Assembly: GCA_022511145.1 (NCBI GenBank)
Contig: JAFLSC010000002.1
Location: forward strand, 4,208-68,207
DNA: 64,000 nucleotides
Direction: 5' to 3'
From: Helicobacter sp.
Lineage (GTDB): Bacteria; Campylobacterota; Campylobacteria; Campylobacterales; Helicobacteraceae
Made by a program: the position numbers and the translations under genes
The notes under the pieces: generated by a model
What the model was told of the DNA's origin: nothing
The model's database searches: none
What the model saw: only the letters and a program-made list of their open reading frames with translations
Shown: one piece after another, positions 1 through 64,000 of the stretch
Layout: each line of letters begins with the position of its first letter
Numbering within the stretch: position 1 is the first letter of the stretch

Positions 1-99
1 GAGCAAAGGCAAAAACACTAATCTTAGTATATAAAAGCTCAAAAAGTCTTGTTTCCCGAGATTCAAAAAATGCGATACTTGCGTTAATTCTTGTTTCAT
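1..99 (-). CDS. 5' part of a hypothetical, possibly membrane, protein; runs off the window edge
   Basis: ATG at 99-97 overlaps the upstream TGA (ATGA), with an AAAGGAG RBS; reads MKQELTQVSHFLNLGKQDFLSFYILRLVFLPLL with no stop before base 1. Confidence 0.5.
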   Translation of the reverse strand, partial: MKQELTQVSHFLNLGKQDFLSFYILRLVFLPLL

Positions 100-362
100 T
101 GCTCTCCTTTTATAGCCGCATAAATTTTTCTCGCCCATTGTGGAGCATTCTTATCAAAAAACACAATCTCCTGATTTTTGATTGTCATTACGGATTTGTA
201 AAAATGCGTATTGTCAAAAATCTCTACCCTTTTAGCAATTTTTATTGCACTAAGCAAATGGGCTAGGCTCTCATCATAACGTTTTAGAATCTCAGAAGTA
301 GGGATATTATGCCCTCCTTTTCCATTTGTCCCACAAAAGAACAAAGCCACCGGATTCTCCAC
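96..362 (-). pseudogene. Zeta-toxin/AAA-family P-loop protein with a large in-frame internal deletion
   Basis: N-terminal PVALFFCGTNG (start of Walker A) is joined directly to the C-terminal KGGHNIP..ILKRYDESL..IFDNT motifs; only 88 aa. Confidence 0.65.
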
Positions 363-640
363 TAGATAATCCCTTGATTTTTGAGATAAAGATTGGCATT
401 TTCAATACTTAACTCATAGCTTTTGTCTTTAGCCTCATTGATTTTACCCTCCGCTTCTAATTTCTCACAAAAAATATAATCATTAAGCGATTTTTTGGTA
501 ATTTCGTGTCCGTTTTGAAAGCTTAAATGAATTGAGATTTTGACATTTTCATAAATTTTTGGACTTAAAGTAGGGCGAATAGTCTCCAAATATTCTAAAG
601 CCTCTTGCTGTGTTTTTAATACCTCATAAGCTTTTTCCAA
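362..640 (-). CDS. Small hypothetical protein, putative antitoxin partner of the zeta-like gene
   Basis: 92 aa; TTG start with GGGAG RBS; its TAG stop overlaps the next GTG start (TAGTG). Confidence 0.5.
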   Translation of the reverse strand: MEKAYEVLKTQQEALEYLETIRPTLSPKIYENVKISIHLSFQNGHEITKKSLNDYIFCEKLEAEGKINEAKDKSYELSIENANLYLKNQGII

Positions 641-778
641 ATCATCTCCCTCTTTTGAATTACTAAACCCTAAAATTCAAAGGGTCATTTTACTTTTTTT
701 TAGCTAAATGTTCAAAGGTGGATTTTTAAATTTATGCTATAATCCAAATTTAAAGAAGCTTAAAATAGGATTTAGACA

Positions 779-1252
779 ATGGTAAAGCTCAAGGATTTTA
801 GCTCTTTAAATAAAATTGAATTTTATTTGATTTTAGCGTGGCGAAACAACCCAAATATAGCCTCTTTTATGAAAAATCAAAATGTTTCTTTAGAGGAACA
901 CGCTGCCTTTTTTGACGCACTTAAAAACCAAAAAACCAAAAAATATTTTTTGGTTTTTGATGAAGATGAACCCTTAGGCGTGATTCATTTTATTGATATT
1001 TGCAAGCAATCTTGCGAATTTGGACTCTATGCCAATCCCTACCTTAAAGGCAAAGGGCAAATTTTGATGAATACCCTAAAAAATTATGCCTTTGAAACTC
1101 TAAAGGTTAGAAAAATCACCGCTTGTGTTTTTAAAAATAACCAAAAAGCTTTGAGCTTATACCTTAAAAATGGCTTTGAAATCAACAAAGAGGACGAACA
1201 AATGCTATACTTACAACTAAATAATGTGGGGGGGGGGATAAACTCCTTATAA
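779..1252 (+). CDS. pseH: UDP-4-amino-4,6-dideoxy-N-acetyl-beta-L-altrosamine N-acetyltransferase (pseudaminic acid pathway, GNAT)
   Basis: WRNNPNIASFM and EFGLYANP motifs, GNAT size; TATAAT upstream. Confidence 0.85.
   Translation: MVKLKDFSSLNKIEFYLILAWRNNPNIASFMKNQNVSLEEHAAFFDALKNQKTKKYFLVFDEDEPLGVIHFIDICKQSCEFGLYANPYLKGKGQILMNTLKNYAFETLKVRKITACVFKNNQKALSLYLKNGFEINKEDEQMLYLQLNNVGGGINSL
1228..1237 (+). repeat. G10 homopolymer at the 3' end of pseH (candidate slipped-strand phase-variation tract)
   Basis: ataatgt-GGGGGGGGGG-ata. Confidence 0.9.
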
Positions 1253-1301
1253 CTTTCTTACCGCTTCAGATAATTTTCCTGCCTCTCCAAAAGGTTGGGT
1301 G

Positions 1302-1931
1302 ATGAAAATTGCAATCCTAACTTCACCTAATCAATGGTTTGTGCCTTATGCAAAGGCTTTTAGCCAAAAGCAAAATATACCGCTCTTTTTGAATCCTGAA
1401 GAAATCAGAGGCTTTGAGGTTGTTTTTATCCTCTCCTATCATAAAATCCTTGATAAGAACTTTCTTAAACAAAATAAGCACAATCTTGTAATACACGGCT
1501 CAAATTTACCGCAAGGCAAAGGCTTTGCTCCACTTTTTCATCAAATCCTTGAAGGTAAAAATGAGATTGTTTTTACTCTTTTTGAAGCGAATGAAAAAGC
1601 TGATGCGGGTGCGATTTATCTGCAAAAAACCTTGCATTTAAAGGGCTTAGAACTCTATGAGGAATTAAGAGAAAAACAAGCTCTTATGTATTTTGAGCTG
1701 TGTTTGGAATTTTTAAAACTTTATCCTAACTTAAAAGCAAAAAATCAAAGCGGCAAGGAGAGCTTTTACCCAAAAAGAAGTCCCAAAGATAGTGAGCTTA
1801 ACCCAAATAAAAGCTTAGATGAGCAATTCAATCTCTTAAGAATTTGCTCTAATGAGGAATTTCCAGCCTTTTTCTACAAAGATGGCAAAAAATTCATTCT
1901 AAAAATTTATACTGAAATGGGGGGGATTTAA
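1302..1931 (+). CDS. Formyltransferase-family protein (probably a sugar N-formyltransferase)
   Basis: HGSNLPQGKGFAP and DAGAIY motifs of N10-formyl-THF formyltransferases; ends in a G7 tract at 1919-1925. Confidence 0.75.
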   Translation: MKIAILTSPNQWFVPYAKAFSQKQNIPLFLNPEEIRGFEVVFILSYHKILDKNFLKQNKHNLVIHGSNLPQGKGFAPLFHQILEGKNEIVFTLFEANEKADAGAIYLQKTLHLKGLELYEELREKQALMYFELCLEFLKLYPNLKAKNQSGKESFYPKRSPKDSELNPNKSLDEQFNLLRICSNEEFPAFFYKDGKKFILKIYTEMGGI

Positions 1932-1953
1932 ATTTTTAATTATACCCAAACTC

Positions 1954-2805
1954 TTACTTTTTTTGAGCTAGGATATACAAGGGATTGTAGGTTAAGGTAT
2001 TGTTAAAATCTTTTTGCAGGGCGGATAAAATTTGCTTTGTAATTTTAAAATTTGGTTTTAGGGCATTCACACCACTTTGTTTTAAGTGCCAAAAAGCCTC
2101 TAAGGGAGTGTTAAAATGCAATTTCTCCTGCCTCTCAAAAAGAGTGAGGATTTCCCATTGAGGAGCAAGGATTTTTTGATATTCCTCTAAGGTAAGATAA
2201 TCTAACCCACAACCGCATAATAGCCGAATCTCTTTAAGATTTTCTAACCCAAAAACCCCTAAGGCTAACACGCCACCTTGATAAGTAATGTAAGGCAAAA
2301 ACTCCAAAATCTCTTTTTGGTTTCCCCATTGTAATGCTGCATTAGAAAGTATCAGATGATTTTTTTGGCAAGAAAAAAGCATTTTAAGCAGAGAAAAATC
2401 CTCCATATCCGCACAAATAAACTCCACCTCACTTTCCCTAAAATAATCTGAAAAATCAACAATATCCAAAGCCCTATAAATCTTATATTCTAAAATTCCT
2501 AAAGCTTTTTTTGTCAGCATTCCGCTCCCACAACCTAACTCCAAAACATTCTCATAATATAAGGGCAAATGAGTTTTTAGCAACTCTAAAAGCGTGGATT
2601 GCATTTTATCTTGAATGAGGGCATTTTGGTTATAAGTAGAACTTGCTGCTAAAAAACTTCGGGTAAGATTTTGCTTTAGTGTAAGATTTGGTTTGAGTGT
2701 GGGATTTTCTTTGGGCTTAGGGGGAATATTATCCTTTAGTTTGGGTGATTTAGCGGGATTTTTGATATTTTTAGACTCTAGCAGGCTAGACTTCTTAGAA
2801 GCCAT
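1954..2805 (-). CDS. bioC: Malonyl-ACP O-methyltransferase BioC with a basic N-terminal extension
   Basis: FLAASSTYNQNALIQ, LELGCGSG SAM motif, SNAALQW; lies in a bioF-esterase cluster. Confidence 0.85.
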   Translation of the reverse strand: MASKKSSLLESKNIKNPAKSPKLKDNIPPKPKENPTLKPNLTLKQNLTRSFLAASSTYNQNALIQDKMQSTLLELLKTHLPLYYENVLELGCGSGMLTKKALGILEYKIYRALDIVDFSDYFRESEVEFICADMEDFSLLKMLFSCQKNHLILSNAALQWGNQKEILEFLPYITYQGGVLALGVFGLENLKEIRLLCGCGLDYLTLEEYQKILAPQWEILTLFERQEKLHFNTPLEAFWHLKQSGVNALKPNFKITKQILSALQKDFNNTLTYNPLYILAQKK

Positions 2806-3467
2806 TAAAGCCCCCTAAACAAATCTTGCAAATGAAAAAACGCAAAATGCGGAGCATCAAGAGATATGATTTGCGTTTTATGGGGATAAAAGTCGCTCCA
2901 AAAGCGGATTTGATTTTGTGAGGAAAAAATCAAATCATTTTTAGAAATTATCACCTTATCCCAAATCAAGTTTTTTTGAGGGCTACTTTGATGATTAAGT
3001 AGGCTTTTAAGCTCCTCTTTAAGCTCTTTTTCTTGCAAGAAAACATAATCTTTAGGGATTTCACCTAAAAAAAGATTTTGCAAAAATGCTTTTAAATCAA
3101 ATCTCTTAAGCGTAAGTGCAAAAAGTTTAGGCGGGATTCCGTATTGCTTATCAATCCCAAATTCTGTGCCATTAACCGCAATCTTTTGTGTGATTTGCGA
3201 TTCCTCAACGCCCCATTCTACAATCGCCTTATTTGCTACCCAAACTCCCATTGAAAAGGCTATTATGCTTATCTTTTTGTAACAAGCAAAAAGCTCAAAA
3301 ACTTCTTTTAGGGATTCTAAATCCAAACAACGATAATCACTAATGCAAATCCAATCTAAAGTTTTAGGGACAAAAGGGACAAAATGGCTAAAATGCCCTG
3401 CAAATCCTGCAAAGATTACTAAAAGTTCTTTATGATTGTTGGTGCTGCGATAAATATTCACTCTCAA
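2805..3467 (-). CDS. Pimeloyl-ACP methyl ester esterase (BioG/DUF452 type alpha/beta hydrolase)
   Basis: AFSMGV nucleophile elbow, NGT motif, C-terminal PHF; between bioF and bioC. Confidence 0.7.
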   Translation of the reverse strand: MRVNIYRSTNNHKELLVIFAGFAGHFSHFVPFVPKTLDWICISDYRCLDLESLKEVFELFACYKKISIIAFSMGVWVANKAIVEWGVEESQITQKIAVNGTEFGIDKQYGIPPKLFALTLKRFDLKAFLQNLFLGEIPKDYVFLQEKELKEELKSLLNHQSSPQKNLIWDKVIISKNDLIFSSQNQIRFWSDFYPHKTQIISLDAPHFAFFHLQDLFRGL

Positions 3468-4650
3468 TCTCCTTTAAAACACTCACAAGCTCTTGTAACT
3501 TTTCTTTGGGCATTGCACTTGTTAGTGAAAAACGCAAACAAGCTTTGTTTTTAGGCGTTGTGGGAGATTTTATAGCCGGAGAGAAAAATCCCTTTTGTGC
3601 TAAAGATTGCTGAAAAAATAGGGCTTTGTGATTAGTTTTTAAAACCAAGCTTATGATATTATAATCCCCCAAAACTTCATAATCTAACGCTTCTTTGAGC
3701 GATTTTTTAAAATTATAGCTTAGATTTTTGAGATGATTTCGCCTTGTTTTAAGATTTGCTAATTTTTGAAAATTAAAGAAACTTAATGCCACATTTAAAG
3801 GGGGCAGAGCGGTAGAGTAAATCAAACTCCTTGAATGATTGATAAAAAATTCACGATATTTTTCCCCGCACAGCACGCACGCCCCTACACTTCCCAAAGC
3901 CTTACCAAAAGTCAAAACCAAAAAATCAATCTCCCCTAATAAACCAAGCTCGACACTAAGCCCCAATCCCTTATCGCCAAAACTACCAATACTATGGGCT
4001 TCATCAAGATACAAATAAATATTTTCATACTTTTGCTTTAATGCAACCAAAGCCTTTAGGGGAGCAAAATCTCCTTCTATGCTAAAAAGCCCCTCACTAA
4101 GCACCACAATATTTTCATAATTTTTACTCTCTGATAAAATTGCTTCTAAATGTCGCATATCCTTATGATTATACCGCTTAAATGCCACTTTTTTAAAGCT
4201 TCTAAGTCCATCAAGACAACTTGCGTGAATGGATTTATCAGCAACAAACAAAGTATTTTTAAGTCCCGCTAAGCTTGAGAGAATACCCACATTAGCGTGA
4301 TAACCGCTATTAAAAAGTAGGGCTTTTTTGGGGAGTAGATTCTGCGGTGCGTTATAGGATTTAAAAGTCTGCTCCAAAAATTCTTCAAATTCTCCAAAAA
4401 TTAAAAAATTTCCACTCAAACTTCTTGAAGAAGATGCACTTAAATAAAGATTTTCACGATAAAGCCTAGAGGAGAGAAATTCACTTTTAAGCTCCTCATC
4501 ACAAGCAAGATTCAAATAATCATTGCTCGCACAATTAAAGAGCCAACTTTTTTGTGTTGCAATCCATAATCCTTGGTGTTTTTGAGGGATAAATCGGCGG
4601 TAATTTTGCTCTTTCTCTAAAGTCTCTAAGATTTTATCAATTTGTTTCAT
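3430..4650 (-). CDS. bioF: 8-amino-7-oxononanoate synthase
   Basis: NCASNDYLNL, DEAHSIG, TFGKALG (PLP lysine). Confidence 0.9.
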   Translation of the reverse strand: MKQIDKILETLEKEQNYRRFIPQKHQGLWIATQKSWLFNCASNDYLNLACDEELKSEFLSSRLYRENLYLSASSSRSLSGNFLIFGEFEEFLEQTFKSYNAPQNLLPKKALLFNSGYHANVGILSSLAGLKNTLFVADKSIHASCLDGLRSFKKVAFKRYNHKDMRHLEAILSESKNYENIVVLSEGLFSIEGDFAPLKALVALKQKYENIYLYLDEAHSIGSFGDKGLGLSVELGLLGEIDFLVLTFGKALGSVGACVLCGEKYREFFINHSRSLIYSTALPPLNVALSFFNFQKLANLKTRRNHLKNLSYNFKKSLKEALDYEVLGDYNIISLVLKTNHKALFFQQSLAQKGFFSPAIKSPTTPKNKACLRFSLTSAMPKEKLQELVSVLKEIESEYLSQHQQS

Positions 4651-4678
4651 ATAAAATTTCTAGCAAGATTTTGTAAAA

Positions 4679-5821
4679 CTAGATATTTTCTAGGGCGTTG
4701 GCAAAATCTTGAAAAATCTGTGTGGATTCTAAAGGTCCCGGTCCTGCCTCGGGATGATGCTGATAGGAATAAATCAAAGCGTTTTTGTAACGCACACCCT
4801 CAATCGTGCCATCAAATAAATTACGATGAGTAATCTCGGCGACTTCTTGGATTGATTCAGGGATTGAATAGTTATGATTTTGAGCAGTGATTTCAACACT
4901 TTGGGTTAAAAGATTTTTAACAGGGTGATTACCGCCGTGATGCCCAAATCTAAGTTTATAAGTCTCATAACCAAAGGCAAGAGATAAAAGCTGATGCCCC
5001 AAGCAAATCGCAAAAATAGGGATTTTATATTCGATAAGCTCGTGGATTTGTGCGATTTCAGAGGTAAGCATTTGAGGGTCTCCGGGTCCATTGGAGAGGA
5101 AAACTGCATCAAATTCTTTATTATTAAAACGTTCTTTGAGCGTTTTGGCTTGAAAATTATGCGGGATAACCTCAACGCTAAAGCCTGCACTCACAAGCTG
5201 ATTAAGAATGCTTCTTTTTATCCCAAAATCAATCGCTAAGATTTTTTTGTAGGTTTGGGGCTTAGAATATTCCATTTTTTGAAAATCAAAGCGTCCTTCA
5301 ATATGAGTGTAAGGCTCTTTAGTGCTAACTTCTTTGATATAATTAATCTCTTCAATGCGAGGGGAATCTTTCAGCATTGCTTTAAGCTTTTCTTTGTCTT
5401 TAATTTCTGTGGAGGCAATCATCATCATTGCCCCTTCTTTACGCAATGTCTGCGTCAAAAAACGCGTAGGGAGCGAGCAAATCCCCATAACATTTTGTTC
5501 TTTTAAAAAATCCCCAAAGCTCATCGTTGCTCTAAAATTAGAATAATTTGCATTATAATGGTGGCATAAAATCCCCTTACAAAAGGCTTTCTTGCTTTCA
5601 CAATCTTGAGGATTCGCCCCTACTATTCCAATCTCTGGCATTGTCAAGCACACGAATTGCCCCGCATAGCTTGGGTCTGTTGCGATTTCTTGATAGCCTG
5701 TTATAGAGGTGTTAAAAACAAGCTCCCCTACTACACTGCCGCTTTTCCCAAAGCTCTTAGCCTCAAAAAACAAACCATTTTCTAAATACACCCACGCTTC
5801 TCTTAAGGTTTCCTCTCTCAT
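4679..5821 (-). CDS. carA: Carbamoyl-phosphate synthase small subunit
   Basis: GELVFNTSITGY, LSNGPGDP, ICLGHQ, HPEAGPGP. Confidence 0.97.
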   Translation of the reverse strand: MREETLREAWVYLENGLFFEAKSFGKSGSVVGELVFNTSITGYQEIATDPSYAGQFVCLTMPEIGIVGANPQDCESKKAFCKGILCHHYNANYSNFRATMSFGDFLKEQNVMGICSLPTRFLTQTLRKEGAMMMIASTEIKDKEKLKAMLKDSPRIEEINYIKEVSTKEPYTHIEGRFDFQKMEYSKPQTYKKILAIDFGIKRSILNQLVSAGFSVEVIPHNFQAKTLKERFNNKEFDAVFLSNGPGDPQMLTSEIAQIHELIEYKIPIFAICLGHQLLSLAFGYETYKLRFGHHGGNHPVKNLLTQSVEITAQNHNYSIPESIQEVAEITHRNLFDGTIEGVRYKNALIYSYQHHPEAGPGPLESTQIFQDFANALENI

Positions 5822-6369
5822 AGAAACCCTCTCTTTTTAAGCTCTTCTTGATAAAGTCTATCAAAAATCAAATCATACTCTTCACTACCAAAAACAATTT
5901 TTCGCTTATAATTATGGATTTTCTCACTCACAATCTCTTCTAACTCATCATAAGCTTTTACATAGCTATTAATTGCCTTAAAAATCACATTTTTAACCCG
6001 CGTTTCTGAAGTGGCATATTCAATCAAATCTTCCTCATAAAGCTCATCTAAAATCTTATGGGCAAGATGATTGTAGCGGTCTTCCCAGTTAAGAATGAAA
6101 TTTTCTTGTTGAGCTAATCTTTGCTTGATTTTCCAAAAAAGCTGATGTTCGTCTGCTTGCATAAATTCTATTTCCTCAAGATTTTCCTCCAAAATCTCGC
6201 GGACTTTATCTTCGATTTTCATTTCCTCTTGAATATCTTTTTCTATATACTTTTGAGCGACTTTTGCCACTCCTTCAATACCATATAAAACCTTTACAAA
6301 TCCGCAGTTTGATAAATCAATAGCAATTTTGTTTCCAATATAAGGAGCGTGTGGGAGTCTAAGTTTCAT
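5818..6369 (-). CDS. DUF507-family protein
   Basis: MKLRLPHAPYI start and C-terminal EEYDLIFDRLYQEELKKRG, typical of the Campylobacterota gene upstream of carA. Confidence 0.75.
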   Translation of the reverse strand: MKLRLPHAPYIGNKIAIDLSNCGFVKVLYGIEGVAKVAQKYIEKDIQEEMKIEDKVREILEENLEEIEFMQADEHQLFWKIKQRLAQQENFILNWEDRYNHLAHKILDELYEEDLIEYATSETRVKNVIFKAINSYVKAYDELEEIVSEKIHNYKRKIVFGSEEYDLIFDRLYQEELKKRGFL

Positions 6370-6576
6370 CGCATTACCTTGAATTTTTTTGGTATTTTAT
6401 CCTTTTCTTGCTAAGAAACAAATAAGAATACACCAAAATTTGCTTACTTTGATTTTAAAACCCTTTAGTGATTGAGTTATCTTAAATAGCATACATTTTT
6501 ACTATTTTAAGGTTTCCGCTCCTCTCTTAGATTTGTTATTTTCTTGTAGCATAATTATAAAATTCCTTTTAAATCC

Positions 6577-7767
6577 CTAGTAACTCATTTGCAAAGGTAA
6601 TTCCCATAAAGGCAGAAAAACCCCCAAAGCAAGCCATAAAATAAGCCCACCCAAACACACAATCATAAAAGGCTCTAAAAGCCCCAAAATACGCTCACTT
6701 TGTATTTGCAATCCTTCTTGATAAAACTCCAAAATCACACCCAAACTCTCCAAAAATCCCTCCCCATCTTTTGCCCCATAAAGTAGCTGTAAGCTCAAAG
6801 AATCCCACACTTTGCTTTTTTCAAAAGCTTCTGCTAAACTCAAACCTTGCTTGATAGACAAACCAATCCCTTGCAATCGTTCTTTTAAAAAAGCATTTTC
6901 TACGGCTTTGGTTGCAGTTTTTAGGGTAACTTCCAAACTAACCCCACTTTGATAAAGCCAATAAAAAGTTAATAAAAATTGATTGATTTGATGATAATAC
7001 AAAACTTTGCCTAGCACAGGGAGTTTTAGGATAAATTGTGCTATGATTTGCTGTAAATGTTGGGATTTTTGATAGCTCGCACTCAAAATCCCCAAAACCA
7101 CCCCCAAAAACAGCACGATGAAAATCCCATAATCTTCCAAAATCCAACGCATAAACAAAAGGCTTTGAGTCGCCAAAGGCAGCTTCCCCTCAAAAGTCAA
7201 AAACAAAGCCTCAAATTGCGGCAGAACAAAAAAGGTAATCCCCCAAAATACAAAAATCATCATCACCGCCACAAAAAGAGGATAAAGCAAGATTTTTTTC
7301 AAAACCTTTTGATTTTGATTGCGTTTTTTTAAACCCTCAATCACTAACCCCAAAGCCTCACTAAGCCTACCACCCTTATCGCCGATTTCTATCATTGCAC
7401 AAATAAATTCCTCAAATCCTGCAAGCCTGAAACACTCCCCCAAACTTTTGCCTTGATTAATGGCATTTAGAGCTCTTTGGAGTTGGATTTTAAGGGTGGG
7501 ATTTTGCGTTTTGCTTTGAGCTAACACCTCTTTAAAAGAAAGTTTAGCCCTAACCCCTAAGCTTAGCTGATAAAAAATACCCAAAAGCTCTTTGGTTGTT
7601 GGCTTCCTCAATCGCGAGAGCTTTTCATAAAAACTCTCAATAGGAGTGCATTCCAAACAAAGTTTATGGGATTTTTTAAGCCTAATAAGCAAGGCTTCTT
7701 TATTTTTAGCTCTAAAAGTTTCCTCTTTAAGCTTACCCTCTTGCTTGTAAAGCACTCTAAATCTCAC
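6577..7767 (-). CDS. ctsF: Type II secretion/type IV pilus platform protein (GspF/PilC; CtsF-like)
   Basis: Two GspF repeats, LLYP..V and LLEPFMIV..G motifs, three TM segments. Confidence 0.8.
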   Translation of the reverse strand: MRFRVLYKQEGKLKEETFRAKNKEALLIRLKKSHKLCLECTPIESFYEKLSRLRKPTTKELLGIFYQLSLGVRAKLSFKEVLAQSKTQNPTLKIQLQRALNAINQGKSLGECFRLAGFEEFICAMIEIGDKGGRLSEALGLVIEGLKKRNQNQKVLKKILLYPLFVAVMMIFVFWGITFFVLPQFEALFLTFEGKLPLATQSLLFMRWILEDYGIFIVLFLGVVLGILSASYQKSQHLQQIIAQFILKLPVLGKVLYYHQINQFLLTFYWLYQSGVSLEVTLKTATKAVENAFLKERLQGIGLSIKQGLSLAEAFEKSKVWDSLSLQLLYGAKDGEGFLESLGVILEFYQEGLQIQSERILGLLEPFMIVCLGGLILWLALGVFLPLWELPLQMSY

Positions 7768-7836
7768 TCCGCTCCTTTTATCTCAATTAAATTCAATCCT
7801 AATTGCTCTCTTGCTTTGTGGCTATTGCCTCGCAAA

Positions 7837-9336
7837 TCATCTTATCACCCGATAGATTTCTTTTAAATCCGTTTTGCCCTCGCTTACTTTCTTTAGAGCT
7901 TGAGTTTTTAGGGAGAAATTAGGATTTTTTTGTCTGATTTTCTCTAAAATCTGCTCTTTGGAGATTTTTTTATAAATAAAATCCTCCAAATCCCTATTCA
8001 TTAAAAGGATTTCAGTTATTGCTTCTCTCCCAAAATATCCACTATGATTACACATTTCACAACCCTTGGCGTGATATTCCTCTCCCTCTTTGGTTTTGCA
8101 AAATTCACAAAGTTTTCTCACAAGCCTTTGGGCTAAGATTCCGCTTAGTGATTGAGCGATAAAATAAGGCTCTATCCCCATATCAAGCAATCTTACAATC
8201 GTATCAAGGGCATCATTAGTGTGTAAAGTCGTAAAAACCAAATGTCCTGTAAAAGCCGCACTGATTGCTACTTGTAAGGTTTCTTTGTCCCTAATCTCCC
8301 CTACCATAATCACATCAGGGTCTTGCCTCAAAACACTCCTTAGAGCATTCGCAAAACTAATTTTATGATTCATCGCTACTTGGGAGATATGCGGGATTTT
8401 GTATTCCACAGGGTCTTCTAATGTGATAATTTTGAGATTTTTTTCTTTGATTTGATTAAGAATCCCATACAAAGTTGTGCTTTTCCCGCTACCTGTTGGA
8501 CCCGTAACAAACACTAAGCCATAAGGCAAACAAGAAAGAAAAGTAATATCCTCTAAAATCAAGGAGTCAAATCCTAATTCCTCTAAGGGGATTAAAGTTT
8601 TTTGTTGGTCTAAAATCCTCAAAACAATCGATTCTCCCTCCAAAAGCGGCAAAGTAGAGATTCTAAAATCCAAAGTTTTGGGTGTTTTTTGGTGAGTTTT
8701 AAGCACAAAAGAAAAGCGTCCGTCTTGAGGTAGCGTGTTTTCAGTAATATCTAAATGGGCTAGGAGTTTTAAACACGAGCTTAAGGGTGCAAAAAATTCT
8801 TCTTTGAAACAAAACCTCTCGAGCAAAACACCATCAAATCGCATTCTAATACGGCAAGTCTTAGTATCTTTTTCGAAATGCACATCGCTGGCTTTTTTGT
8901 TAAATGCCTCTTGCAAAATCACTGCAATTAGCTCCATAACACTCGAATTTTCATCGGGATTCTCTTGTGTAAGTTCATTAGAAATTTGCGTAAGCAATTT
9001 CAAGATTTTTTCTTCAATCTCCAAAACCTCTAAGGCACGATTGAAATCCTCTATGCTAATGTGTCCAAAACAAATTTCAAAATCAGGGAGGAGTTTTTTA
9101 AGCATTTCCTTATCTTGCCTTGAAAGCTCTTTAAGCAATCCTAAGTTTAGGATTTTGGGATTTTCCTCTTTGTTGCTAATAACAATACCTCCAAAGTGTC
9201 GCATTTGCTCCACACTCAAAAGCAAAGCCCATTCTTTTTTGATTGCCTTAAGTGTAAAAATTTTGCTCTCCCCTAGATTGCAATCTTGCAGGCTTAAAGG
9301 CACTTGCAAAGATTCTTTTGGGTTTTTATCTTGCAT
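7837..9336 (-). CDS. ctsE: GspE/PilB-family assembly ATPase (CtsE-like)
   Basis: ASDVHFE, LPQDGRF, GPTGSGKST, LRQDPDVIMVGEIRD, GHLVFTTLHTND, CxxC motifs. Confidence 0.85.
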   Translation of the reverse strand: MQDKNPKESLQVPLSLQDCNLGESKIFTLKAIKKEWALLLSVEQMRHFGGIVISNKEENPKILNLGLLKELSRQDKEMLKKLLPDFEICFGHISIEDFNRALEVLEIEEKILKLLTQISNELTQENPDENSSVMELIAVILQEAFNKKASDVHFEKDTKTCRIRMRFDGVLLERFCFKEEFFAPLSSCLKLLAHLDITENTLPQDGRFSFVLKTHQKTPKTLDFRISTLPLLEGESIVLRILDQQKTLIPLEELGFDSLILEDITFLSCLPYGLVFVTGPTGSGKSTTLYGILNQIKEKNLKIITLEDPVEYKIPHISQVAMNHKISFANALRSVLRQDPDVIMVGEIRDKETLQVAISAAFTGHLVFTTLHTNDALDTIVRLLDMGIEPYFIAQSLSGILAQRLVRKLCEFCKTKEGEEYHAKGCEMCNHSGYFGREAITEILLMNRDLEDFIYKKISKEQILEKIRQKNPNFSLKTQALKKVSEGKTDLKEIYRVIR

Positions 9337-9390
9337 TTCTCTTGTTTTCCTTATTTCTTGCGTTTTCTCTCCTCTTTAAATGCTTACTAT

Positions 9391-10044
9391 TCAAATGGGA
9401 TTTCCTTTTTTCATTGTTTCAAGCAGGTTAAAGAGTGTCTCATCAGGCTTATTTTGCAAAATTGTTTGTAAGATAAGAATAGCCTCATTAGGATTGCCCT
9501 CTAAATAAACACTGCGAGCAAAAATCTCCCAACTCTGCAAATCTTGGGGATTTTCTTTATTTGCCAAAAGGGCTAAATTCTTGGCTTTTTGATAGTCTTT
9601 TTGTGCTAAATAATCTTTAGCCTTTTGCAAATCATTAGTGTTTTTAGGATAGCTTGAGAGGTGGATTTTCTCTTCTTTGGGGGGTTTAAGATTTGAAAAC
9701 TTAGGAGCATTATTAGAGAGATTTTGCTTAGGATTTGGGTTTTGCTGAATCTTAGGGGCTAGATTGCTTAAATGCTCTGGGATTTCTTCTTTGCTCATAT
9801 ACTCTAAAGAGACAAAACCCATTGAGGTTTTAAGAAATCCCCTCTCTTGCTCTTTGGTGCAAATTTTTGTGTTTTGCCGCACTTGCCCTATGATTTTAGA
9901 ATCCAAACTCGGCTTTTCTCTGACATTTAAACGATGAGGGGCAACAAAATAGCATTCTTCCTCTAAAGGGTGTTGTGTTTCTACAAAAAATCCGCTTACA
10001 AAAAGTATCACACCGCCAAATAAAAACAAAATTGCCTTTTTCAT
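9391..10044 (-). CDS. Secreted SH3b plus TPR-like protein (position of ctsX)
   Basis: Signal peptide MKKAILFLF after GGAGGA RBS; LNVREKPSLDSKIIG SH3b motif; helical C-terminus. Confidence 0.6.
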   Translation of the reverse strand: MKKAILFLFGGVILFVSGFFVETQHPLEEECYFVAPHRLNVREKPSLDSKIIGQVRQNTKICTKEQERGFLKTSMGFVSLEYMSKEEIPEHLSNLAPKIQQNPNPKQNLSNNAPKFSNLKPPKEEKIHLSSYPKNTNDLQKAKDYLAQKDYQKAKNLALLANKENPQDLQSWEIFARSVYLEGNPNEAILILQTILQNKPDETLFNLLETMKKGNPI

Positions 10045-11531
10045 ATATCCTCCTCTTGTATAAGATGATAGCCTAAATCCTCCAAGCTCACCGCCCAATC
10101 CTCAATGATTTTAGGCTCGATAATAAACACAATCTCTTCAATGCTTTTAAGATTTTGGGAATAAGAAAAAAGGGGCTTGATGAGAGGAATATCCCCTAAA
10201 AGTGGGATTTTATTTTCCTTTTGGGTAAGGCTTTGGGAGATAAGTCCGCCTAAAATCACTTTTTGATTGTTTTTGACTTTTACGATAGAGGAGAGTTGGT
10301 TTGTCATTAAATTTGGCGGTGTGTCAAAGGCGTTTGAGGGTAAATCCACTTGATTTTCTTTGGTTTTGGTAATGGAAGGATTGATTTTAAGCATAATCTC
10401 TTCATCAAAAACTAAAGGTGTAATATCAAGCAAGACACCGGCAAAAATGCTAGGATACTCATCATCAGTGTTTGTCAGCGTTGTTTGGGAGTTGGTATTT
10501 TGATACACAGAAGTTTTCTTGTAACGCAAAATATCCCCCACACTAATAAGAGCAGGTTGGTTATTGAGCGTCAAAACTTTAGGATTAGAGATAGATTGCA
10601 CCTCACCATAAGTTTTAAGAAACTCAACAATCCGATTCAAACTCAAACCTTGAGAGAAAATATTAATGCCATACATAAATTCGCTTTTACCTTGGTCATA
10701 CCTGTAAGATAGCCCACTTACATTACCCGCTTCCCCCTCTTTGCCAAAAGAATTGCTTTGAGAATTTGGGGCAGCCAAAAGCACATTTTGTAAATCATAC
10801 AAACTCTCCCAATCAATCCCAATCGTTTGGCTATCTTTGTGCTGAACACTTAAAATATGCACATCAATAAGCACTTGTTTTTGTAATCTTTTATGAAGTT
10901 TTTGCAAATAAGCTTCTATTTCTTTGAGGCTTTTTCTATCGCCCCTAACACTCACTAATCCCGCTCCTTTGTTAATAATCACATTAGGATTTTCCATATC
11001 AGGAGGGAGGTTAAGCAAGGCAAGAATTTCTTGCTTGATTGTTTCCCAAAAGTTAAACCCATCGGTGCTCGTAATATCCACGCCCGATTTGCTTGTGCTT
11101 TGGGTTGCCTTGCCGCTTGTCTCATAGTTTGTGCCTTTTTCTTCGTAATTAATAGCCACAGAAGTGCTGCTTGTGCCTTGCCGATTAGTGCTAAGATAGT
11201 TAATTTTGAAAGTTTGTGTTTTGAATACAAGGAGTTTTAGTATTCCTTTGTGATAGTCATAATGCAAATTTGCTACACCAAAGAGCAAATCAAACAAATA
11301 AGATAAATCTTTTTTCTTAACATTTACCATAGGCAAAGTTTTATTAAGCCGCTCTTCTACTAGAGTATCATCATACACCACACTAAAAGCACATTCTTTT
11401 GAAAATTCACTCAAAACTTCTTTAATGCTAACACTAGAATCCTCCAAATATAAGTCAAATACACGCTCCTCACACGCCCACAATTTTAATCCCAAAATAA
11501 AAATTAGCCAAAAAATCCTCACCAAATTCAC
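10041..11531 (-). CDS. ctsD: Secretin (MshL/GspD type; CtsD-like)
   Basis: QVLIDVHIL, SNPKVLTLNNQPALISVG, ENKIPLLGDIPLI; GTG start at 11531 overlaps the upstream TGA. Confidence 0.85.
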   Translation of the reverse strand: MNLVRIFWLIFILGLKLWACEERVFDLYLEDSSVSIKEVLSEFSKECAFSVVYDDTLVEERLNKTLPMVNVKKKDLSYLFDLLFGVANLHYDYHKGILKLLVFKTQTFKINYLSTNRQGTSSTSVAINYEEKGTNYETSGKATQSTSKSGVDITSTDGFNFWETIKQEILALLNLPPDMENPNVIINKGAGLVSVRGDRKSLKEIEAYLQKLHKRLQKQVLIDVHILSVQHKDSQTIGIDWESLYDLQNVLLAAPNSQSNSFGKEGEAGNVSGLSYRYDQGKSEFMYGINIFSQGLSLNRIVEFLKTYGEVQSISNPKVLTLNNQPALISVGDILRYKKTSVYQNTNSQTTLTNTDDEYPSIFAGVLLDITPLVFDEEIMLKINPSITKTKENQVDLPSNAFDTPPNLMTNQLSSIVKVKNNQKVILGGLISQSLTQKENKIPLLGDIPLIKPLFSYSQNLKSIEEIVFIIEPKIIEDWAVSLEDLGYHLIQEEDI

Positions 11532-11809
11532 TGCCCCCTTAGTATTTTCTTTTGCTGCAGACATAAGCTAAAAGATTGCCTATCCTCTAATATCACACAA
11601 TCCTTAGCAATCTCAATAACTTTTATCCCCTTAACATACTCTCCTTTTTTCACCCATTCGCCATTCAGATTGACTTTATCACTCATTATCCCCAAAATTC
11701 TTAGAGATTCCTCCCTATCATACAAAAAAGGGTCGCTAGAAGAATCAGAATAAAGGCATTTTCCCCAAATTCCACAAACTAATATTACCAAGCCCACAAA
11801 AAATCTCAT
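11528..11809 (-). CDS. Small exported transformation-system protein (position of ctsR)
   Basis: Signal peptide, DPFLY..L.GI..KVNLNGEW..G; translationally coupled on both sides. Confidence 0.55.
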   Translation of the reverse strand: MRFFVGLVILVCGIWGKCLYSDSSSDPFLYDREESLRILGIMSDKVNLNGEWVKKGEYVKGIKVIEIAKDCVILEDRQSFSLCLQQKKILRGQ

Positions 11810-12468
11810 TGCCAATTCCCTTGGGATTGATTTTTGGAGGATTGAGTTTTTTGCTGAATTTGGATGAAAGCTTCCAAAACCTCGCCTTTAGGGTAAATGA
11901 CAAAATCCAAAATCTCTAAATCCCAAAAGCAAAAATCTAGGCTTGAGAGCAGTCTAAAGAGGCTTTTAAAATCACTTACAAAAGAAAGGTAAAAATGCCT
12001 AAAATCCTGCGTTAAACTAAAATCGTTAATGCCAACCTCTCTAAGTGTTTCCTCGAGCAAAAAGACATTGCTTGATTTTTGGGTTTGCAAGAGCAATCTT
12101 TGCTCTTGAATAGCTTTTTGATGGGTGAGATTTTGTATCTCTTTTTGCAAGGCTTCTAAATCATCGCCAAAAGGTAAATTTTCCCTTTGTTTTAGGGATT
12201 CAAGCTTAGAGGACAAAGAAAAGTATTCGGATTTTAAGGTATTGCTATAATCTTGAAGTTTTTGATGAAACCCAAAAAATACCCCTGCAAAACTCAAAAC
12301 TCCACATAATATAAGCCCCAAAATCCTTTCTCTTAAAGAATATCCTTGCACTCTTTTTTCAAAGTTTTCTAAGAGCTCTTGAAATCTCAATTTCAATCCA
12401 ATAATATTCATTAATTTTTTGATAAACTTGTAAGGAATTTGTCGGAAAATCCTTATCCAAAGCCTCAA
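11806..12468 (-). CDS. PilO/GspM-like bitopic membrane protein (true start probably downstream, near 12396)
   Basis: SLRERILGLIL single TM, coiled coil, C-terminal domain; position in the operon. Confidence 0.5.
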   Translation of the reverse strand: MRLWIRIFRQIPYKFIKKLMNIIGLKLRFQELLENFEKRVQGYSLRERILGLILCGVLSFAGVFFGFHQKLQDYSNTLKSEYFSLSSKLESLKQRENLPFGDDLEALQKEIQNLTHQKAIQEQRLLLQTQKSSNVFLLEETLREVGINDFSLTQDFRHFYLSFVSDFKSLFRLLSSLDFCFWDLEILDFVIYPKGEVLEAFIQIQQKTQSSKNQSQGNWQ

Positions 12469-13522
12469 ACCATTGTTTAATCCTATCTCCTTTAAGCAAA
12501 AGGGCTAAACGCTCCTTTTGATAATGCCAAAAAAGCACATTGATATTTTCTTTTACAAGCTCCTGATTGATTTGTTCAAAAAGTAAAGAAACTTCCTCTT
12601 GCAAAAAAGCCTCTAGGGATTTTTGATTTTGTGCGATTTCAGAAGCTAAGGTGTGATAGGTGGATTTGAGATTTTCAAGTTCAACTTGCTTTTGACTTTG
12701 TTCTTGTTGATATTGCTGTTTTTGTGATTCTAAAAGTTGAATTTCTCGTGCTAAATGGCTATTTTGTGTTTTTTGCCTGTAAGAGAGAATCCCCAAGCTT
12801 ACAAAATACCCTAAGGCTAAAACTATCCCCAAACCACACGCTAAAAGAGCTTGAACTGCAAAATATTGCCTAAGGGGCGGTTTAACTTCTTTGGGCATAA
12901 AGTTATATTTTTCATTTAATGTTTTCAAAAAATCTGTTTGTAAAGCCTCATACCAATAGCATAAAATCTCTAGTTCTTTAAGCTGTGTAAAGAGTGCTTG
13001 CATAGGCTCTTTAGAAGACTCATCAAAAGCCCACACAAACAAATCAAAATCTTCACTGAAATCCTCTTTAATTTGAACTATTTTCTCCCTCCAATCACAA
13101 TCCTCCCTCAAAGCCTCCAAAAAAATCATCTCACCCTTAAAATACCCTACCAAATTTAATTCAAAATCAAAGCAACAATCCCCAACTAAAAAGAAATTCC
13201 AATCTTTGGGCTTAGGATTTAATGATTGTGTTTTGTCTTTATTTGCGATAAAACTTTGCGTATAAAAAAGTGGGTGAGTGAGGCAAGTTTGGCTTTTACA
13301 AGAATATTTTTGCAAAAGCCTTTGATTTACAAGACAACAGGCATACAATCTATCCCCTAAAGCATTATTAAAAATTAGTTGATATTCACAATCTCTAGGA
13401 AGATTGAGGATTCTACAAATTTTATCTTCTAGCAAATCCCGCAAACTTAATTCCTCATTTACCTCATCATCGAGCCTCAAAGTGTAAAAAAGAATCTCTT
13501 TGGCAGAGAAAAAGCTAACCAC
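12359..13522 (-). CDS. PilM-PilN/GspL-like protein (cytoplasmic domain, TM, coiled coil)
   Basis: GTG start with AAGGAG RBS; one central TM followed by a Gln/Glu-rich coiled coil; first gene of the pilus operon. Confidence 0.5.
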   Translation of the reverse strand: MVSFFSAKEILFYTLRLDDEVNEELSLRDLLEDKICRILNLPRDCEYQLIFNNALGDRLYACCLVNQRLLQKYSCKSQTCLTHPLFYTQSFIANKDKTQSLNPKPKDWNFFLVGDCCFDFELNLVGYFKGEMIFLEALREDCDWREKIVQIKEDFSEDFDLFVWAFDESSKEPMQALFTQLKELEILCYWYEALQTDFLKTLNEKYNFMPKEVKPPLRQYFAVQALLACGLGIVLALGYFVSLGILSYRQKTQNSHLAREIQLLESQKQQYQQEQSQKQVELENLKSTYHTLASEIAQNQKSLEAFLQEEVSLLFEQINQELVKENINVLFWHYQKERLALLLKGDRIKQWFEALDKDFPTNSLQVYQKINEYYWIEIEISRALRKL

Positions 13523-13681
13523 AACTCTCCTTTTGGTTAAATTTCTTCATTCTGTGCCTATTTGTGTTAATTCAAATAAAAAATTTCAAAGTCCTCTCAA
13601 TTATAATCCCAAAAAGCTTAACGAATTTTAAAACCCTTACAAGTTTAAAATCCCCGCTTCTTGTTGTGAAAAATTATCACA

Positions 13682-13791
13682 GGTGGCAATCTTGCACATT
13701 AGCCATCATTGCAAGAAAATCCGCAAGGATTTTTGTAGTAATCTTTTTTTGGGATTGCTTCGTCTTTAGCCTTGCAATGACGAAGCAATCT
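13682..13791. repeat. CGTC-type REP-like palindromic cluster
   Basis: CATCATTGCAAG-AAAATCC-GCAA-GGATTTT-TGTAGTAATCT at 13704-13744; perfect 12-bp IR GATTGCTTCGTC (13753-13764) / GACGAAGCAATC (13779-13790). Confidence 0.75.
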
Positions 13792-13841
13792 TTCTTTAAG
13801 GTAAAACTTTAAAATAATTCAATACAATCGCTTAATAAAAA

Positions 13842-14108
13842 ATGGGGCTTAAATTTATGGCAGACACTAGCACAAAGCAAAAAGCTTTTTTGTTTTTAGA
13901 ATTTGTAGTTGTTTTGGCGATTTTGGGAATCCTTTTGGGAGTAATTTTGCAATTACTTAATCAAAAAGTTTTTGAACTTCCTCAAAACACCAGAACGCTT
14001 TTAAATGTTTCTTTTTGTAACAATATATCCCCTCAATGCCTCTTAAATCCCTCACTTGAAACCCCGCTTCCTTTTATCGAGCTTTCTATTACTCCCTCTG
14101 CTCCATAG
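13842..14108 (+). CDS. Prepilin-like protein (class III signal peptide)
   Basis: KA|FLFLEFVVVLAIL with Glu at +5 and a hydrophobic helix. Confidence 0.65.
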   Translation: MGLKFMADTSTKQKAFLFLEFVVVLAILGILLGVILQLLNQKVFELPQNTRTLLNVSFCNNISPQCLLNPSLETPLPFIELSITPSAP

Positions 14109-14123
14109 TTTAAAGGCTTAAAA

Positions 14124-15029
14124 TTGCTTAAATTTCTACAAATCTTTCAAAATCCCCATATCAAATTTCAAAGTAAATCCCAAAAATCAGCTTTTAGTCT
14201 TCTTGAAATTCTTGTCGCACTCCTTATTGTTGGAATCCTTGGAGGACTTAGTGGGGCAGGGATTTTTGGGCTTTATAAAAATTATCAAGCCCGCAATATT
14301 CACTATGAACTTCAAATTAGCACGCTTAATACCCTAGCCCAAATCCAAAATATCTTAAAAGATTCCCTCTATCTTAGCATTGCTCTTGATTTTGCTTTGA
14401 TACCCTCTAATTTTTTAAGCTTAAAATCTCATCACCTTAATTTTATCCCAAAAATTCACGAAAAAATCCTCTTTGATGCTTATGCACTGCCTTGTTTTAG
14501 CGGATTTTTAGAACCAAGTAGCCTTAAAATCTCCTCAAGTTTTGAAGCCTCTTTAGTCCTCATTGACACAAAAGCTCAAAATCCCCTCAATCAAAACTGC
14601 CAAATTTACCACCACCCTAACATTGAAGCAATCTTTATCAATGAAAACTTCCTTTTTCCTCAAGATTTCTACAATCCAGCCTTTAGGGCAAAGGTTTTAG
14701 AGCTCAAATCAGCTTTTATTAAAACACAAATCCCTCCCTTTTTGCAAAGCCTTATCGCCACTTCCCCTACATCACCCACTACAAATCCTAACACATCACC
14801 TTTAGCTTTCATATCACCCAAATTTTATTTATCAAAAGAAATCCAAAGTTTGAGCCTAAATCAAAACACCCTCACTCTTCACAAAAGCACACAAAATCTT
14901 ATTTTGGATTCCAAAGTTTCAGATTTTCTCATCGCCCAAAAACCCTTTGGGATTGTGCTTAAAGTTTGCAAAGAGGAGCAAAATCTCCATTTCTGTGCGG
15001 AAGCTTTACTTCTAAAGGAATCACTCTAA
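14124..15029 (+). CDS. Prepilin-type N-terminal cleavage/methylation domain protein (minor pilin)
   Basis: KSA|FSLLEILVALLIVGIL. Confidence 0.75.
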   Translation: MLKFLQIFQNPHIKFQSKSQKSAFSLLEILVALLIVGILGGLSGAGIFGLYKNYQARNIHYELQISTLNTLAQIQNILKDSLYLSIALDFALIPSNFLSLKSHHLNFIPKIHEKILFDAYALPCFSGFLEPSSLKISSSFEASLVLIDTKAQNPLNQNCQIYHHPNIEAIFINENFLFPQDFYNPAFRAKVLELKSAFIKTQIPPFLQSLIATSPTSPTTNPNTSPLAFISPKFYLSKEIQSLSLNQNTLTLHKSTQNLILDSKVSDFLIAQKPFGIVLKVCKEEQNLHFCAEALLLKESL

Positions 15030-15406
15030 TGCGTAAAAAATCTTATATTCTGCTCCCTTTTGTCTTGTTTTTACTCTTAGGCGGGACACTCTTGCTCATT
15101 GCCCTAAAAACCTCAAGTTTTCAATCCCATTTTCTTATTTTTCAGCCCAAAAAACAAGAGCTAATCCTTAATCTCCATAATTTCAAAACCTTAGTGCAAA
15201 ACAAAATCCAAGACAAAAGCTTACCCATAAATGCCTACACCTTTTTTGAGACAACCCTGCAAAATCACTACCACTACAAAGCTATTATTAAAAAATTTGA
15301 CTCCAAAGAGCTTAACAATCTCTATTATATCGATATTTATGGATTTTTTACTTTGCACCATCAAACCTACTCTTACAATCAAGCTTTCTTTTTTGTGTTA
15401 CCCTAA
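15029..15406 (+). CDS. Pilin-like protein lacking Glu+5 (GspK/PilX-like)
   Basis: ATG overlaps the upstream TAA; MRKKS|YILLPFVLFLLLGG. Confidence 0.45.
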   Translation: MRKKSYILLPFVLFLLLGGTLLLIALKTSSFQSHFLIFQPKKQELILNLHNFKTLVQNKIQDKSLPINAYTFFETTLQNHYHYKAIIKKFDSKELNNLYYIDIYGFFTLHHQTYSYNQAFFFVLP

Positions 15407-15515
15407 GTTATTAAAGATTCAAGGAAAGATGCCCTATTTATTTCTTACAACAACAAAAGAGGAAAGGTTTTTGTCATCATAAAGATTTTTTGGATATTCT
15501 TTGTGAAAATTTAGA

Positions 15516-15521
15516 TATAAT
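15516..15521 (+). promoter_or_regulatory. Sigma70-type -10 box for the heptose operon
   Basis: aaaatttagaTATAAT about 30 nt upstream of AAGGA and the ATG at 15550. Confidence 0.6.
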
Positions 15522-15549
15522 AGCAAAAATAACCAAAAAGGAACACACA

Positions 15550-16554
15550 ATGCAATACCTCGATGACTCTCTTAAAAAACAACGCATTTTAATCACCGGT
15601 GGAGCTGGATTTATCGGCTCTAATTTAGCAATGTATTTTCAAAAATATCACCCCAAAGCGGAAGTGGTGATTTTTGATTGCTTTAGAAACAGCGAAAGCT
15701 TTGAAAATGGCAACCCTAAATCACTAGGGCATTTTAAAAATTTGCTTGATTTTAAAGGCGAGATAATCACAGGCAACCTCAACAATCCCGAAGATTTTGC
15801 ACGAATTAAAGCAAGGAAATTTGATTACATTTTCCACCAAGCTGCCATTTCTGATACAACCGCTACCAATCAAGAAGCCATTTTAAAAACCAATGTGAAT
15901 GCTTTTAAAGATTTAATTGAAGTGTGCCATAAACACAACACGACTTTAATTTATGCTTCAAGTGCGGGAGTCTATGGCAACACCCCTGCTCCTAATCATA
16001 TCGGAAGCGGAGAGATTCCTCAAAACGCTTATGGCTTTTCTAAACTTGCTATGGATAATCTTGTGCGAAAATATCTCACTACGGCTTCAAATAAAATCTC
16101 GCTTGTAGGATTGCGGTATTTTAATGTTTATGGGGAAAATGAGTTCTATAAACACAAAACCGCCTCAATGATATTGCAGCTTGGACTCTCTGCCCTTAGG
16201 GAAAAAAAGGTGCAACTTTTTAAAATGGGAGAGCAAAAACGCGATTTTGTGTATATCCAAGATGTTATTCAAGCCAATATTAAAGCAATGAGAGCCAAAA
16301 AAAGTGGAATATACAATGTGGGTAGCGGTGTGGCTCGAAGTTATAACGATATTATTGATTGCCTCAAACAAGAATTAGGCGATTTTGAAGTCCAATACAT
16401 TGATAATCCTTATACTTTCTTCCAAAATCACACCCAAGCCAATCTCATCTTAACCCAAAAATTCCTCAATTATCAGCCCAGATTTTCTTTGGAAATAGGA
16501 ATTAAAAATTATCTTACTCAAATTAAACAAATTGCGGCTAAGGGGGATATTTGA
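15550..16554 (+). CDS. hldD: ADP-L-glycero-D-manno-heptose 6-epimerase
   Basis: ITGGAGFIGSN, YASSAGVYG, YGFSK, LRYFNVYG; ATG at 15550 after AAGGA. Confidence 0.92.
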   Translation: MQYLDDSLKKQRILITGGAGFIGSNLAMYFQKYHPKAEVVIFDCFRNSESFENGNPKSLGHFKNLLDFKGEIITGNLNNPEDFARIKARKFDYIFHQAAISDTTATNQEAILKTNVNAFKDLIEVCHKHNTTLIYASSAGVYGNTPAPNHIGSGEIPQNAYGFSKLAMDNLVRKYLTTASNKISLVGLRYFNVYGENEFYKHKTASMILQLGLSALREKKVQLFKMGEQKRDFVYIQDVIQANIKAMRAKKSGIYNVGSGVARSYNDIIDCLKQELGDFEVQYIDNPYTFFQNHTQANLILTQKFLNYQPRFSLEIGIKNYLTQIKQIAAKGDI

Positions 16555-18083
16555 CGCCTAATATCTTGGTTGTTGGGGATTTGATTTTAGACCATTATAT
16601 TTGGGGAAAATGCGAGAGAATCTCTCCTGAAGCCCCCGTGCAAATCGTTGAAGTAGGTAAAGAAACGCTAATGCTTGGTGGGGCGTGTAATGTCGCTCAT
16701 AATCTTATAAGCCTTGAAGCAAAGGTGTGGATTTGCGGTATCATCGGAAAAGATAAAGCCGGAAAAGACCTCTTAGCCTTGCTTAAAAAACTTCATATTA
16801 ACACACAAGGCGTTTTAACCTCCAAGCGTCCCACTACGCAAAAATCCCGCATTATCGCTTCACACCAGCAAGTAATAAGAGTTGATAGGGAAAACAAACA
16901 ATCTATCTCCCCCAAAGAAGAAAAATCTCTCCTTGAATTTATAGAAAAACTTATCACACAAGAAAAGCTTGATTGTATCTTGCTTTCTGATTATAATAAG
17001 GGGGTTTTAACCCTCTCTTTGTGCCAAAAAGTGATTGCATTAGCCAAAACTCACTCTATTAAAATCCTCATTGACCCTAAGGGCAAAGATTATCATAAAT
17101 ACAAAGGTGCCACACTTCTAACGCCAAACAAAAAAGAAGCGACAGAAGCAACAAATATCGCTATTAGCGATGATAAGAGCCTCAAACAAGCCCTCTTAAA
17201 ACTTAAAAAAATGTGTGATTTGGAATTTTCTCTCATCACTTTAAGTGAAGATGGGATTGCAATCTTTGATAAAAATTTGCATAAAATCCCAACCATTGCA
17301 AGGGAGGTTTTTGATGTAACCGGAGCAGGTGATAGCGTGATTGCTGCTCTTGCTTTTATGCTTGCTTTGGGTGAGTCTATCCTCGCAAGTGTTTATTTTG
17401 CTAATGCCACAGCAGCCGTTGTGGTAAGCAAAATCGGTTCAGCCACCGCTACAAAACGAGAGATTTTTCACTATCTTAAACGCAATAATCTCCTAGATTC
17501 CTGTTACATTGATTCCACTTTGCTTTCTTTGTTTTCCTCTACACCAAACTCTAGCCCCTTAGATAAACATATTCAAAAAATCACACAAAAACAAACAAGG
17601 CTTGATTTTAAAGACAAAAAAATCACGCAAGAAAATTTTAAAGCCTTTCTTACTGCCTTAAAACAGCTGCAAAAAGGGCATTTTAAAATTGTTTTTACCA
17701 ATGGTTGCTTTGATATTTTGCATTTTGGGCATATTTATTATCTCAATGCAGCAAGAGATTTGGGGGATTTACTTATTGTAGGCTTAAATGGCGATGATTC
17801 AATTAAAAAACTCAAAGGTCCCTCTCGCCCTATCAATAACTTCGAAGATAGGGTGGCATTACTTTGTGCTTTAGAATGTGTGGATTTTGTGATAGAATTT
17901 CAAGAAGAAACGCCTTATAAGCTCATTAAGGCTTTAAAACCTGATATTATAGTTAAAGGAGGTGATTACAAAAATAAAAAAGTTGTTGGGAGTGATGTTG
18001 TTAAAGAAGTTTATTTAATTGATTTTGTGGAAAACAAAAGCACCACAGGATTGATTGCCAAAATACAAAAGGAGTTCAAATGA
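16551..18083 (+). CDS. hldE: Bifunctional heptose-7-phosphate kinase / heptose-1-phosphate adenylyltransferase
   Basis: [32 protein letters not shown]. Confidence 0.95.
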
Positions 18084-18643
18084 TACAAACTATTGTTGAT
18101 GAAATTGATGCCCACGTAAAAGTAGCTAATGCTATGTCTAGTTTAGTAGCTGAAATTCAGCAAGCTGCAATCCTTGCCATAGAAACACTTGATGAGGGCA
18201 ATAAAATCTTGCTTTGTGGTAATGGAGGAAGTGCGGCAGACGCTCAGCATATTGCTGCAGAATTAGTGGGTCGTTATAAGATTGAGCGGAAGGGATTCCC
18301 CGCGATTGCTCTAACAACGGATACAAGTGCCCTAACAGCAATAGGCAATGATTATGGCTATGAATTTGTTTTTTCTCGCCAATGTGAAGCCCTGGCACAA
18401 GAGGGGGATTTATTTTGGGCAATCTCCACAAGCGGGAATAGCAAAAATGTCCTTAATGCCCTTAAAAAAGCTAAAGAATTAGGCTGCAGGACACTTGGAT
18501 TTAGTGGCGGTGATGGTGGTGCTATGCACGATTTATGCGATATTTTGCTTACTGCTCCAAGTTCTGATACACCAAGAATCCAAGAAATCCATATCTTAAT
18601 GGCACATATTCTTTGCAATTTAATTGAAAAAGAACTCTCCTAA
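18080..18643 (+). CDS. gmhA: Sedoheptulose-7-phosphate isomerase
   Basis: [26 protein letters not shown]. Confidence 0.96.
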
Positions 18644-18652
18644 TGCCACTAA

Positions 18653-18679
18653 ACCCTAAGAATTAGGCATTCTTAGGGT
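18653..18679 (+). terminator. Stem-loop directly after gmhA (no U-tract; possible terminator or stabiliser)
   Basis: ACCCTAAGAAT-taggc-ATTCTTAGGGT, perfect 11-bp stem. Confidence 0.45.
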
Positions 18680-18710
18680 CATAAATCAACTTAAAACTCA
18701 AAATAAAGGA

Positions 18711-18868
18711 ATGGGAATAAAAGCAAAAGTAGTTTTCTTAGTTTTATTAGCCTTTATTTTGGGAGCTTGTGATAGCAAAGAGTGCAAAATGAGAAATCTT
18801 GTAATGTGGAGAATAGCATAGGGTGTAAATTGAAATCTATTATGGAAAATATCATTAAAAATCTATAA
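18711..18868 (+). pseudogene. Frameshifted small Cys-rich lipoprotein
   Basis: Signal peptide with lipobox (KAKVVFLVLLAFILGA|C); one extra A at tgcAAAAtgag would give a 52-aa ORF ending at 18868. Confidence 0.5.
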
Positions 18869-18932
18869 GGCAGAATCTATAAGGATAAAATTATGAAAAA
18901 ATTGATATGCTTATAGGTGATTAAGGGAGGGT

Positions 18933-19373
18933 TTGGATTTGTTTTTTAAAAAGCTCATTGAATCTTGCAAGGCGGATTTTTTCGACCTTAAGCCTCATCT
19001 TTTAGAGACACTCAAACAAGGGGGAGTGGAAGCGAGTTTTGCGGATTTGGACTTTCAAGAAGAGGGGATTTATTTTACCTTTCCGGATAAAAGTAGAGTA
19101 AAAGTGCTGTTTTACCAAGACAAAATCCAAGAATCTGCCTTTCGCACACAAGGCGACCCTTTGGTGCATTTTAGGGGCTGTAAAGAAGCTTTGGAGCTAT
19201 CTAGTAGGCTCAATGCTTGTAAAGCTATTATCAAATATGACAATAAGCTTTTTTTGGGTGTTTATTCCCATAAGACTCAAATCCGCTTTTTTAATGACAA
19301 GCCTTTGCCTCTCTGTCCTCTTTGCAAAAGTATCCTAAAAGGAGCGAGTTTAGCGGAATTTCTTACAATGTGA
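18933..19373 (+). CDS. Hypothetical protein with HxxxC...CxxC putative Zn site
   Basis: 146-aa ORF, GGGAGG RBS, VHFRGC and LCPLC motifs. Confidence 0.6.
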   Translation: MDLFFKKLIESCKADFFDLKPHLLETLKQGGVEASFADLDFQEEGIYFTFPDKSRVKVLFYQDKIQESAFRTQGDPLVHFRGCKEALELSSRLNACKAIIKYDNKLFLGVYSHKTQIRFFNDKPLPLCPLCKSILKGASLAEFLTM

Positions 19374-19382
19374 GTTTAGGGG

Positions 19383-19760
19383 TTATAATAAGATTTGCCT
19401 TAAAAATACAAATCCAAGCCACACAGCAAACAGGCAAAGTCCTACATTTAAAAGGATATTGAAAACCAAGCTTACCCAAAAGCCATTTTGCAAAAACATT
19501 AGATTTTCATAAGAAAATGTTGAAAAAGTAGTAAAAGCTCCTAAAAATCCTATGCCAATGAAACTTCTTAACCAAGGAGGCATACCCTTAATTTCAATAT
19601 AACAAAATAGCACCCCTATCAAAAAAGAGCCTAAAACATTTACAAATAGCGTAGCAAGGAAAATGGAGTTGGGTAGCAATCTATAAATACACATATAACT
19701 TAATCCCCTCAAGATTGCACCCAAAAATCCTCCCAAACCAATAGCTAAAAGGTTAAGCAT
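19383..19760 (-). CDS. crcB: Fluoride channel Fluc/CrcB
   Basis: GGFLGAILR, TLFVNVLGSF, GFLGAFTTFSTF. Confidence 0.95.
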   Translation of the reverse strand: MLNLLAIGLGGFLGAILRGLSYMCIYRLLPNSIFLATLFVNVLGSFLIGVLFCYIEIKGMPPWLRSFIGIGFLGAFTTFSTFSYENLMFLQNGFWVSLVFNILLNVGLCLFAVWLGFVFLRQILL

Positions 19761-19768
19761 TTTATTCC

Positions 19769-20227
19769 TTATTTAGCAATTTTAGAGGGTAAATTATAGT
19801 TTAAAAGTCGATATTGTGCCATTTCTTGATAGGGGCTATTAGGTTTGCCATAATTTACAAAGGGATTAATGCTAATTCCCCCACGCGACACAAATTCTCC
19901 TAAAACCTCAAGATATTTAGGCTTCAATAAAACAACCAAATCATCTAAAATCACATTAACACAATCTTCGTGAAAGCTCCCGTGATTCCTAAAACTAAAA
20001 AGATAAAGTTTAAGCGATTTGGATTCTACAATTTTTTTATCAGGGATATAAGAAATTTTGAGAGTGGCAAAATCAGGTTGCTTAGTAATAGGGCAAAGGG
20101 TTGTAAATTCAGGACAATGTAACCTAATAAAATAATCCCTTGAATGTTTGTTGCAAAAAGCCTCCAAAATCTCTGGATTGTAACTAAAATCGTAATTTGT
20201 GCTTTTTCCAAGACTTTTGAGCTTCAT
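19769..20227 (-). CDS. queF: PreQ0 (7-cyano-7-deazaguanine) reductase
   Basis: [34 protein letters not shown]. Confidence 0.96.
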
Positions 20228-20230
20228 TTT

Positions 20231-21442
20231 TTATCCAAAAAATAAATTCAAAGCTGAACTAATTGCAAAAGCATTCACAATATCAATAAAAAATGCTCCC
20301 ACCAAAGGCACAACAATAAAAGCCATATGACTATGCCCATAATGTTGGGTAACCGTTTGCATATTTACCATAGCCGTAGGAGTTGCTCCAAGTCCAAATC
20401 CACAATGCCCCGCTGATAAAACAGCCGCATCATAATCCCTACCGCAAAATCTAAAAGTAATAAATACTGCATAAAGTATCATCGTTATCACTTGAACCAT
20501 TAAAATTGCTGCGATAGGTAAAGCCAAAGAAACAAGTTGCTGGAGATTGATTGTCATCAAAACATAAGCTAAAAAGAGCGAGAGGCTCACATTACCAATC
20601 ACAGAAACTTCCCTATCAAAGATTTTAAAGATTCCACTAATATGAAAGATATTGCGTAAAATCACGCCCATAAATAAACACCAAACAAAAGTAGGAAGCG
20701 TATTTACAAATTTAACCCCTTGAAGCAAAGCAGAAATCTCTGTGCCTACTAATAAACAAAATGCAATCAAACCTAACGATTCCACAAAAGAAGAAGCGGT
20801 AATAAGCCGCTCTTTTTTGGGTTCCTCAAAAACTAAAGGAGTGGCATTATCATCTTTGGGAAGTTCTAATTGATGCTTTTTAACAAGATACCTTGCCACA
20901 GGTCCTCCAATAAGTCCTCCCATAACAAGTCCAAAAGTCGCACAAGCCACAGCTACTTCAGCAGCAGGAGCGAAAGAATAAGGAGGAGCTTTAAAAGTAT
21001 CTGCCCACGCAGCTCCTGTGCCGTGTCCTCCGCTCATTGTAATAGAGCCTCCCAAAAGCCCAAGCAGTGGATTAACGCCCAAAAGTTTAGCCACAAGAAT
21101 ACCTAAGATATTTTGCAAAAAAAGCAATCCTGTTACGATAAAGAGAAAAATAATAAGGATTTTTCCTCCCTTTTTGAATGAAGCAAAATCCGCACTCAAA
21201 CCAATACTTGTAAAAAAAGCAAGCATTAGCGGGTCTTTTAGTGAATCATTAAATTCCAACTTCACTTCATAATAAAAATTCAAACAAAAAATTATCATTG
21301 CAACAATAATGCCACCCACAACGGGTTCAGGGATATTATAGTCTTGTAGAAATTTTACTTTCTTGATAATCCCTCGCCCTAAAAACAGCACTCCCACCAT
21401 ACAAACTAAAGTTACATAAAAATTCAATGAATAAACCACCAA
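20231..21442 (-). CDS. gltS: Sodium/glutamate symporter
   Basis: YNIPEPVVGG, GGHGTG, GLGATPTA. Confidence 0.93.
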   Translation of the reverse strand: MVVYSLNFYVTLVCMVGVLFLGRGIIKKVKFLQDYNIPEPVVGGIIVAMIIFCLNFYYEVKLEFNDSLKDPLMLAFFTSIGLSADFASFKKGGKILIIFLFIVTGLLFLQNILGILVAKLLGVNPLLGLLGGSITMSGGHGTGAAWADTFKAPPYSFAPAAEVAVACATFGLVMGGLIGGPVARYLVKKHQLELPKDDNATPLVFEEPKKERLITASSFVESLGLIAFCLLVGTEISALLQGVKFVNTLPTFVWCLFMGVILRNIFHISGIFKIFDREVSVIGNVSLSLFLAYVLMTINLQQLVSLALPIAAILMVQVITMILYAVFITFRFCGRDYDAAVLSAGHCGFGLGATPTAMVNMQTVTQHYGHSHMAFIVVPLVGAFFIDIVNAFAISSALNLFFG

Positions 21443-21452
21443 TGCTCCTCCC

Positions 21453-22097
21453 TTAAATCACCTTTTGTTCTTTTCTTTGAATCAAACGAATAATGTTAGG
21501 AATATGTTTATAAAAAACGATTAATGCCATTAAAACCAAAGGTGTGTGCGTGTCAATATAAGGGATTTGCGGGTGCAAAATAAAACTTGCTGTTGTGCCA
21601 AGTAAAACACCAAAAAGTGAGGCTAAAGAGGAGATTTTCAAAACTTTTCCCACAATAAACCACACGATTAACCCACAAATAGCCTCTAGGGGTAAAAAAA
21701 CCATCACGCAACCCATCATTGTTGCAACACCCTTGCCCCCTTCAAATTTCAAAAAAGGGCTATAACAATGCCCAAGGATAGCAAAAATTGCAATCGCCCA
21801 TTGAGTTTCATAACTGATATTAAAAATTTTAGCAGCTAAAATCACCACCGCACCTTTAAGGGCATCACTTAGCATTGTTGCAATAGCAATTTTTTTAGCG
21901 ATTTGGGGTTTAGTTTGCTTTAATGCTCTCAAAACATTAGTAGCTCCAATACTTCCGCTCCCTATTTCACGAATATCAATACCTAAAACTTTGGTATAAA
22001 GATAACCAAAAGGAATCCCCCCAACAAGATAAGCAATCACATAAAAAATAATATTAATATTGCTAAAAAAATCAATCAGCATTGCTAAAAAAGACAT
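21453..22097 (-). CDS. plsY: Glycerol-3-phosphate acyltransferase PlsY
   Basis: GSGSIGATN, GHCYSPFLKFEGGKGVAT, HIPNI. Confidence 0.94.
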   Translation of the reverse strand: MSFLAMLIDFFSNINIIFYVIAYLVGGIPFGYLYTKVLGIDIREIGSGSIGATNVLRALKQTKPQIAKKIAIATMLSDALKGAVVILAAKIFNISYETQWAIAIFAILGHCYSPFLKFEGGKGVATMMGCVMVFLPLEAICGLIVWFIVGKVLKISSLASLFGVLLGTTASFILHPQIPYIDTHTPLVLMALIVFYKHIPNIIRLIQRKEQKVI

Positions 22098-22169
22098 TAT
22101 ACACCTACTCTCTTTGAAACTTAAAAAATAATTTTACTTGAATATTCTTTAAAATGCAAAGTAAATTTG

Positions 22170-25570
<3,401 letters not shown>

Positions 25571-25741
25571 AGAAGAATCTCCTTAATATTATTAAGATAT
25601 AGAAGTATTAGTAAGGGACTTGAATTGTTGAAAAACCCTTGTAAAACTTCTTAAAATAGGATTTTTTGCTGTGAATTATTTTGGAGTTTTTTTCACATTA
25701 ATTCACAATTTTAGCAAAATATTGTTTGTATTGTATTTAAA
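25571..25741. promoter_or_regulatory. oriC2: AT-rich DUE/DnaA-trio region plus DnaA boxes
   Basis: AT-rich 25583-25615 with TAG-AAG-TAT-TAG-TAA trio-like run at 25600-25615; boxes TGTGAATTA 25670-25678, TTTTTCACA 25689-25697, TAATTCACA 25699-25707. Confidence 0.75.
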
Positions 25742-27031
25742 TTATTTGATTTTATTTTTTAATTCCTCAATAACAATTTTTAGATTTTGATTTTTATCAA
25801 GCTCTTCTTCAATACTTTTCATTGCTTTACTCACAGTGCTATGGTCTTTCATACTGAAGTAACTTGCAAGAGTAGGCATTGAATTAGGCGTGAGTTTTCT
25901 TGCAAGATAAATCACGATTTTGCGTGCAGTTACAATGTTTTTATGGCGACTTTTGCTTTTAATATCAGAAGGTTTAATGTTATAATATCTTGAAACAACT
26001 TTGATAATTTCATCAATGGTTACATTTTCTTTAGATTCTTTAATATACTCTTTGAGAATATCCTTAACAAAATCAATCGTAATTTCTTGCACATTAGTAA
26101 CATTAATAGAAAAATTTAGTTTGACTAAGACACCTTCAATCTCACGAATATTGTCATTAATATTAGCCGCAATAAAATGAATAATGGAGTTATCAAGATA
26201 AATCCCATCTAGCTCGCATTTTGCGTGAATAATATTGATTTTTGTTTCGAGTTCAGGGGGTTGAATATCTGTAAGAAGTCCAGAAGTAAAGCGGGTTTTT
26301 AGCCTATCTTCTATATTAATATCTTTGGGTGGGCGGTCTGAAGTGAGCACGATTTGCTTGTTATTTTCTTTAAGTTCATTAAAAGTGTGAAAAAATTCTT
26401 CTTGGATTTGATTTTTTCCACTAAGAAATTGAATATCATCAATGAGCAAATAATCACAAGCCCGATATTTTGCCCGAAATCTATCCATTGAATTGTTGCG
26501 GATATTAAGCAGATAATCGTTTAAGAATTGCTCACTTGTCGTATAAATCACATTTTTACCCATTTGAATATTTGCATTCCCTATGGCATTGAGTAAGTGA
26601 GTTTTTCCTAGTCCCGTGTTACCATAAATCACAAGAGGATTATAAGAGCTGCTTTGATTATTGGCTACGGCTTTAGCCACATTAAAAGCAAAGGTGTTGG
26701 AATTTCCCACAATAAAAGATTCAAAGGTAAAAGAAGGGTTGAGGTTCGTGGAAGCGTTGATTTTTCTTTGAAGGTTTTTTTTGTCTTTTTTGCCATCTTG
26801 AGAGGGGATTTCAATAATAATTTCCGGTTTGATTCCGTTTTGGACTTCATAAAGATGAGCGATTTTTTCAGCAAATTTTGTTTTCACAAAACGGGCAATA
26901 AAAATATTTGGAGCATTAAAAACTAAGCGGTCAGTGCGGGAGTATTTCTCATTAAATTGAATTTGATTAATATAGCTTTCAAACTCAAAGGGCGAAATTT
27001 CTTTTTTAAGCTGCAATAAAACCGAATGCAA
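25742..27031 (-). CDS. dnaA: Chromosomal replication initiator DnaA
   Basis: TFESFIVG, GNTGLGKTHLL, LLIDDIQF, DHSTV; TTG start. Confidence 0.98.
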   Translation of the reverse strand: MHSVLLQLKKEISPFEFESYINQIQFNEKYSRTDRLVFNAPNIFIARFVKTKFAEKIAHLYEVQNGIKPEIIIEIPSQDGKKDKKNLQRKINASTNLNPSFTFESFIVGNSNTFAFNVAKAVANNQSSSYNPLVIYGNTGLGKTHLLNAIGNANIQMGKNVIYTTSEQFLNDYLLNIRNNSMDRFRAKYRACDYLLIDDIQFLSGKNQIQEEFFHTFNELKENNKQIVLTSDRPPKDINIEDRLKTRFTSGLLTDIQPPELETKINIIHAKCELDGIYLDNSIIHFIAANINDNIREIEGVLVKLNFSINVTNVQEITIDFVKDILKEYIKESKENVTIDEIIKVVSRYYNIKPSDIKSKSRHKNIVTARKIVIYLARKLTPNSMPTLASYFSMKDHSTVSKAMKSIEEELDKNQNLKIVIEELKNKIK

Positions 27032-27046
27032 AGTTAGCCTTTAGAT

Positions 27047-27078
27047 TTATTCACAGGGTGTGAATAAAATGTGAATAA
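27047..27078. promoter_or_regulatory. oriC1: three identical DnaA boxes
   Basis: TTATTCACA 27047-27055; TGTGAATAA 27059-27067 and 27070-27078; extended -10 (TGtTATAAT, minus strand) at 27086-27094. Confidence 0.85.
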
Positions 27079-27219
27079 TTTTTGTATTATAACAAGCTCT
27101 CCCTAAAATTTTAGTTTAAATTCCAAAGATTTGATTGAAATTTTCAAAACAAAATCATTACAAAGAAAATCTTATTTTTAAACAAAACTTTTGTATGATT
27201 TTACAAAAATTTTAAGGAT

Positions 27220-27723
27220 TTGTTGGTTTTGAATATCTTAGGGATTGACCCGGGAAGCCGAAATTGCGGCTATGCTATTATTGCTTTGGAGAAGGATTCT
27301 TTAAGACTCATTGAAGCAGGGCTTATTAAGATTAAAGAGAGGATTTTACAAGCCCAAATTTTAGAATTTGTTGAGGGAATTGATTTGATTTTAAAACAGC
27401 ACAAAATCGATTCTGTTGCGATTGAAGATATTTTTTATGCGTATAATCCCAAAAGTGTTATCAAGCTCGCTCAATTCCGTGGGGCATTGAGTTTAAAGAT
27501 TTTACAAGAATTAGGGAATTTTGCAGAATACACGCCCTTACAAGTCAAAAAAGCCTTAACAGGGAATGGTAAAGCCGATAAAACTCAAGTTGCTTTTATG
27601 GTGAAAAAAATTTTAGGGATTAAAAGTGAAATTAAGCCTTTGGATATTACTGATGCCATAGCGATTGCTATTACTCACGCTCAAAGGCAAAAAATTAATT
27701 CCAAAGCTTCTAGGGGAAAATAA
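27220..27723 (+). CDS. ruvC: Holliday junction resolvase RuvC
   Basis: [38 protein letters not shown]. Confidence 0.97.
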
Positions 27724-28355
27724 TGACAATCACATTACTGCATTATACGGATTTAAAGATTTGTTCTCACGCCATAAGGACTTGTTGGCAGAGTTTTGAT
27801 AAGGGTGATGATGGCGGGGAAAAAGATAAAGAGCTTATTGATAGGGTAGGAAATAAGTATAAACACGCCTCAACCCTAGAGCATTTGCAATACAGCTTTT
27901 ATATTCAAGGTATTTCAAGGGCTTGTTTGCAGGAACTTGCAAGGCACAGGATTGCCTCTTTGAGTGTAAAAAGTAGTCGCTATACTCTAAAAGAGCTTAA
28001 AAATGAGGAGAGCTTTTTGCCCTATAATGCTTATAATCTCAAACGAGCAGAGAAGTTTATTGTTTTGGTTCAAAATCCTCAAGTTGATTTTGCGTCATTA
28101 GCGGCATTAGAGGGATTGCGAAATCTTTTAGTTGAAAATATCAGCAATGATTTTGCTAAATACGCAATGCCTGAATGCTACAAAACAGAGCTAACTTGGA
28201 GCATTAATGCAAGGAGTTTGCAAAACTTTTTGCACCTTAGAAGCTCTAAAGCTGCCCTTTGGGAGATTAGGGAATTAGTACAAGCGATTTTTAAGGCTAT
28301 TCCCAAAGAGCAGCAATTTATTTTTGAAAGTGTGATAAGTAAGGAAGAAGCGTGA
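27723..28355 (+). CDS. thyX: FAD-dependent thymidylate synthase
   Basis: HASTLEH, ELARHRIASLSVKSSRY, NFLHLR. Confidence 0.96.
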   Translation: MTITLLHYTDLKICSHAIRTCWQSFDKGDDGGEKDKELIDRVGNKYKHASTLEHLQYSFYIQGISRACLQELARHRIASLSVKSSRYTLKELKNEESFLPYNAYNLKRAEKFIVLVQNPQVDFASLAALEGLRNLLVENISNDFAKYAMPECYKTELTWSINARSLQNFLHLRSSKAALWEIRELVQAIFKAIPKEQQFIFESVISKEEA

Positions 28356-28978
28356 AATTCTTAAAGATTTTTTTCTTTGTTTTGATTTGTTTTAGCTGTG
28401 CTTTTGGTTTAAAGGAAGGGGAAGATTATATCACACTTAAAAAGCCTATCCCTAATGCCCAAAATACGATTATTGAGCTTTTTAATGTGGGTTGCCCACA
28501 TTGTGCTACTTATTATGAATTTTTGCCCGATTTATTTGAGATTTTACCTTCGGGGGTAACTTTTAAGCCCTATCATATCGCTACTTCTCAACCCTTTAGC
28601 GATGAAATTTCAGAGATTTTAGCGACAATGCTCGTTTTAGACGCTAATGAGGGTAAGACGACTTTAGATTTAAATTCTCATTACCATAGGGTTTTAGAGT
28701 ATTATTTCACACAAATCCACAAAACACAAAAAAATTGGGAGAGCAAAAAATCTCTCAAAGAAGAATCCCTAAAAATCGCAAGAGTTAGCCCAGAGCTTTA
28801 TGATAAAACTCAAAAGGAAGCCAAAGGGCATATAAAAGAATGGAAAGATTCTTTAGAATACGCTAGGATTCAGGGTGTTCCAAGCTTTATCGTTAATGGA
28901 AAATATTTGATTTTGGCTAAAAATTTGGAGAGTTTTGAGGACTTAGCGTATAAAATTGACTTTTTATTGCGTAAATAA
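28352..28978 (+). CDS. DsbA/DsbL-family thiol:disulfide oxidoreductase
   Basis: Signal peptide, EGEDY, CPHC active site, GVP cis-Pro loop. Confidence 0.85.
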   Translation: MKFLKIFFFVLICFSCAFGLKEGEDYITLKKPIPNAQNTIIELFNVGCPHCATYYEFLPDLFEILPSGVTFKPYHIATSQPFSDEISEILATMLVLDANEGKTTLDLNSHYHRVLEYYFTQIHKTQKNWESKKSLKEESLKIARVSPELYDKTQKEAKGHIKEWKDSLEYARIQGVPSFIVNGKYLILAKNLESFEDLAYKIDFLLRK

Positions 28979-28985
28979 ATCCTTA

Positions 28986-29723
28986 TTAAGTAAAATCTCT
29001 TCCTTGCAAGAAATCCTCAATATCTTGGGCGATTTTATCAATCGCACTGATGATATTTTCACAATAAACCTTATCAAAAAAGGCTTCCAAAGGACTATCC
29101 CTCTCAAAAATATTTAAAATACTCTTTTGACACATTTGGGCGTAATGCCCCACAGGTAAGACTTGCCCACTTGTCCCAATACTCACAAATAAATCCGTTT
29201 GATTTAAAAGCGTATAAAGCGTTTGGTAAGCAGGGGCTTGTTCCTCAAACATTACGATATTATGCCTTAAATGAGAGCTTTGACATTTGGGGCAGATTTT
29301 ATCTTTTTGGCTTTCATAACCTATGGCAAAAACCTCGCCACAATCTAAGCAACGCAATTCAGGTAAAAATCCATGCAAGTGAATCACCTCTTTACAAAGA
29401 GAGCGTTCAAGCAAATCATCAACATTTTGTGTTAGCATAAAGCAGTTTTTAGGGTATTTGGCTTTGATTTTGGCTAAGGTTTCGTGGGCATAGTTGGGCT
29501 TGACATTTTTAAGCTCCTTTCGTCTTAAATCATAAAAATCAAGCACTTTTTGAGGATTTTTGGTAAATCCGCTTGCAGAACAAACCTCCATAACATCGTA
29601 TTCTTCCCAAAGTCCATTATTATCCCTAAAAGTCTTTAATCCACTTGGAGCACTTAATCCTGCTCCGCTTAAAATCATTACATTAGGAGTTGCGTTTGTG
29701 TGTGTTTTAGGTTTGTAAATCAT
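28986..29723 (-). CDS. cobB: Sirtuin NAD-dependent deacylase
   Basis: SGAGLSAPSGLKTFR, TQNVDDL, HLHG, CxxC..CxxC, IGTSG. Confidence 0.93.
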   Translation of the reverse strand: MIYKPKTHTNATPNVMILSGAGLSAPSGLKTFRDNNGLWEEYDVMEVCSASGFTKNPQKVLDFYDLRRKELKNVKPNYAHETLAKIKAKYPKNCFMLTQNVDDLLERSLCKEVIHLHGFLPELRCLDCGEVFAIGYESQKDKICPKCQSSHLRHNIVMFEEQAPAYQTLYTLLNQTDLFVSIGTSGQVLPVGHYAQMCQKSILNIFERDSPLEAFFDKVYCENIISAIDKIAQDIEDFLQGRDFT

Positions 29724-29895
29724 ATTTTGAAACCTTTTAGATTTTTTGTGAGTTTAGCACAAAAGGCTTTAATAAGGAGTAAAAATAGTGATAAAATATT
29801 GCTCAAAAATTCATAAAAGATTGACAATATCTTCAAAAAATCTTTACAAATGCAAGTTACAATTTTACTATTAAACATCAACAAAAGGAGTTTTT

Positions 29896-30264
29896 ATGAA
29901 AACACTAAAAAGATTTGGAAAAGTAGCAATCCTAGCAAGTTTGTTAGCTTCAAATGCGGCAATGGCAGATTGGGATTTTGATATTGCTGGACAAATTTCT
30001 GCTGTGGATAATGCCAATAAAACCATTACTTTAGCATCACCTAGCGGGCAGTTGGTGATTAAAGTTTTGCCTTATACTAAAATCAAGGGCGATGATTGCG
30101 GACCTTTGGGTTCAGATATTTATGGTAGTTTTAAGGATTTAGCGGTGGGTAAATTTGTCGAGGTGGAGGCTATCCCTAATAATGCCCCTACTTCAAATTC
30201 ACTTCAAGATATGCAATTAAGCGCTAAAGAGATTGAGTGGAAATGCCACCCTAGAGCTTATTAA
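29896..30264 (+). CDS. Secreted DUF5666-like beta-barrel protein
   Basis: Signal peptide; GQISAVDNANKTITL and L.VG.FVEVE pattern. Confidence 0.55.
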   Translation: MKTLKRFGKVAILASLLASNAAMADWDFDIAGQISAVDNANKTITLASPSGQLVIKVLPYTKIKGDDCGPLGSDIYGSFKDLAVGKFVEVEAIPNNAPTSNSLQDMQLSAKEIEWKCHPRAY

Positions 30265-30289
30265 GCTTTAGGGATTTGAGCTATCCTTG

Positions 30290-30391
30290 CGTCATTACTT
30301 CGTTGTCATTACAAGAGGCGTTAGCCTTGTGGCAATCTAGTTTTAAGTCAAAGATGAGGGAAAAGTCTCACAAATGACGAGAAAGCAATCC
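30290..30391. repeat. CGTC-type REP-like element
   Basis: TGTCATTACAAG-AGGC-GTTA-GCCT-TGTGGCAATCT at 30304-30338, plus partial units. Confidence 0.7.
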
Positions 30392-30467
30392 AAAAAAATA
30401 ATTTCTTAGAAAATTAACATAATAATGAGTAAAGAGATTGTAAAATTCCTTTTATTAAGGAGAAGCA

Positions 30468-31754
30468 ATGACTCAAGAACAACTAAAGCAGCTTGATTTA
30501 GCTCATATCTGGCACCCTTGCACCCAAATGTCTGACCACGAAAAGAATATTCCTCTGCTTCCGATAAAAAGGGCACAAGGGATTTATGTTTATGATTTTA
30601 ACAATCAAGCTTATATGGATTGCATTAGCTCTTGGTGGGTTAATCTTTTTGGGCATTGCCACCCCTATATTAATCAAAAGCTAAAAGAGCAAATCGACAC
30701 CCTAGAGCATATTATCCTAGCGGGATTTTCACACGAGCCTATTATTAGGCTCTCTAGCCGACTCACTTCGCTTTTGGATTCTAAATTAACAAAATGCTTC
30801 TATGCCGAAAATGGTTCAAGTGCGATTGAGATTGCCTTAAAAATGGCTTTTCACGCCCAAAAGCTTAAAGGCAAAGTTAAAAACAAATTCCTATGCCTTC
30901 AAAATGCCTATCACGGCGAGACAATAGGGGCTTTAAGCGTGGGTGATGTGGGGATTTATACGCAAACTTATGAACCGCTTTTGTTAGAAGCACTAAAAAT
31001 AAAAATGCCAAAAGGCGAGGAATATACGCAATCTTTGGAGCAATTAAGGGAGATTTTGCAAAATCACGCCCAAGAGATTGTGGCTTTTATCCTAGAACCG
31101 CTTATTCAATGTGCAGGAAATATGAATATGTATAGCCCAAATTTTGTGAGGGAGGCGGTGAAAATCTGCCAAGAATTTGGCGTTTTTGTGATTTTCGATG
31201 AAATTGCTGTGGGATTTGGACGCACAGGGAGTTTATTTGCTTATGAGCAATGCGGCGTTGTGCCGGATTTCTTATGCCTTAGTAAAGGTATTAGCGGAGG
31301 GTATTTACCCCTTTCTTGCGTGATTACAAGCGATGAGGTGTATCAGCTCTTTTATGCTCCTTATGAGGAACACAAAGCCTTTTTGCACTCTCATTCTTAT
31401 AATGGGAATCCCCTAGCGTGTGCTTGTGCTAATGCGGTGCTTGATATTTTTGAGCAAGAAAATATTATAGAAAAAAATAAGCTTTTATCAGCATACATTT
31501 GGGGGAGATTTTGTGAGTTAGGGGAGTTTAAATGTGTTGCAAATCTTAGGCATTGTGGAATGGTGTTTGCTTTGGATTTGGTGGGATTTGAGGGACAAAG
31601 AAAAGGCTTAGAGGTTTTTAACCTCGCTCTTAAAAAAGGCTTGCTTTTGCGTCCTTTGGGGAACACAATCTACCTAATGCCCCCTTATATCATAACACAA
31701 AGTGAAGTGGATTATATCATTGATTGCCTCAAAGTAATTTTTGGGAAATTTTAG
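30468..31754 (+). CDS. bioA: Adenosylmethionine-8-amino-7-oxononanoate aminotransferase
   Basis: [38 protein letters not shown]. Confidence 0.96.
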
Positions 31755-31904
31755 CATTGATAAATGATAAGGATTTTGGATTGATTTTGTTGAGTTTGGA
31801 GGCTAAAATAACCCTTAAATTAAGATAATATTAAGCAATAACCGCTATAATTTTGCTCCATATTTTCTATGGGAAAAAATCAATATTTTTATAAAGGTGT
31901 TGCG

Positions 31905-32333
31905 ATGAATATAACAAAAATGGCAAAAGCCAATGAAATCAAACGCGATTGGATTGTCCTTGATGCAGAGGGGAAAATATTTGGTCGCCTTATCACAGAG
32001 ATTGCAACTTTGCTTCGAGGCAAACATAAGGCAAGTTATACGCCACACATTGATTGTGGGGATTTTGTCGTGGTGGTAAATGCTCCTAAAGCTAGATTTA
32101 GTGGCGTTAAGCTTGAGGATAAAGAATATTTTACACATTCAGGATATTTTGGTAGCACAAAATCTAAAACACTCAAAGAAATGCTAGAGAAAAATCCAGA
32201 AAAACTTTATAAACTAGCAGTTAGAGGAATGTTGCCCAAAACAAAATTAGGTCGTGCGATGATTAAAAAGCTTAAAGTGTATTGTGATGCGAATCACCCC
32301 CACACTGCACAAGTTTCAAAGAAGGATAAATAA
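31905..32333 (+). CDS. rplM: 50S ribosomal protein L13
   Basis: [28 protein letters not shown]; ATG at 31905. Confidence 0.98.
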
Positions 32334-32722
32334 TGGCAAAAATTTATGCAACCGGCAAAAGAAAAACCGCAGTCGCAAAAGTATGGTTATTTCCGGGTAG
32401 CGGGAAATTAAGCATTAACCAAACCAATCTTAATGAATGGTTAGGCGGACACGAAGCAATTAAAATGAAAGTAATGCAACCCTTGCTTTTGACTAAGCAA
32501 GAAAAAAGCGTTGATATTGTTGCTGTTACAATGGGGAGTGGGTATTCCGCTCAAGCAGAAGCCTTAAGACACGGGATTGCTAAAGCTTTAGTTGCCTATG
32601 ATACTAATTTCCGCTCGATTCTCAAACCTAAAGGCTTATTGACTCGTGATTCTAGGGTGGTTGAGCGTAAAAAATACGGAAAACGCAAAGCAAGAAGAAG
32701 CCCACAATTTTCGAAAAGATAA
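32333..32722 (+). CDS. rpsI: 30S ribosomal protein S9
   Basis: [27 protein letters not shown]. Confidence 0.99.
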
Positions 32723-32750
32723 TCCCAATCCCTTTTGGATTGCGGGGGCT
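32723..32750 (+). terminator. Weak hairpin after rpsI that overlaps the RBS of the next gene
   Basis: cccAATCC-ctttt-GGATTg-c-ggg followed by cttt; the G run is the likely RBS for the ATG at 32753. Confidence 0.35.
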
Positions 32751-32752
32751 TT

Positions 32753-34804
32753 ATGCTTCAATCCCAAGACGCAAGAAATCTTTTTTTTGGCTTTGTTTGT
32801 ATTGTATTACTTTATGCTTTATTTGCCTATACTCATTTTTTAGAATACCAAACTTTTCTTACTAATCCTCAAAATTTTTTTCAAAATCATTTGATTTTAA
32901 CAAGCTATGATGGCTATTATTATGCTAAACACACAAGGGATTTTGGAGAGATTTTATCTCAAGATTTTGGAATCAGACAAATTGCTTCTATTTTAGAGAT
33001 TGACATTCCTTTTCTTTCTTTTTTGGGCGGGATTTTATCAAGATTTTTTGGTTTAGAAAATGTGCTAGAGTGGAGCAGTGTCGCTTTAGGTGGGACTTTA
33101 GGGATTGTGCTTTTTTTGCTTTTGGATTTGTTTTTGAAACATTTTGGAATATTGGGTGCAGAGAGGCAATTTCTTAGCATTTTAGGGGCGGGATTAGGAA
33201 TTTTTGCACCGGCTTTTTATCAACGCAGTATTGTGGGGTATTTTGATACGGATATGTTGATTCTTACCCTGCCGCTTTTATCGATTTATGGGCTTTGTAA
33301 ATATTTATGGGAAAGAAAAATTGTAGGATTTTTCATCTTTGGGATTTTTGGAGTTTTAGGGGGAATGTGGCATAGTGGAATCCAAAATCTCTTTTTGTGC
33401 GGATTGATTTGTTTTGTGATATTTGAAGGACTTTTAAGATTGGGCTACAAGAAGCAAGAGAGCAATTTTTGGGGCATTGTGAGTGTGTTTTTAATAATCT
33501 TAATGCCAAGTGTTTTAAGTGTGTTTATTGTGATAATAGTGATTATTGCAAGGATTTGGTTAAAAGATTTTTTTATTTTATTGACTCTTATTGCAGCCTA
33601 TGGGTTTTATGCCTCTGTTTTGGGTATTTTTAATCCCCTCATTGCCCAAATTAATGCTTATTTTTGGGGAGAGATTCAGCACTCTAGCGGTTATATTTAT
33701 GCCTCTGTGGTGAATTGGATTTTAGAAACCACCCCTTCAACCTCTAGGCAAATAGTTGAGCGTTTGGGCGGGATAACACAAGTGAGTTTGGCTCTTTTGG
33801 GTTTAGGGTTTTTTATGATTTTTGCTTCAAGAAAACAATGGTATCTTTTTGCATTACTTTTGCCTTTTTTTATACTCGGAATCGCTTCTTATTGGCTTGG
33901 AGCAAGATTTAATCTTTTTTTAATCCCGATATTGTCTTTAGGTTTTGTAATGCTTTTTGCTCCCCTTTTTAGGCTTATCCCAAAATCTATTTTTCGATTG
34001 TTGCTTTTGTGTGGAGTGGGAATCTTGCTTGTATGGCAAAAGCCTCTTTATGCGATTCCTCAGCCCATTTTAAGCCAAAATGAAGTTCAATCTTTCAAGC
34101 AGCTTTCTGTTTCGCTTAAGAGTGAGGATATTTTATTTAGTTGGTGGGATTATGGCTATGCTTTGAGTTATTTTACACCCGCTAAAGTTTTACTTAATGG
34201 CGGTAGGCATTCAGGTGTGATTAATTATCCTGTTGCTGAAATCCTGCTAAACTCAAATGCTACTTTAGCCTATCATCTCTCTTTTTTACTCGCTTATGAA
34301 ATGGAGCAAAATCCGCCACGACAATGGAATGGGATTTTTGAGAATCTCCTTAAAAAAGCACATTTAGAACCTTTGGCATTTTTAGAGACACTCAAAGAGA
34401 ATCACAATCCGCAAAAGTTTCAAGCCGAGATTTTAAATAATCTTAAAGGGGAGGTTTATTGGGTGCTGCCTCTAAGGACTTTAATGCTTTTGGCAAATAT
34501 CAATGTCTTTAGGGCATTTAACCCCCAAAATGGCAAGGCTTTCGCTCCTAAGACTTTTCTCTATGATACCCCAAAGGCAAATCCTAGCGAGATTTATGAT
34601 GTTTATGAGGATTTTTATCTGTTTATGCAAATAAAAGCCCAAAATGATTTAGCAAGGCTTGAATTTAGAGGAATGAATTTTTTGCTTAGCCTTGATTATC
34701 TTAAAAGCAATCTTGTGCAATGGTTGGTGTTTAAAAATCACGCTTTAATGGATATTGTTCTTGATGATAGCGAGGTTAAAGCCTATCGCCTTAAAAAGGA
34801 TTAA
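32753..34804 (+). CDS. pglB: STT3-family oligosaccharyltransferase (PglB-like)
   Basis: DGYYY, FDTDML, WWDYGY signature, LNGGRH; multi-TM N-terminal half. Confidence 0.85.
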   Translation: MLQSQDARNLFFGFVCIVLLYALFAYTHFLEYQTFLTNPQNFFQNHLILTSYDGYYYAKHTRDFGEILSQDFGIRQIASILEIDIPFLSFLGGILSRFFGLENVLEWSSVALGGTLGIVLFLLLDLFLKHFGILGAERQFLSILGAGLGIFAPAFYQRSIVGYFDTDMLILTLPLLSIYGLCKYLWERKIVGFFIFGIFGVLGGMWHSGIQNLFLCGLICFVIFEGLLRLGYKKQESNFWGIVSVFLIILMPSVLSVFIVIIVIIARIWLKDFFILLTLIAAYGFYASVLGIFNPLIAQINAYFWGEIQHSSGYIYASVVNWILETTPSTSRQIVERLGGITQVSLALLGLGFFMIFASRKQWYLFALLLPFFILGIASYWLGARFNLFLIPILSLGFVMLFAPLFRLIPKSIFRLLLLCGVGILLVWQKPLYAIPQPILSQNEVQSFKQLSVSLKSEDILFSWWDYGYALSYFTPAKVLLNGGRHSGVINYPVAEILLNSNATLAYHLSFLLAYEMEQNPPRQWNGIFENLLKKAHLEPLAFLETLKENHNPQKFQAEILNNLKGEVYWVLPLRTLMLLANINVFRAFNPQNGKAFAPKTFLYDTPKANPSEIYDVYEDFYLFMQIKAQNDLARLEFRGMNFLLSLDYLKSNLVQWLVFKNHALMDIVLDDSEVKAYRLKKD

Positions 34805-34805
34805 A

Positions 34806-36629
34806 ATGTGTGGAATTGCTGGTTGTCTTAATCTCTCTCCTATTCCTTTTGAGTTAGTTTGTGGGGCGATGAAGCATCGCGGACCAGACGCACAAGGAAA
34901 GAGGGCAGAAAACACGCAGGGTGGATTTTTGCAATTTTTTCACTCACGACTTAGTATTCAAGATTTAAGCACAAGTGCGAATCAGCCGATGAGTATGGGA
35001 GATTTGACTTTAGTTTTTAATGGGGAAATTTACAATCATAAGGCTTTGCGGGAAAATCTTAGCTACGGATTCCAAACACAAAGCGATACCGAAACGATTT
35101 TAGCTCTCTATCATCTTTTTGGGATAGAAATGCTAGGAATGCTTGAGGGAATGTTTGCCTTTGTCTTGTATGACAAAAAATCCCAAAGACTTATTTTAGC
35201 AAGGGATAGAATGGGTAAAAAGCCTTTGTTTTATTACCAAAAGGGGACGATTTTTGCCTTTGGTAGCGAGCTTAATACCTTGTGTGCAATGTTTAAACCT
35301 GAAATTTGTCAAGAAAGTTTAGCAATGTTTTTGCGTTGTGGATTTTTTGTTAATGATGGAACACCTTATCAGCATATCCAAAGCTTACCGGCAGGAAGTT
35401 ATGGGATTTATGAACTTAATAATCATACTTTGAATATCCAAAGCTATTTTGATTTAAAATCCCATTACCTTGCTCCTAAAATCACCGATGAAAAGGAAGC
35501 CCTAAGAGAATGTGAGCAAATCTTAAAAGCAAGTATTCAAGAGCGTTTAGAATCCTCTGATTTGGAAGTAGGGGCATTTTTAAGCGGCGGGATTGACTCT
35601 TCCTTGATTGTTGCTTTAAGCTCACAGATTAAGCCTCATATCCGCACCTTTACGATTTCTTTTAGCGGGGCTTATGATGAATCCCCTTTAGCTGAAATGA
35701 CAGCTAAGCATTACAATACAGAGCATACCACCTTGGCTATTACCACAGATTTGAAAAATGATATTGAAAAAATCTTGCAAAACTATGGGCGTCCTTTTGC
35801 AGATAGTTCTGCGATTCCAAGTTTTTATGTCGCTAAGGAAGCTAAAAAGCATTTGAGTGTGATTTTAAATGGCGATGGGGCTGATGAGCTTTTTGGTGGG
35901 TATCGGCGTTATGTTGGGCATTTATTGGTGCCTAAGATTGCTCCTTTTTGCTTTTTATCTCCCCTTATTCCCAAACCCAAAGAGAAAAAATCCCTCCTCA
36001 ACTACGGCTATCGACTGTTTAAAATGGCACAAAGCTATAAAAACAAAGGCTTAGAATACTATCTTTTATCCACAACCGATATTTTTGAGGGGTATTATGA
36101 TTTTAAAGCAAATTTTACAAGCCTAAATCAAGAAGTTTCTAGTATTTTACACTCCAAACTTACGCCTTTATCCCAAATGCTTTATTTGGATTCTAAAATG
36201 TTACTTTTTAGTGATTTACTACCCAAAATGGATATTGCCACAATGGCGAATTCCCTAGAGGGACGCTCACCCTTTTTGTCTTCTAAAATGGTAGAGTTTG
36301 CAACACATTTAAGTGATGATTTGAAAATCAAAGGCACACAAACCAAATATTTGCTTAGAAAACTTGCCCAGAAATACCTCCCCAAAGCCCTTTGTGAAGC
36401 TCCAAAAAGAGGCTTTGAGGTGCCGCTAAAAGCGTGGGTTGAGGGAGAGCTTAAGGAAATGATTTTTGATGCTTTGTCCTCCCCTAAGATTGCCAATGAT
36501 TTTTTGGATTCTCAAGCAATCTCTGATTTGTGCTTTAAGCCCCATTTGTTCCCCGCAGAAAAGAGAGCCAAAATGCTTTGGAGTCTTTTTGTGCTTGAAG
36601 TGTGGTATAAGCGGTATAAGGAACTTTAA
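34806..36629 (+). CDS. asnB: AsnB-like class II glutamine amidotransferase (WbpS/LtsA type)
   Basis: MCGIAG N-terminal Cys, HRGPD, FNGEIYN, LSGGIDSS, GDGADELFGGY. Confidence 0.85.
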   Translation: MCGIAGCLNLSPIPFELVCGAMKHRGPDAQGKRAENTQGGFLQFFHSRLSIQDLSTSANQPMSMGDLTLVFNGEIYNHKALRENLSYGFQTQSDTETILALYHLFGIEMLGMLEGMFAFVLYDKKSQRLILARDRMGKKPLFYYQKGTIFAFGSELNTLCAMFKPEICQESLAMFLRCGFFVNDGTPYQHIQSLPAGSYGIYELNNHTLNIQSYFDLKSHYLAPKITDEKEALRECEQILKASIQERLESSDLEVGAFLSGGIDSSLIVALSSQIKPHIRTFTISFSGAYDESPLAEMTAKHYNTEHTTLAITTDLKNDIEKILQNYGRPFADSSAIPSFYVAKEAKKHLSVILNGDGADELFGGYRRYVGHLLVPKIAPFCFLSPLIPKPKEKKSLLNYGYRLFKMAQSYKNKGLEYYLLSTTDIFEGYYDFKANFTSLNQEVSSILHSKLTPLSQMLYLDSKMLLFSDLLPKMDIATMANSLEGRSPFLSSKMVEFATHLSDDLKIKGTQTKYLLRKLAQKYLPKALCEAPKRGFEVPLKAWVEGELKEMIFDALSSPKIANDFLDSQAISDLCFKPHLFPAEKRAKMLWSLFVLEVWYKRYKEL

Positions 36630-36836
36630 GTCCTGAAAGAATTTTACTCTTGCAATGATGATAAAAAGTCACAATAAAAGTAATCTTACAAATTTTATAA
36701 AACAGAAATATCTCGTTACTAATATTTCCTTTATAAAATTGATTTATAGTAATTTAATAAAGATTATCGTGATAGCTAAATTAATTATAAAATAAAATCC
36801 AAAAGTATTTTACAACTCAAAATTACTGATTAAAAG

Positions 36837-37672
36837 CTATTTGTTTTTCTCTAAACTGAAATTGCTTATCAAAAGTTCTGCTCCTTTTGCTGCCTGCATT
36901 TGCTTATAATTATTCATTCCATATTGCAAAGAATATTCGTATACATAAAAATCCTTATAAAGATTTCGTATCAACTCGCTATCATCATAAGTGAGTAAGA
37001 ATTTATGTTTTGTGTTTTTGAGATTCTCACAAAGTTTTTGATGATTAAAGCTTGTATGCAAATCCCCCTTTTTACCATAGAGCCTTGACTTTGTAACCGA
37101 ATAATAAGGCGAGTCTAAAAAAAAATAAAAACATCTTTGCCTTATTTTTGCAAGAGATTCTCATAGCTTTCATTACTAAAAATAAAATTTTGCAAGATTG
37201 TATCTATATTTTTAAGTCTCTCAATAGAGCTTTGTGTAAAGCGAAATTCAAAGGCTTTTTGTGAATATCCCCCACAATCAACCACTCCTGAAAAAGTAAT
37301 GCGATTGAGTATAAAAAAATCCACAGCTCTTTGAAAATCGCTCATTTTAGAATTTCTACGCTCTATTAATGCCCTATAGAGTTCTTTTCCATTTTTAAAT
37401 TTATCTTTTATATGTTGAATCTCATTGATAAGTTTTTCAGTTTGTGTTTTTAACATCTGCCAAAAACAATACACATCATAATTCAAATCACTCGCAAAAA
37501 ATTGAAGCTCTTTTTGCCTAAAATGTATTTGCGTGAGATAGATTCCAATACTCCCACCACCAAAAAATGGTTCTCTGTATTCTTTAAAATTTTGAGGAAA
37601 ATACCTTTTTAAAAATTTAATAGCCCTTGATTTAGCACCGGGATAACGAAGCGGGGATTTAAGATAAATCAC
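36837..37672 (-). pseudogene. Second Dam-family (D12 class) adenine methyltransferase, inactivated
   Basis: SPLRYPGAKS N-terminus; premature TAA at 37144-37142; A9 tract at 37117-37125 out of frame; catalytic motif reads DSPY. Confidence 0.85.
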
Positions 37673-38271
37673 CGCTTGACTTCTCCTCTTTTCACAATTT
37701 TGTCTCGCACAGAACTATTTTTTAGAATCTCGGCGTGTTCAGTTTTAATATCTGTTGGCCAATCCATTCCCTGTTCTTGCACATTCCATTCAGGGTATTT
37801 GCCATTTTCAATCCTTAAATAATCCTCTACACAGCTTTGCTTGATGAGTTTGTAAGAAATGTAGGCATTTTTCACTTTCTTAATCCCAAACAATCCTTTA
37901 ATATCCTTTTCAAAATTCTCTTGATAAATCATATAGAATTCTATTTTCTTGCCCTCTAAGATTGTGTAATAAAGAAAATACCAAATCCCAAAACTTCTTA
38001 TGCCAGGTCGTCCTTTTGTCCCACCGTCGCGATAAATAGACAAAGTATTTTTAATTCCTCCTTTACTTTGACTCCCTCCAATCTTTTTAATCTCGCCATC
38101 AACAACAATTAAATACACTCTAGCGACATTTTCAGTAAGAATTTTTTGAGGCAGAGCATTGCCATTTTCATCTTTCAAATCTTTAAGATAGTTAAAATTA
38201 AGCCTTGTGCTTCCCTCCACATACTCTACATCAGCAATTTTAAAGGCAGTTTTTACTTCACTTATTTTCAT
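37669..38271 (-). CDS. GIY-YIG-type (Hpy188I-like) restriction endonuclease
   Basis: RVYLIVVDGEIKKIG resembles the Hpy188I-type LVY..KIG motif; C-terminal YPEWN; flanked by two MTases. Confidence 0.6.
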   Translation of the reverse strand: MKISEVKTAFKIADVEYVEGSTRLNFNYLKDLKDENGNALPQKILTENVARVYLIVVDGEIKKIGGSQSKGGIKNTLSIYRDGGTKGRPGIRSFGIWYFLYYTILEGKKIEFYMIYQENFEKDIKGLFGIKKVKNAYISYKLIKQSCVEDYLRIENGKYPEWNVQEQGMDWPTDIKTEHAEILKNSSVRDKIVKRGEVKR

Positions 38272-38273
38272 CT

Positions 38274-39302
38274 CTACTCCTTTATAATCAACAATTCGTG
38301 GCTTTGCTTAATATTATCCCTATTGCCTTGTAGTCCATTATTACGATTGAGGCGATTTTTGCCTACTCTTGTTTCGCCTTGCCCCATTGTGTATTGCCAT
38401 TTGGGTTCTAAGATTCTAAAATCTTTATATGTTTCCCTTACAAACTCACAATCATTATAGCTTAAGATAAACTTCCCTTTGTGATTTTTTAAATATTTAC
38501 TTAAGAGTTTATGATTAAAGCCATTATGATGAATAGGGAAATTTCGCATAGGATAGATTCCCTTAAACATTTGAGAATCCCCCTCTAAAAAATACGGTGG
38601 GTCGCAGTAAAAAAAATCATTAGGGTAGCTTTCAAAAACCTGCTCAAAACTCGCACATTCCACACTTATATTTTGCAACTTGCAATCTTGCCCTATATCT
38701 TTTAATTTTTCTAAAGTTTTTTTGTAGCGAGTTTTATCTTCATAAATTTTACTCATCCAGCCTAAAAAGCCGGGTCCATAGCTTAAATTAAAATTAAAAT
38801 AATAATCGCGTGCAAGCGTGAGGGAATCGAGCTTGATTTGAGCAGTATTTTGCGAATCTTTATGCCTCTCATTCCAATAGGCTTTAAGTTCCTCTTTTAT
38901 CTCTGTATAGGTTTCTTTTGTAGGTTCAAGTTTCAATAAAGCTTCATAAAGTCCATTAGAATCTGCAATCAAAATTTGCCAAAAATTCACCAAAATATCA
39001 AAGACATCAAAAGCCTTCACTTCTAATCCAAGTTCTAAAGCACTTGCGATTTCAACACTTCCTCCGCCCATAAAGGGGCTAACAAGTCGCTTTATATCAT
39101 TTGGGAAGTGTTCTATTATCAAGCCAACAGCTAGAGATTTGCCTCCTCCATAACGCAAAGGACTTTTGGTATAGCGTTTATAGGAGAGAGATTTGCCTTT
39201 GAGAGAATCCAAAAAGAGAATTTTTTTGTCAGTAAGAGAATTATTTTGGTAAAAAAGATTTTGCCAGTCTTCGTAGGAAGTTAAGGCAACTCTAGCTTCC
39301 AT
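38274..39302 (-). CDS. Dam-family DNA adenine methyltransferase
   Basis: SPLRYGGGKS, SPFMGGGS, DPPY. Confidence 0.9.
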   Translation of the reverse strand: MEARVALTSYEDWQNLFYQNNSLTDKKILFLDSLKGKSLSYKRYTKSPLRYGGGKSLAVGLIIEHFPNDIKRLVSPFMGGGSVEIASALELGLEVKAFDVFDILVNFWQILIADSNGLYEALLKLEPTKETYTEIKEELKAYWNERHKDSQNTAQIKLDSLTLARDYYFNFNLSYGPGFLGWMSKIYEDKTRYKKTLEKLKDIGQDCKLQNISVECASFEQVFESYPNDFFYCDPPYFLEGDSQMFKGIYPMRNFPIHHNGFNHKLLSKYLKNHKGKFILSYNDCEFVRETYKDFRILEPKWQYTMGQGETRVGKNRLNRNNGLQGNRDNIKQSHELLIIKE

Positions 39303-39305
39303 ATC

Positions 39306-39405
39306 TCACAGCTCGCTTTTCAATACTGCGCCATTAGCAGCGTTGCTCACAAGCAAGGCATATCGCTTGAGCCATTTGCTTTGAATCTCTTTTTGATGGC
39401 TTCCA
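39306..39405 (-). repeat. Diverged duplicate of the ilvD 3' end (direct repeat of 41313-41414)
   Basis: 78/84 identity over 39306-39389 vs 41313-41396; encodes [27 protein letters not shown]. Confidence 0.95.
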
Positions 39406-39444
39406 ACACACACTTTGTTTTTTAAAACTAAAACCCATTTCATA

Positions 39445-40641
39445 TTAAATCCTTTGTTTGATTTTACTATAAATATCGCCAAAACTAGAATCTAACATAC
39501 AATTCTCTAGGCTTCTTTGGGAAAATAAAAATCGTCCATCACACACAAAACCCAGCTCTTCCCAATCTATATCATTAAGTCTTATGCATAATTCTTGTAA
39601 AAATCTAGAATTCACTTCAAATTTTGGAAAAATCGCCAAAACAGAGCCATCATAAGCATTGCAAGAATGAATAAAAAAAGGCTTTTTATTTCGGGTTTTC
39701 GTATTGACATAGATTCGTGGCTGTTCGCTTTTGTAATAGTCTCTGCCCCATTGCCACCAATTATTTTCATCAAATTTTTTAATTCTTCTTTGTATCAATC
39801 TTTGTTTAAATTCTTGCAAATATACACAATCTTTGGCATAAATTCCATAAATCATTTTTTTTGTTTTACCGCTTTTTGCTGTGGTAGAATTTACAAATTC
39901 TACATTACCCCATTGTTTATTAGCAAAAATAGAATCTGCCCCGCTCACTGCTCCAACTTTAACAAAGAACAATGAGCTAAAAGGAATGTTGTAAGATTTT
40001 TTAGTAAAAAGAATCTGCCCATTGATGCAACTAAATTCCCTCAAACATTGTGTTTTTCGCCTAAAATTTCCCTTTTCAAATCTCCATATGGCACAATTAG
40101 GTTGAGCTTTGTTAAAAATCTTCCTATCCCCCAAATCTATAAAATCTGTTATGCTGCCTTGTGAGAATAAAAACTCATTGAGTTTTATACTTGCTGTGCT
40201 TTTTAGAAAATCTCTAGGCGTGATAAAAATCAGCTCGCCTTTATCTTTTAAATGTAAGATACACTTATAGATAAAAAATAAATACAAATTTGAGCGAGAA
40301 TCAAAGATATTCTTATAGGCATTTAAAAGGAATTTCGTAGAATCTAAAATATCTTGATAGCGCACATAAGGAGGATTGCCAATAATACAATCAAATTTTT
40401 CGCTTACAGGATAGCTAAAAAAATCAACCTTCAATATAGATTTATCGCAAATCAATTTAGAATCTAGCTCTATGCCTATTTTGTTGTTGGGTAAATTTTC
40501 AAAAAAAGCTCCATTTCCACAGCTTGGCTCTAAAAATCTAGGATTTTCTAATTTTGTGCTACTTTGGATAAGATTTAACATATCACTTACAATATGTGGT
40601 GGTGTAAAAACTTGTCCTAAATTTATTACATCAAGATTCAT
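39445..40641 (-). CDS. Type II N6-adenine methyltransferase, HP0910/M.HpyAIX (HindII-like, GTNNAC) family
   Basis: LGQVFTP, EPSCGNG, IGNPPY, SNLYLFFI, ITPRDFLKST, VKVGAVSG, WEELGFVC.GRFLFSQRSLEN match HP0910 as I recall it. Confidence 0.85.
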   Translation of the reverse strand: MNLDVINLGQVFTPPHIVSDMLNLIQSSTKLENPRFLEPSCGNGAFFENLPNNKIGIELDSKLICDKSILKVDFFSYPVSEKFDCIIGNPPYVRYQDILDSTKFLLNAYKNIFDSRSNLYLFFIYKCILHLKDKGELIFITPRDFLKSTASIKLNEFLFSQGSITDFIDLGDRKIFNKAQPNCAIWRFEKGNFRRKTQCLREFSCINGQILFTKKSYNIPFSSLFFVKVGAVSGADSIFANKQWGNVEFVNSTTAKSGKTKKMIYGIYAKDCVYLQEFKQRLIQRRIKKFDENNWWQWGRDYYKSEQPRIYVNTKTRNKKPFFIHSCNAYDGSVLAIFPKFEVNSRFLQELCIRLNDIDWEELGFVCDGRFLFSQRSLENCMLDSSFGDIYSKIKQRI

Positions 40642-41254
40642 AAAAGTATCTCTTAAAATGGAGGTAGGCTTCAGCTCTTAATTGCAAAGATTTTTCAAAA
40701 AATCCAAGCAAAAATGTTTTTGCGCTTTCAAAATCTCTTATAACAATATTACGATTATTGTCCCATTTTGCCTGAAAGGGTAAGTTGTTCCCATTTGGCA
40801 AAATGTTTTCTAAGCTTTTAAGTGAAGTAACAAAAACATCACTAGAGCTATCTTTGTTGATAATCAAAAAATAATAATCTTTTGTATTTTCTTGTATATT
40901 TTCTTTAAGATTTTTGAAATAGCAATCCCAACTTACGCCATTGCCAAAAGGCGGAATCTTGCCTGTTAGAGCATAATATATACCAAGTTTGCAGTTAAGA
41001 TTATCCGTAGTTTTTGTTGTGCTTACCTTGATATTTACAGGACAAAATATCCCATTTTCTTTAAAAGCAAAATCAAACCAATCACGCATATTTGGTCGAT
41101 TGATAGCAAAGTTGGATTCCAAAATATTAAAAATCTCATCTTCATTAAAGGCAGAGTTTATTCTGCCATCTCGACTTTGCTTAGTTAAAGTAATAGGATT
41201 TTCTTTTAAAAATTCTACGATTTGAATAAGCAAAGTTGGCATTACTTGAGTCAT
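40631..41254 (-). CDS. Type II restriction endonuclease, HP0909/Hpy8I-like (GTNNAC)
   Basis: DGRINS..NE, W.DFAF, PVNIK, DNLNCKLGIYYAL, PNGNNLPFQAKWDNN; overlaps its MTase. Confidence 0.75.
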   Translation of the reverse strand: MTQVMPTLLIQIVEFLKENPITLTKQSRDGRINSAFNEDEIFNILESNFAINRPNMRDWFDFAFKENGIFCPVNIKVSTTKTTDNLNCKLGIYYALTGKIPPFGNGVSWDCYFKNLKENIQENTKDYYFLIINKDSSSDVFVTSLKSLENILPNGNNLPFQAKWDNNRNIVIRDFESAKTFLLGFFEKSLQLRAEAYLHFKRYFYES

Positions 41255-41312
41255 TTGTTCATCGCTCTTATATGGCTTCAATCAGAATGAGTTTCTTACT
41301 TGTTGTCATTGT

Positions 41313-43007
41313 TTATAGTTCGTTTTTCAACACTGCGCCATTAGCAGCATTGCTCACAAGCAAGGCATATCGCTTGAGCCATTTGCTTTGAATCTCCTTT
41401 TTAAGAGGTTTCCATTTTTTGGCTCTCTCCTCCAAAATCTTAGAATCCACACACAATTCCAAGCTCCCCTTGCTCACTGAAATAGCAATTTTATCGCCAT
41501 CTTCAATAAGTGCAATCAATCCCCCTTCCGCAGCTTCTGGGCTAATATGCCCGATACACGCCCCACGCGTTGCCCCACTAAAGCGTCCATCGGTAATTAG
41601 TGCTACGCTATTACCTAGCCCCATTCCCATAATCAAACTTGTGGGGCTTAGCATTTCTTGCATTCCCGGTCCCCCCTTAGGTCCCTCATAGCGGATAACC
41701 ACTACATTTCCTGCTTTGACTTTGCCCCCGGCAATGCCCTTAATGGCTTCTTCTTGGGAGTTAAAGCATATTGCCGCTCCCTCAAATTCTTTCATAGATT
41801 CTGCTACAGCGGCGACTTTTAGCACTGCTCCTTCTTTGGCGAGATTCCCATAGAGGATTTTTAAGCCCCCCACAGGCGAGTAGGCATTCTCATTGTGGCG
41901 AATGACATTAGAATCCGCAATCTCCGCGCCTACAATGCGTTCGCCCAGCGTCTCGCCCGTAATTGTAAGCGCATCAAGATAAAGGACACAATCTCCTCTT
42001 TTTGCCACTTCATTCATTACCGCCGATACGCCCCCCGCTCTGTTAATATCCTCCATATGAATACTACTCAATGCAGGAGCGATTTTGGCGATGTGGGCGA
42101 CATTTTGAGCGATATTGTTAATGGATTCTAGATTGAAATGAATTTCGGCTTCTTTAGCAATGGCTAACATATGTAGCACCGTGTTTGTGCTGCCCCCCAT
42201 AGCCATATCCACGACAAAGGCATTATGCACGGCTTTTTCATTGAGAATATTGCGGAATCTAAATTGTTCGCTCAAGGCAGAATCTAAGGCGATTTCTACA
42301 ATTCTCCTTGCAGCTTTGCGTAAAAGCTCTTCGCGTTCTTTGGTAAGTGCAGGAATCGTGCCATTACCCGCTAGAGCCACACCCATAGCCTCACAAAGTG
42401 TGTTCATTGAGTTTGCAGTAAACATACCGCTACAGCTTCCTCCGCCCGGACAAGCCTTACATTCTATCTCGTGCAGTCTTTTTTCATCAATCTTGCCTTC
42501 TGCGTAAGCCCCTACTGCTTCAAATGCGGAGTTTAAATCTAAAATCGTGCCATCTGCGAGTTTTCCTGCCCTCATAGGACCGCCACTTACAAAGATTGTT
42601 GGCACATTCACACGTAATGCTCCCATTAGCATTCCGGGCACGATTTTATCGCAATTAGGAATGCAAATCATCGCATCAAGGGCGTGAGCATTCATCATCG
42701 TTTCAATACTATCGGCGATGAGTTCGCGGCTTGGCAATGAATAGAGCATACCACTATGCCCCATAGCAATCCCATCATCAACGCCAATGGTATTAAACTC
42801 AAAAGGCACGCCACCGGCTTTTCTAATCTCCTCTTTGATAATTTGTGCATAACGATTAAGAAAAAAATGCCCCGGAATAATATCGATATAGCTATTTGCT
42901 ACGCCAATAAAGGGTTTATTGAAATCTTCATCTGTTAAACCCGTAGCACGTAATAAACTCCTATGCGGGGCTTTTTGATAGCCTTTTTTAATGATATCAC
43001 TACGCAT
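41313..43007 (-). CDS. ilvD: Dihydroxy-acid dehydratase
   Basis: [38 protein letters not shown]. Confidence 0.98.
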
Positions 43008-43033
43008 AAAATCTCCTTATATGGTTTTGTAAA

Positions 43034-43558
43034 TTATTCAGGAAGGGAGTAAGCATCAAGGCGGAAAGAAAAAACGAGCATTTCCTCTTCCCTCTCAATA
43101 TGAATAGGAAAGCTAAATTGAGTAATTCCTAATAAAGCCTTTGATAACCCTAAAGCGTTTTTTAGGGTGGCGATGTCTTGGACTTTACCGCTAATAATAT
43201 AACGTTGCTTGATATACTCTCCCTCTCTAAAGGGCATTCCATCAGGCACGACATTAGCAATATTGAAAATAATATTAAGCTTCTCTTGGATTTCTCTTTG
43301 TGTGAGTGTGTGTTTAAAACCGCTTAAAATCACATTATGTTCTTGCTCGTATTTTAACAGCTTTTCTTCCTCTGCTTTTCTTTGGGATTGGATTTGTTCT
43401 AAAACATAAAGTTCCTTGCGATATTTAGCATTATTAATGCGAAATTCATCAAGTGAGGGCATTACCAAACCAATAAAAAATCCCAAAACCAAGAAAAAAT
43501 AAAAGATAAAAAAGAAAGTATTTCTTACCCAATCAATTTGTGTCAAAAAAGCTTTCAT
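43034..43558 (-). CDS. PilO-like bitopic protein
   Basis: N-terminal TM, coiled coil, short C-terminal domain; third gene of an M-N-O-like trio. Confidence 0.45.
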   Translation of the reverse strand: MKAFLTQIDWVRNTFFFIFYFFLVLGFFIGLVMPSLDEFRINNAKYRKELYVLEQIQSQRKAEEEKLLKYEQEHNVILSGFKHTLTQREIQEKLNIIFNIANVVPDGMPFREGEYIKQRYIISGKVQDIATLKNALGLSKALLGITQFSFPIHIEREEEMLVFSFRLDAYSLPE

Positions 43559-44076
43559 TCTTCTTTTCCTTCTTCGGGTTCTAATTTACTTACAGAAACA
43601 AAATTATACCAACCATTAGGGAGCATATAAAAACTTGCACGACTTTGAGTGAAAATTGAACGCAAAGGCACTTCAAGCAAAAAAGTATAAACTTGCTGCG
43701 ATGGAGTAATACCATAAAGGGTAAGTTGGTATCGCTCCATTTCAATTTTATTCAAAGTAATTTGGTCTGGAATCAAATCAAACAGATTCTCTACACTTTG
43801 TTTCAATAAAACATTTTGACTTGCCAAATACTCACCAAAGCGGACAATCTCTTCCTTTTCTACTAAGGTGAGTTGAAAATTTTTAATATCCTCTAGGGCT
43901 TCTTGCTGGGCTGCTATAGATTCTTCAGTACTTTGTTGCATAAAATAACCTTGAATTTTTAATATCCCCACAAATCCACCAAAAATCAAAAGGGTTAGGA
44001 AAATATAGCCCCACCAAATGCGTGAAACTTTCTTTAGAATGGTTTTTTTGCCGGGTGGTATAAAACTATAATTCAT
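43555..44076 (-). CDS. PilN-like bitopic protein
   Basis: YSFIPP..K cytoplasmic motif, TM, coiled coil, L..LIPDQITL..IE...L.LYG PilN pattern. Confidence 0.55.
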   Translation of the reverse strand: MNYSFIPPGKKTILKKVSRIWWGYIFLTLLIFGGFVGILKIQGYFMQQSTEESIAAQQEALEDIKNFQLTLVEKEEIVRFGEYLASQNVLLKQSVENLFDLIPDQITLNKIEMERYQLTLYGITPSQQVYTFLLEVPLRSIFTQSRASFYMLPNGWYNFVSVSKLEPEEGKEE

Positions 44077-45125
44077 TACACTTTCCCTTTGGATTCAAAA
44101 AACTTATAGGATTCAAATCCTAAAATAGCTAATTCTTCAGTAACACTACAAGGCATAACCTTAACTTCAAGCAAAGTAGTCTCTTGAATGTATTGTAGAG
44201 TTTCTTCGGGAATATCGTGTGGGTTAAACAAAACAATCTCATTGATAAATTCACTTTTATAAATTGCATTGCTATAAAATTCATTCAAAGCAGATTGGAT
44301 ATATTTCGTTGCCATATTCACTCGCGAGAAATCATCAAGATTGTCCTTTTTTTCTTGCATATTTTCTTGAGATTCCTCTGTACTATCCTCTTTTAAAGCC
44401 TCAATGAGTTTATCATCATCTTCTTGATTGTCTAAATCCACCTTTTCAATATCAGATAATTCTTTTTGAATATCATCGGTTACGCCCAATTCATCAATAT
44501 CATCAATATCTTCACTTAAAGAATTTTCAGCCAATTTAAGCTTAGAATCAATCTCGCTTTCAAGCACATAATAGCTCCCAAAAAGCACACCTTCATTGAG
44601 TTTAGTTACAATCATTGTAATATTAGAGCGTTGAAAAAGCACATAGAGCTTACAAGAATCCTGAAAAGTTGCTTTAGCGAGATGATACAAGATAACAAAA
44701 GGGGAGATAATAAAATCCACACCTACTCGCAACATTTTTTCCCTTGTTTCTGCAATCCCTACTCTTGAGACATAAGCACTCCATTGGTTATCAAAACCAA
44801 TCCGCACAATATCATCTTTTTTAATACCATATTTCTCAAACTCCGAATCCCTATCAGTATTAATAGCCCCTTGTATCATCGTGTTTGATAAAGTTGTAAT
44901 ATAAGTAAAAGGGTGTCGATTGCGTGTAGCTTTTAGGAATCTTGTTGCTTGAGCAGGTAATTCACCGAGGATTGTCTTAAATTCTTTGGTTTGTGTTTTA
45001 AATACCTTGCCTCTTTTATAATATTTCAATGTTACAGCACAAAGCTTATTGTCAATCTCTACACCTGCAATGACCGTTGCAAAAAAAGGTCGGATTGTTT
45101 TTGCTAGACTCATTAATGCTCCCAA
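44076..45125 (-). CDS. PilM-like cytoplasmic protein with an acidic insertion
   Basis: Soluble 349 aa, heads the N/O-like genes; GVDFIISPF; Asp/Glu-rich segment. Confidence 0.45.
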   Translation of the reverse strand: MGALMSLAKTIRPFFATVIAGVEIDNKLCAVTLKYYKRGKVFKTQTKEFKTILGELPAQATRFLKATRNRHPFTYITTLSNTMIQGAINTDRDSEFEKYGIKKDDIVRIGFDNQWSAYVSRVGIAETREKMLRVGVDFIISPFVILYHLAKATFQDSCKLYVLFQRSNITMIVTKLNEGVLFGSYYVLESEIDSKLKLAENSLSEDIDDIDELGVTDDIQKELSDIEKVDLDNQEDDDKLIEALKEDSTEESQENMQEKKDNLDDFSRVNMATKYIQSALNEFYSNAIYKSEFINEIVLFNPHDIPEETLQYIQETTLLEVKVMPCSVTEELAILGFESYKFFESKGKV

Positions 45126-45195
45126 ACTTATAACTTCTTTAGATATGATAATTTAATTTAGCTTAAAGAATGCAAATTTTCTCAAATTTACCTTC

Positions 45196-45939
45196 TTAAT
45201 GGCAACAATCTGAAATTTCGTGATGATTTCCTTGATGTGTATCTGAACCTTCATAGCCTACAAATCTCACTCCTTTATAAGCCATAACAGCACCAAACAA
45301 AATAATAGCCATTGCAGCAAGATTCATCATTGCTTTTCGCCAATTTGTTTGTGCCATTAACACATTAGAAACAAATGCCACTCCAAGTAAAGCAGGAATT
45401 GTTCCCAAACCAAAAGTTGCCATTACTGCCATACCCATTAAAACACTACCAAAACCCGCTGCACTAAAAAGATAGCTATACACTAACCCGCAAGGTAAAA
45501 GCCCATTTAAAATCCCAAGCAGATATAAGCCCAAAGGATTTTTAAAAGCAAAAAAATATTGAAAGCTCTTTTGATACCAAGAGGATTTTTGCCCTAAGCT
45601 TTGCAATAAAGATTCAAAATATGCCAAAAAACGGATTTTTCCAAAAAGTGAAAATCCTGCTAAAATCATCATTACTCCAGCAAATATAAACAAAACTCCT
45701 CTTAAAGTGGCATTAATGGCAAATATACTCCCCAAAAATCCAACAATCCCGCCTAAGACAACATAAGTGCTAAGACGCCCAAAATTATAAAGCAAGTGAT
45801 AAAATAACCATTTTACCATTGAGTCTTGCTTGATTTTTCCACAATAAGCTAACACAATCCCGCCGCACATTCCAACACAATGCCCAAAACTTGCTACTAA
45901 TGCAATACCAAAGAGTGAGATTAGACTAAAGTTATCCAT
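45196..45939 (-). CDS. DsbD_2 / TauE-SafE-like membrane protein (heavy-metal or cytochrome c biogenesis family)
   Basis: HCVGMCGG, YNFGRL.TY, G.LNGLLPCGLVY, FGLGT.P. Confidence 0.8.
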   Translation of the reverse strand: MDNFSLISLFGIALVASFGHCVGMCGGIVLAYCGKIKQDSMVKWLFYHLLYNFGRLSTYVVLGGIVGFLGSIFAINATLRGVLFIFAGVMMILAGFSLFGKIRFLAYFESLLQSLGQKSSWYQKSFQYFFAFKNPLGLYLLGILNGLLPCGLVYSYLFSAAGFGSVLMGMAVMATFGLGTIPALLGVAFVSNVLMAQTNWRKAMMNLAAMAIILFGAVMAYKGVRFVGYEGSDTHQGNHHEISDCCH

Positions 45940-45940
45940 T

Positions 45941-47344
45941 TCATAATTTCTCCCAAGTTGTGCCATTAGGAGTATCCATAATCTCTATTCCCTTTTGTCT
46001 TAATTGCTCACGAATCTCATCGGCTTTTTGAAAATCCTTGATTTTTTTAGCCTCCAGACGCTCTTGCAATAAATCCTCAATGATTTGTTTATCCTCCAAA
46101 GAAATCCCGAGTTGAAAATACTCTATGGGATTTTTCCCCCCTATACCTAATAATCGTTCAATAATCTTTAAAACCCCTGCAATCAAAGGGATTTTATCTT
46201 TTTGTTTGCTATCAAGCACTTCGTTAGCAAAATTAATAAATTCATCAATCACGCTTAACGCCCTAGAAATATTCAAATCATCGCTTAAAGCCCCTAAAAA
46301 TTCTGCTTTGAAATCCCCACAAAGACTCTCGTTAGCCTTATCTAGCGATAGGATTCTTTTTTTGAGGCGATAGAGTTTATCAAGCCTCTTTTTAGCACTC
46401 AATAAATCCTCTTCGGCAAAATTCAATCCCGCACGATAATGTGTCGCTAATAAATAATAACGCAAAATCTCACCATCATAGCTATTTAAGGCATCTTTAA
46501 TAAAAAAACTATTCCCCAAAGATTTTGCCATTTTTTCGCCATTAATCGTAACAAATCCGTTATGAATCCAATATTTAGCCAAAATTTGATTATCAGCACA
46601 CCGCGTTTGTGAAGCTTCATTTTCGTGATGAGGAAAAAGCAAATCCGCCCCACCGCCGTGAATATCAATCGCATATTCCCCTTTATATGCTAAATGTTTT
46701 TTAATCATTGCCGAGCATTCAATATGCCAGCCCGGACGCCCTTTGCCAAAAGGCGATTCATAGCCTACATCATCGACCCCCTTATAGCTTTTCCATAAAG
46801 CAAAATCTTTTGAGTCCCTTTTTTGTTCGCTATTTTGGATTCGGCTTTGAGTCTCTAGCTCGGCATCTCTCCCGCTTAAACTACCATAATAAGAATCTTT
46901 ACTCACCGATAAGTAAATATCTCCATTTTCGCTTTTGTAGGCTATTTTTTTATCTAAAAGGGTTTGAATCATTGCAAAAATAGCTTCCAAACTCTCGGTA
47001 GCTTTAGGCTCAACATCTGCTCGTTTTACCCCTAAAGCGTCCATTTCCTCAAGATATTTTTGGATATAAGTTTGGGTAATTTCCTCAACTTTTAAACCGC
47101 TTTGGAGAGATTTATTGATAATTTTGTCATCAATATCAGTAAAATTTTTAACAAAAATAACTTTATAACCTAGCTCTTGGAGAACTCTCCGCAATAAATC
47201 AAAAGCAATCGCACTTCGAGCGTGTCCTAAGTGAGCATTATCATAAACCGTGGGACCGCACACATAAATCCGCACCTCATCGGGATTAATTGGCACAAAA
47301 TCAACCTTTTCTTTTTTGATACTATCATAAATTTTTAATGGCAT
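45941..47344 (-). CDS. cysS: Cysteine-tRNA ligase
   Basis: YVCGPTVY, HLGH, GRPGWHIEC, HGGG.DL.FPHHENE, KMAKS. Confidence 0.98.
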   Translation of the reverse strand: MPLKIYDSIKKEKVDFVPINPDEVRIYVCGPTVYDNAHLGHARSAIAFDLLRRVLQELGYKVIFVKNFTDIDDKIINKSLQSGLKVEEITQTYIQKYLEEMDALGVKRADVEPKATESLEAIFAMIQTLLDKKIAYKSENGDIYLSVSKDSYYGSLSGRDAELETQSRIQNSEQKRDSKDFALWKSYKGVDDVGYESPFGKGRPGWHIECSAMIKKHLAYKGEYAIDIHGGGADLLFPHHENEASQTRCADNQILAKYWIHNGFVTINGEKMAKSLGNSFFIKDALNSYDGEILRYYLLATHYRAGLNFAEEDLLSAKKRLDKLYRLKKRILSLDKANESLCGDFKAEFLGALSDDLNISRALSVIDEFINFANEVLDSKQKDKIPLIAGVLKIIERLLGIGGKNPIEYFQLGISLEDKQIIEDLLQERLEAKKIKDFQKADEIREQLRQKGIEIMDTPNGTTWEKL

Positions 47345-47455
47345 AAAAGAAACTCCCTAACCTTTAAACTCTAAAAATGATAATCTTTTAAAAGTATAGC
47401 ACATTTTCTTATTTAAAGCCCCCCTTAATTCTAGTTTTAAATTTGTGATTTAATT

Positions 47456-48604
47456 TTATATCTCTTTTTTGCCCCATACAATTATTAAAGCAGGAATGAC
47501 GATACAAGCCGCACAAATAGGAGTAAAAATCACCCCAAAATATTTTAAAACAATGCCCCCAAGAAAACTTGCCATTGCAATCCCCACATTAAAAGAGGCT
47601 TCATTGACGCTAATAGCGCTATCCTCAAAAACTTTAGCATATTTTTTAGCATTAAGCATTGCAAACATTTTAAGTGGAGCAATCCCGGCAAATCCAACTA
47701 ATCCCATTAAACATAAGCCCAAAATCGCCCCATAAAAATTATAAACCAAAAAAGTAAAACCAAAATAAATCACAATTTGACTGATACTCACAATCCGCAA
47801 AGCCCCTATTGCTCCTTTTCTGTCTGCAAGTTTTCCACCTAGCAAATTTCCTAAAATCCCAAAAAATCCATAACACAATAAAACTAAAGCAATATTTTGT
47901 GGAGAGATTTGTGTGATTTCAACGAGTAATTTAGCAACATAAGTATAAATAGCAATCCCTGCCCCGCACACACAAAGTGTTACGCAATAAGATTGCAAAA
48001 GAGCAGGGATTTTTAAAGCACTTTTGAGGTCTTTAAGTTTGGTTTGTTTGCTCTCTAGTCTTGGCATAAAGCATACACACGCTACTAATGCTCCAAAAGT
48101 GCAGATAAAAATCAAAAGAAAAACAGATTTAAAACCCCAATGATTCCCCATAAAAGTCCCCAAAGGAACGCCACTCACTAAAGCAATCGTTAAGCCACTC
48201 GCCATTAAAGAGAGGGCAAGATTTTCCTTACCTTTTTTTGCAACTTGCACGGCAGTTAAGGTTGCAATCAAGAAAAAAATGCCGTGCTGTGTGCCTGCGA
48301 TAAATCGAGCCAAAGCCGTAAGGTAGAAATTTTCGCTCAAAAAAATCACCAAATTAGCTAAAGCAAAAACCAAAAGATTCACAATAAGCTGAAATCTCCG
48401 ATTATAGCGACTAAGTGGAATACTCACAAGAGGAGCACCTATAACGACACCTAGGGCATAAAGGGTTGTAAGATAACCTGCTAGAGTGGTATCAATCTGA
48501 AAATAATCTTGCACATCAAGCAAAACTCCCGCCATTACAAATTCTGTAACACCCATACAAAAGGAGCTTAAAGCAAGAACAATCAAAACTTTATAAGAAT
48601 CCAA
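47456..48604 (-). CDS. MFS transporter (DHA1/AraJ-like efflux)
   Basis: GVTEFVMAGVL, GVPLGT, LGG.LADR; about 12 TM. Confidence 0.88.
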   Translation of the reverse strand: MDSYKVLIVLALSSFCMGVTEFVMAGVLLDVQDYFQIDTTLAGYLTTLYALGVVIGAPLVSIPLSRYNRRFQLIVNLLVFALANLVIFLSENFYLTALARFIAGTQHGIFFLIATLTAVQVAKKGKENLALSLMASGLTIALVSGVPLGTFMGNHWGFKSVFLLIFICTFGALVACVCFMPRLESKQTKLKDLKSALKIPALLQSYCVTLCVCGAGIAIYTYVAKLLVEITQISPQNIALVLLCYGFFGILGNLLGGKLADRKGAIGALRIVSISQIVIYFGFTFLVYNFYGAILGLCLMGLVGFAGIAPLKMFAMLNAKKYAKVFEDSAISVNEASFNVGIAMASFLGGIVLKYFGVIFTPICAACIVIPALIIVWGKKEI

Positions 48605-48660
48605 AATTACCCTTTAATTTAAAATGATTGCGAGATTGTATCTTTTTTGTTTTAAAGCAA

Positions 48661-49944
48661 TCATAAGGATACGCTATACAAATAAATACCATAGCCATAA
48701 TAAATGAGGTTACAGCCAAAAAGCAAAATAAAAGCCCAACGAAAAAAGAGAGCAAATAAAGTCAAAATATTACAAAATAAAAACAAAAACAAATTAGGTT
48801 GCAAGGTTATGGTTGCATAAGGAATATTAAGCCACGCAAGAAGCAGTGAATCTAAAAATCCCCCAAATCCTATGAGATGAGCAAACACAACCAAAGGATA
48901 ATACAAGCCAAACAAAGGTGTCAAAATCAAAGAATAAAGAGAAAATGGGGAAAAATAGGGGAAAAAATAATACACCACAATCCCCATAGCGAAAAAAACA
49001 AAAACATTCAAAGCTAAAGCATAAAAGACTTTAAAAAGCCTTTTTGCAGGGATTTTAAAATATTTTAAAAATAAAAAAATATACAAAACGCCCAAGCAAG
49101 AAAAATAAAACCCCACAGAAAAAATCAAGCAAGGAAAAAAGGCAAGTAAAATCCCCACACACCAAAAAAACGATTCTAGTCGCAAAATATCTAAGCCCCT
49201 AACCAAAAGAAAAAAAGCGACACCACTCATCACTAAAGCCCTAAGATACGAGGGAGATTGAGTCAGTAAGAAATAATACCCCACTAAGCCCAAAAGCACC
49301 AAAAATCCCAAATCAAAATAACGATTGCGATAAGGAAAATAATTCCTCTGCAAAGGCACATACAAAAGAGCCAAAAGAAAAAAGCTCGCCGCACTTAAAA
49401 TCCCTGTATGATAGCCTGAAATCGCAAAAAGATGGGAGATGCCATAACTTTGGGCGAGTTTTCTCCACTCTAGTGGCAAGGAATCCGACAAAAAAAGAGT
49501 GAAATAATACTCCCCCATTATTGGCATTGTGTGTTGCTTAGCGATAAATTGCCTCAAAGATTCTCTAAAATCCCTCTCTCTTAACAAAACAAGATTAAAA
49601 CTTGGAGCATAAAATCCCTTGAGATATTCCCAAAAATTTACCTTATCAAAGATAATATTAAGCTTGATTTTTCGATTTTGGAGAGGGATTAAATCTTCTT
49701 TGGAGGTTGTGTAAAATACTCCAAAATCACTTTGGAGTTTCAAGACAAAATAAGATTGACTTTCTTTTGTCTTAGTGTATTGGAGCAAAACAGAAGCATT
49801 AACAATGGGGGTTTTTTGAGCTTTTAATTCCAAGAAATGATAATATTCATAAGCAATATTAACAAAAAAACAAATCAGCAAAAATGCAAAGAAAGAAAAT
49901 CTCTCTTTGTTTTCTAAAAAGACAGGAGCTGATAGACTACCCAC
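48661..49944 (-). CDS. comEC: ComEC/Rec2 DNA-uptake channel (short form)
   Basis: GISHLFAISGYH, SYLRALVM, SVGFYFS. Confidence 0.85.
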   Translation of the reverse strand: MGSLSAPVFLENKERFSFFAFLLICFFVNIAYEYYHFLELKAQKTPIVNASVLLQYTKTKESQSYFVLKLQSDFGVFYTTSKEDLIPLQNRKIKLNIIFDKVNFWEYLKGFYAPSFNLVLLRERDFRESLRQFIAKQHTMPIMGEYYFTLFLSDSLPLEWRKLAQSYGISHLFAISGYHTGILSAASFFLLALLYVPLQRNYFPYRNRYFDLGFLVLLGLVGYYFLLTQSPSYLRALVMSGVAFFLLVRGLDILRLESFFWCVGILLAFFPCLIFSVGFYFSCLGVLYIFLFLKYFKIPAKRLFKVFYALALNVFVFFAMGIVVYYFFPYFSPFSLYSLILTPLFGLYYPLVVFAHLIGFGGFLDSLLLAWLNIPYATITLQPNLFLFLFCNILTLFALFFRWAFILLFGCNLIYYGYGIYLYSVSL

Positions 49945-49964
49945 CTCTAGCTTATCTTAGAACA

Positions 49965-50852
49965 TTAAACTTTCCAAATCACAACATCAAGGTGTGAGTT
50001 TTGCAAAACATCTAAAGCAAAAAAGCTTATTTTCCCACTTGTTGGCAAAGCAATCACAGAAGCATTCTTAGAATCTGCTACACTAAGCAAACGTGCATAG
50101 GAGAGGATTCCACTATCAAGAACAATTTGTGCTTTTTCTTGAGTTTGATTTTTATCTTTTTTATCAATTTGCACTTTTTCTTGAGTTTGATTTTTGTCTT
50201 TTTTATTAAAATGATTAAGAAACTCTTGAGAACGTGCTTTTGCCTTTGTTTCTAATTTTGTGTTATATTTGGAGATTTGGTCTTCATTTGCTCCATAATG
50301 CCCTAAACGAAGCTCAAAAGGACGATTAATCATATGATAGAAAATAAAATTAGCACCCACAAAGAATTTTTCAATCGTTTTGACAAACTCAAAAGAAATA
50401 TCAGAAAAATCAGTAGGAGAAAAAATATTAAGATAATCAGGCACACTCTCATTTTTAGCCACAAGTACCGGTATGGGAGAGTTTTTTACAATCTTTTTAG
50501 TTGTAGAACCTAGCAAGACTGCGGTTAAATGCTGACTTTCACCCGCTGCACCAATACATAAGAGGCGGCATTCTCTATCTCTGATATGCGAGTTAAGTTT
50601 TTTGTGTAAAGCACCTACATAGCAAAATTGTTGTATTTCGACTTCCGTGCTAGGGAAGTGTTCATTTAAAAATTTTGATAAAGCCTCTTTTCCTGCTCTC
50701 TTGTCTTTTTTGGGGTCGCGGAAAATAGAATATTCTACAATATGCACCACATCAAGCGTATATTTTAATGTTTTAGCAAGATAGATAGCCTTTGTTAATG
50801 CCATCATACTATTCTGTGAAAAATCTGTTGCAACGGCGATTCTGTTTTTCAT
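49965..50852 (-). CDS. Tandem-domain universal stress protein
   Basis: IAVATDFS, LGSTTKKIV...PVLV, second SPTDFS. Confidence 0.85.
   Translation of the reverse strand: MKNRIAVATDFSQNSMMALTKAIYLAKTLKYTLDVVHIVEYSIFRDPKKDKRAGKEALSKFLNEHFPSTEVEIQQFCYVGALHKKLNSHIRDRECRLLCIGAAGESQHLTAVLLGSTTKKIVKNSPIPVLVAKNESVPDYLNIFSPTDFSDISFEFVKTIEKFFVGANFIFYHMINRPFELRLGHYGANEDQISKYNTKLETKAKARSQEFLNHFNKKDKNQTQEKVQIDKKDKNQTQEKAQIVLDSGILSYARLLSVADSKNASVIALPTSGKISFFALDVLQNSHLDVVIWKV
50123..50206. repeat. 42-bp tandem duplication, in frame, in the usp gene
   Basis: 50123-50164 vs 50165-50206, 39/42 identical; KKDKNQTQEK(V/A)QI x2. Confidence 0.95.
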
Positions 50853-51266
50853 AAATTCCCTTTTTGCTTTTATTCTAATGACAATTATATTGATAATTAA
50901 CTTAAAGGTAATTTAGCCTTTTATTTTTCACTTCTTAAATCAATAATCCTTTTCTTTTAGAAACAAATTGTTTGATTTATGACTTTATCTATTTTAAAAT
51001 CTTAAAAATAGATAAAATCTCTTTTGCTCTAGGCTGCTTGTCATTATTTGTGCCTATTATAGTAATCATTAAGTAAGTCTATGATTTAGTTAAGTTAAAC
51101 TCTGCCCCTCTAAAAGCGAGGTTTAACATCAAGTAAAATCATTACCCCCAAACCCATTAAGATGAAAAAATAAATGTTTTCATTGTTTTCCTTTTTTTAC
51201 TGCTTGTTGTCTTATTATCAAAGATTTTGATAGTGAAATCACTCAAGACTGCTTTAATCTAAATCC

Positions 51267-52310
51267 TTATATAATAAACCCGCCTCCTAAAACCTTATCT
51301 TCCTCATACAAAACCAAAGCTTGTCCTTTAGCCACACCATACACAGGCTCTTTTAAAAAAGCTTTGATGATTTCATTTTTTCCTTTATCCTCTAAAGTAA
51401 CTTTTGCAGGGACTTTATGGCTTTTATAGCGAACTTTAATCTCACAAAGAAGCTCATTAGCTTCTTGAAAATACATTTTAGGCAAAGAAAAATTCATTGC
51501 GTAAATCTCACTTACAGCAAGCTCTTCTTTTGAACCCGCTACAATAGTATTATCTTGCGGATTAATGCTTAAGACATAATGCGGACTCAATGCCCCGGGA
51601 ATTGTAAGTCCTTTGCGTTTTCCAATCGTATAGTGCATATAGCCCCGATGTGTGCCGATTTTCTCACCCTTACAATCCACCACAACACCCGATTTATTAG
51701 GATTGCAATGCTTTTTTAAAATATCCATATAGGTTTTATCCACAAAACAAATCTCTTGAGAATCTTTATAAGTCTCTAAATTTCCAAGCCAAGGAAGCTC
51801 TTTTAGAGCAATAGGCTTAATTTCTTCTTTTTTTTTATCCCCCAAAGGAAAGAGGATTCTAGGAATCCACTCGGGCTTTAATCCAAAAAGAAAATAACTT
51901 TGGTCTTTGTGCTTATCAACACTTTGTGCGATTTTGTTTTCTTTAATCTGGGCATAATGCCCTGTGGCAACAAAATCAAAACCCATTTTATCAGCCAATC
52001 CAAAGGCAACACCAAATTTTACATAGGGATTACACATTGCACAGGGATTAGGAGTTAAACCTTTTTGGTAAGATTCTACAAAATAATCATACACTTTTGT
52101 TTTAAATAGCTCTCTTTCATCAATGATTTCATAAGGAAGATTGAGATGTTTAGCACATTGTTTTATATTATTAATATAATATTGATGTTTTTCTTCTTTA
52201 TCGTGAAGTTTTAAATAAACCATAAGAACACTATAACCTTGCTTTTGTAATAAAAATGCACAATAACTAGAATCAACACCACCGCTAGCAAGCAATAAAA
52301 CTTTTTTCAT
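51267..52310 (-). CDS. mnmA: tRNA 2-thiouridylase
   Basis: SGGVDSS, TPNPCAMCN, ATGHYA, KDQSYFL, SQEICF, TIGKRKG. Confidence 0.97.
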   Translation of the reverse strand: MKKVLLLASGGVDSSYCAFLLQKQGYSVLMVYLKLHDKEEKHQYYINNIKQCAKHLNLPYEIIDERELFKTKVYDYFVESYQKGLTPNPCAMCNPYVKFGVAFGLADKMGFDFVATGHYAQIKENKIAQSVDKHKDQSYFLFGLKPEWIPRILFPLGDKKKEEIKPIALKELPWLGNLETYKDSQEICFVDKTYMDILKKHCNPNKSGVVVDCKGEKIGTHRGYMHYTIGKRKGLTIPGALSPHYVLSINPQDNTIVAGSKEELAVSEIYAMNFSLPKMYFQEANELLCEIKVRYKSHKVPAKVTLEDKGKNEIIKAFLKEPVYGVAKGQALVLYEEDKVLGGGFII

Positions 52311-52720
52311 TATTCTCCTTTTTTAAAAGTAAGCTTTTTTGTTAATAAAAGCTTATTATCGGTGTATTTCGCCCATAAAATCTCTAAGGCAAAAACTTCC
52401 CCTTCTCCTAATTTAGCAAAAGGGAATTTTTGATAGTAAAGTTTCTCTTGAGATACACTAGCCATTTTAAAAAGGGCTTTGATTTGCACTCCTTGCAATA
52501 AACCAATCTTTTTAGCGTCTTGTGCAATAATCACACCTACTTTAGGGCATTTTAAAGCGAGCTGGATATGCTTAGATTCTCTTTGGCTTTTAAAAATTAG
52601 ATTGATACATTCCTCATCAAAGGCATAATAGCAACTCGCACTATAAACCTCATCGTTTTCTATCACGCTTAAAGCTAAAAGCTGATTGCGTGCAATAAAG
52701 CTCTTAATCTTTTCATTCAC
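52310..52720 (-). CDS. Pyridoxamine-5'-phosphate-oxidase-like (YhbP-type) protein
   Basis: YSASCYYAFD, GVQIK, KYTDN; GTG start. Confidence 0.6.
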   Translation of the reverse strand: MNEKIKSFIARNQLLALSVIENDEVYSASCYYAFDEECINLIFKSQRESKHIQLALKCPKVGVIIAQDAKKIGLLQGVQIKALFKMASVSQEKLYYQKFPFAKLGEGEVFALEILWAKYTDNKLLLTKKLTFKKGE

Positions 52721-52755
52721 TAGAATACTTTAAAAACCTTAATTTAACTTGAACT

Positions 52756-53595
52756 TTACATTAATTGTTCAATGCGGTCTTTTTTGGGTGCAATTTCAGT
52801 AATTTGAATACCAAAGTTCCCATCGACAATAACAACTTCGCCTTTAGCAATCACTTTATCATCAACTAAAATCTCCAAAGGGTCATTAGCAAGCTGATTA
52901 AGTTCCACAACGCTCCCAATATCCATTGCAATCACATCTTTAAGCAACATTCGCTTTTGCCCTATTCGCACTTTAACTTGCAAACGCACATCAAGGAGCA
53001 TTTGCATATTTTTCATTTCCCCTTCGTTTAATTCAATATTTTGAGCAGGAGTGCCACCTGATGCTTGTGGTGCAGCAGGTGCTGCCTCTTGAGCAGGTTT
53101 AAAAAGATTTTCAAAATCTTGCCCAAATGCAAAATATAAAGAATCAGAAATAGCACCTACTTTAAAACTGAAAGTATAAAAATTATTATAGCTACCAATC
53201 CCTAAATCTCCATCAGAGAAAAATTGAATACCTTTGAGTGTAAAGCTTAATTTGGGGAGTTCTTTTTGTGCCCCCAAAGAAGTGCTGATTGCCCCAAAAA
53301 TATTAGAAGCAATCTCTTTGGTTGCGTCCAAATCATCATCACTCATTTCCTCTTTACTTTCCCCCTCGCCTCCAAGCATCATATCAGCAAGAGCAGTTGC
53401 CACTTTTGGAGGCATAAAAAATCCCAAAATCTCGCCACTTTCCACTTGCATTTCCATTTTTGCCATTGGTGGCACAATAGAATCTTTAACACCATCTTGT
53501 GCAGGAATATGAGAAACTTCAGGAGCCTGCCCCAAAAGCCCCTCAATCGTTGAAGAAGTTTCTTGTGTGATGAGTTTCAAAAAGCTTTCAATCAT
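52756..53595 (-). CDS. fliY: Flagellar motor switch protein FliY
   Basis: LADMMLGG, EIASNIFG CheC-like half; C-terminal SpoA LLDV..G.VVELNQLAN..GEVVIVDGNFG. Confidence 0.92.
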   Translation of the reverse strand: MIESFLKLITQETSSTIEGLLGQAPEVSHIPAQDGVKDSIVPPMAKMEMQVESGEILGFFMPPKVATALADMMLGGEGESKEEMSDDDLDATKEIASNIFGAISTSLGAQKELPKLSFTLKGIQFFSDGDLGIGSYNNFYTFSFKVGAISDSLYFAFGQDFENLFKPAQEAAPAAPQASGGTPAQNIELNEGEMKNMQMLLDVRLQVKVRIGQKRMLLKDVIAMDIGSVVELNQLANDPLEILVDDKVIAKGEVVIVDGNFGIQITEIAPKKDRIEQLM

Positions 53596-53604
53596 AAACT
53601 ACTC

Positions 53605-64000: not shown

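Follow-up and report, generated by a model that had tools for sequence, protein, structure and literature searches.

A restriction-modification cassette at the ilvD stop codon of an enterohepatic Helicobacter that probably carried an older copy of its own target

The window analysed here, a stretch of 64 kb, comes from an enterohepatic (intestinal) Helicobacter with a 1.64-Mb draft genome in 78 contigs. All features discussed below lie on its minus strand. The first is a complete ilvD in the ORF list (41313..43007), encoding a dihydroxy-acid dehydratase of 564 aa (Pfam ILVD_EDD_N 1.8e-129, ILV_EDD_C 6e-76). Downstream lies a restriction-modification (R-M) pair: R1 (40631..41254), a type II restriction endonuclease with a HincII/EcoRV-like predicted fold, intact at 207 aa from the ATG at 41254, and M1 (39445..40641), a gamma-class N6-adenine DNA methyltransferase of 398 aa that overlaps the R1 stop (Pfam Eco57I 1.9e-22, N6_Mtase 5.2e-10). 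M1 is followed by a cassette-borne linker (39438-39444), delimited by aligning copies of the M1-end/tail junction, and then by a second, orphan ilvD 3' end. The latter consists of an old diverged piece corresponding to about ilvD residues 521-535 (39395-39437), recognized from the same alignment and its identity to the resident ilvD, and a repeat copy (39306..39394) that includes an orphan TGA (39306-39308). After the TGA come GAT and, at 39302, the ATG of a second methyltransferase. The GC content of the cassette is 31%, compared with 45% for ilvD.

A repeat search of the 3.1-kb region found that 39310-39394 and 41317-41401, the latter being the resident (upstream) copy within the ilvD 3' end, form a direct repeat of 85 nt with 94% identity, 2007 nt apart and with a longest perfect run of 47 nt. 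The other repeats in this region were at most 24 nt long with 72-80% identity, and a genome-wide search found exactly two copies of the 85-nt repeat in the whole 1.64-Mb genome. The first-pass annotation of this DNA had counted 78 of 84 identical positions between 41313-41396 and 39306-39389, and our recount gave the same figure. As it had stated, four of the six differences are synonymous (AAT/AAC for N, GTG/GTA for V, GAA/GAG for E, CTA/CTG for L), one exchanges N for S (AAC/AGC) and one is TAA/TGA. The weaker homology that it noted beyond the repeat continues on the upstream side as far as about 39437/41440, with identity down to roughly 50-60%. The 1922 nt between the repeat copies hold R1, M1 and a gene remnant of 18 nt, and nothing else. 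No transposase, integrase, prophage or recombinase gene was found among the ORFs or Pfam matches of 34.7-43.6 kb. Inverted repeats around the cassette were limited to 27 nt at 70-93% complementarity, with no transposon-type termini and no tRNA- or att-type target. The insertion target is the 3' end of a protein-coding gene, ilvD, which sets the cassette apart from site-specific and transposon-type elements.

The gene remnant (ATGACAACAAGTAAGAAA, 41292..41309) represents the first 18 nt of a gene that we call X. In related cassettes, gene X sits between the ilvD tail and the endonuclease gene; it was read in the assemblies L057, L058 and L080 as a protein of ~205 aa with a weak Pfam HEPN match, and blastn homology to these three stops at 41292-41300. 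The remainder of X is deleted here, and the same deletion is found in L093, a Logan assembly. On the other side of the cassette, the second methyltransferase, M2 (38274..39302), is a D12-class (Dam-like) m6A enzyme of 342 aa (Pfam MethyltransfD12 8e-45). It is followed by R2 (37669..38271; 200 aa), the endonuclease of a second stacked system; for its homologues in Campylobacter and Helicobacter, NCBI gives the name 'type II restriction endonuclease'. R2 had no match in Pfam or among PDB sequences, and no Hpy188I-like GIY-YIG match was found in PDB sequences. Another D12-class methyltransferase, M3 (36837..37672), is a pseudogene split into pieces of 176 and 74 aa that both match Pfam; it is intact in L093 (257 aa) and in a second assembly, L094 (277 aa).

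Searches of R1 against Pfam, NCBIfam and PDB sequences gave no match, and phmmer against all PDB sequences returned no hit at E<=1, to HincII or any other entry. The AF2 model of R1 (pLDDT 85.8), when compared with the PDB by Foldseek, matched HincII chains at all of ranks 1-31 (probability 0.97-1.0, at a modest TM of ~0.44), followed by EcoRV. The predicted structure is accordingly of the HincII-type PD-(D/E)XK fold, and the likeness to HincII lies in predicted structure, without detectable similarity in sequence. Comparison with 13 homologues indicates that R1 is full length. The M1 translation shows the motifs FLEPSCGNGAF and GNPPYV; its homologues, 76-91% identical, carry generic names ('N-6 DNA methylase', 'class I SAM-dependent methyltransferase'), and the protein homologue search returned no named specificity.

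The first-pass annotation had called this a GTNNAC-type system. Because the R1 model matches HincII best, this specificity is plausible. HincII recognizes GTYRAC, and H. pylori HP0909/HP0910 is HpyAIX, with the GTNNAC isoschizomers Hpy8I/Hpy166II; the best PDB matches of the R1 model, all HincII, connect it to this group. Most genomes of the H. pylori group have an R1 homologue (E ~1e-80), located at ~0.85-0.97 Mb, and in many of them it is cut short by a premature stop, which fits the reported inactivity of HP0909/HP0910 in H. pylori 26695 (PMC3936762). Furthermore, H. typhlonius (G137) carries an R1 with 83% and an M1 with 91% identity, and GTNN(m6A)C methylation is reported in SMRT data for that species; its genome has 18 methyltransferases, and the supplement lists the GTNNAC motif without assigning it to a gene. 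The specificity thus remains plausible rather than proven.

Relatives of this genome possess the site without the cassette. The first-pass annotation had predicted that an empty site would be found downstream of ilvD in relatives, and we found one in two assemblies, L076/L092 (GCA_022511165.1) and L094 (ENA ERZ27293329), each with a single 85-nt copy and flanks 97.6-99.1% identical to this stretch. Positions 1-424 of L076 match 41740-41317 and positions 339-1887 match 39394-37847, the overlap being the single repeat; L094 is an independent second instance with the same layout. In both, M2 (100% identical in L076 and 99.5% in L094) starts directly after a complete ilvD in the order ilvD-TGA-GAT-ATG-M2. 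This bears out the earlier suggestion, made from the orphan TGA lying 3 nt before the M2 start, that ilvD once adjoined the methyltransferase. The ilvD site is therefore polymorphic for the cassette among near-identical assemblies. We had also considered G134, the MAG that includes the L076 contig, as a conspecific strain and dropped it, as the housekeeping genes of this MAG reach only ~70% identity to the present genome (cysS, 70%); its 99%-identical ilvD-M2-R2 pieces may reflect a mis-binned contig or transfer between species.

The draft state of the genome (78 contigs) and the presence of occupied and empty variants in related metagenome samples raise the question of whether contigs of mixed strains were mis-joined here. 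An independent contig that supports the arrangement, L091 (ENA ERZ27293309), reaches just ~125 nt beyond the repeat on its upstream side. This MEGAHIT metagenome contig is nevertheless a separate assembly and is 100% identical across both copies, L093 shows the same M1-tail-M2 order in a different run, the 85-nt repeat is shorter than usual reads, and a homologous tail-X-R1-M1-tail arrangement is seen in the complete PacBio assembly of H. typhlonius. The agreement of L091 and L093 makes an assembly artefact very unlikely, to the point of being nearly negligible.

We next compared the two ilvD tails with the empty-site alleles. Over 388 nt the resident ilvD does not differ from L076, after which 9 differences follow within the last ~42 nt; all 9, including TAA for TGA, fall in a donor-type ilvD end (41311..41352). 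By our calculation, chance would confine the 7 mismatches of the 424-nt alignment to its last 36 nt with a probability of ~3e-8, and L094 shows the same 5 mismatches to the resident ilvD up to 41317. The 3' end of the orphan, in contrast, carries the empty-site allele. Identity of the orphan copy to the resident ilvD is 26/53 and then 80/87 in the next segment, and the orphan thus reads as a mosaic in which an older cassette-borne ilvD tail is joined to the local allele. These results demonstrate that the two copies have different allelic histories.

This pattern bears on the possibility that the cassette inserted de novo at the ilvD stop codon in this lineage, by a mechanism (e.g. staggered breaks ~85-130 nt apart with fill-in) that duplicated the local tail. 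The anatomy is that of such an event: R and M inside a 1.9-kb insert without mobility genes, a unique repeat of >30 bp, an empty site in a relative, and a repeat that, like many of those published, runs across the stop codon. However, a fresh duplication predicts two copies of the local allele, and the last ~40 nt of the resident copy are foreign, with 9 differences where the 388 nt before them have none. Moreover, the upstream ~45 nt of the orphan are an old ilvD fragment of ~50% identity, and the linker that joins it to M1 is conserved in five other genomes. We consider a de novo duplication in this lineage quite improbable.

The relatives of the cassette differ from those of its surroundings. 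Compared with L093, identity is 99.84% for R1 and 99.0% for M1, and then 98.25% for M2, 96.85% for R2 and 94.6% for M3a; compared with the empty-site genomes, it is 99.5-99.6% for M2, 98.3-98.6% for R2 and 96.8% for M3a. With a cassette 99.0-99.8% identical to L093 and a backbone closest to the empty-site genomes, the present genome appears to be a recombinant. L093 itself is not the actual donor, since it differs from the orphan at two markers. The clustered differences in the resident tail and this discordance between cassette and backbone uphold the earlier proposal that the copies came from different ilvD alleles by horizontal arrival.

Furthermore, the junction of the M1 end, linker and ilvD tail is found in 8 copies in 6 genomes (the present one, G016, L057 and L058 with two copies each, H. 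aurati and H. typhlonius), and four other genomes carry, at ~85% identity, the stretch from the R1 ATG to the orphan tail inclusive. As the junction is common to six genomes, the duplication is older than the present insertion. The orphans resemble the allele of their own genome, and we had considered that each arose by independent duplication in situ; the shared M1-linker-tail junction and the mosaic identity led us to drop this idea.

The same data can be read in the opposite direction, with the occupied site ancestral, R1-M1 lost from L076 and L094 by recombination between the 85-nt repeats, and no recent gain here. A perfect run of 47 nt is long enough for recombination of the RecA type, the empty allele agrees with the resident copy towards its 5' end and with the orphan towards its 3' end as a deletion product would, the cassette-plus-tail block is old and widespread, and the event count on four assemblies is two in either direction. 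The tail markers fit such a loss poorly, however: both empty-site assemblies read T/C/G/C, including T and C at two markers where both copies of the present genome and L093 carry C and T, and orphan-type and resident-type markers stand in the wrong order for a single crossover. The two discordant markers and the wrong order would together demand three extra mutations in 85 nt. In addition, a cassette 99.0-99.8% identical to L093 beside a backbone at 94.6-98.3%, nearer the empty-site genomes, fits import better than vertical descent, and loss of an active R-M pair is counter-selected through post-segregational killing. The direction of the polymorphism (gain here or loss in the empty-site lineages) is read from few informative sites in four assemblies, and we judge loss to be unlikely while still deserving consideration.

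We therefore favor, with reasonable confidence, the reading that the cassette was imported together with an older ilvD tail and integrated by homologous recombination within the ilvD tail of the recipient. The incoming linear DNA would have had the order ilvD 3' end, gene X remnant, R1, M1, linker and old ilvD tail, and would most likely have entered by natural transformation; competence of this species is an assumption of the proposal. Two homologous crossovers would have taken place inside the single ilvD tail of the recipient, the left one upstream of 41352 and the right one between orphan positions 39316 and 39323, with the donor alleles as free parameters of the model. Crossovers within the tail would regenerate a 'target duplication' automatically. 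The original M1/ilvD-tail junction would have arisen once, earlier, in some Helicobacter, and the duplicated tail would since then have been a portable homology arm; the cassette-borne tail probably serves in this way. Over the 47 nt in which they are identical, the copies could also recombine to permit excision or amplification.

A resemblance to known insertions had been pointed out by the first-pass annotation. 'Insertion with long target duplication' of R-M genes was reportedly described by Nobusato and colleagues in 2000 (Gene 259:99). Furuta, Abe and Kobayashi (2010; PMC2853133) treated the same class, with long repeats of 46-423 bp, and left its mechanism open. They ask for R and M inside the insert, an insert of <20 kb without mobility genes, repeats of >30 bp that are neither multicopy nor tRNA, and an empty site in a relative. 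We found full-length R and M homologues within a <20-kb insert devoid of transposase, integrase and prophage genes, an 85-nt repeat of ilvD coding sequence that is neither multicopy nor tRNA, and a related genome with an empty site, one repeat and both flanks aligned. The locus belongs to this known class, and it shares with it the small R+M unit without mobility genes, long genome-unique repeats, the spanned stop codon and an epsilonproteobacterial host of a naturally competent group. It differs in that the downstream copy predates the insertion event in this backbone and moves together with the cassette, and in that many different R-M systems, found in at least 15 genomes, have made use of one target, with up to three stacked tails. 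The anatomy and the empty site thus agree with the earlier claim; the part that does not stand is that the duplication was made from the recipient's target by insertion into this genome, since the junction occurs in six genomes. For the original ancestral event, duplication from the recipient target may hold. Where the published mechanism is open, the present comparisons point to homologous recombination through a cassette-borne target copy.

The use of the site extends well beyond this genome. Within the genus, 6 of 25 genomes have orphan ilvD tails, as do at least 15 of 93 ilvD-bearing Helicobacteraceae genomes; the tails lie beside many different R-M systems, and there can be up to three of them in one genome. 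Over the family as a whole, the R-M types located downstream of ilvD number more than 10. R1-M1 itself directly follows ilvD in H. canis, H. bilis, H. didelphidarum and Ca. H. avicola. The region of the ilvD stop codon is therefore, as had been suspected from this single locus, a family-wide landing pad at which R-M cassettes stack, every one of them with an ilvD tail before it. When the literature was searched for an R-M hotspot linked to ilvD in Helicobacter, no relevant report came up.

Two other systems offer partial parallels. At the E. coli hsd/ICR locus, as cited in PMC2853133, R-M alleles vary in a cassette-like manner (Sibley and Raleigh 2004): alternative, unrelated systems at a fixed position between conserved genes are exchanged by flanking homology. 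At ilvD, in contrast to what that citation conveys, cassettes are stacked and not just substituted, with partial 3' copies of the upstream gene between them. Amplification of R-M units between long direct repeats, as reference 84 of PMC2853133 is cited there, likewise involves repeats that flank an R-M unit. The MAG L058, with a remnant first M1-linker-tail copy and then a complete X-R1-M1-linker-tail copy, has the tandem pattern expected after unequal crossing-over; this stretch, by contrast, holds a single cassette and shows no amplification.

We tentatively extend this reading, at somewhat less than even confidence, to the family: ilvD tails of Helicobacteraceae may be the working parts of a recombinase-free cassette array and not passive scars. 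Each R-M cassette would bring along its own ilvD 3' copy as a homology arm, and natural transformation and RecA would insert, stack, swap, amplify or excise cassettes at ilvD in any species possessing that gene. R-M insertions with long target duplication have been on record for 25 years, still with no mechanism to explain them. At this locus an unusually full natural series is available (alleles with and without the cassette, a near-identical cassette in L093, a cross-species target copy and a family hotspot), which makes the portable-homology-arm hypothesis directly testable. If it were true generally, many published 'long target duplications' would have been propagated by homologous recombination and not created at each insertion, and this would supply the mechanism that has been missing since 2000. 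The locus is also an example of how, beside a housekeeping gene of gut Helicobacter, the set of defence genes is reshuffled and, with it, the methylome and the barriers to gene flow.

All genes of interest at the ilvD cassette locus lie on the minus strand. In transcription order, ilvD (41313-43007) comes first and is followed, after a 58-nt spacer, by the restriction endonuclease gene R1 (ATG at 41254, running to 40631; 207 aa) and by M1 (39445-40641; 398 aa; Pfam Eco57I/N6_Mtase), whose motifs FLEPSCGNGAF and GNPPYV place it in the gamma class of methyltransferases. A 7-nt linker then leads into a partial, orphan copy of the ilvD 3' end terminating in TGA (39306-39308), and 3 nt past this stop codon begins M2 (38274-39302; 342 aa, D12/Dam class), the first gene of a second, stacked system that continues with R2 (37669-38271; 200 aa), whose homologues NCBI names 'type II restriction endonuclease', and with M3, a second, Dam-like D12 methyltransferase (36837-37672). 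A convergent asparagine-synthase-like gene lies beyond M3. Inspection of ORFs and Pfam matches revealed no transposase or integrase at the cassette locus. M3 is split in the window (176 + 74 aa) but intact in two related contigs, L094 (277 aa) and L093 (257 aa), indicating that, within the M2-R2-M3 system, the window copy became a pseudogene recently. R2 matched nothing in Pfam or among PDB sequences, Hpy188I entries included, and its assignment as an Hpy188I-like GIY-YIG enzyme is unsupported at the sequence level.

A repeat search returned one outstanding direct repeat (39310-39394 versus 41317-41401; 85 nt, 94% identity), with exactly two copies in the whole 1.64-Mb draft genome and a longest identical run of 47 nt between them. 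The first-pass annotation had counted 78/84 identical positions, with four synonymous changes, one N>S and a TAA/TGA exchange, and these counts proved exact. Both copies are matched at 100% identity by a metagenome contig from an independent assembly (L091), and the arrangement recurs in L093, a Logan assembly of another run. This anatomy agrees with the criteria by which 'insertion with long target duplication' is described (Nobusato 2000; Furuta 2010, PMC2853133); those papers report repeats that commonly extend across a start or stop codon and hosts that are mostly naturally competent, and leave the mechanism of insertion open.

The same annotation had proposed that ilvD once joined M2 directly, and a family-wide search with the 49-aa ilvD C-terminus as query uncovered such an empty site (L076; G134:C76, GCA_022511165.1 JAFLSB010000078.1). 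L076 matches the window in two segments, 1-424 against 41740-41317 (98.8% identity) and 339-1887 against 39394-37847 (99.1%), and the overlap of the two is the 85-nt repeat in single copy. At the junction the ilvD TGA is followed by GAT and the ATG of M2, whose protein is 100% identical to that of the window. A second, independent empty site, an 11.3-kb ENA contig (L094) in which ilvD leads straight into M2, R2 and intact M3, was found via close variants of R2, as was a second occupied site, the 88-kb Logan contig L093. The G134 genome itself is distant, with cysS 70% identical to that of the window genome and unrelated context upstream of ilvD, so L076 was either transferred or mis-binned. 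The ilvD, M2 and R2 pieces of G134 (L076, and L090 at G134:C49:9414-9761) are 99% identical to those of the window; they reflect either a housekeeping gene that recently passed between species together with its R-M neighbour, or MAG contigs that are mis-binned or chimeric.

Comparison of occupied and empty sites revealed a recombinant structure. Resident ilvD shows 0 differences from the empty allele over 388 nt; 9 then follow within the final 42 nt, a stretch that takes in the stop codon and the first bases of the flank. By our own calculation, all 7 mismatches of the aligned 424 nt would be confined to the final 36 nt by chance with a probability of about 3e-8. From marker e418 through M2 the orphan copy is the same as the empty allele, and the three markers just upstream differ. 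Identity between the window and L093 falls from 99.84% in R1 to 99.0% in M1, 98.25% in M2, 96.85% in R2 and 94.6% in M3a; the empty-site genomes lack R1 and M1 and are 99.5-99.6%, 98.3-98.6% and 96.8% identical to the window in M2, R2 and M3a, respectively. Hence the cassette resembles L093 and the backbone the empty-site genomes, with the switch points inside the two repeat copies. Two independent excisions might instead have generated the empty sites. However, at two markers both empty-site assemblies carry T and C, in contrast to the C and T of both window copies and the L093 orphan, a pattern that import of the cassette with its flanking tails fits better, the direction of the polymorphism resting on few sites.

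Related cassettes bear on the age of the duplication. M1 homologues are conserved just to ...MLDSSF (residue 387), beyond which the sequence varies with context. In eight copies (alignment A3: the window genome, G016, H. aurati, H. typhlonius and two each in MAGs L057 and L058) the M1 3' end runs into one and the same linker (AAAGGATTTAAnnATGAAA), after which comes an ilvD tail that starts close to residue 521 (VDS). From the R1 start to the orphan tail, the window genome, L057, L058, H. typhlonius and H. aurati (the last from within R1) share ~85% identity. The window orphan is a mosaic: its first ~45 nt are of cassette type (26/53 versus resident ilvD), and its last 87 nt (80/87) carry the local allele. 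Judged from these sequences, the duplication predates insertion into the window backbone.

In related cassettes a ~205-aa gene with a weak Pfam HEPN match, gene X, begins 1-3 nt past the tail stop codon and lies between the tail and R1 (L057:5376-5990; L058:5377-5985; H. typhlonius L080:1897-2495); it may serve the R-M pair as an accessory or abortive-infection-type partner. The window (41292-41309) and L093 retain no more of it than the first 18 nt, and so have a deletion in common. In L093 (3867-4018; SRR10504708) the island of X remnant, R1, M1, tail, M2, R2 and M3 comes after an aminotransferase gene, and just the last ~20 nt of ilvD remain, so either ilvD was deleted or the island relocated. 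L057 and L058 (5150-5380 in each) carry an M1 3'-end remnant, linker and tail upstream of a complete X-R1-M1-linker-tail unit, as would be left by a tandem duplication through unequal crossing-over whose first copy was later replaced.

We propose that a donor fragment comprising ilvD tail, X remnant, R1, M1, linker and old tail recombined with a recipient in which ilvD adjoined M2. Two homologous crossovers, both inside the recipient's sole tail, would suffice, the left one falling upstream of 41352 and the right one within 39316-39323, and would regenerate the duplication without special insertion machinery. The species would presumably be naturally competent. The first junction must at some point have formed through illegitimate joining or through a genuine long target duplication.

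R1 had no match in Pfam, NCBIfam or PDB sequences. Fourteen homologues were aligned, and an AlphaFold2 model (pLDDT 85.8) was compared with the PDB using Foldseek; ranks 1-31 were all HincII (GTYRAC; probability about 1, TM-score about 0.44), with EcoRV next. H. typhlonius (G137) carries R1 (83% identical) and M1 (91%) directly downstream of ilvD, and GTNN(m6A)C is among the motifs of its SMRT methylome; HP0909/HP0910 is the GTNNAC system of H. pylori (PMC3936762). Together these make 'GTNNAC-type' a reasonable but unproven label for the predicted specificity of R1-M1. R1 homologues occur in most H. pylori-group genomes, frequently with a premature stop.

The ilvD 3' end had also been suggested to be a landing pad for R-M systems, a view borne out across the family: two or three ilvD tails are present in at least 15 of the 93 genomes that carry ilvD, and the genes directly downstream of ilvD in relatives include those for C5 and N4/N6 MTases, HNH endonucleases, PabI-like, EcoRV-like, HaeII, DpnII and BsaWI-like REases, Hpy99I-like nucleases, a type IIG enzyme and a type I-like M/S pair. 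Homology of the tails always stops at the ilvD stop codon, and the upstream end varies (residues 457-537). Within the genus, orphan tails occur in 6/25 genomes, and in a seventh a tail of 13 residues is fused to the C-terminus of an MTase. In L055 (G015; oriented 2624-3487), an N4/N6 MTase ORF whose C-terminus is read from an orphan tail is a gene fusion from the same kind of stacking. R1-M1 also directly follows complete ilvD, with no second tail detected, in H. canis, H. didelphidarum, H. bilis, two MAGs and Ca. H. avicola, and lies at other loci in nine genomes. H. typhlonius has a third, inverted tail (L080:7571-7894; residues 457-564, 88% identical) ~3 kb downstream of the cassette, implying inversion between tail copies. 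In many Helicobacter species ilvD itself carries a variable, in-frame low-complexity insertion (~40-230 aa) that follows residue ~338 (for example in L039 (G001), L043 (G017), L046 (G022), L050 (G013), L038, L044, L055), giving open frames that reach 791 aa; the insertion lacks the appearance of an intein.

Our literature search found no paper on an ilvD-linked hotspot. The locus adds a fresh, well-controlled instance of long target duplication in enterohepatic Helicobacter, together with evidence of a duplicated target travelling with its cassette and of a single target that many systems have used repeatedly.
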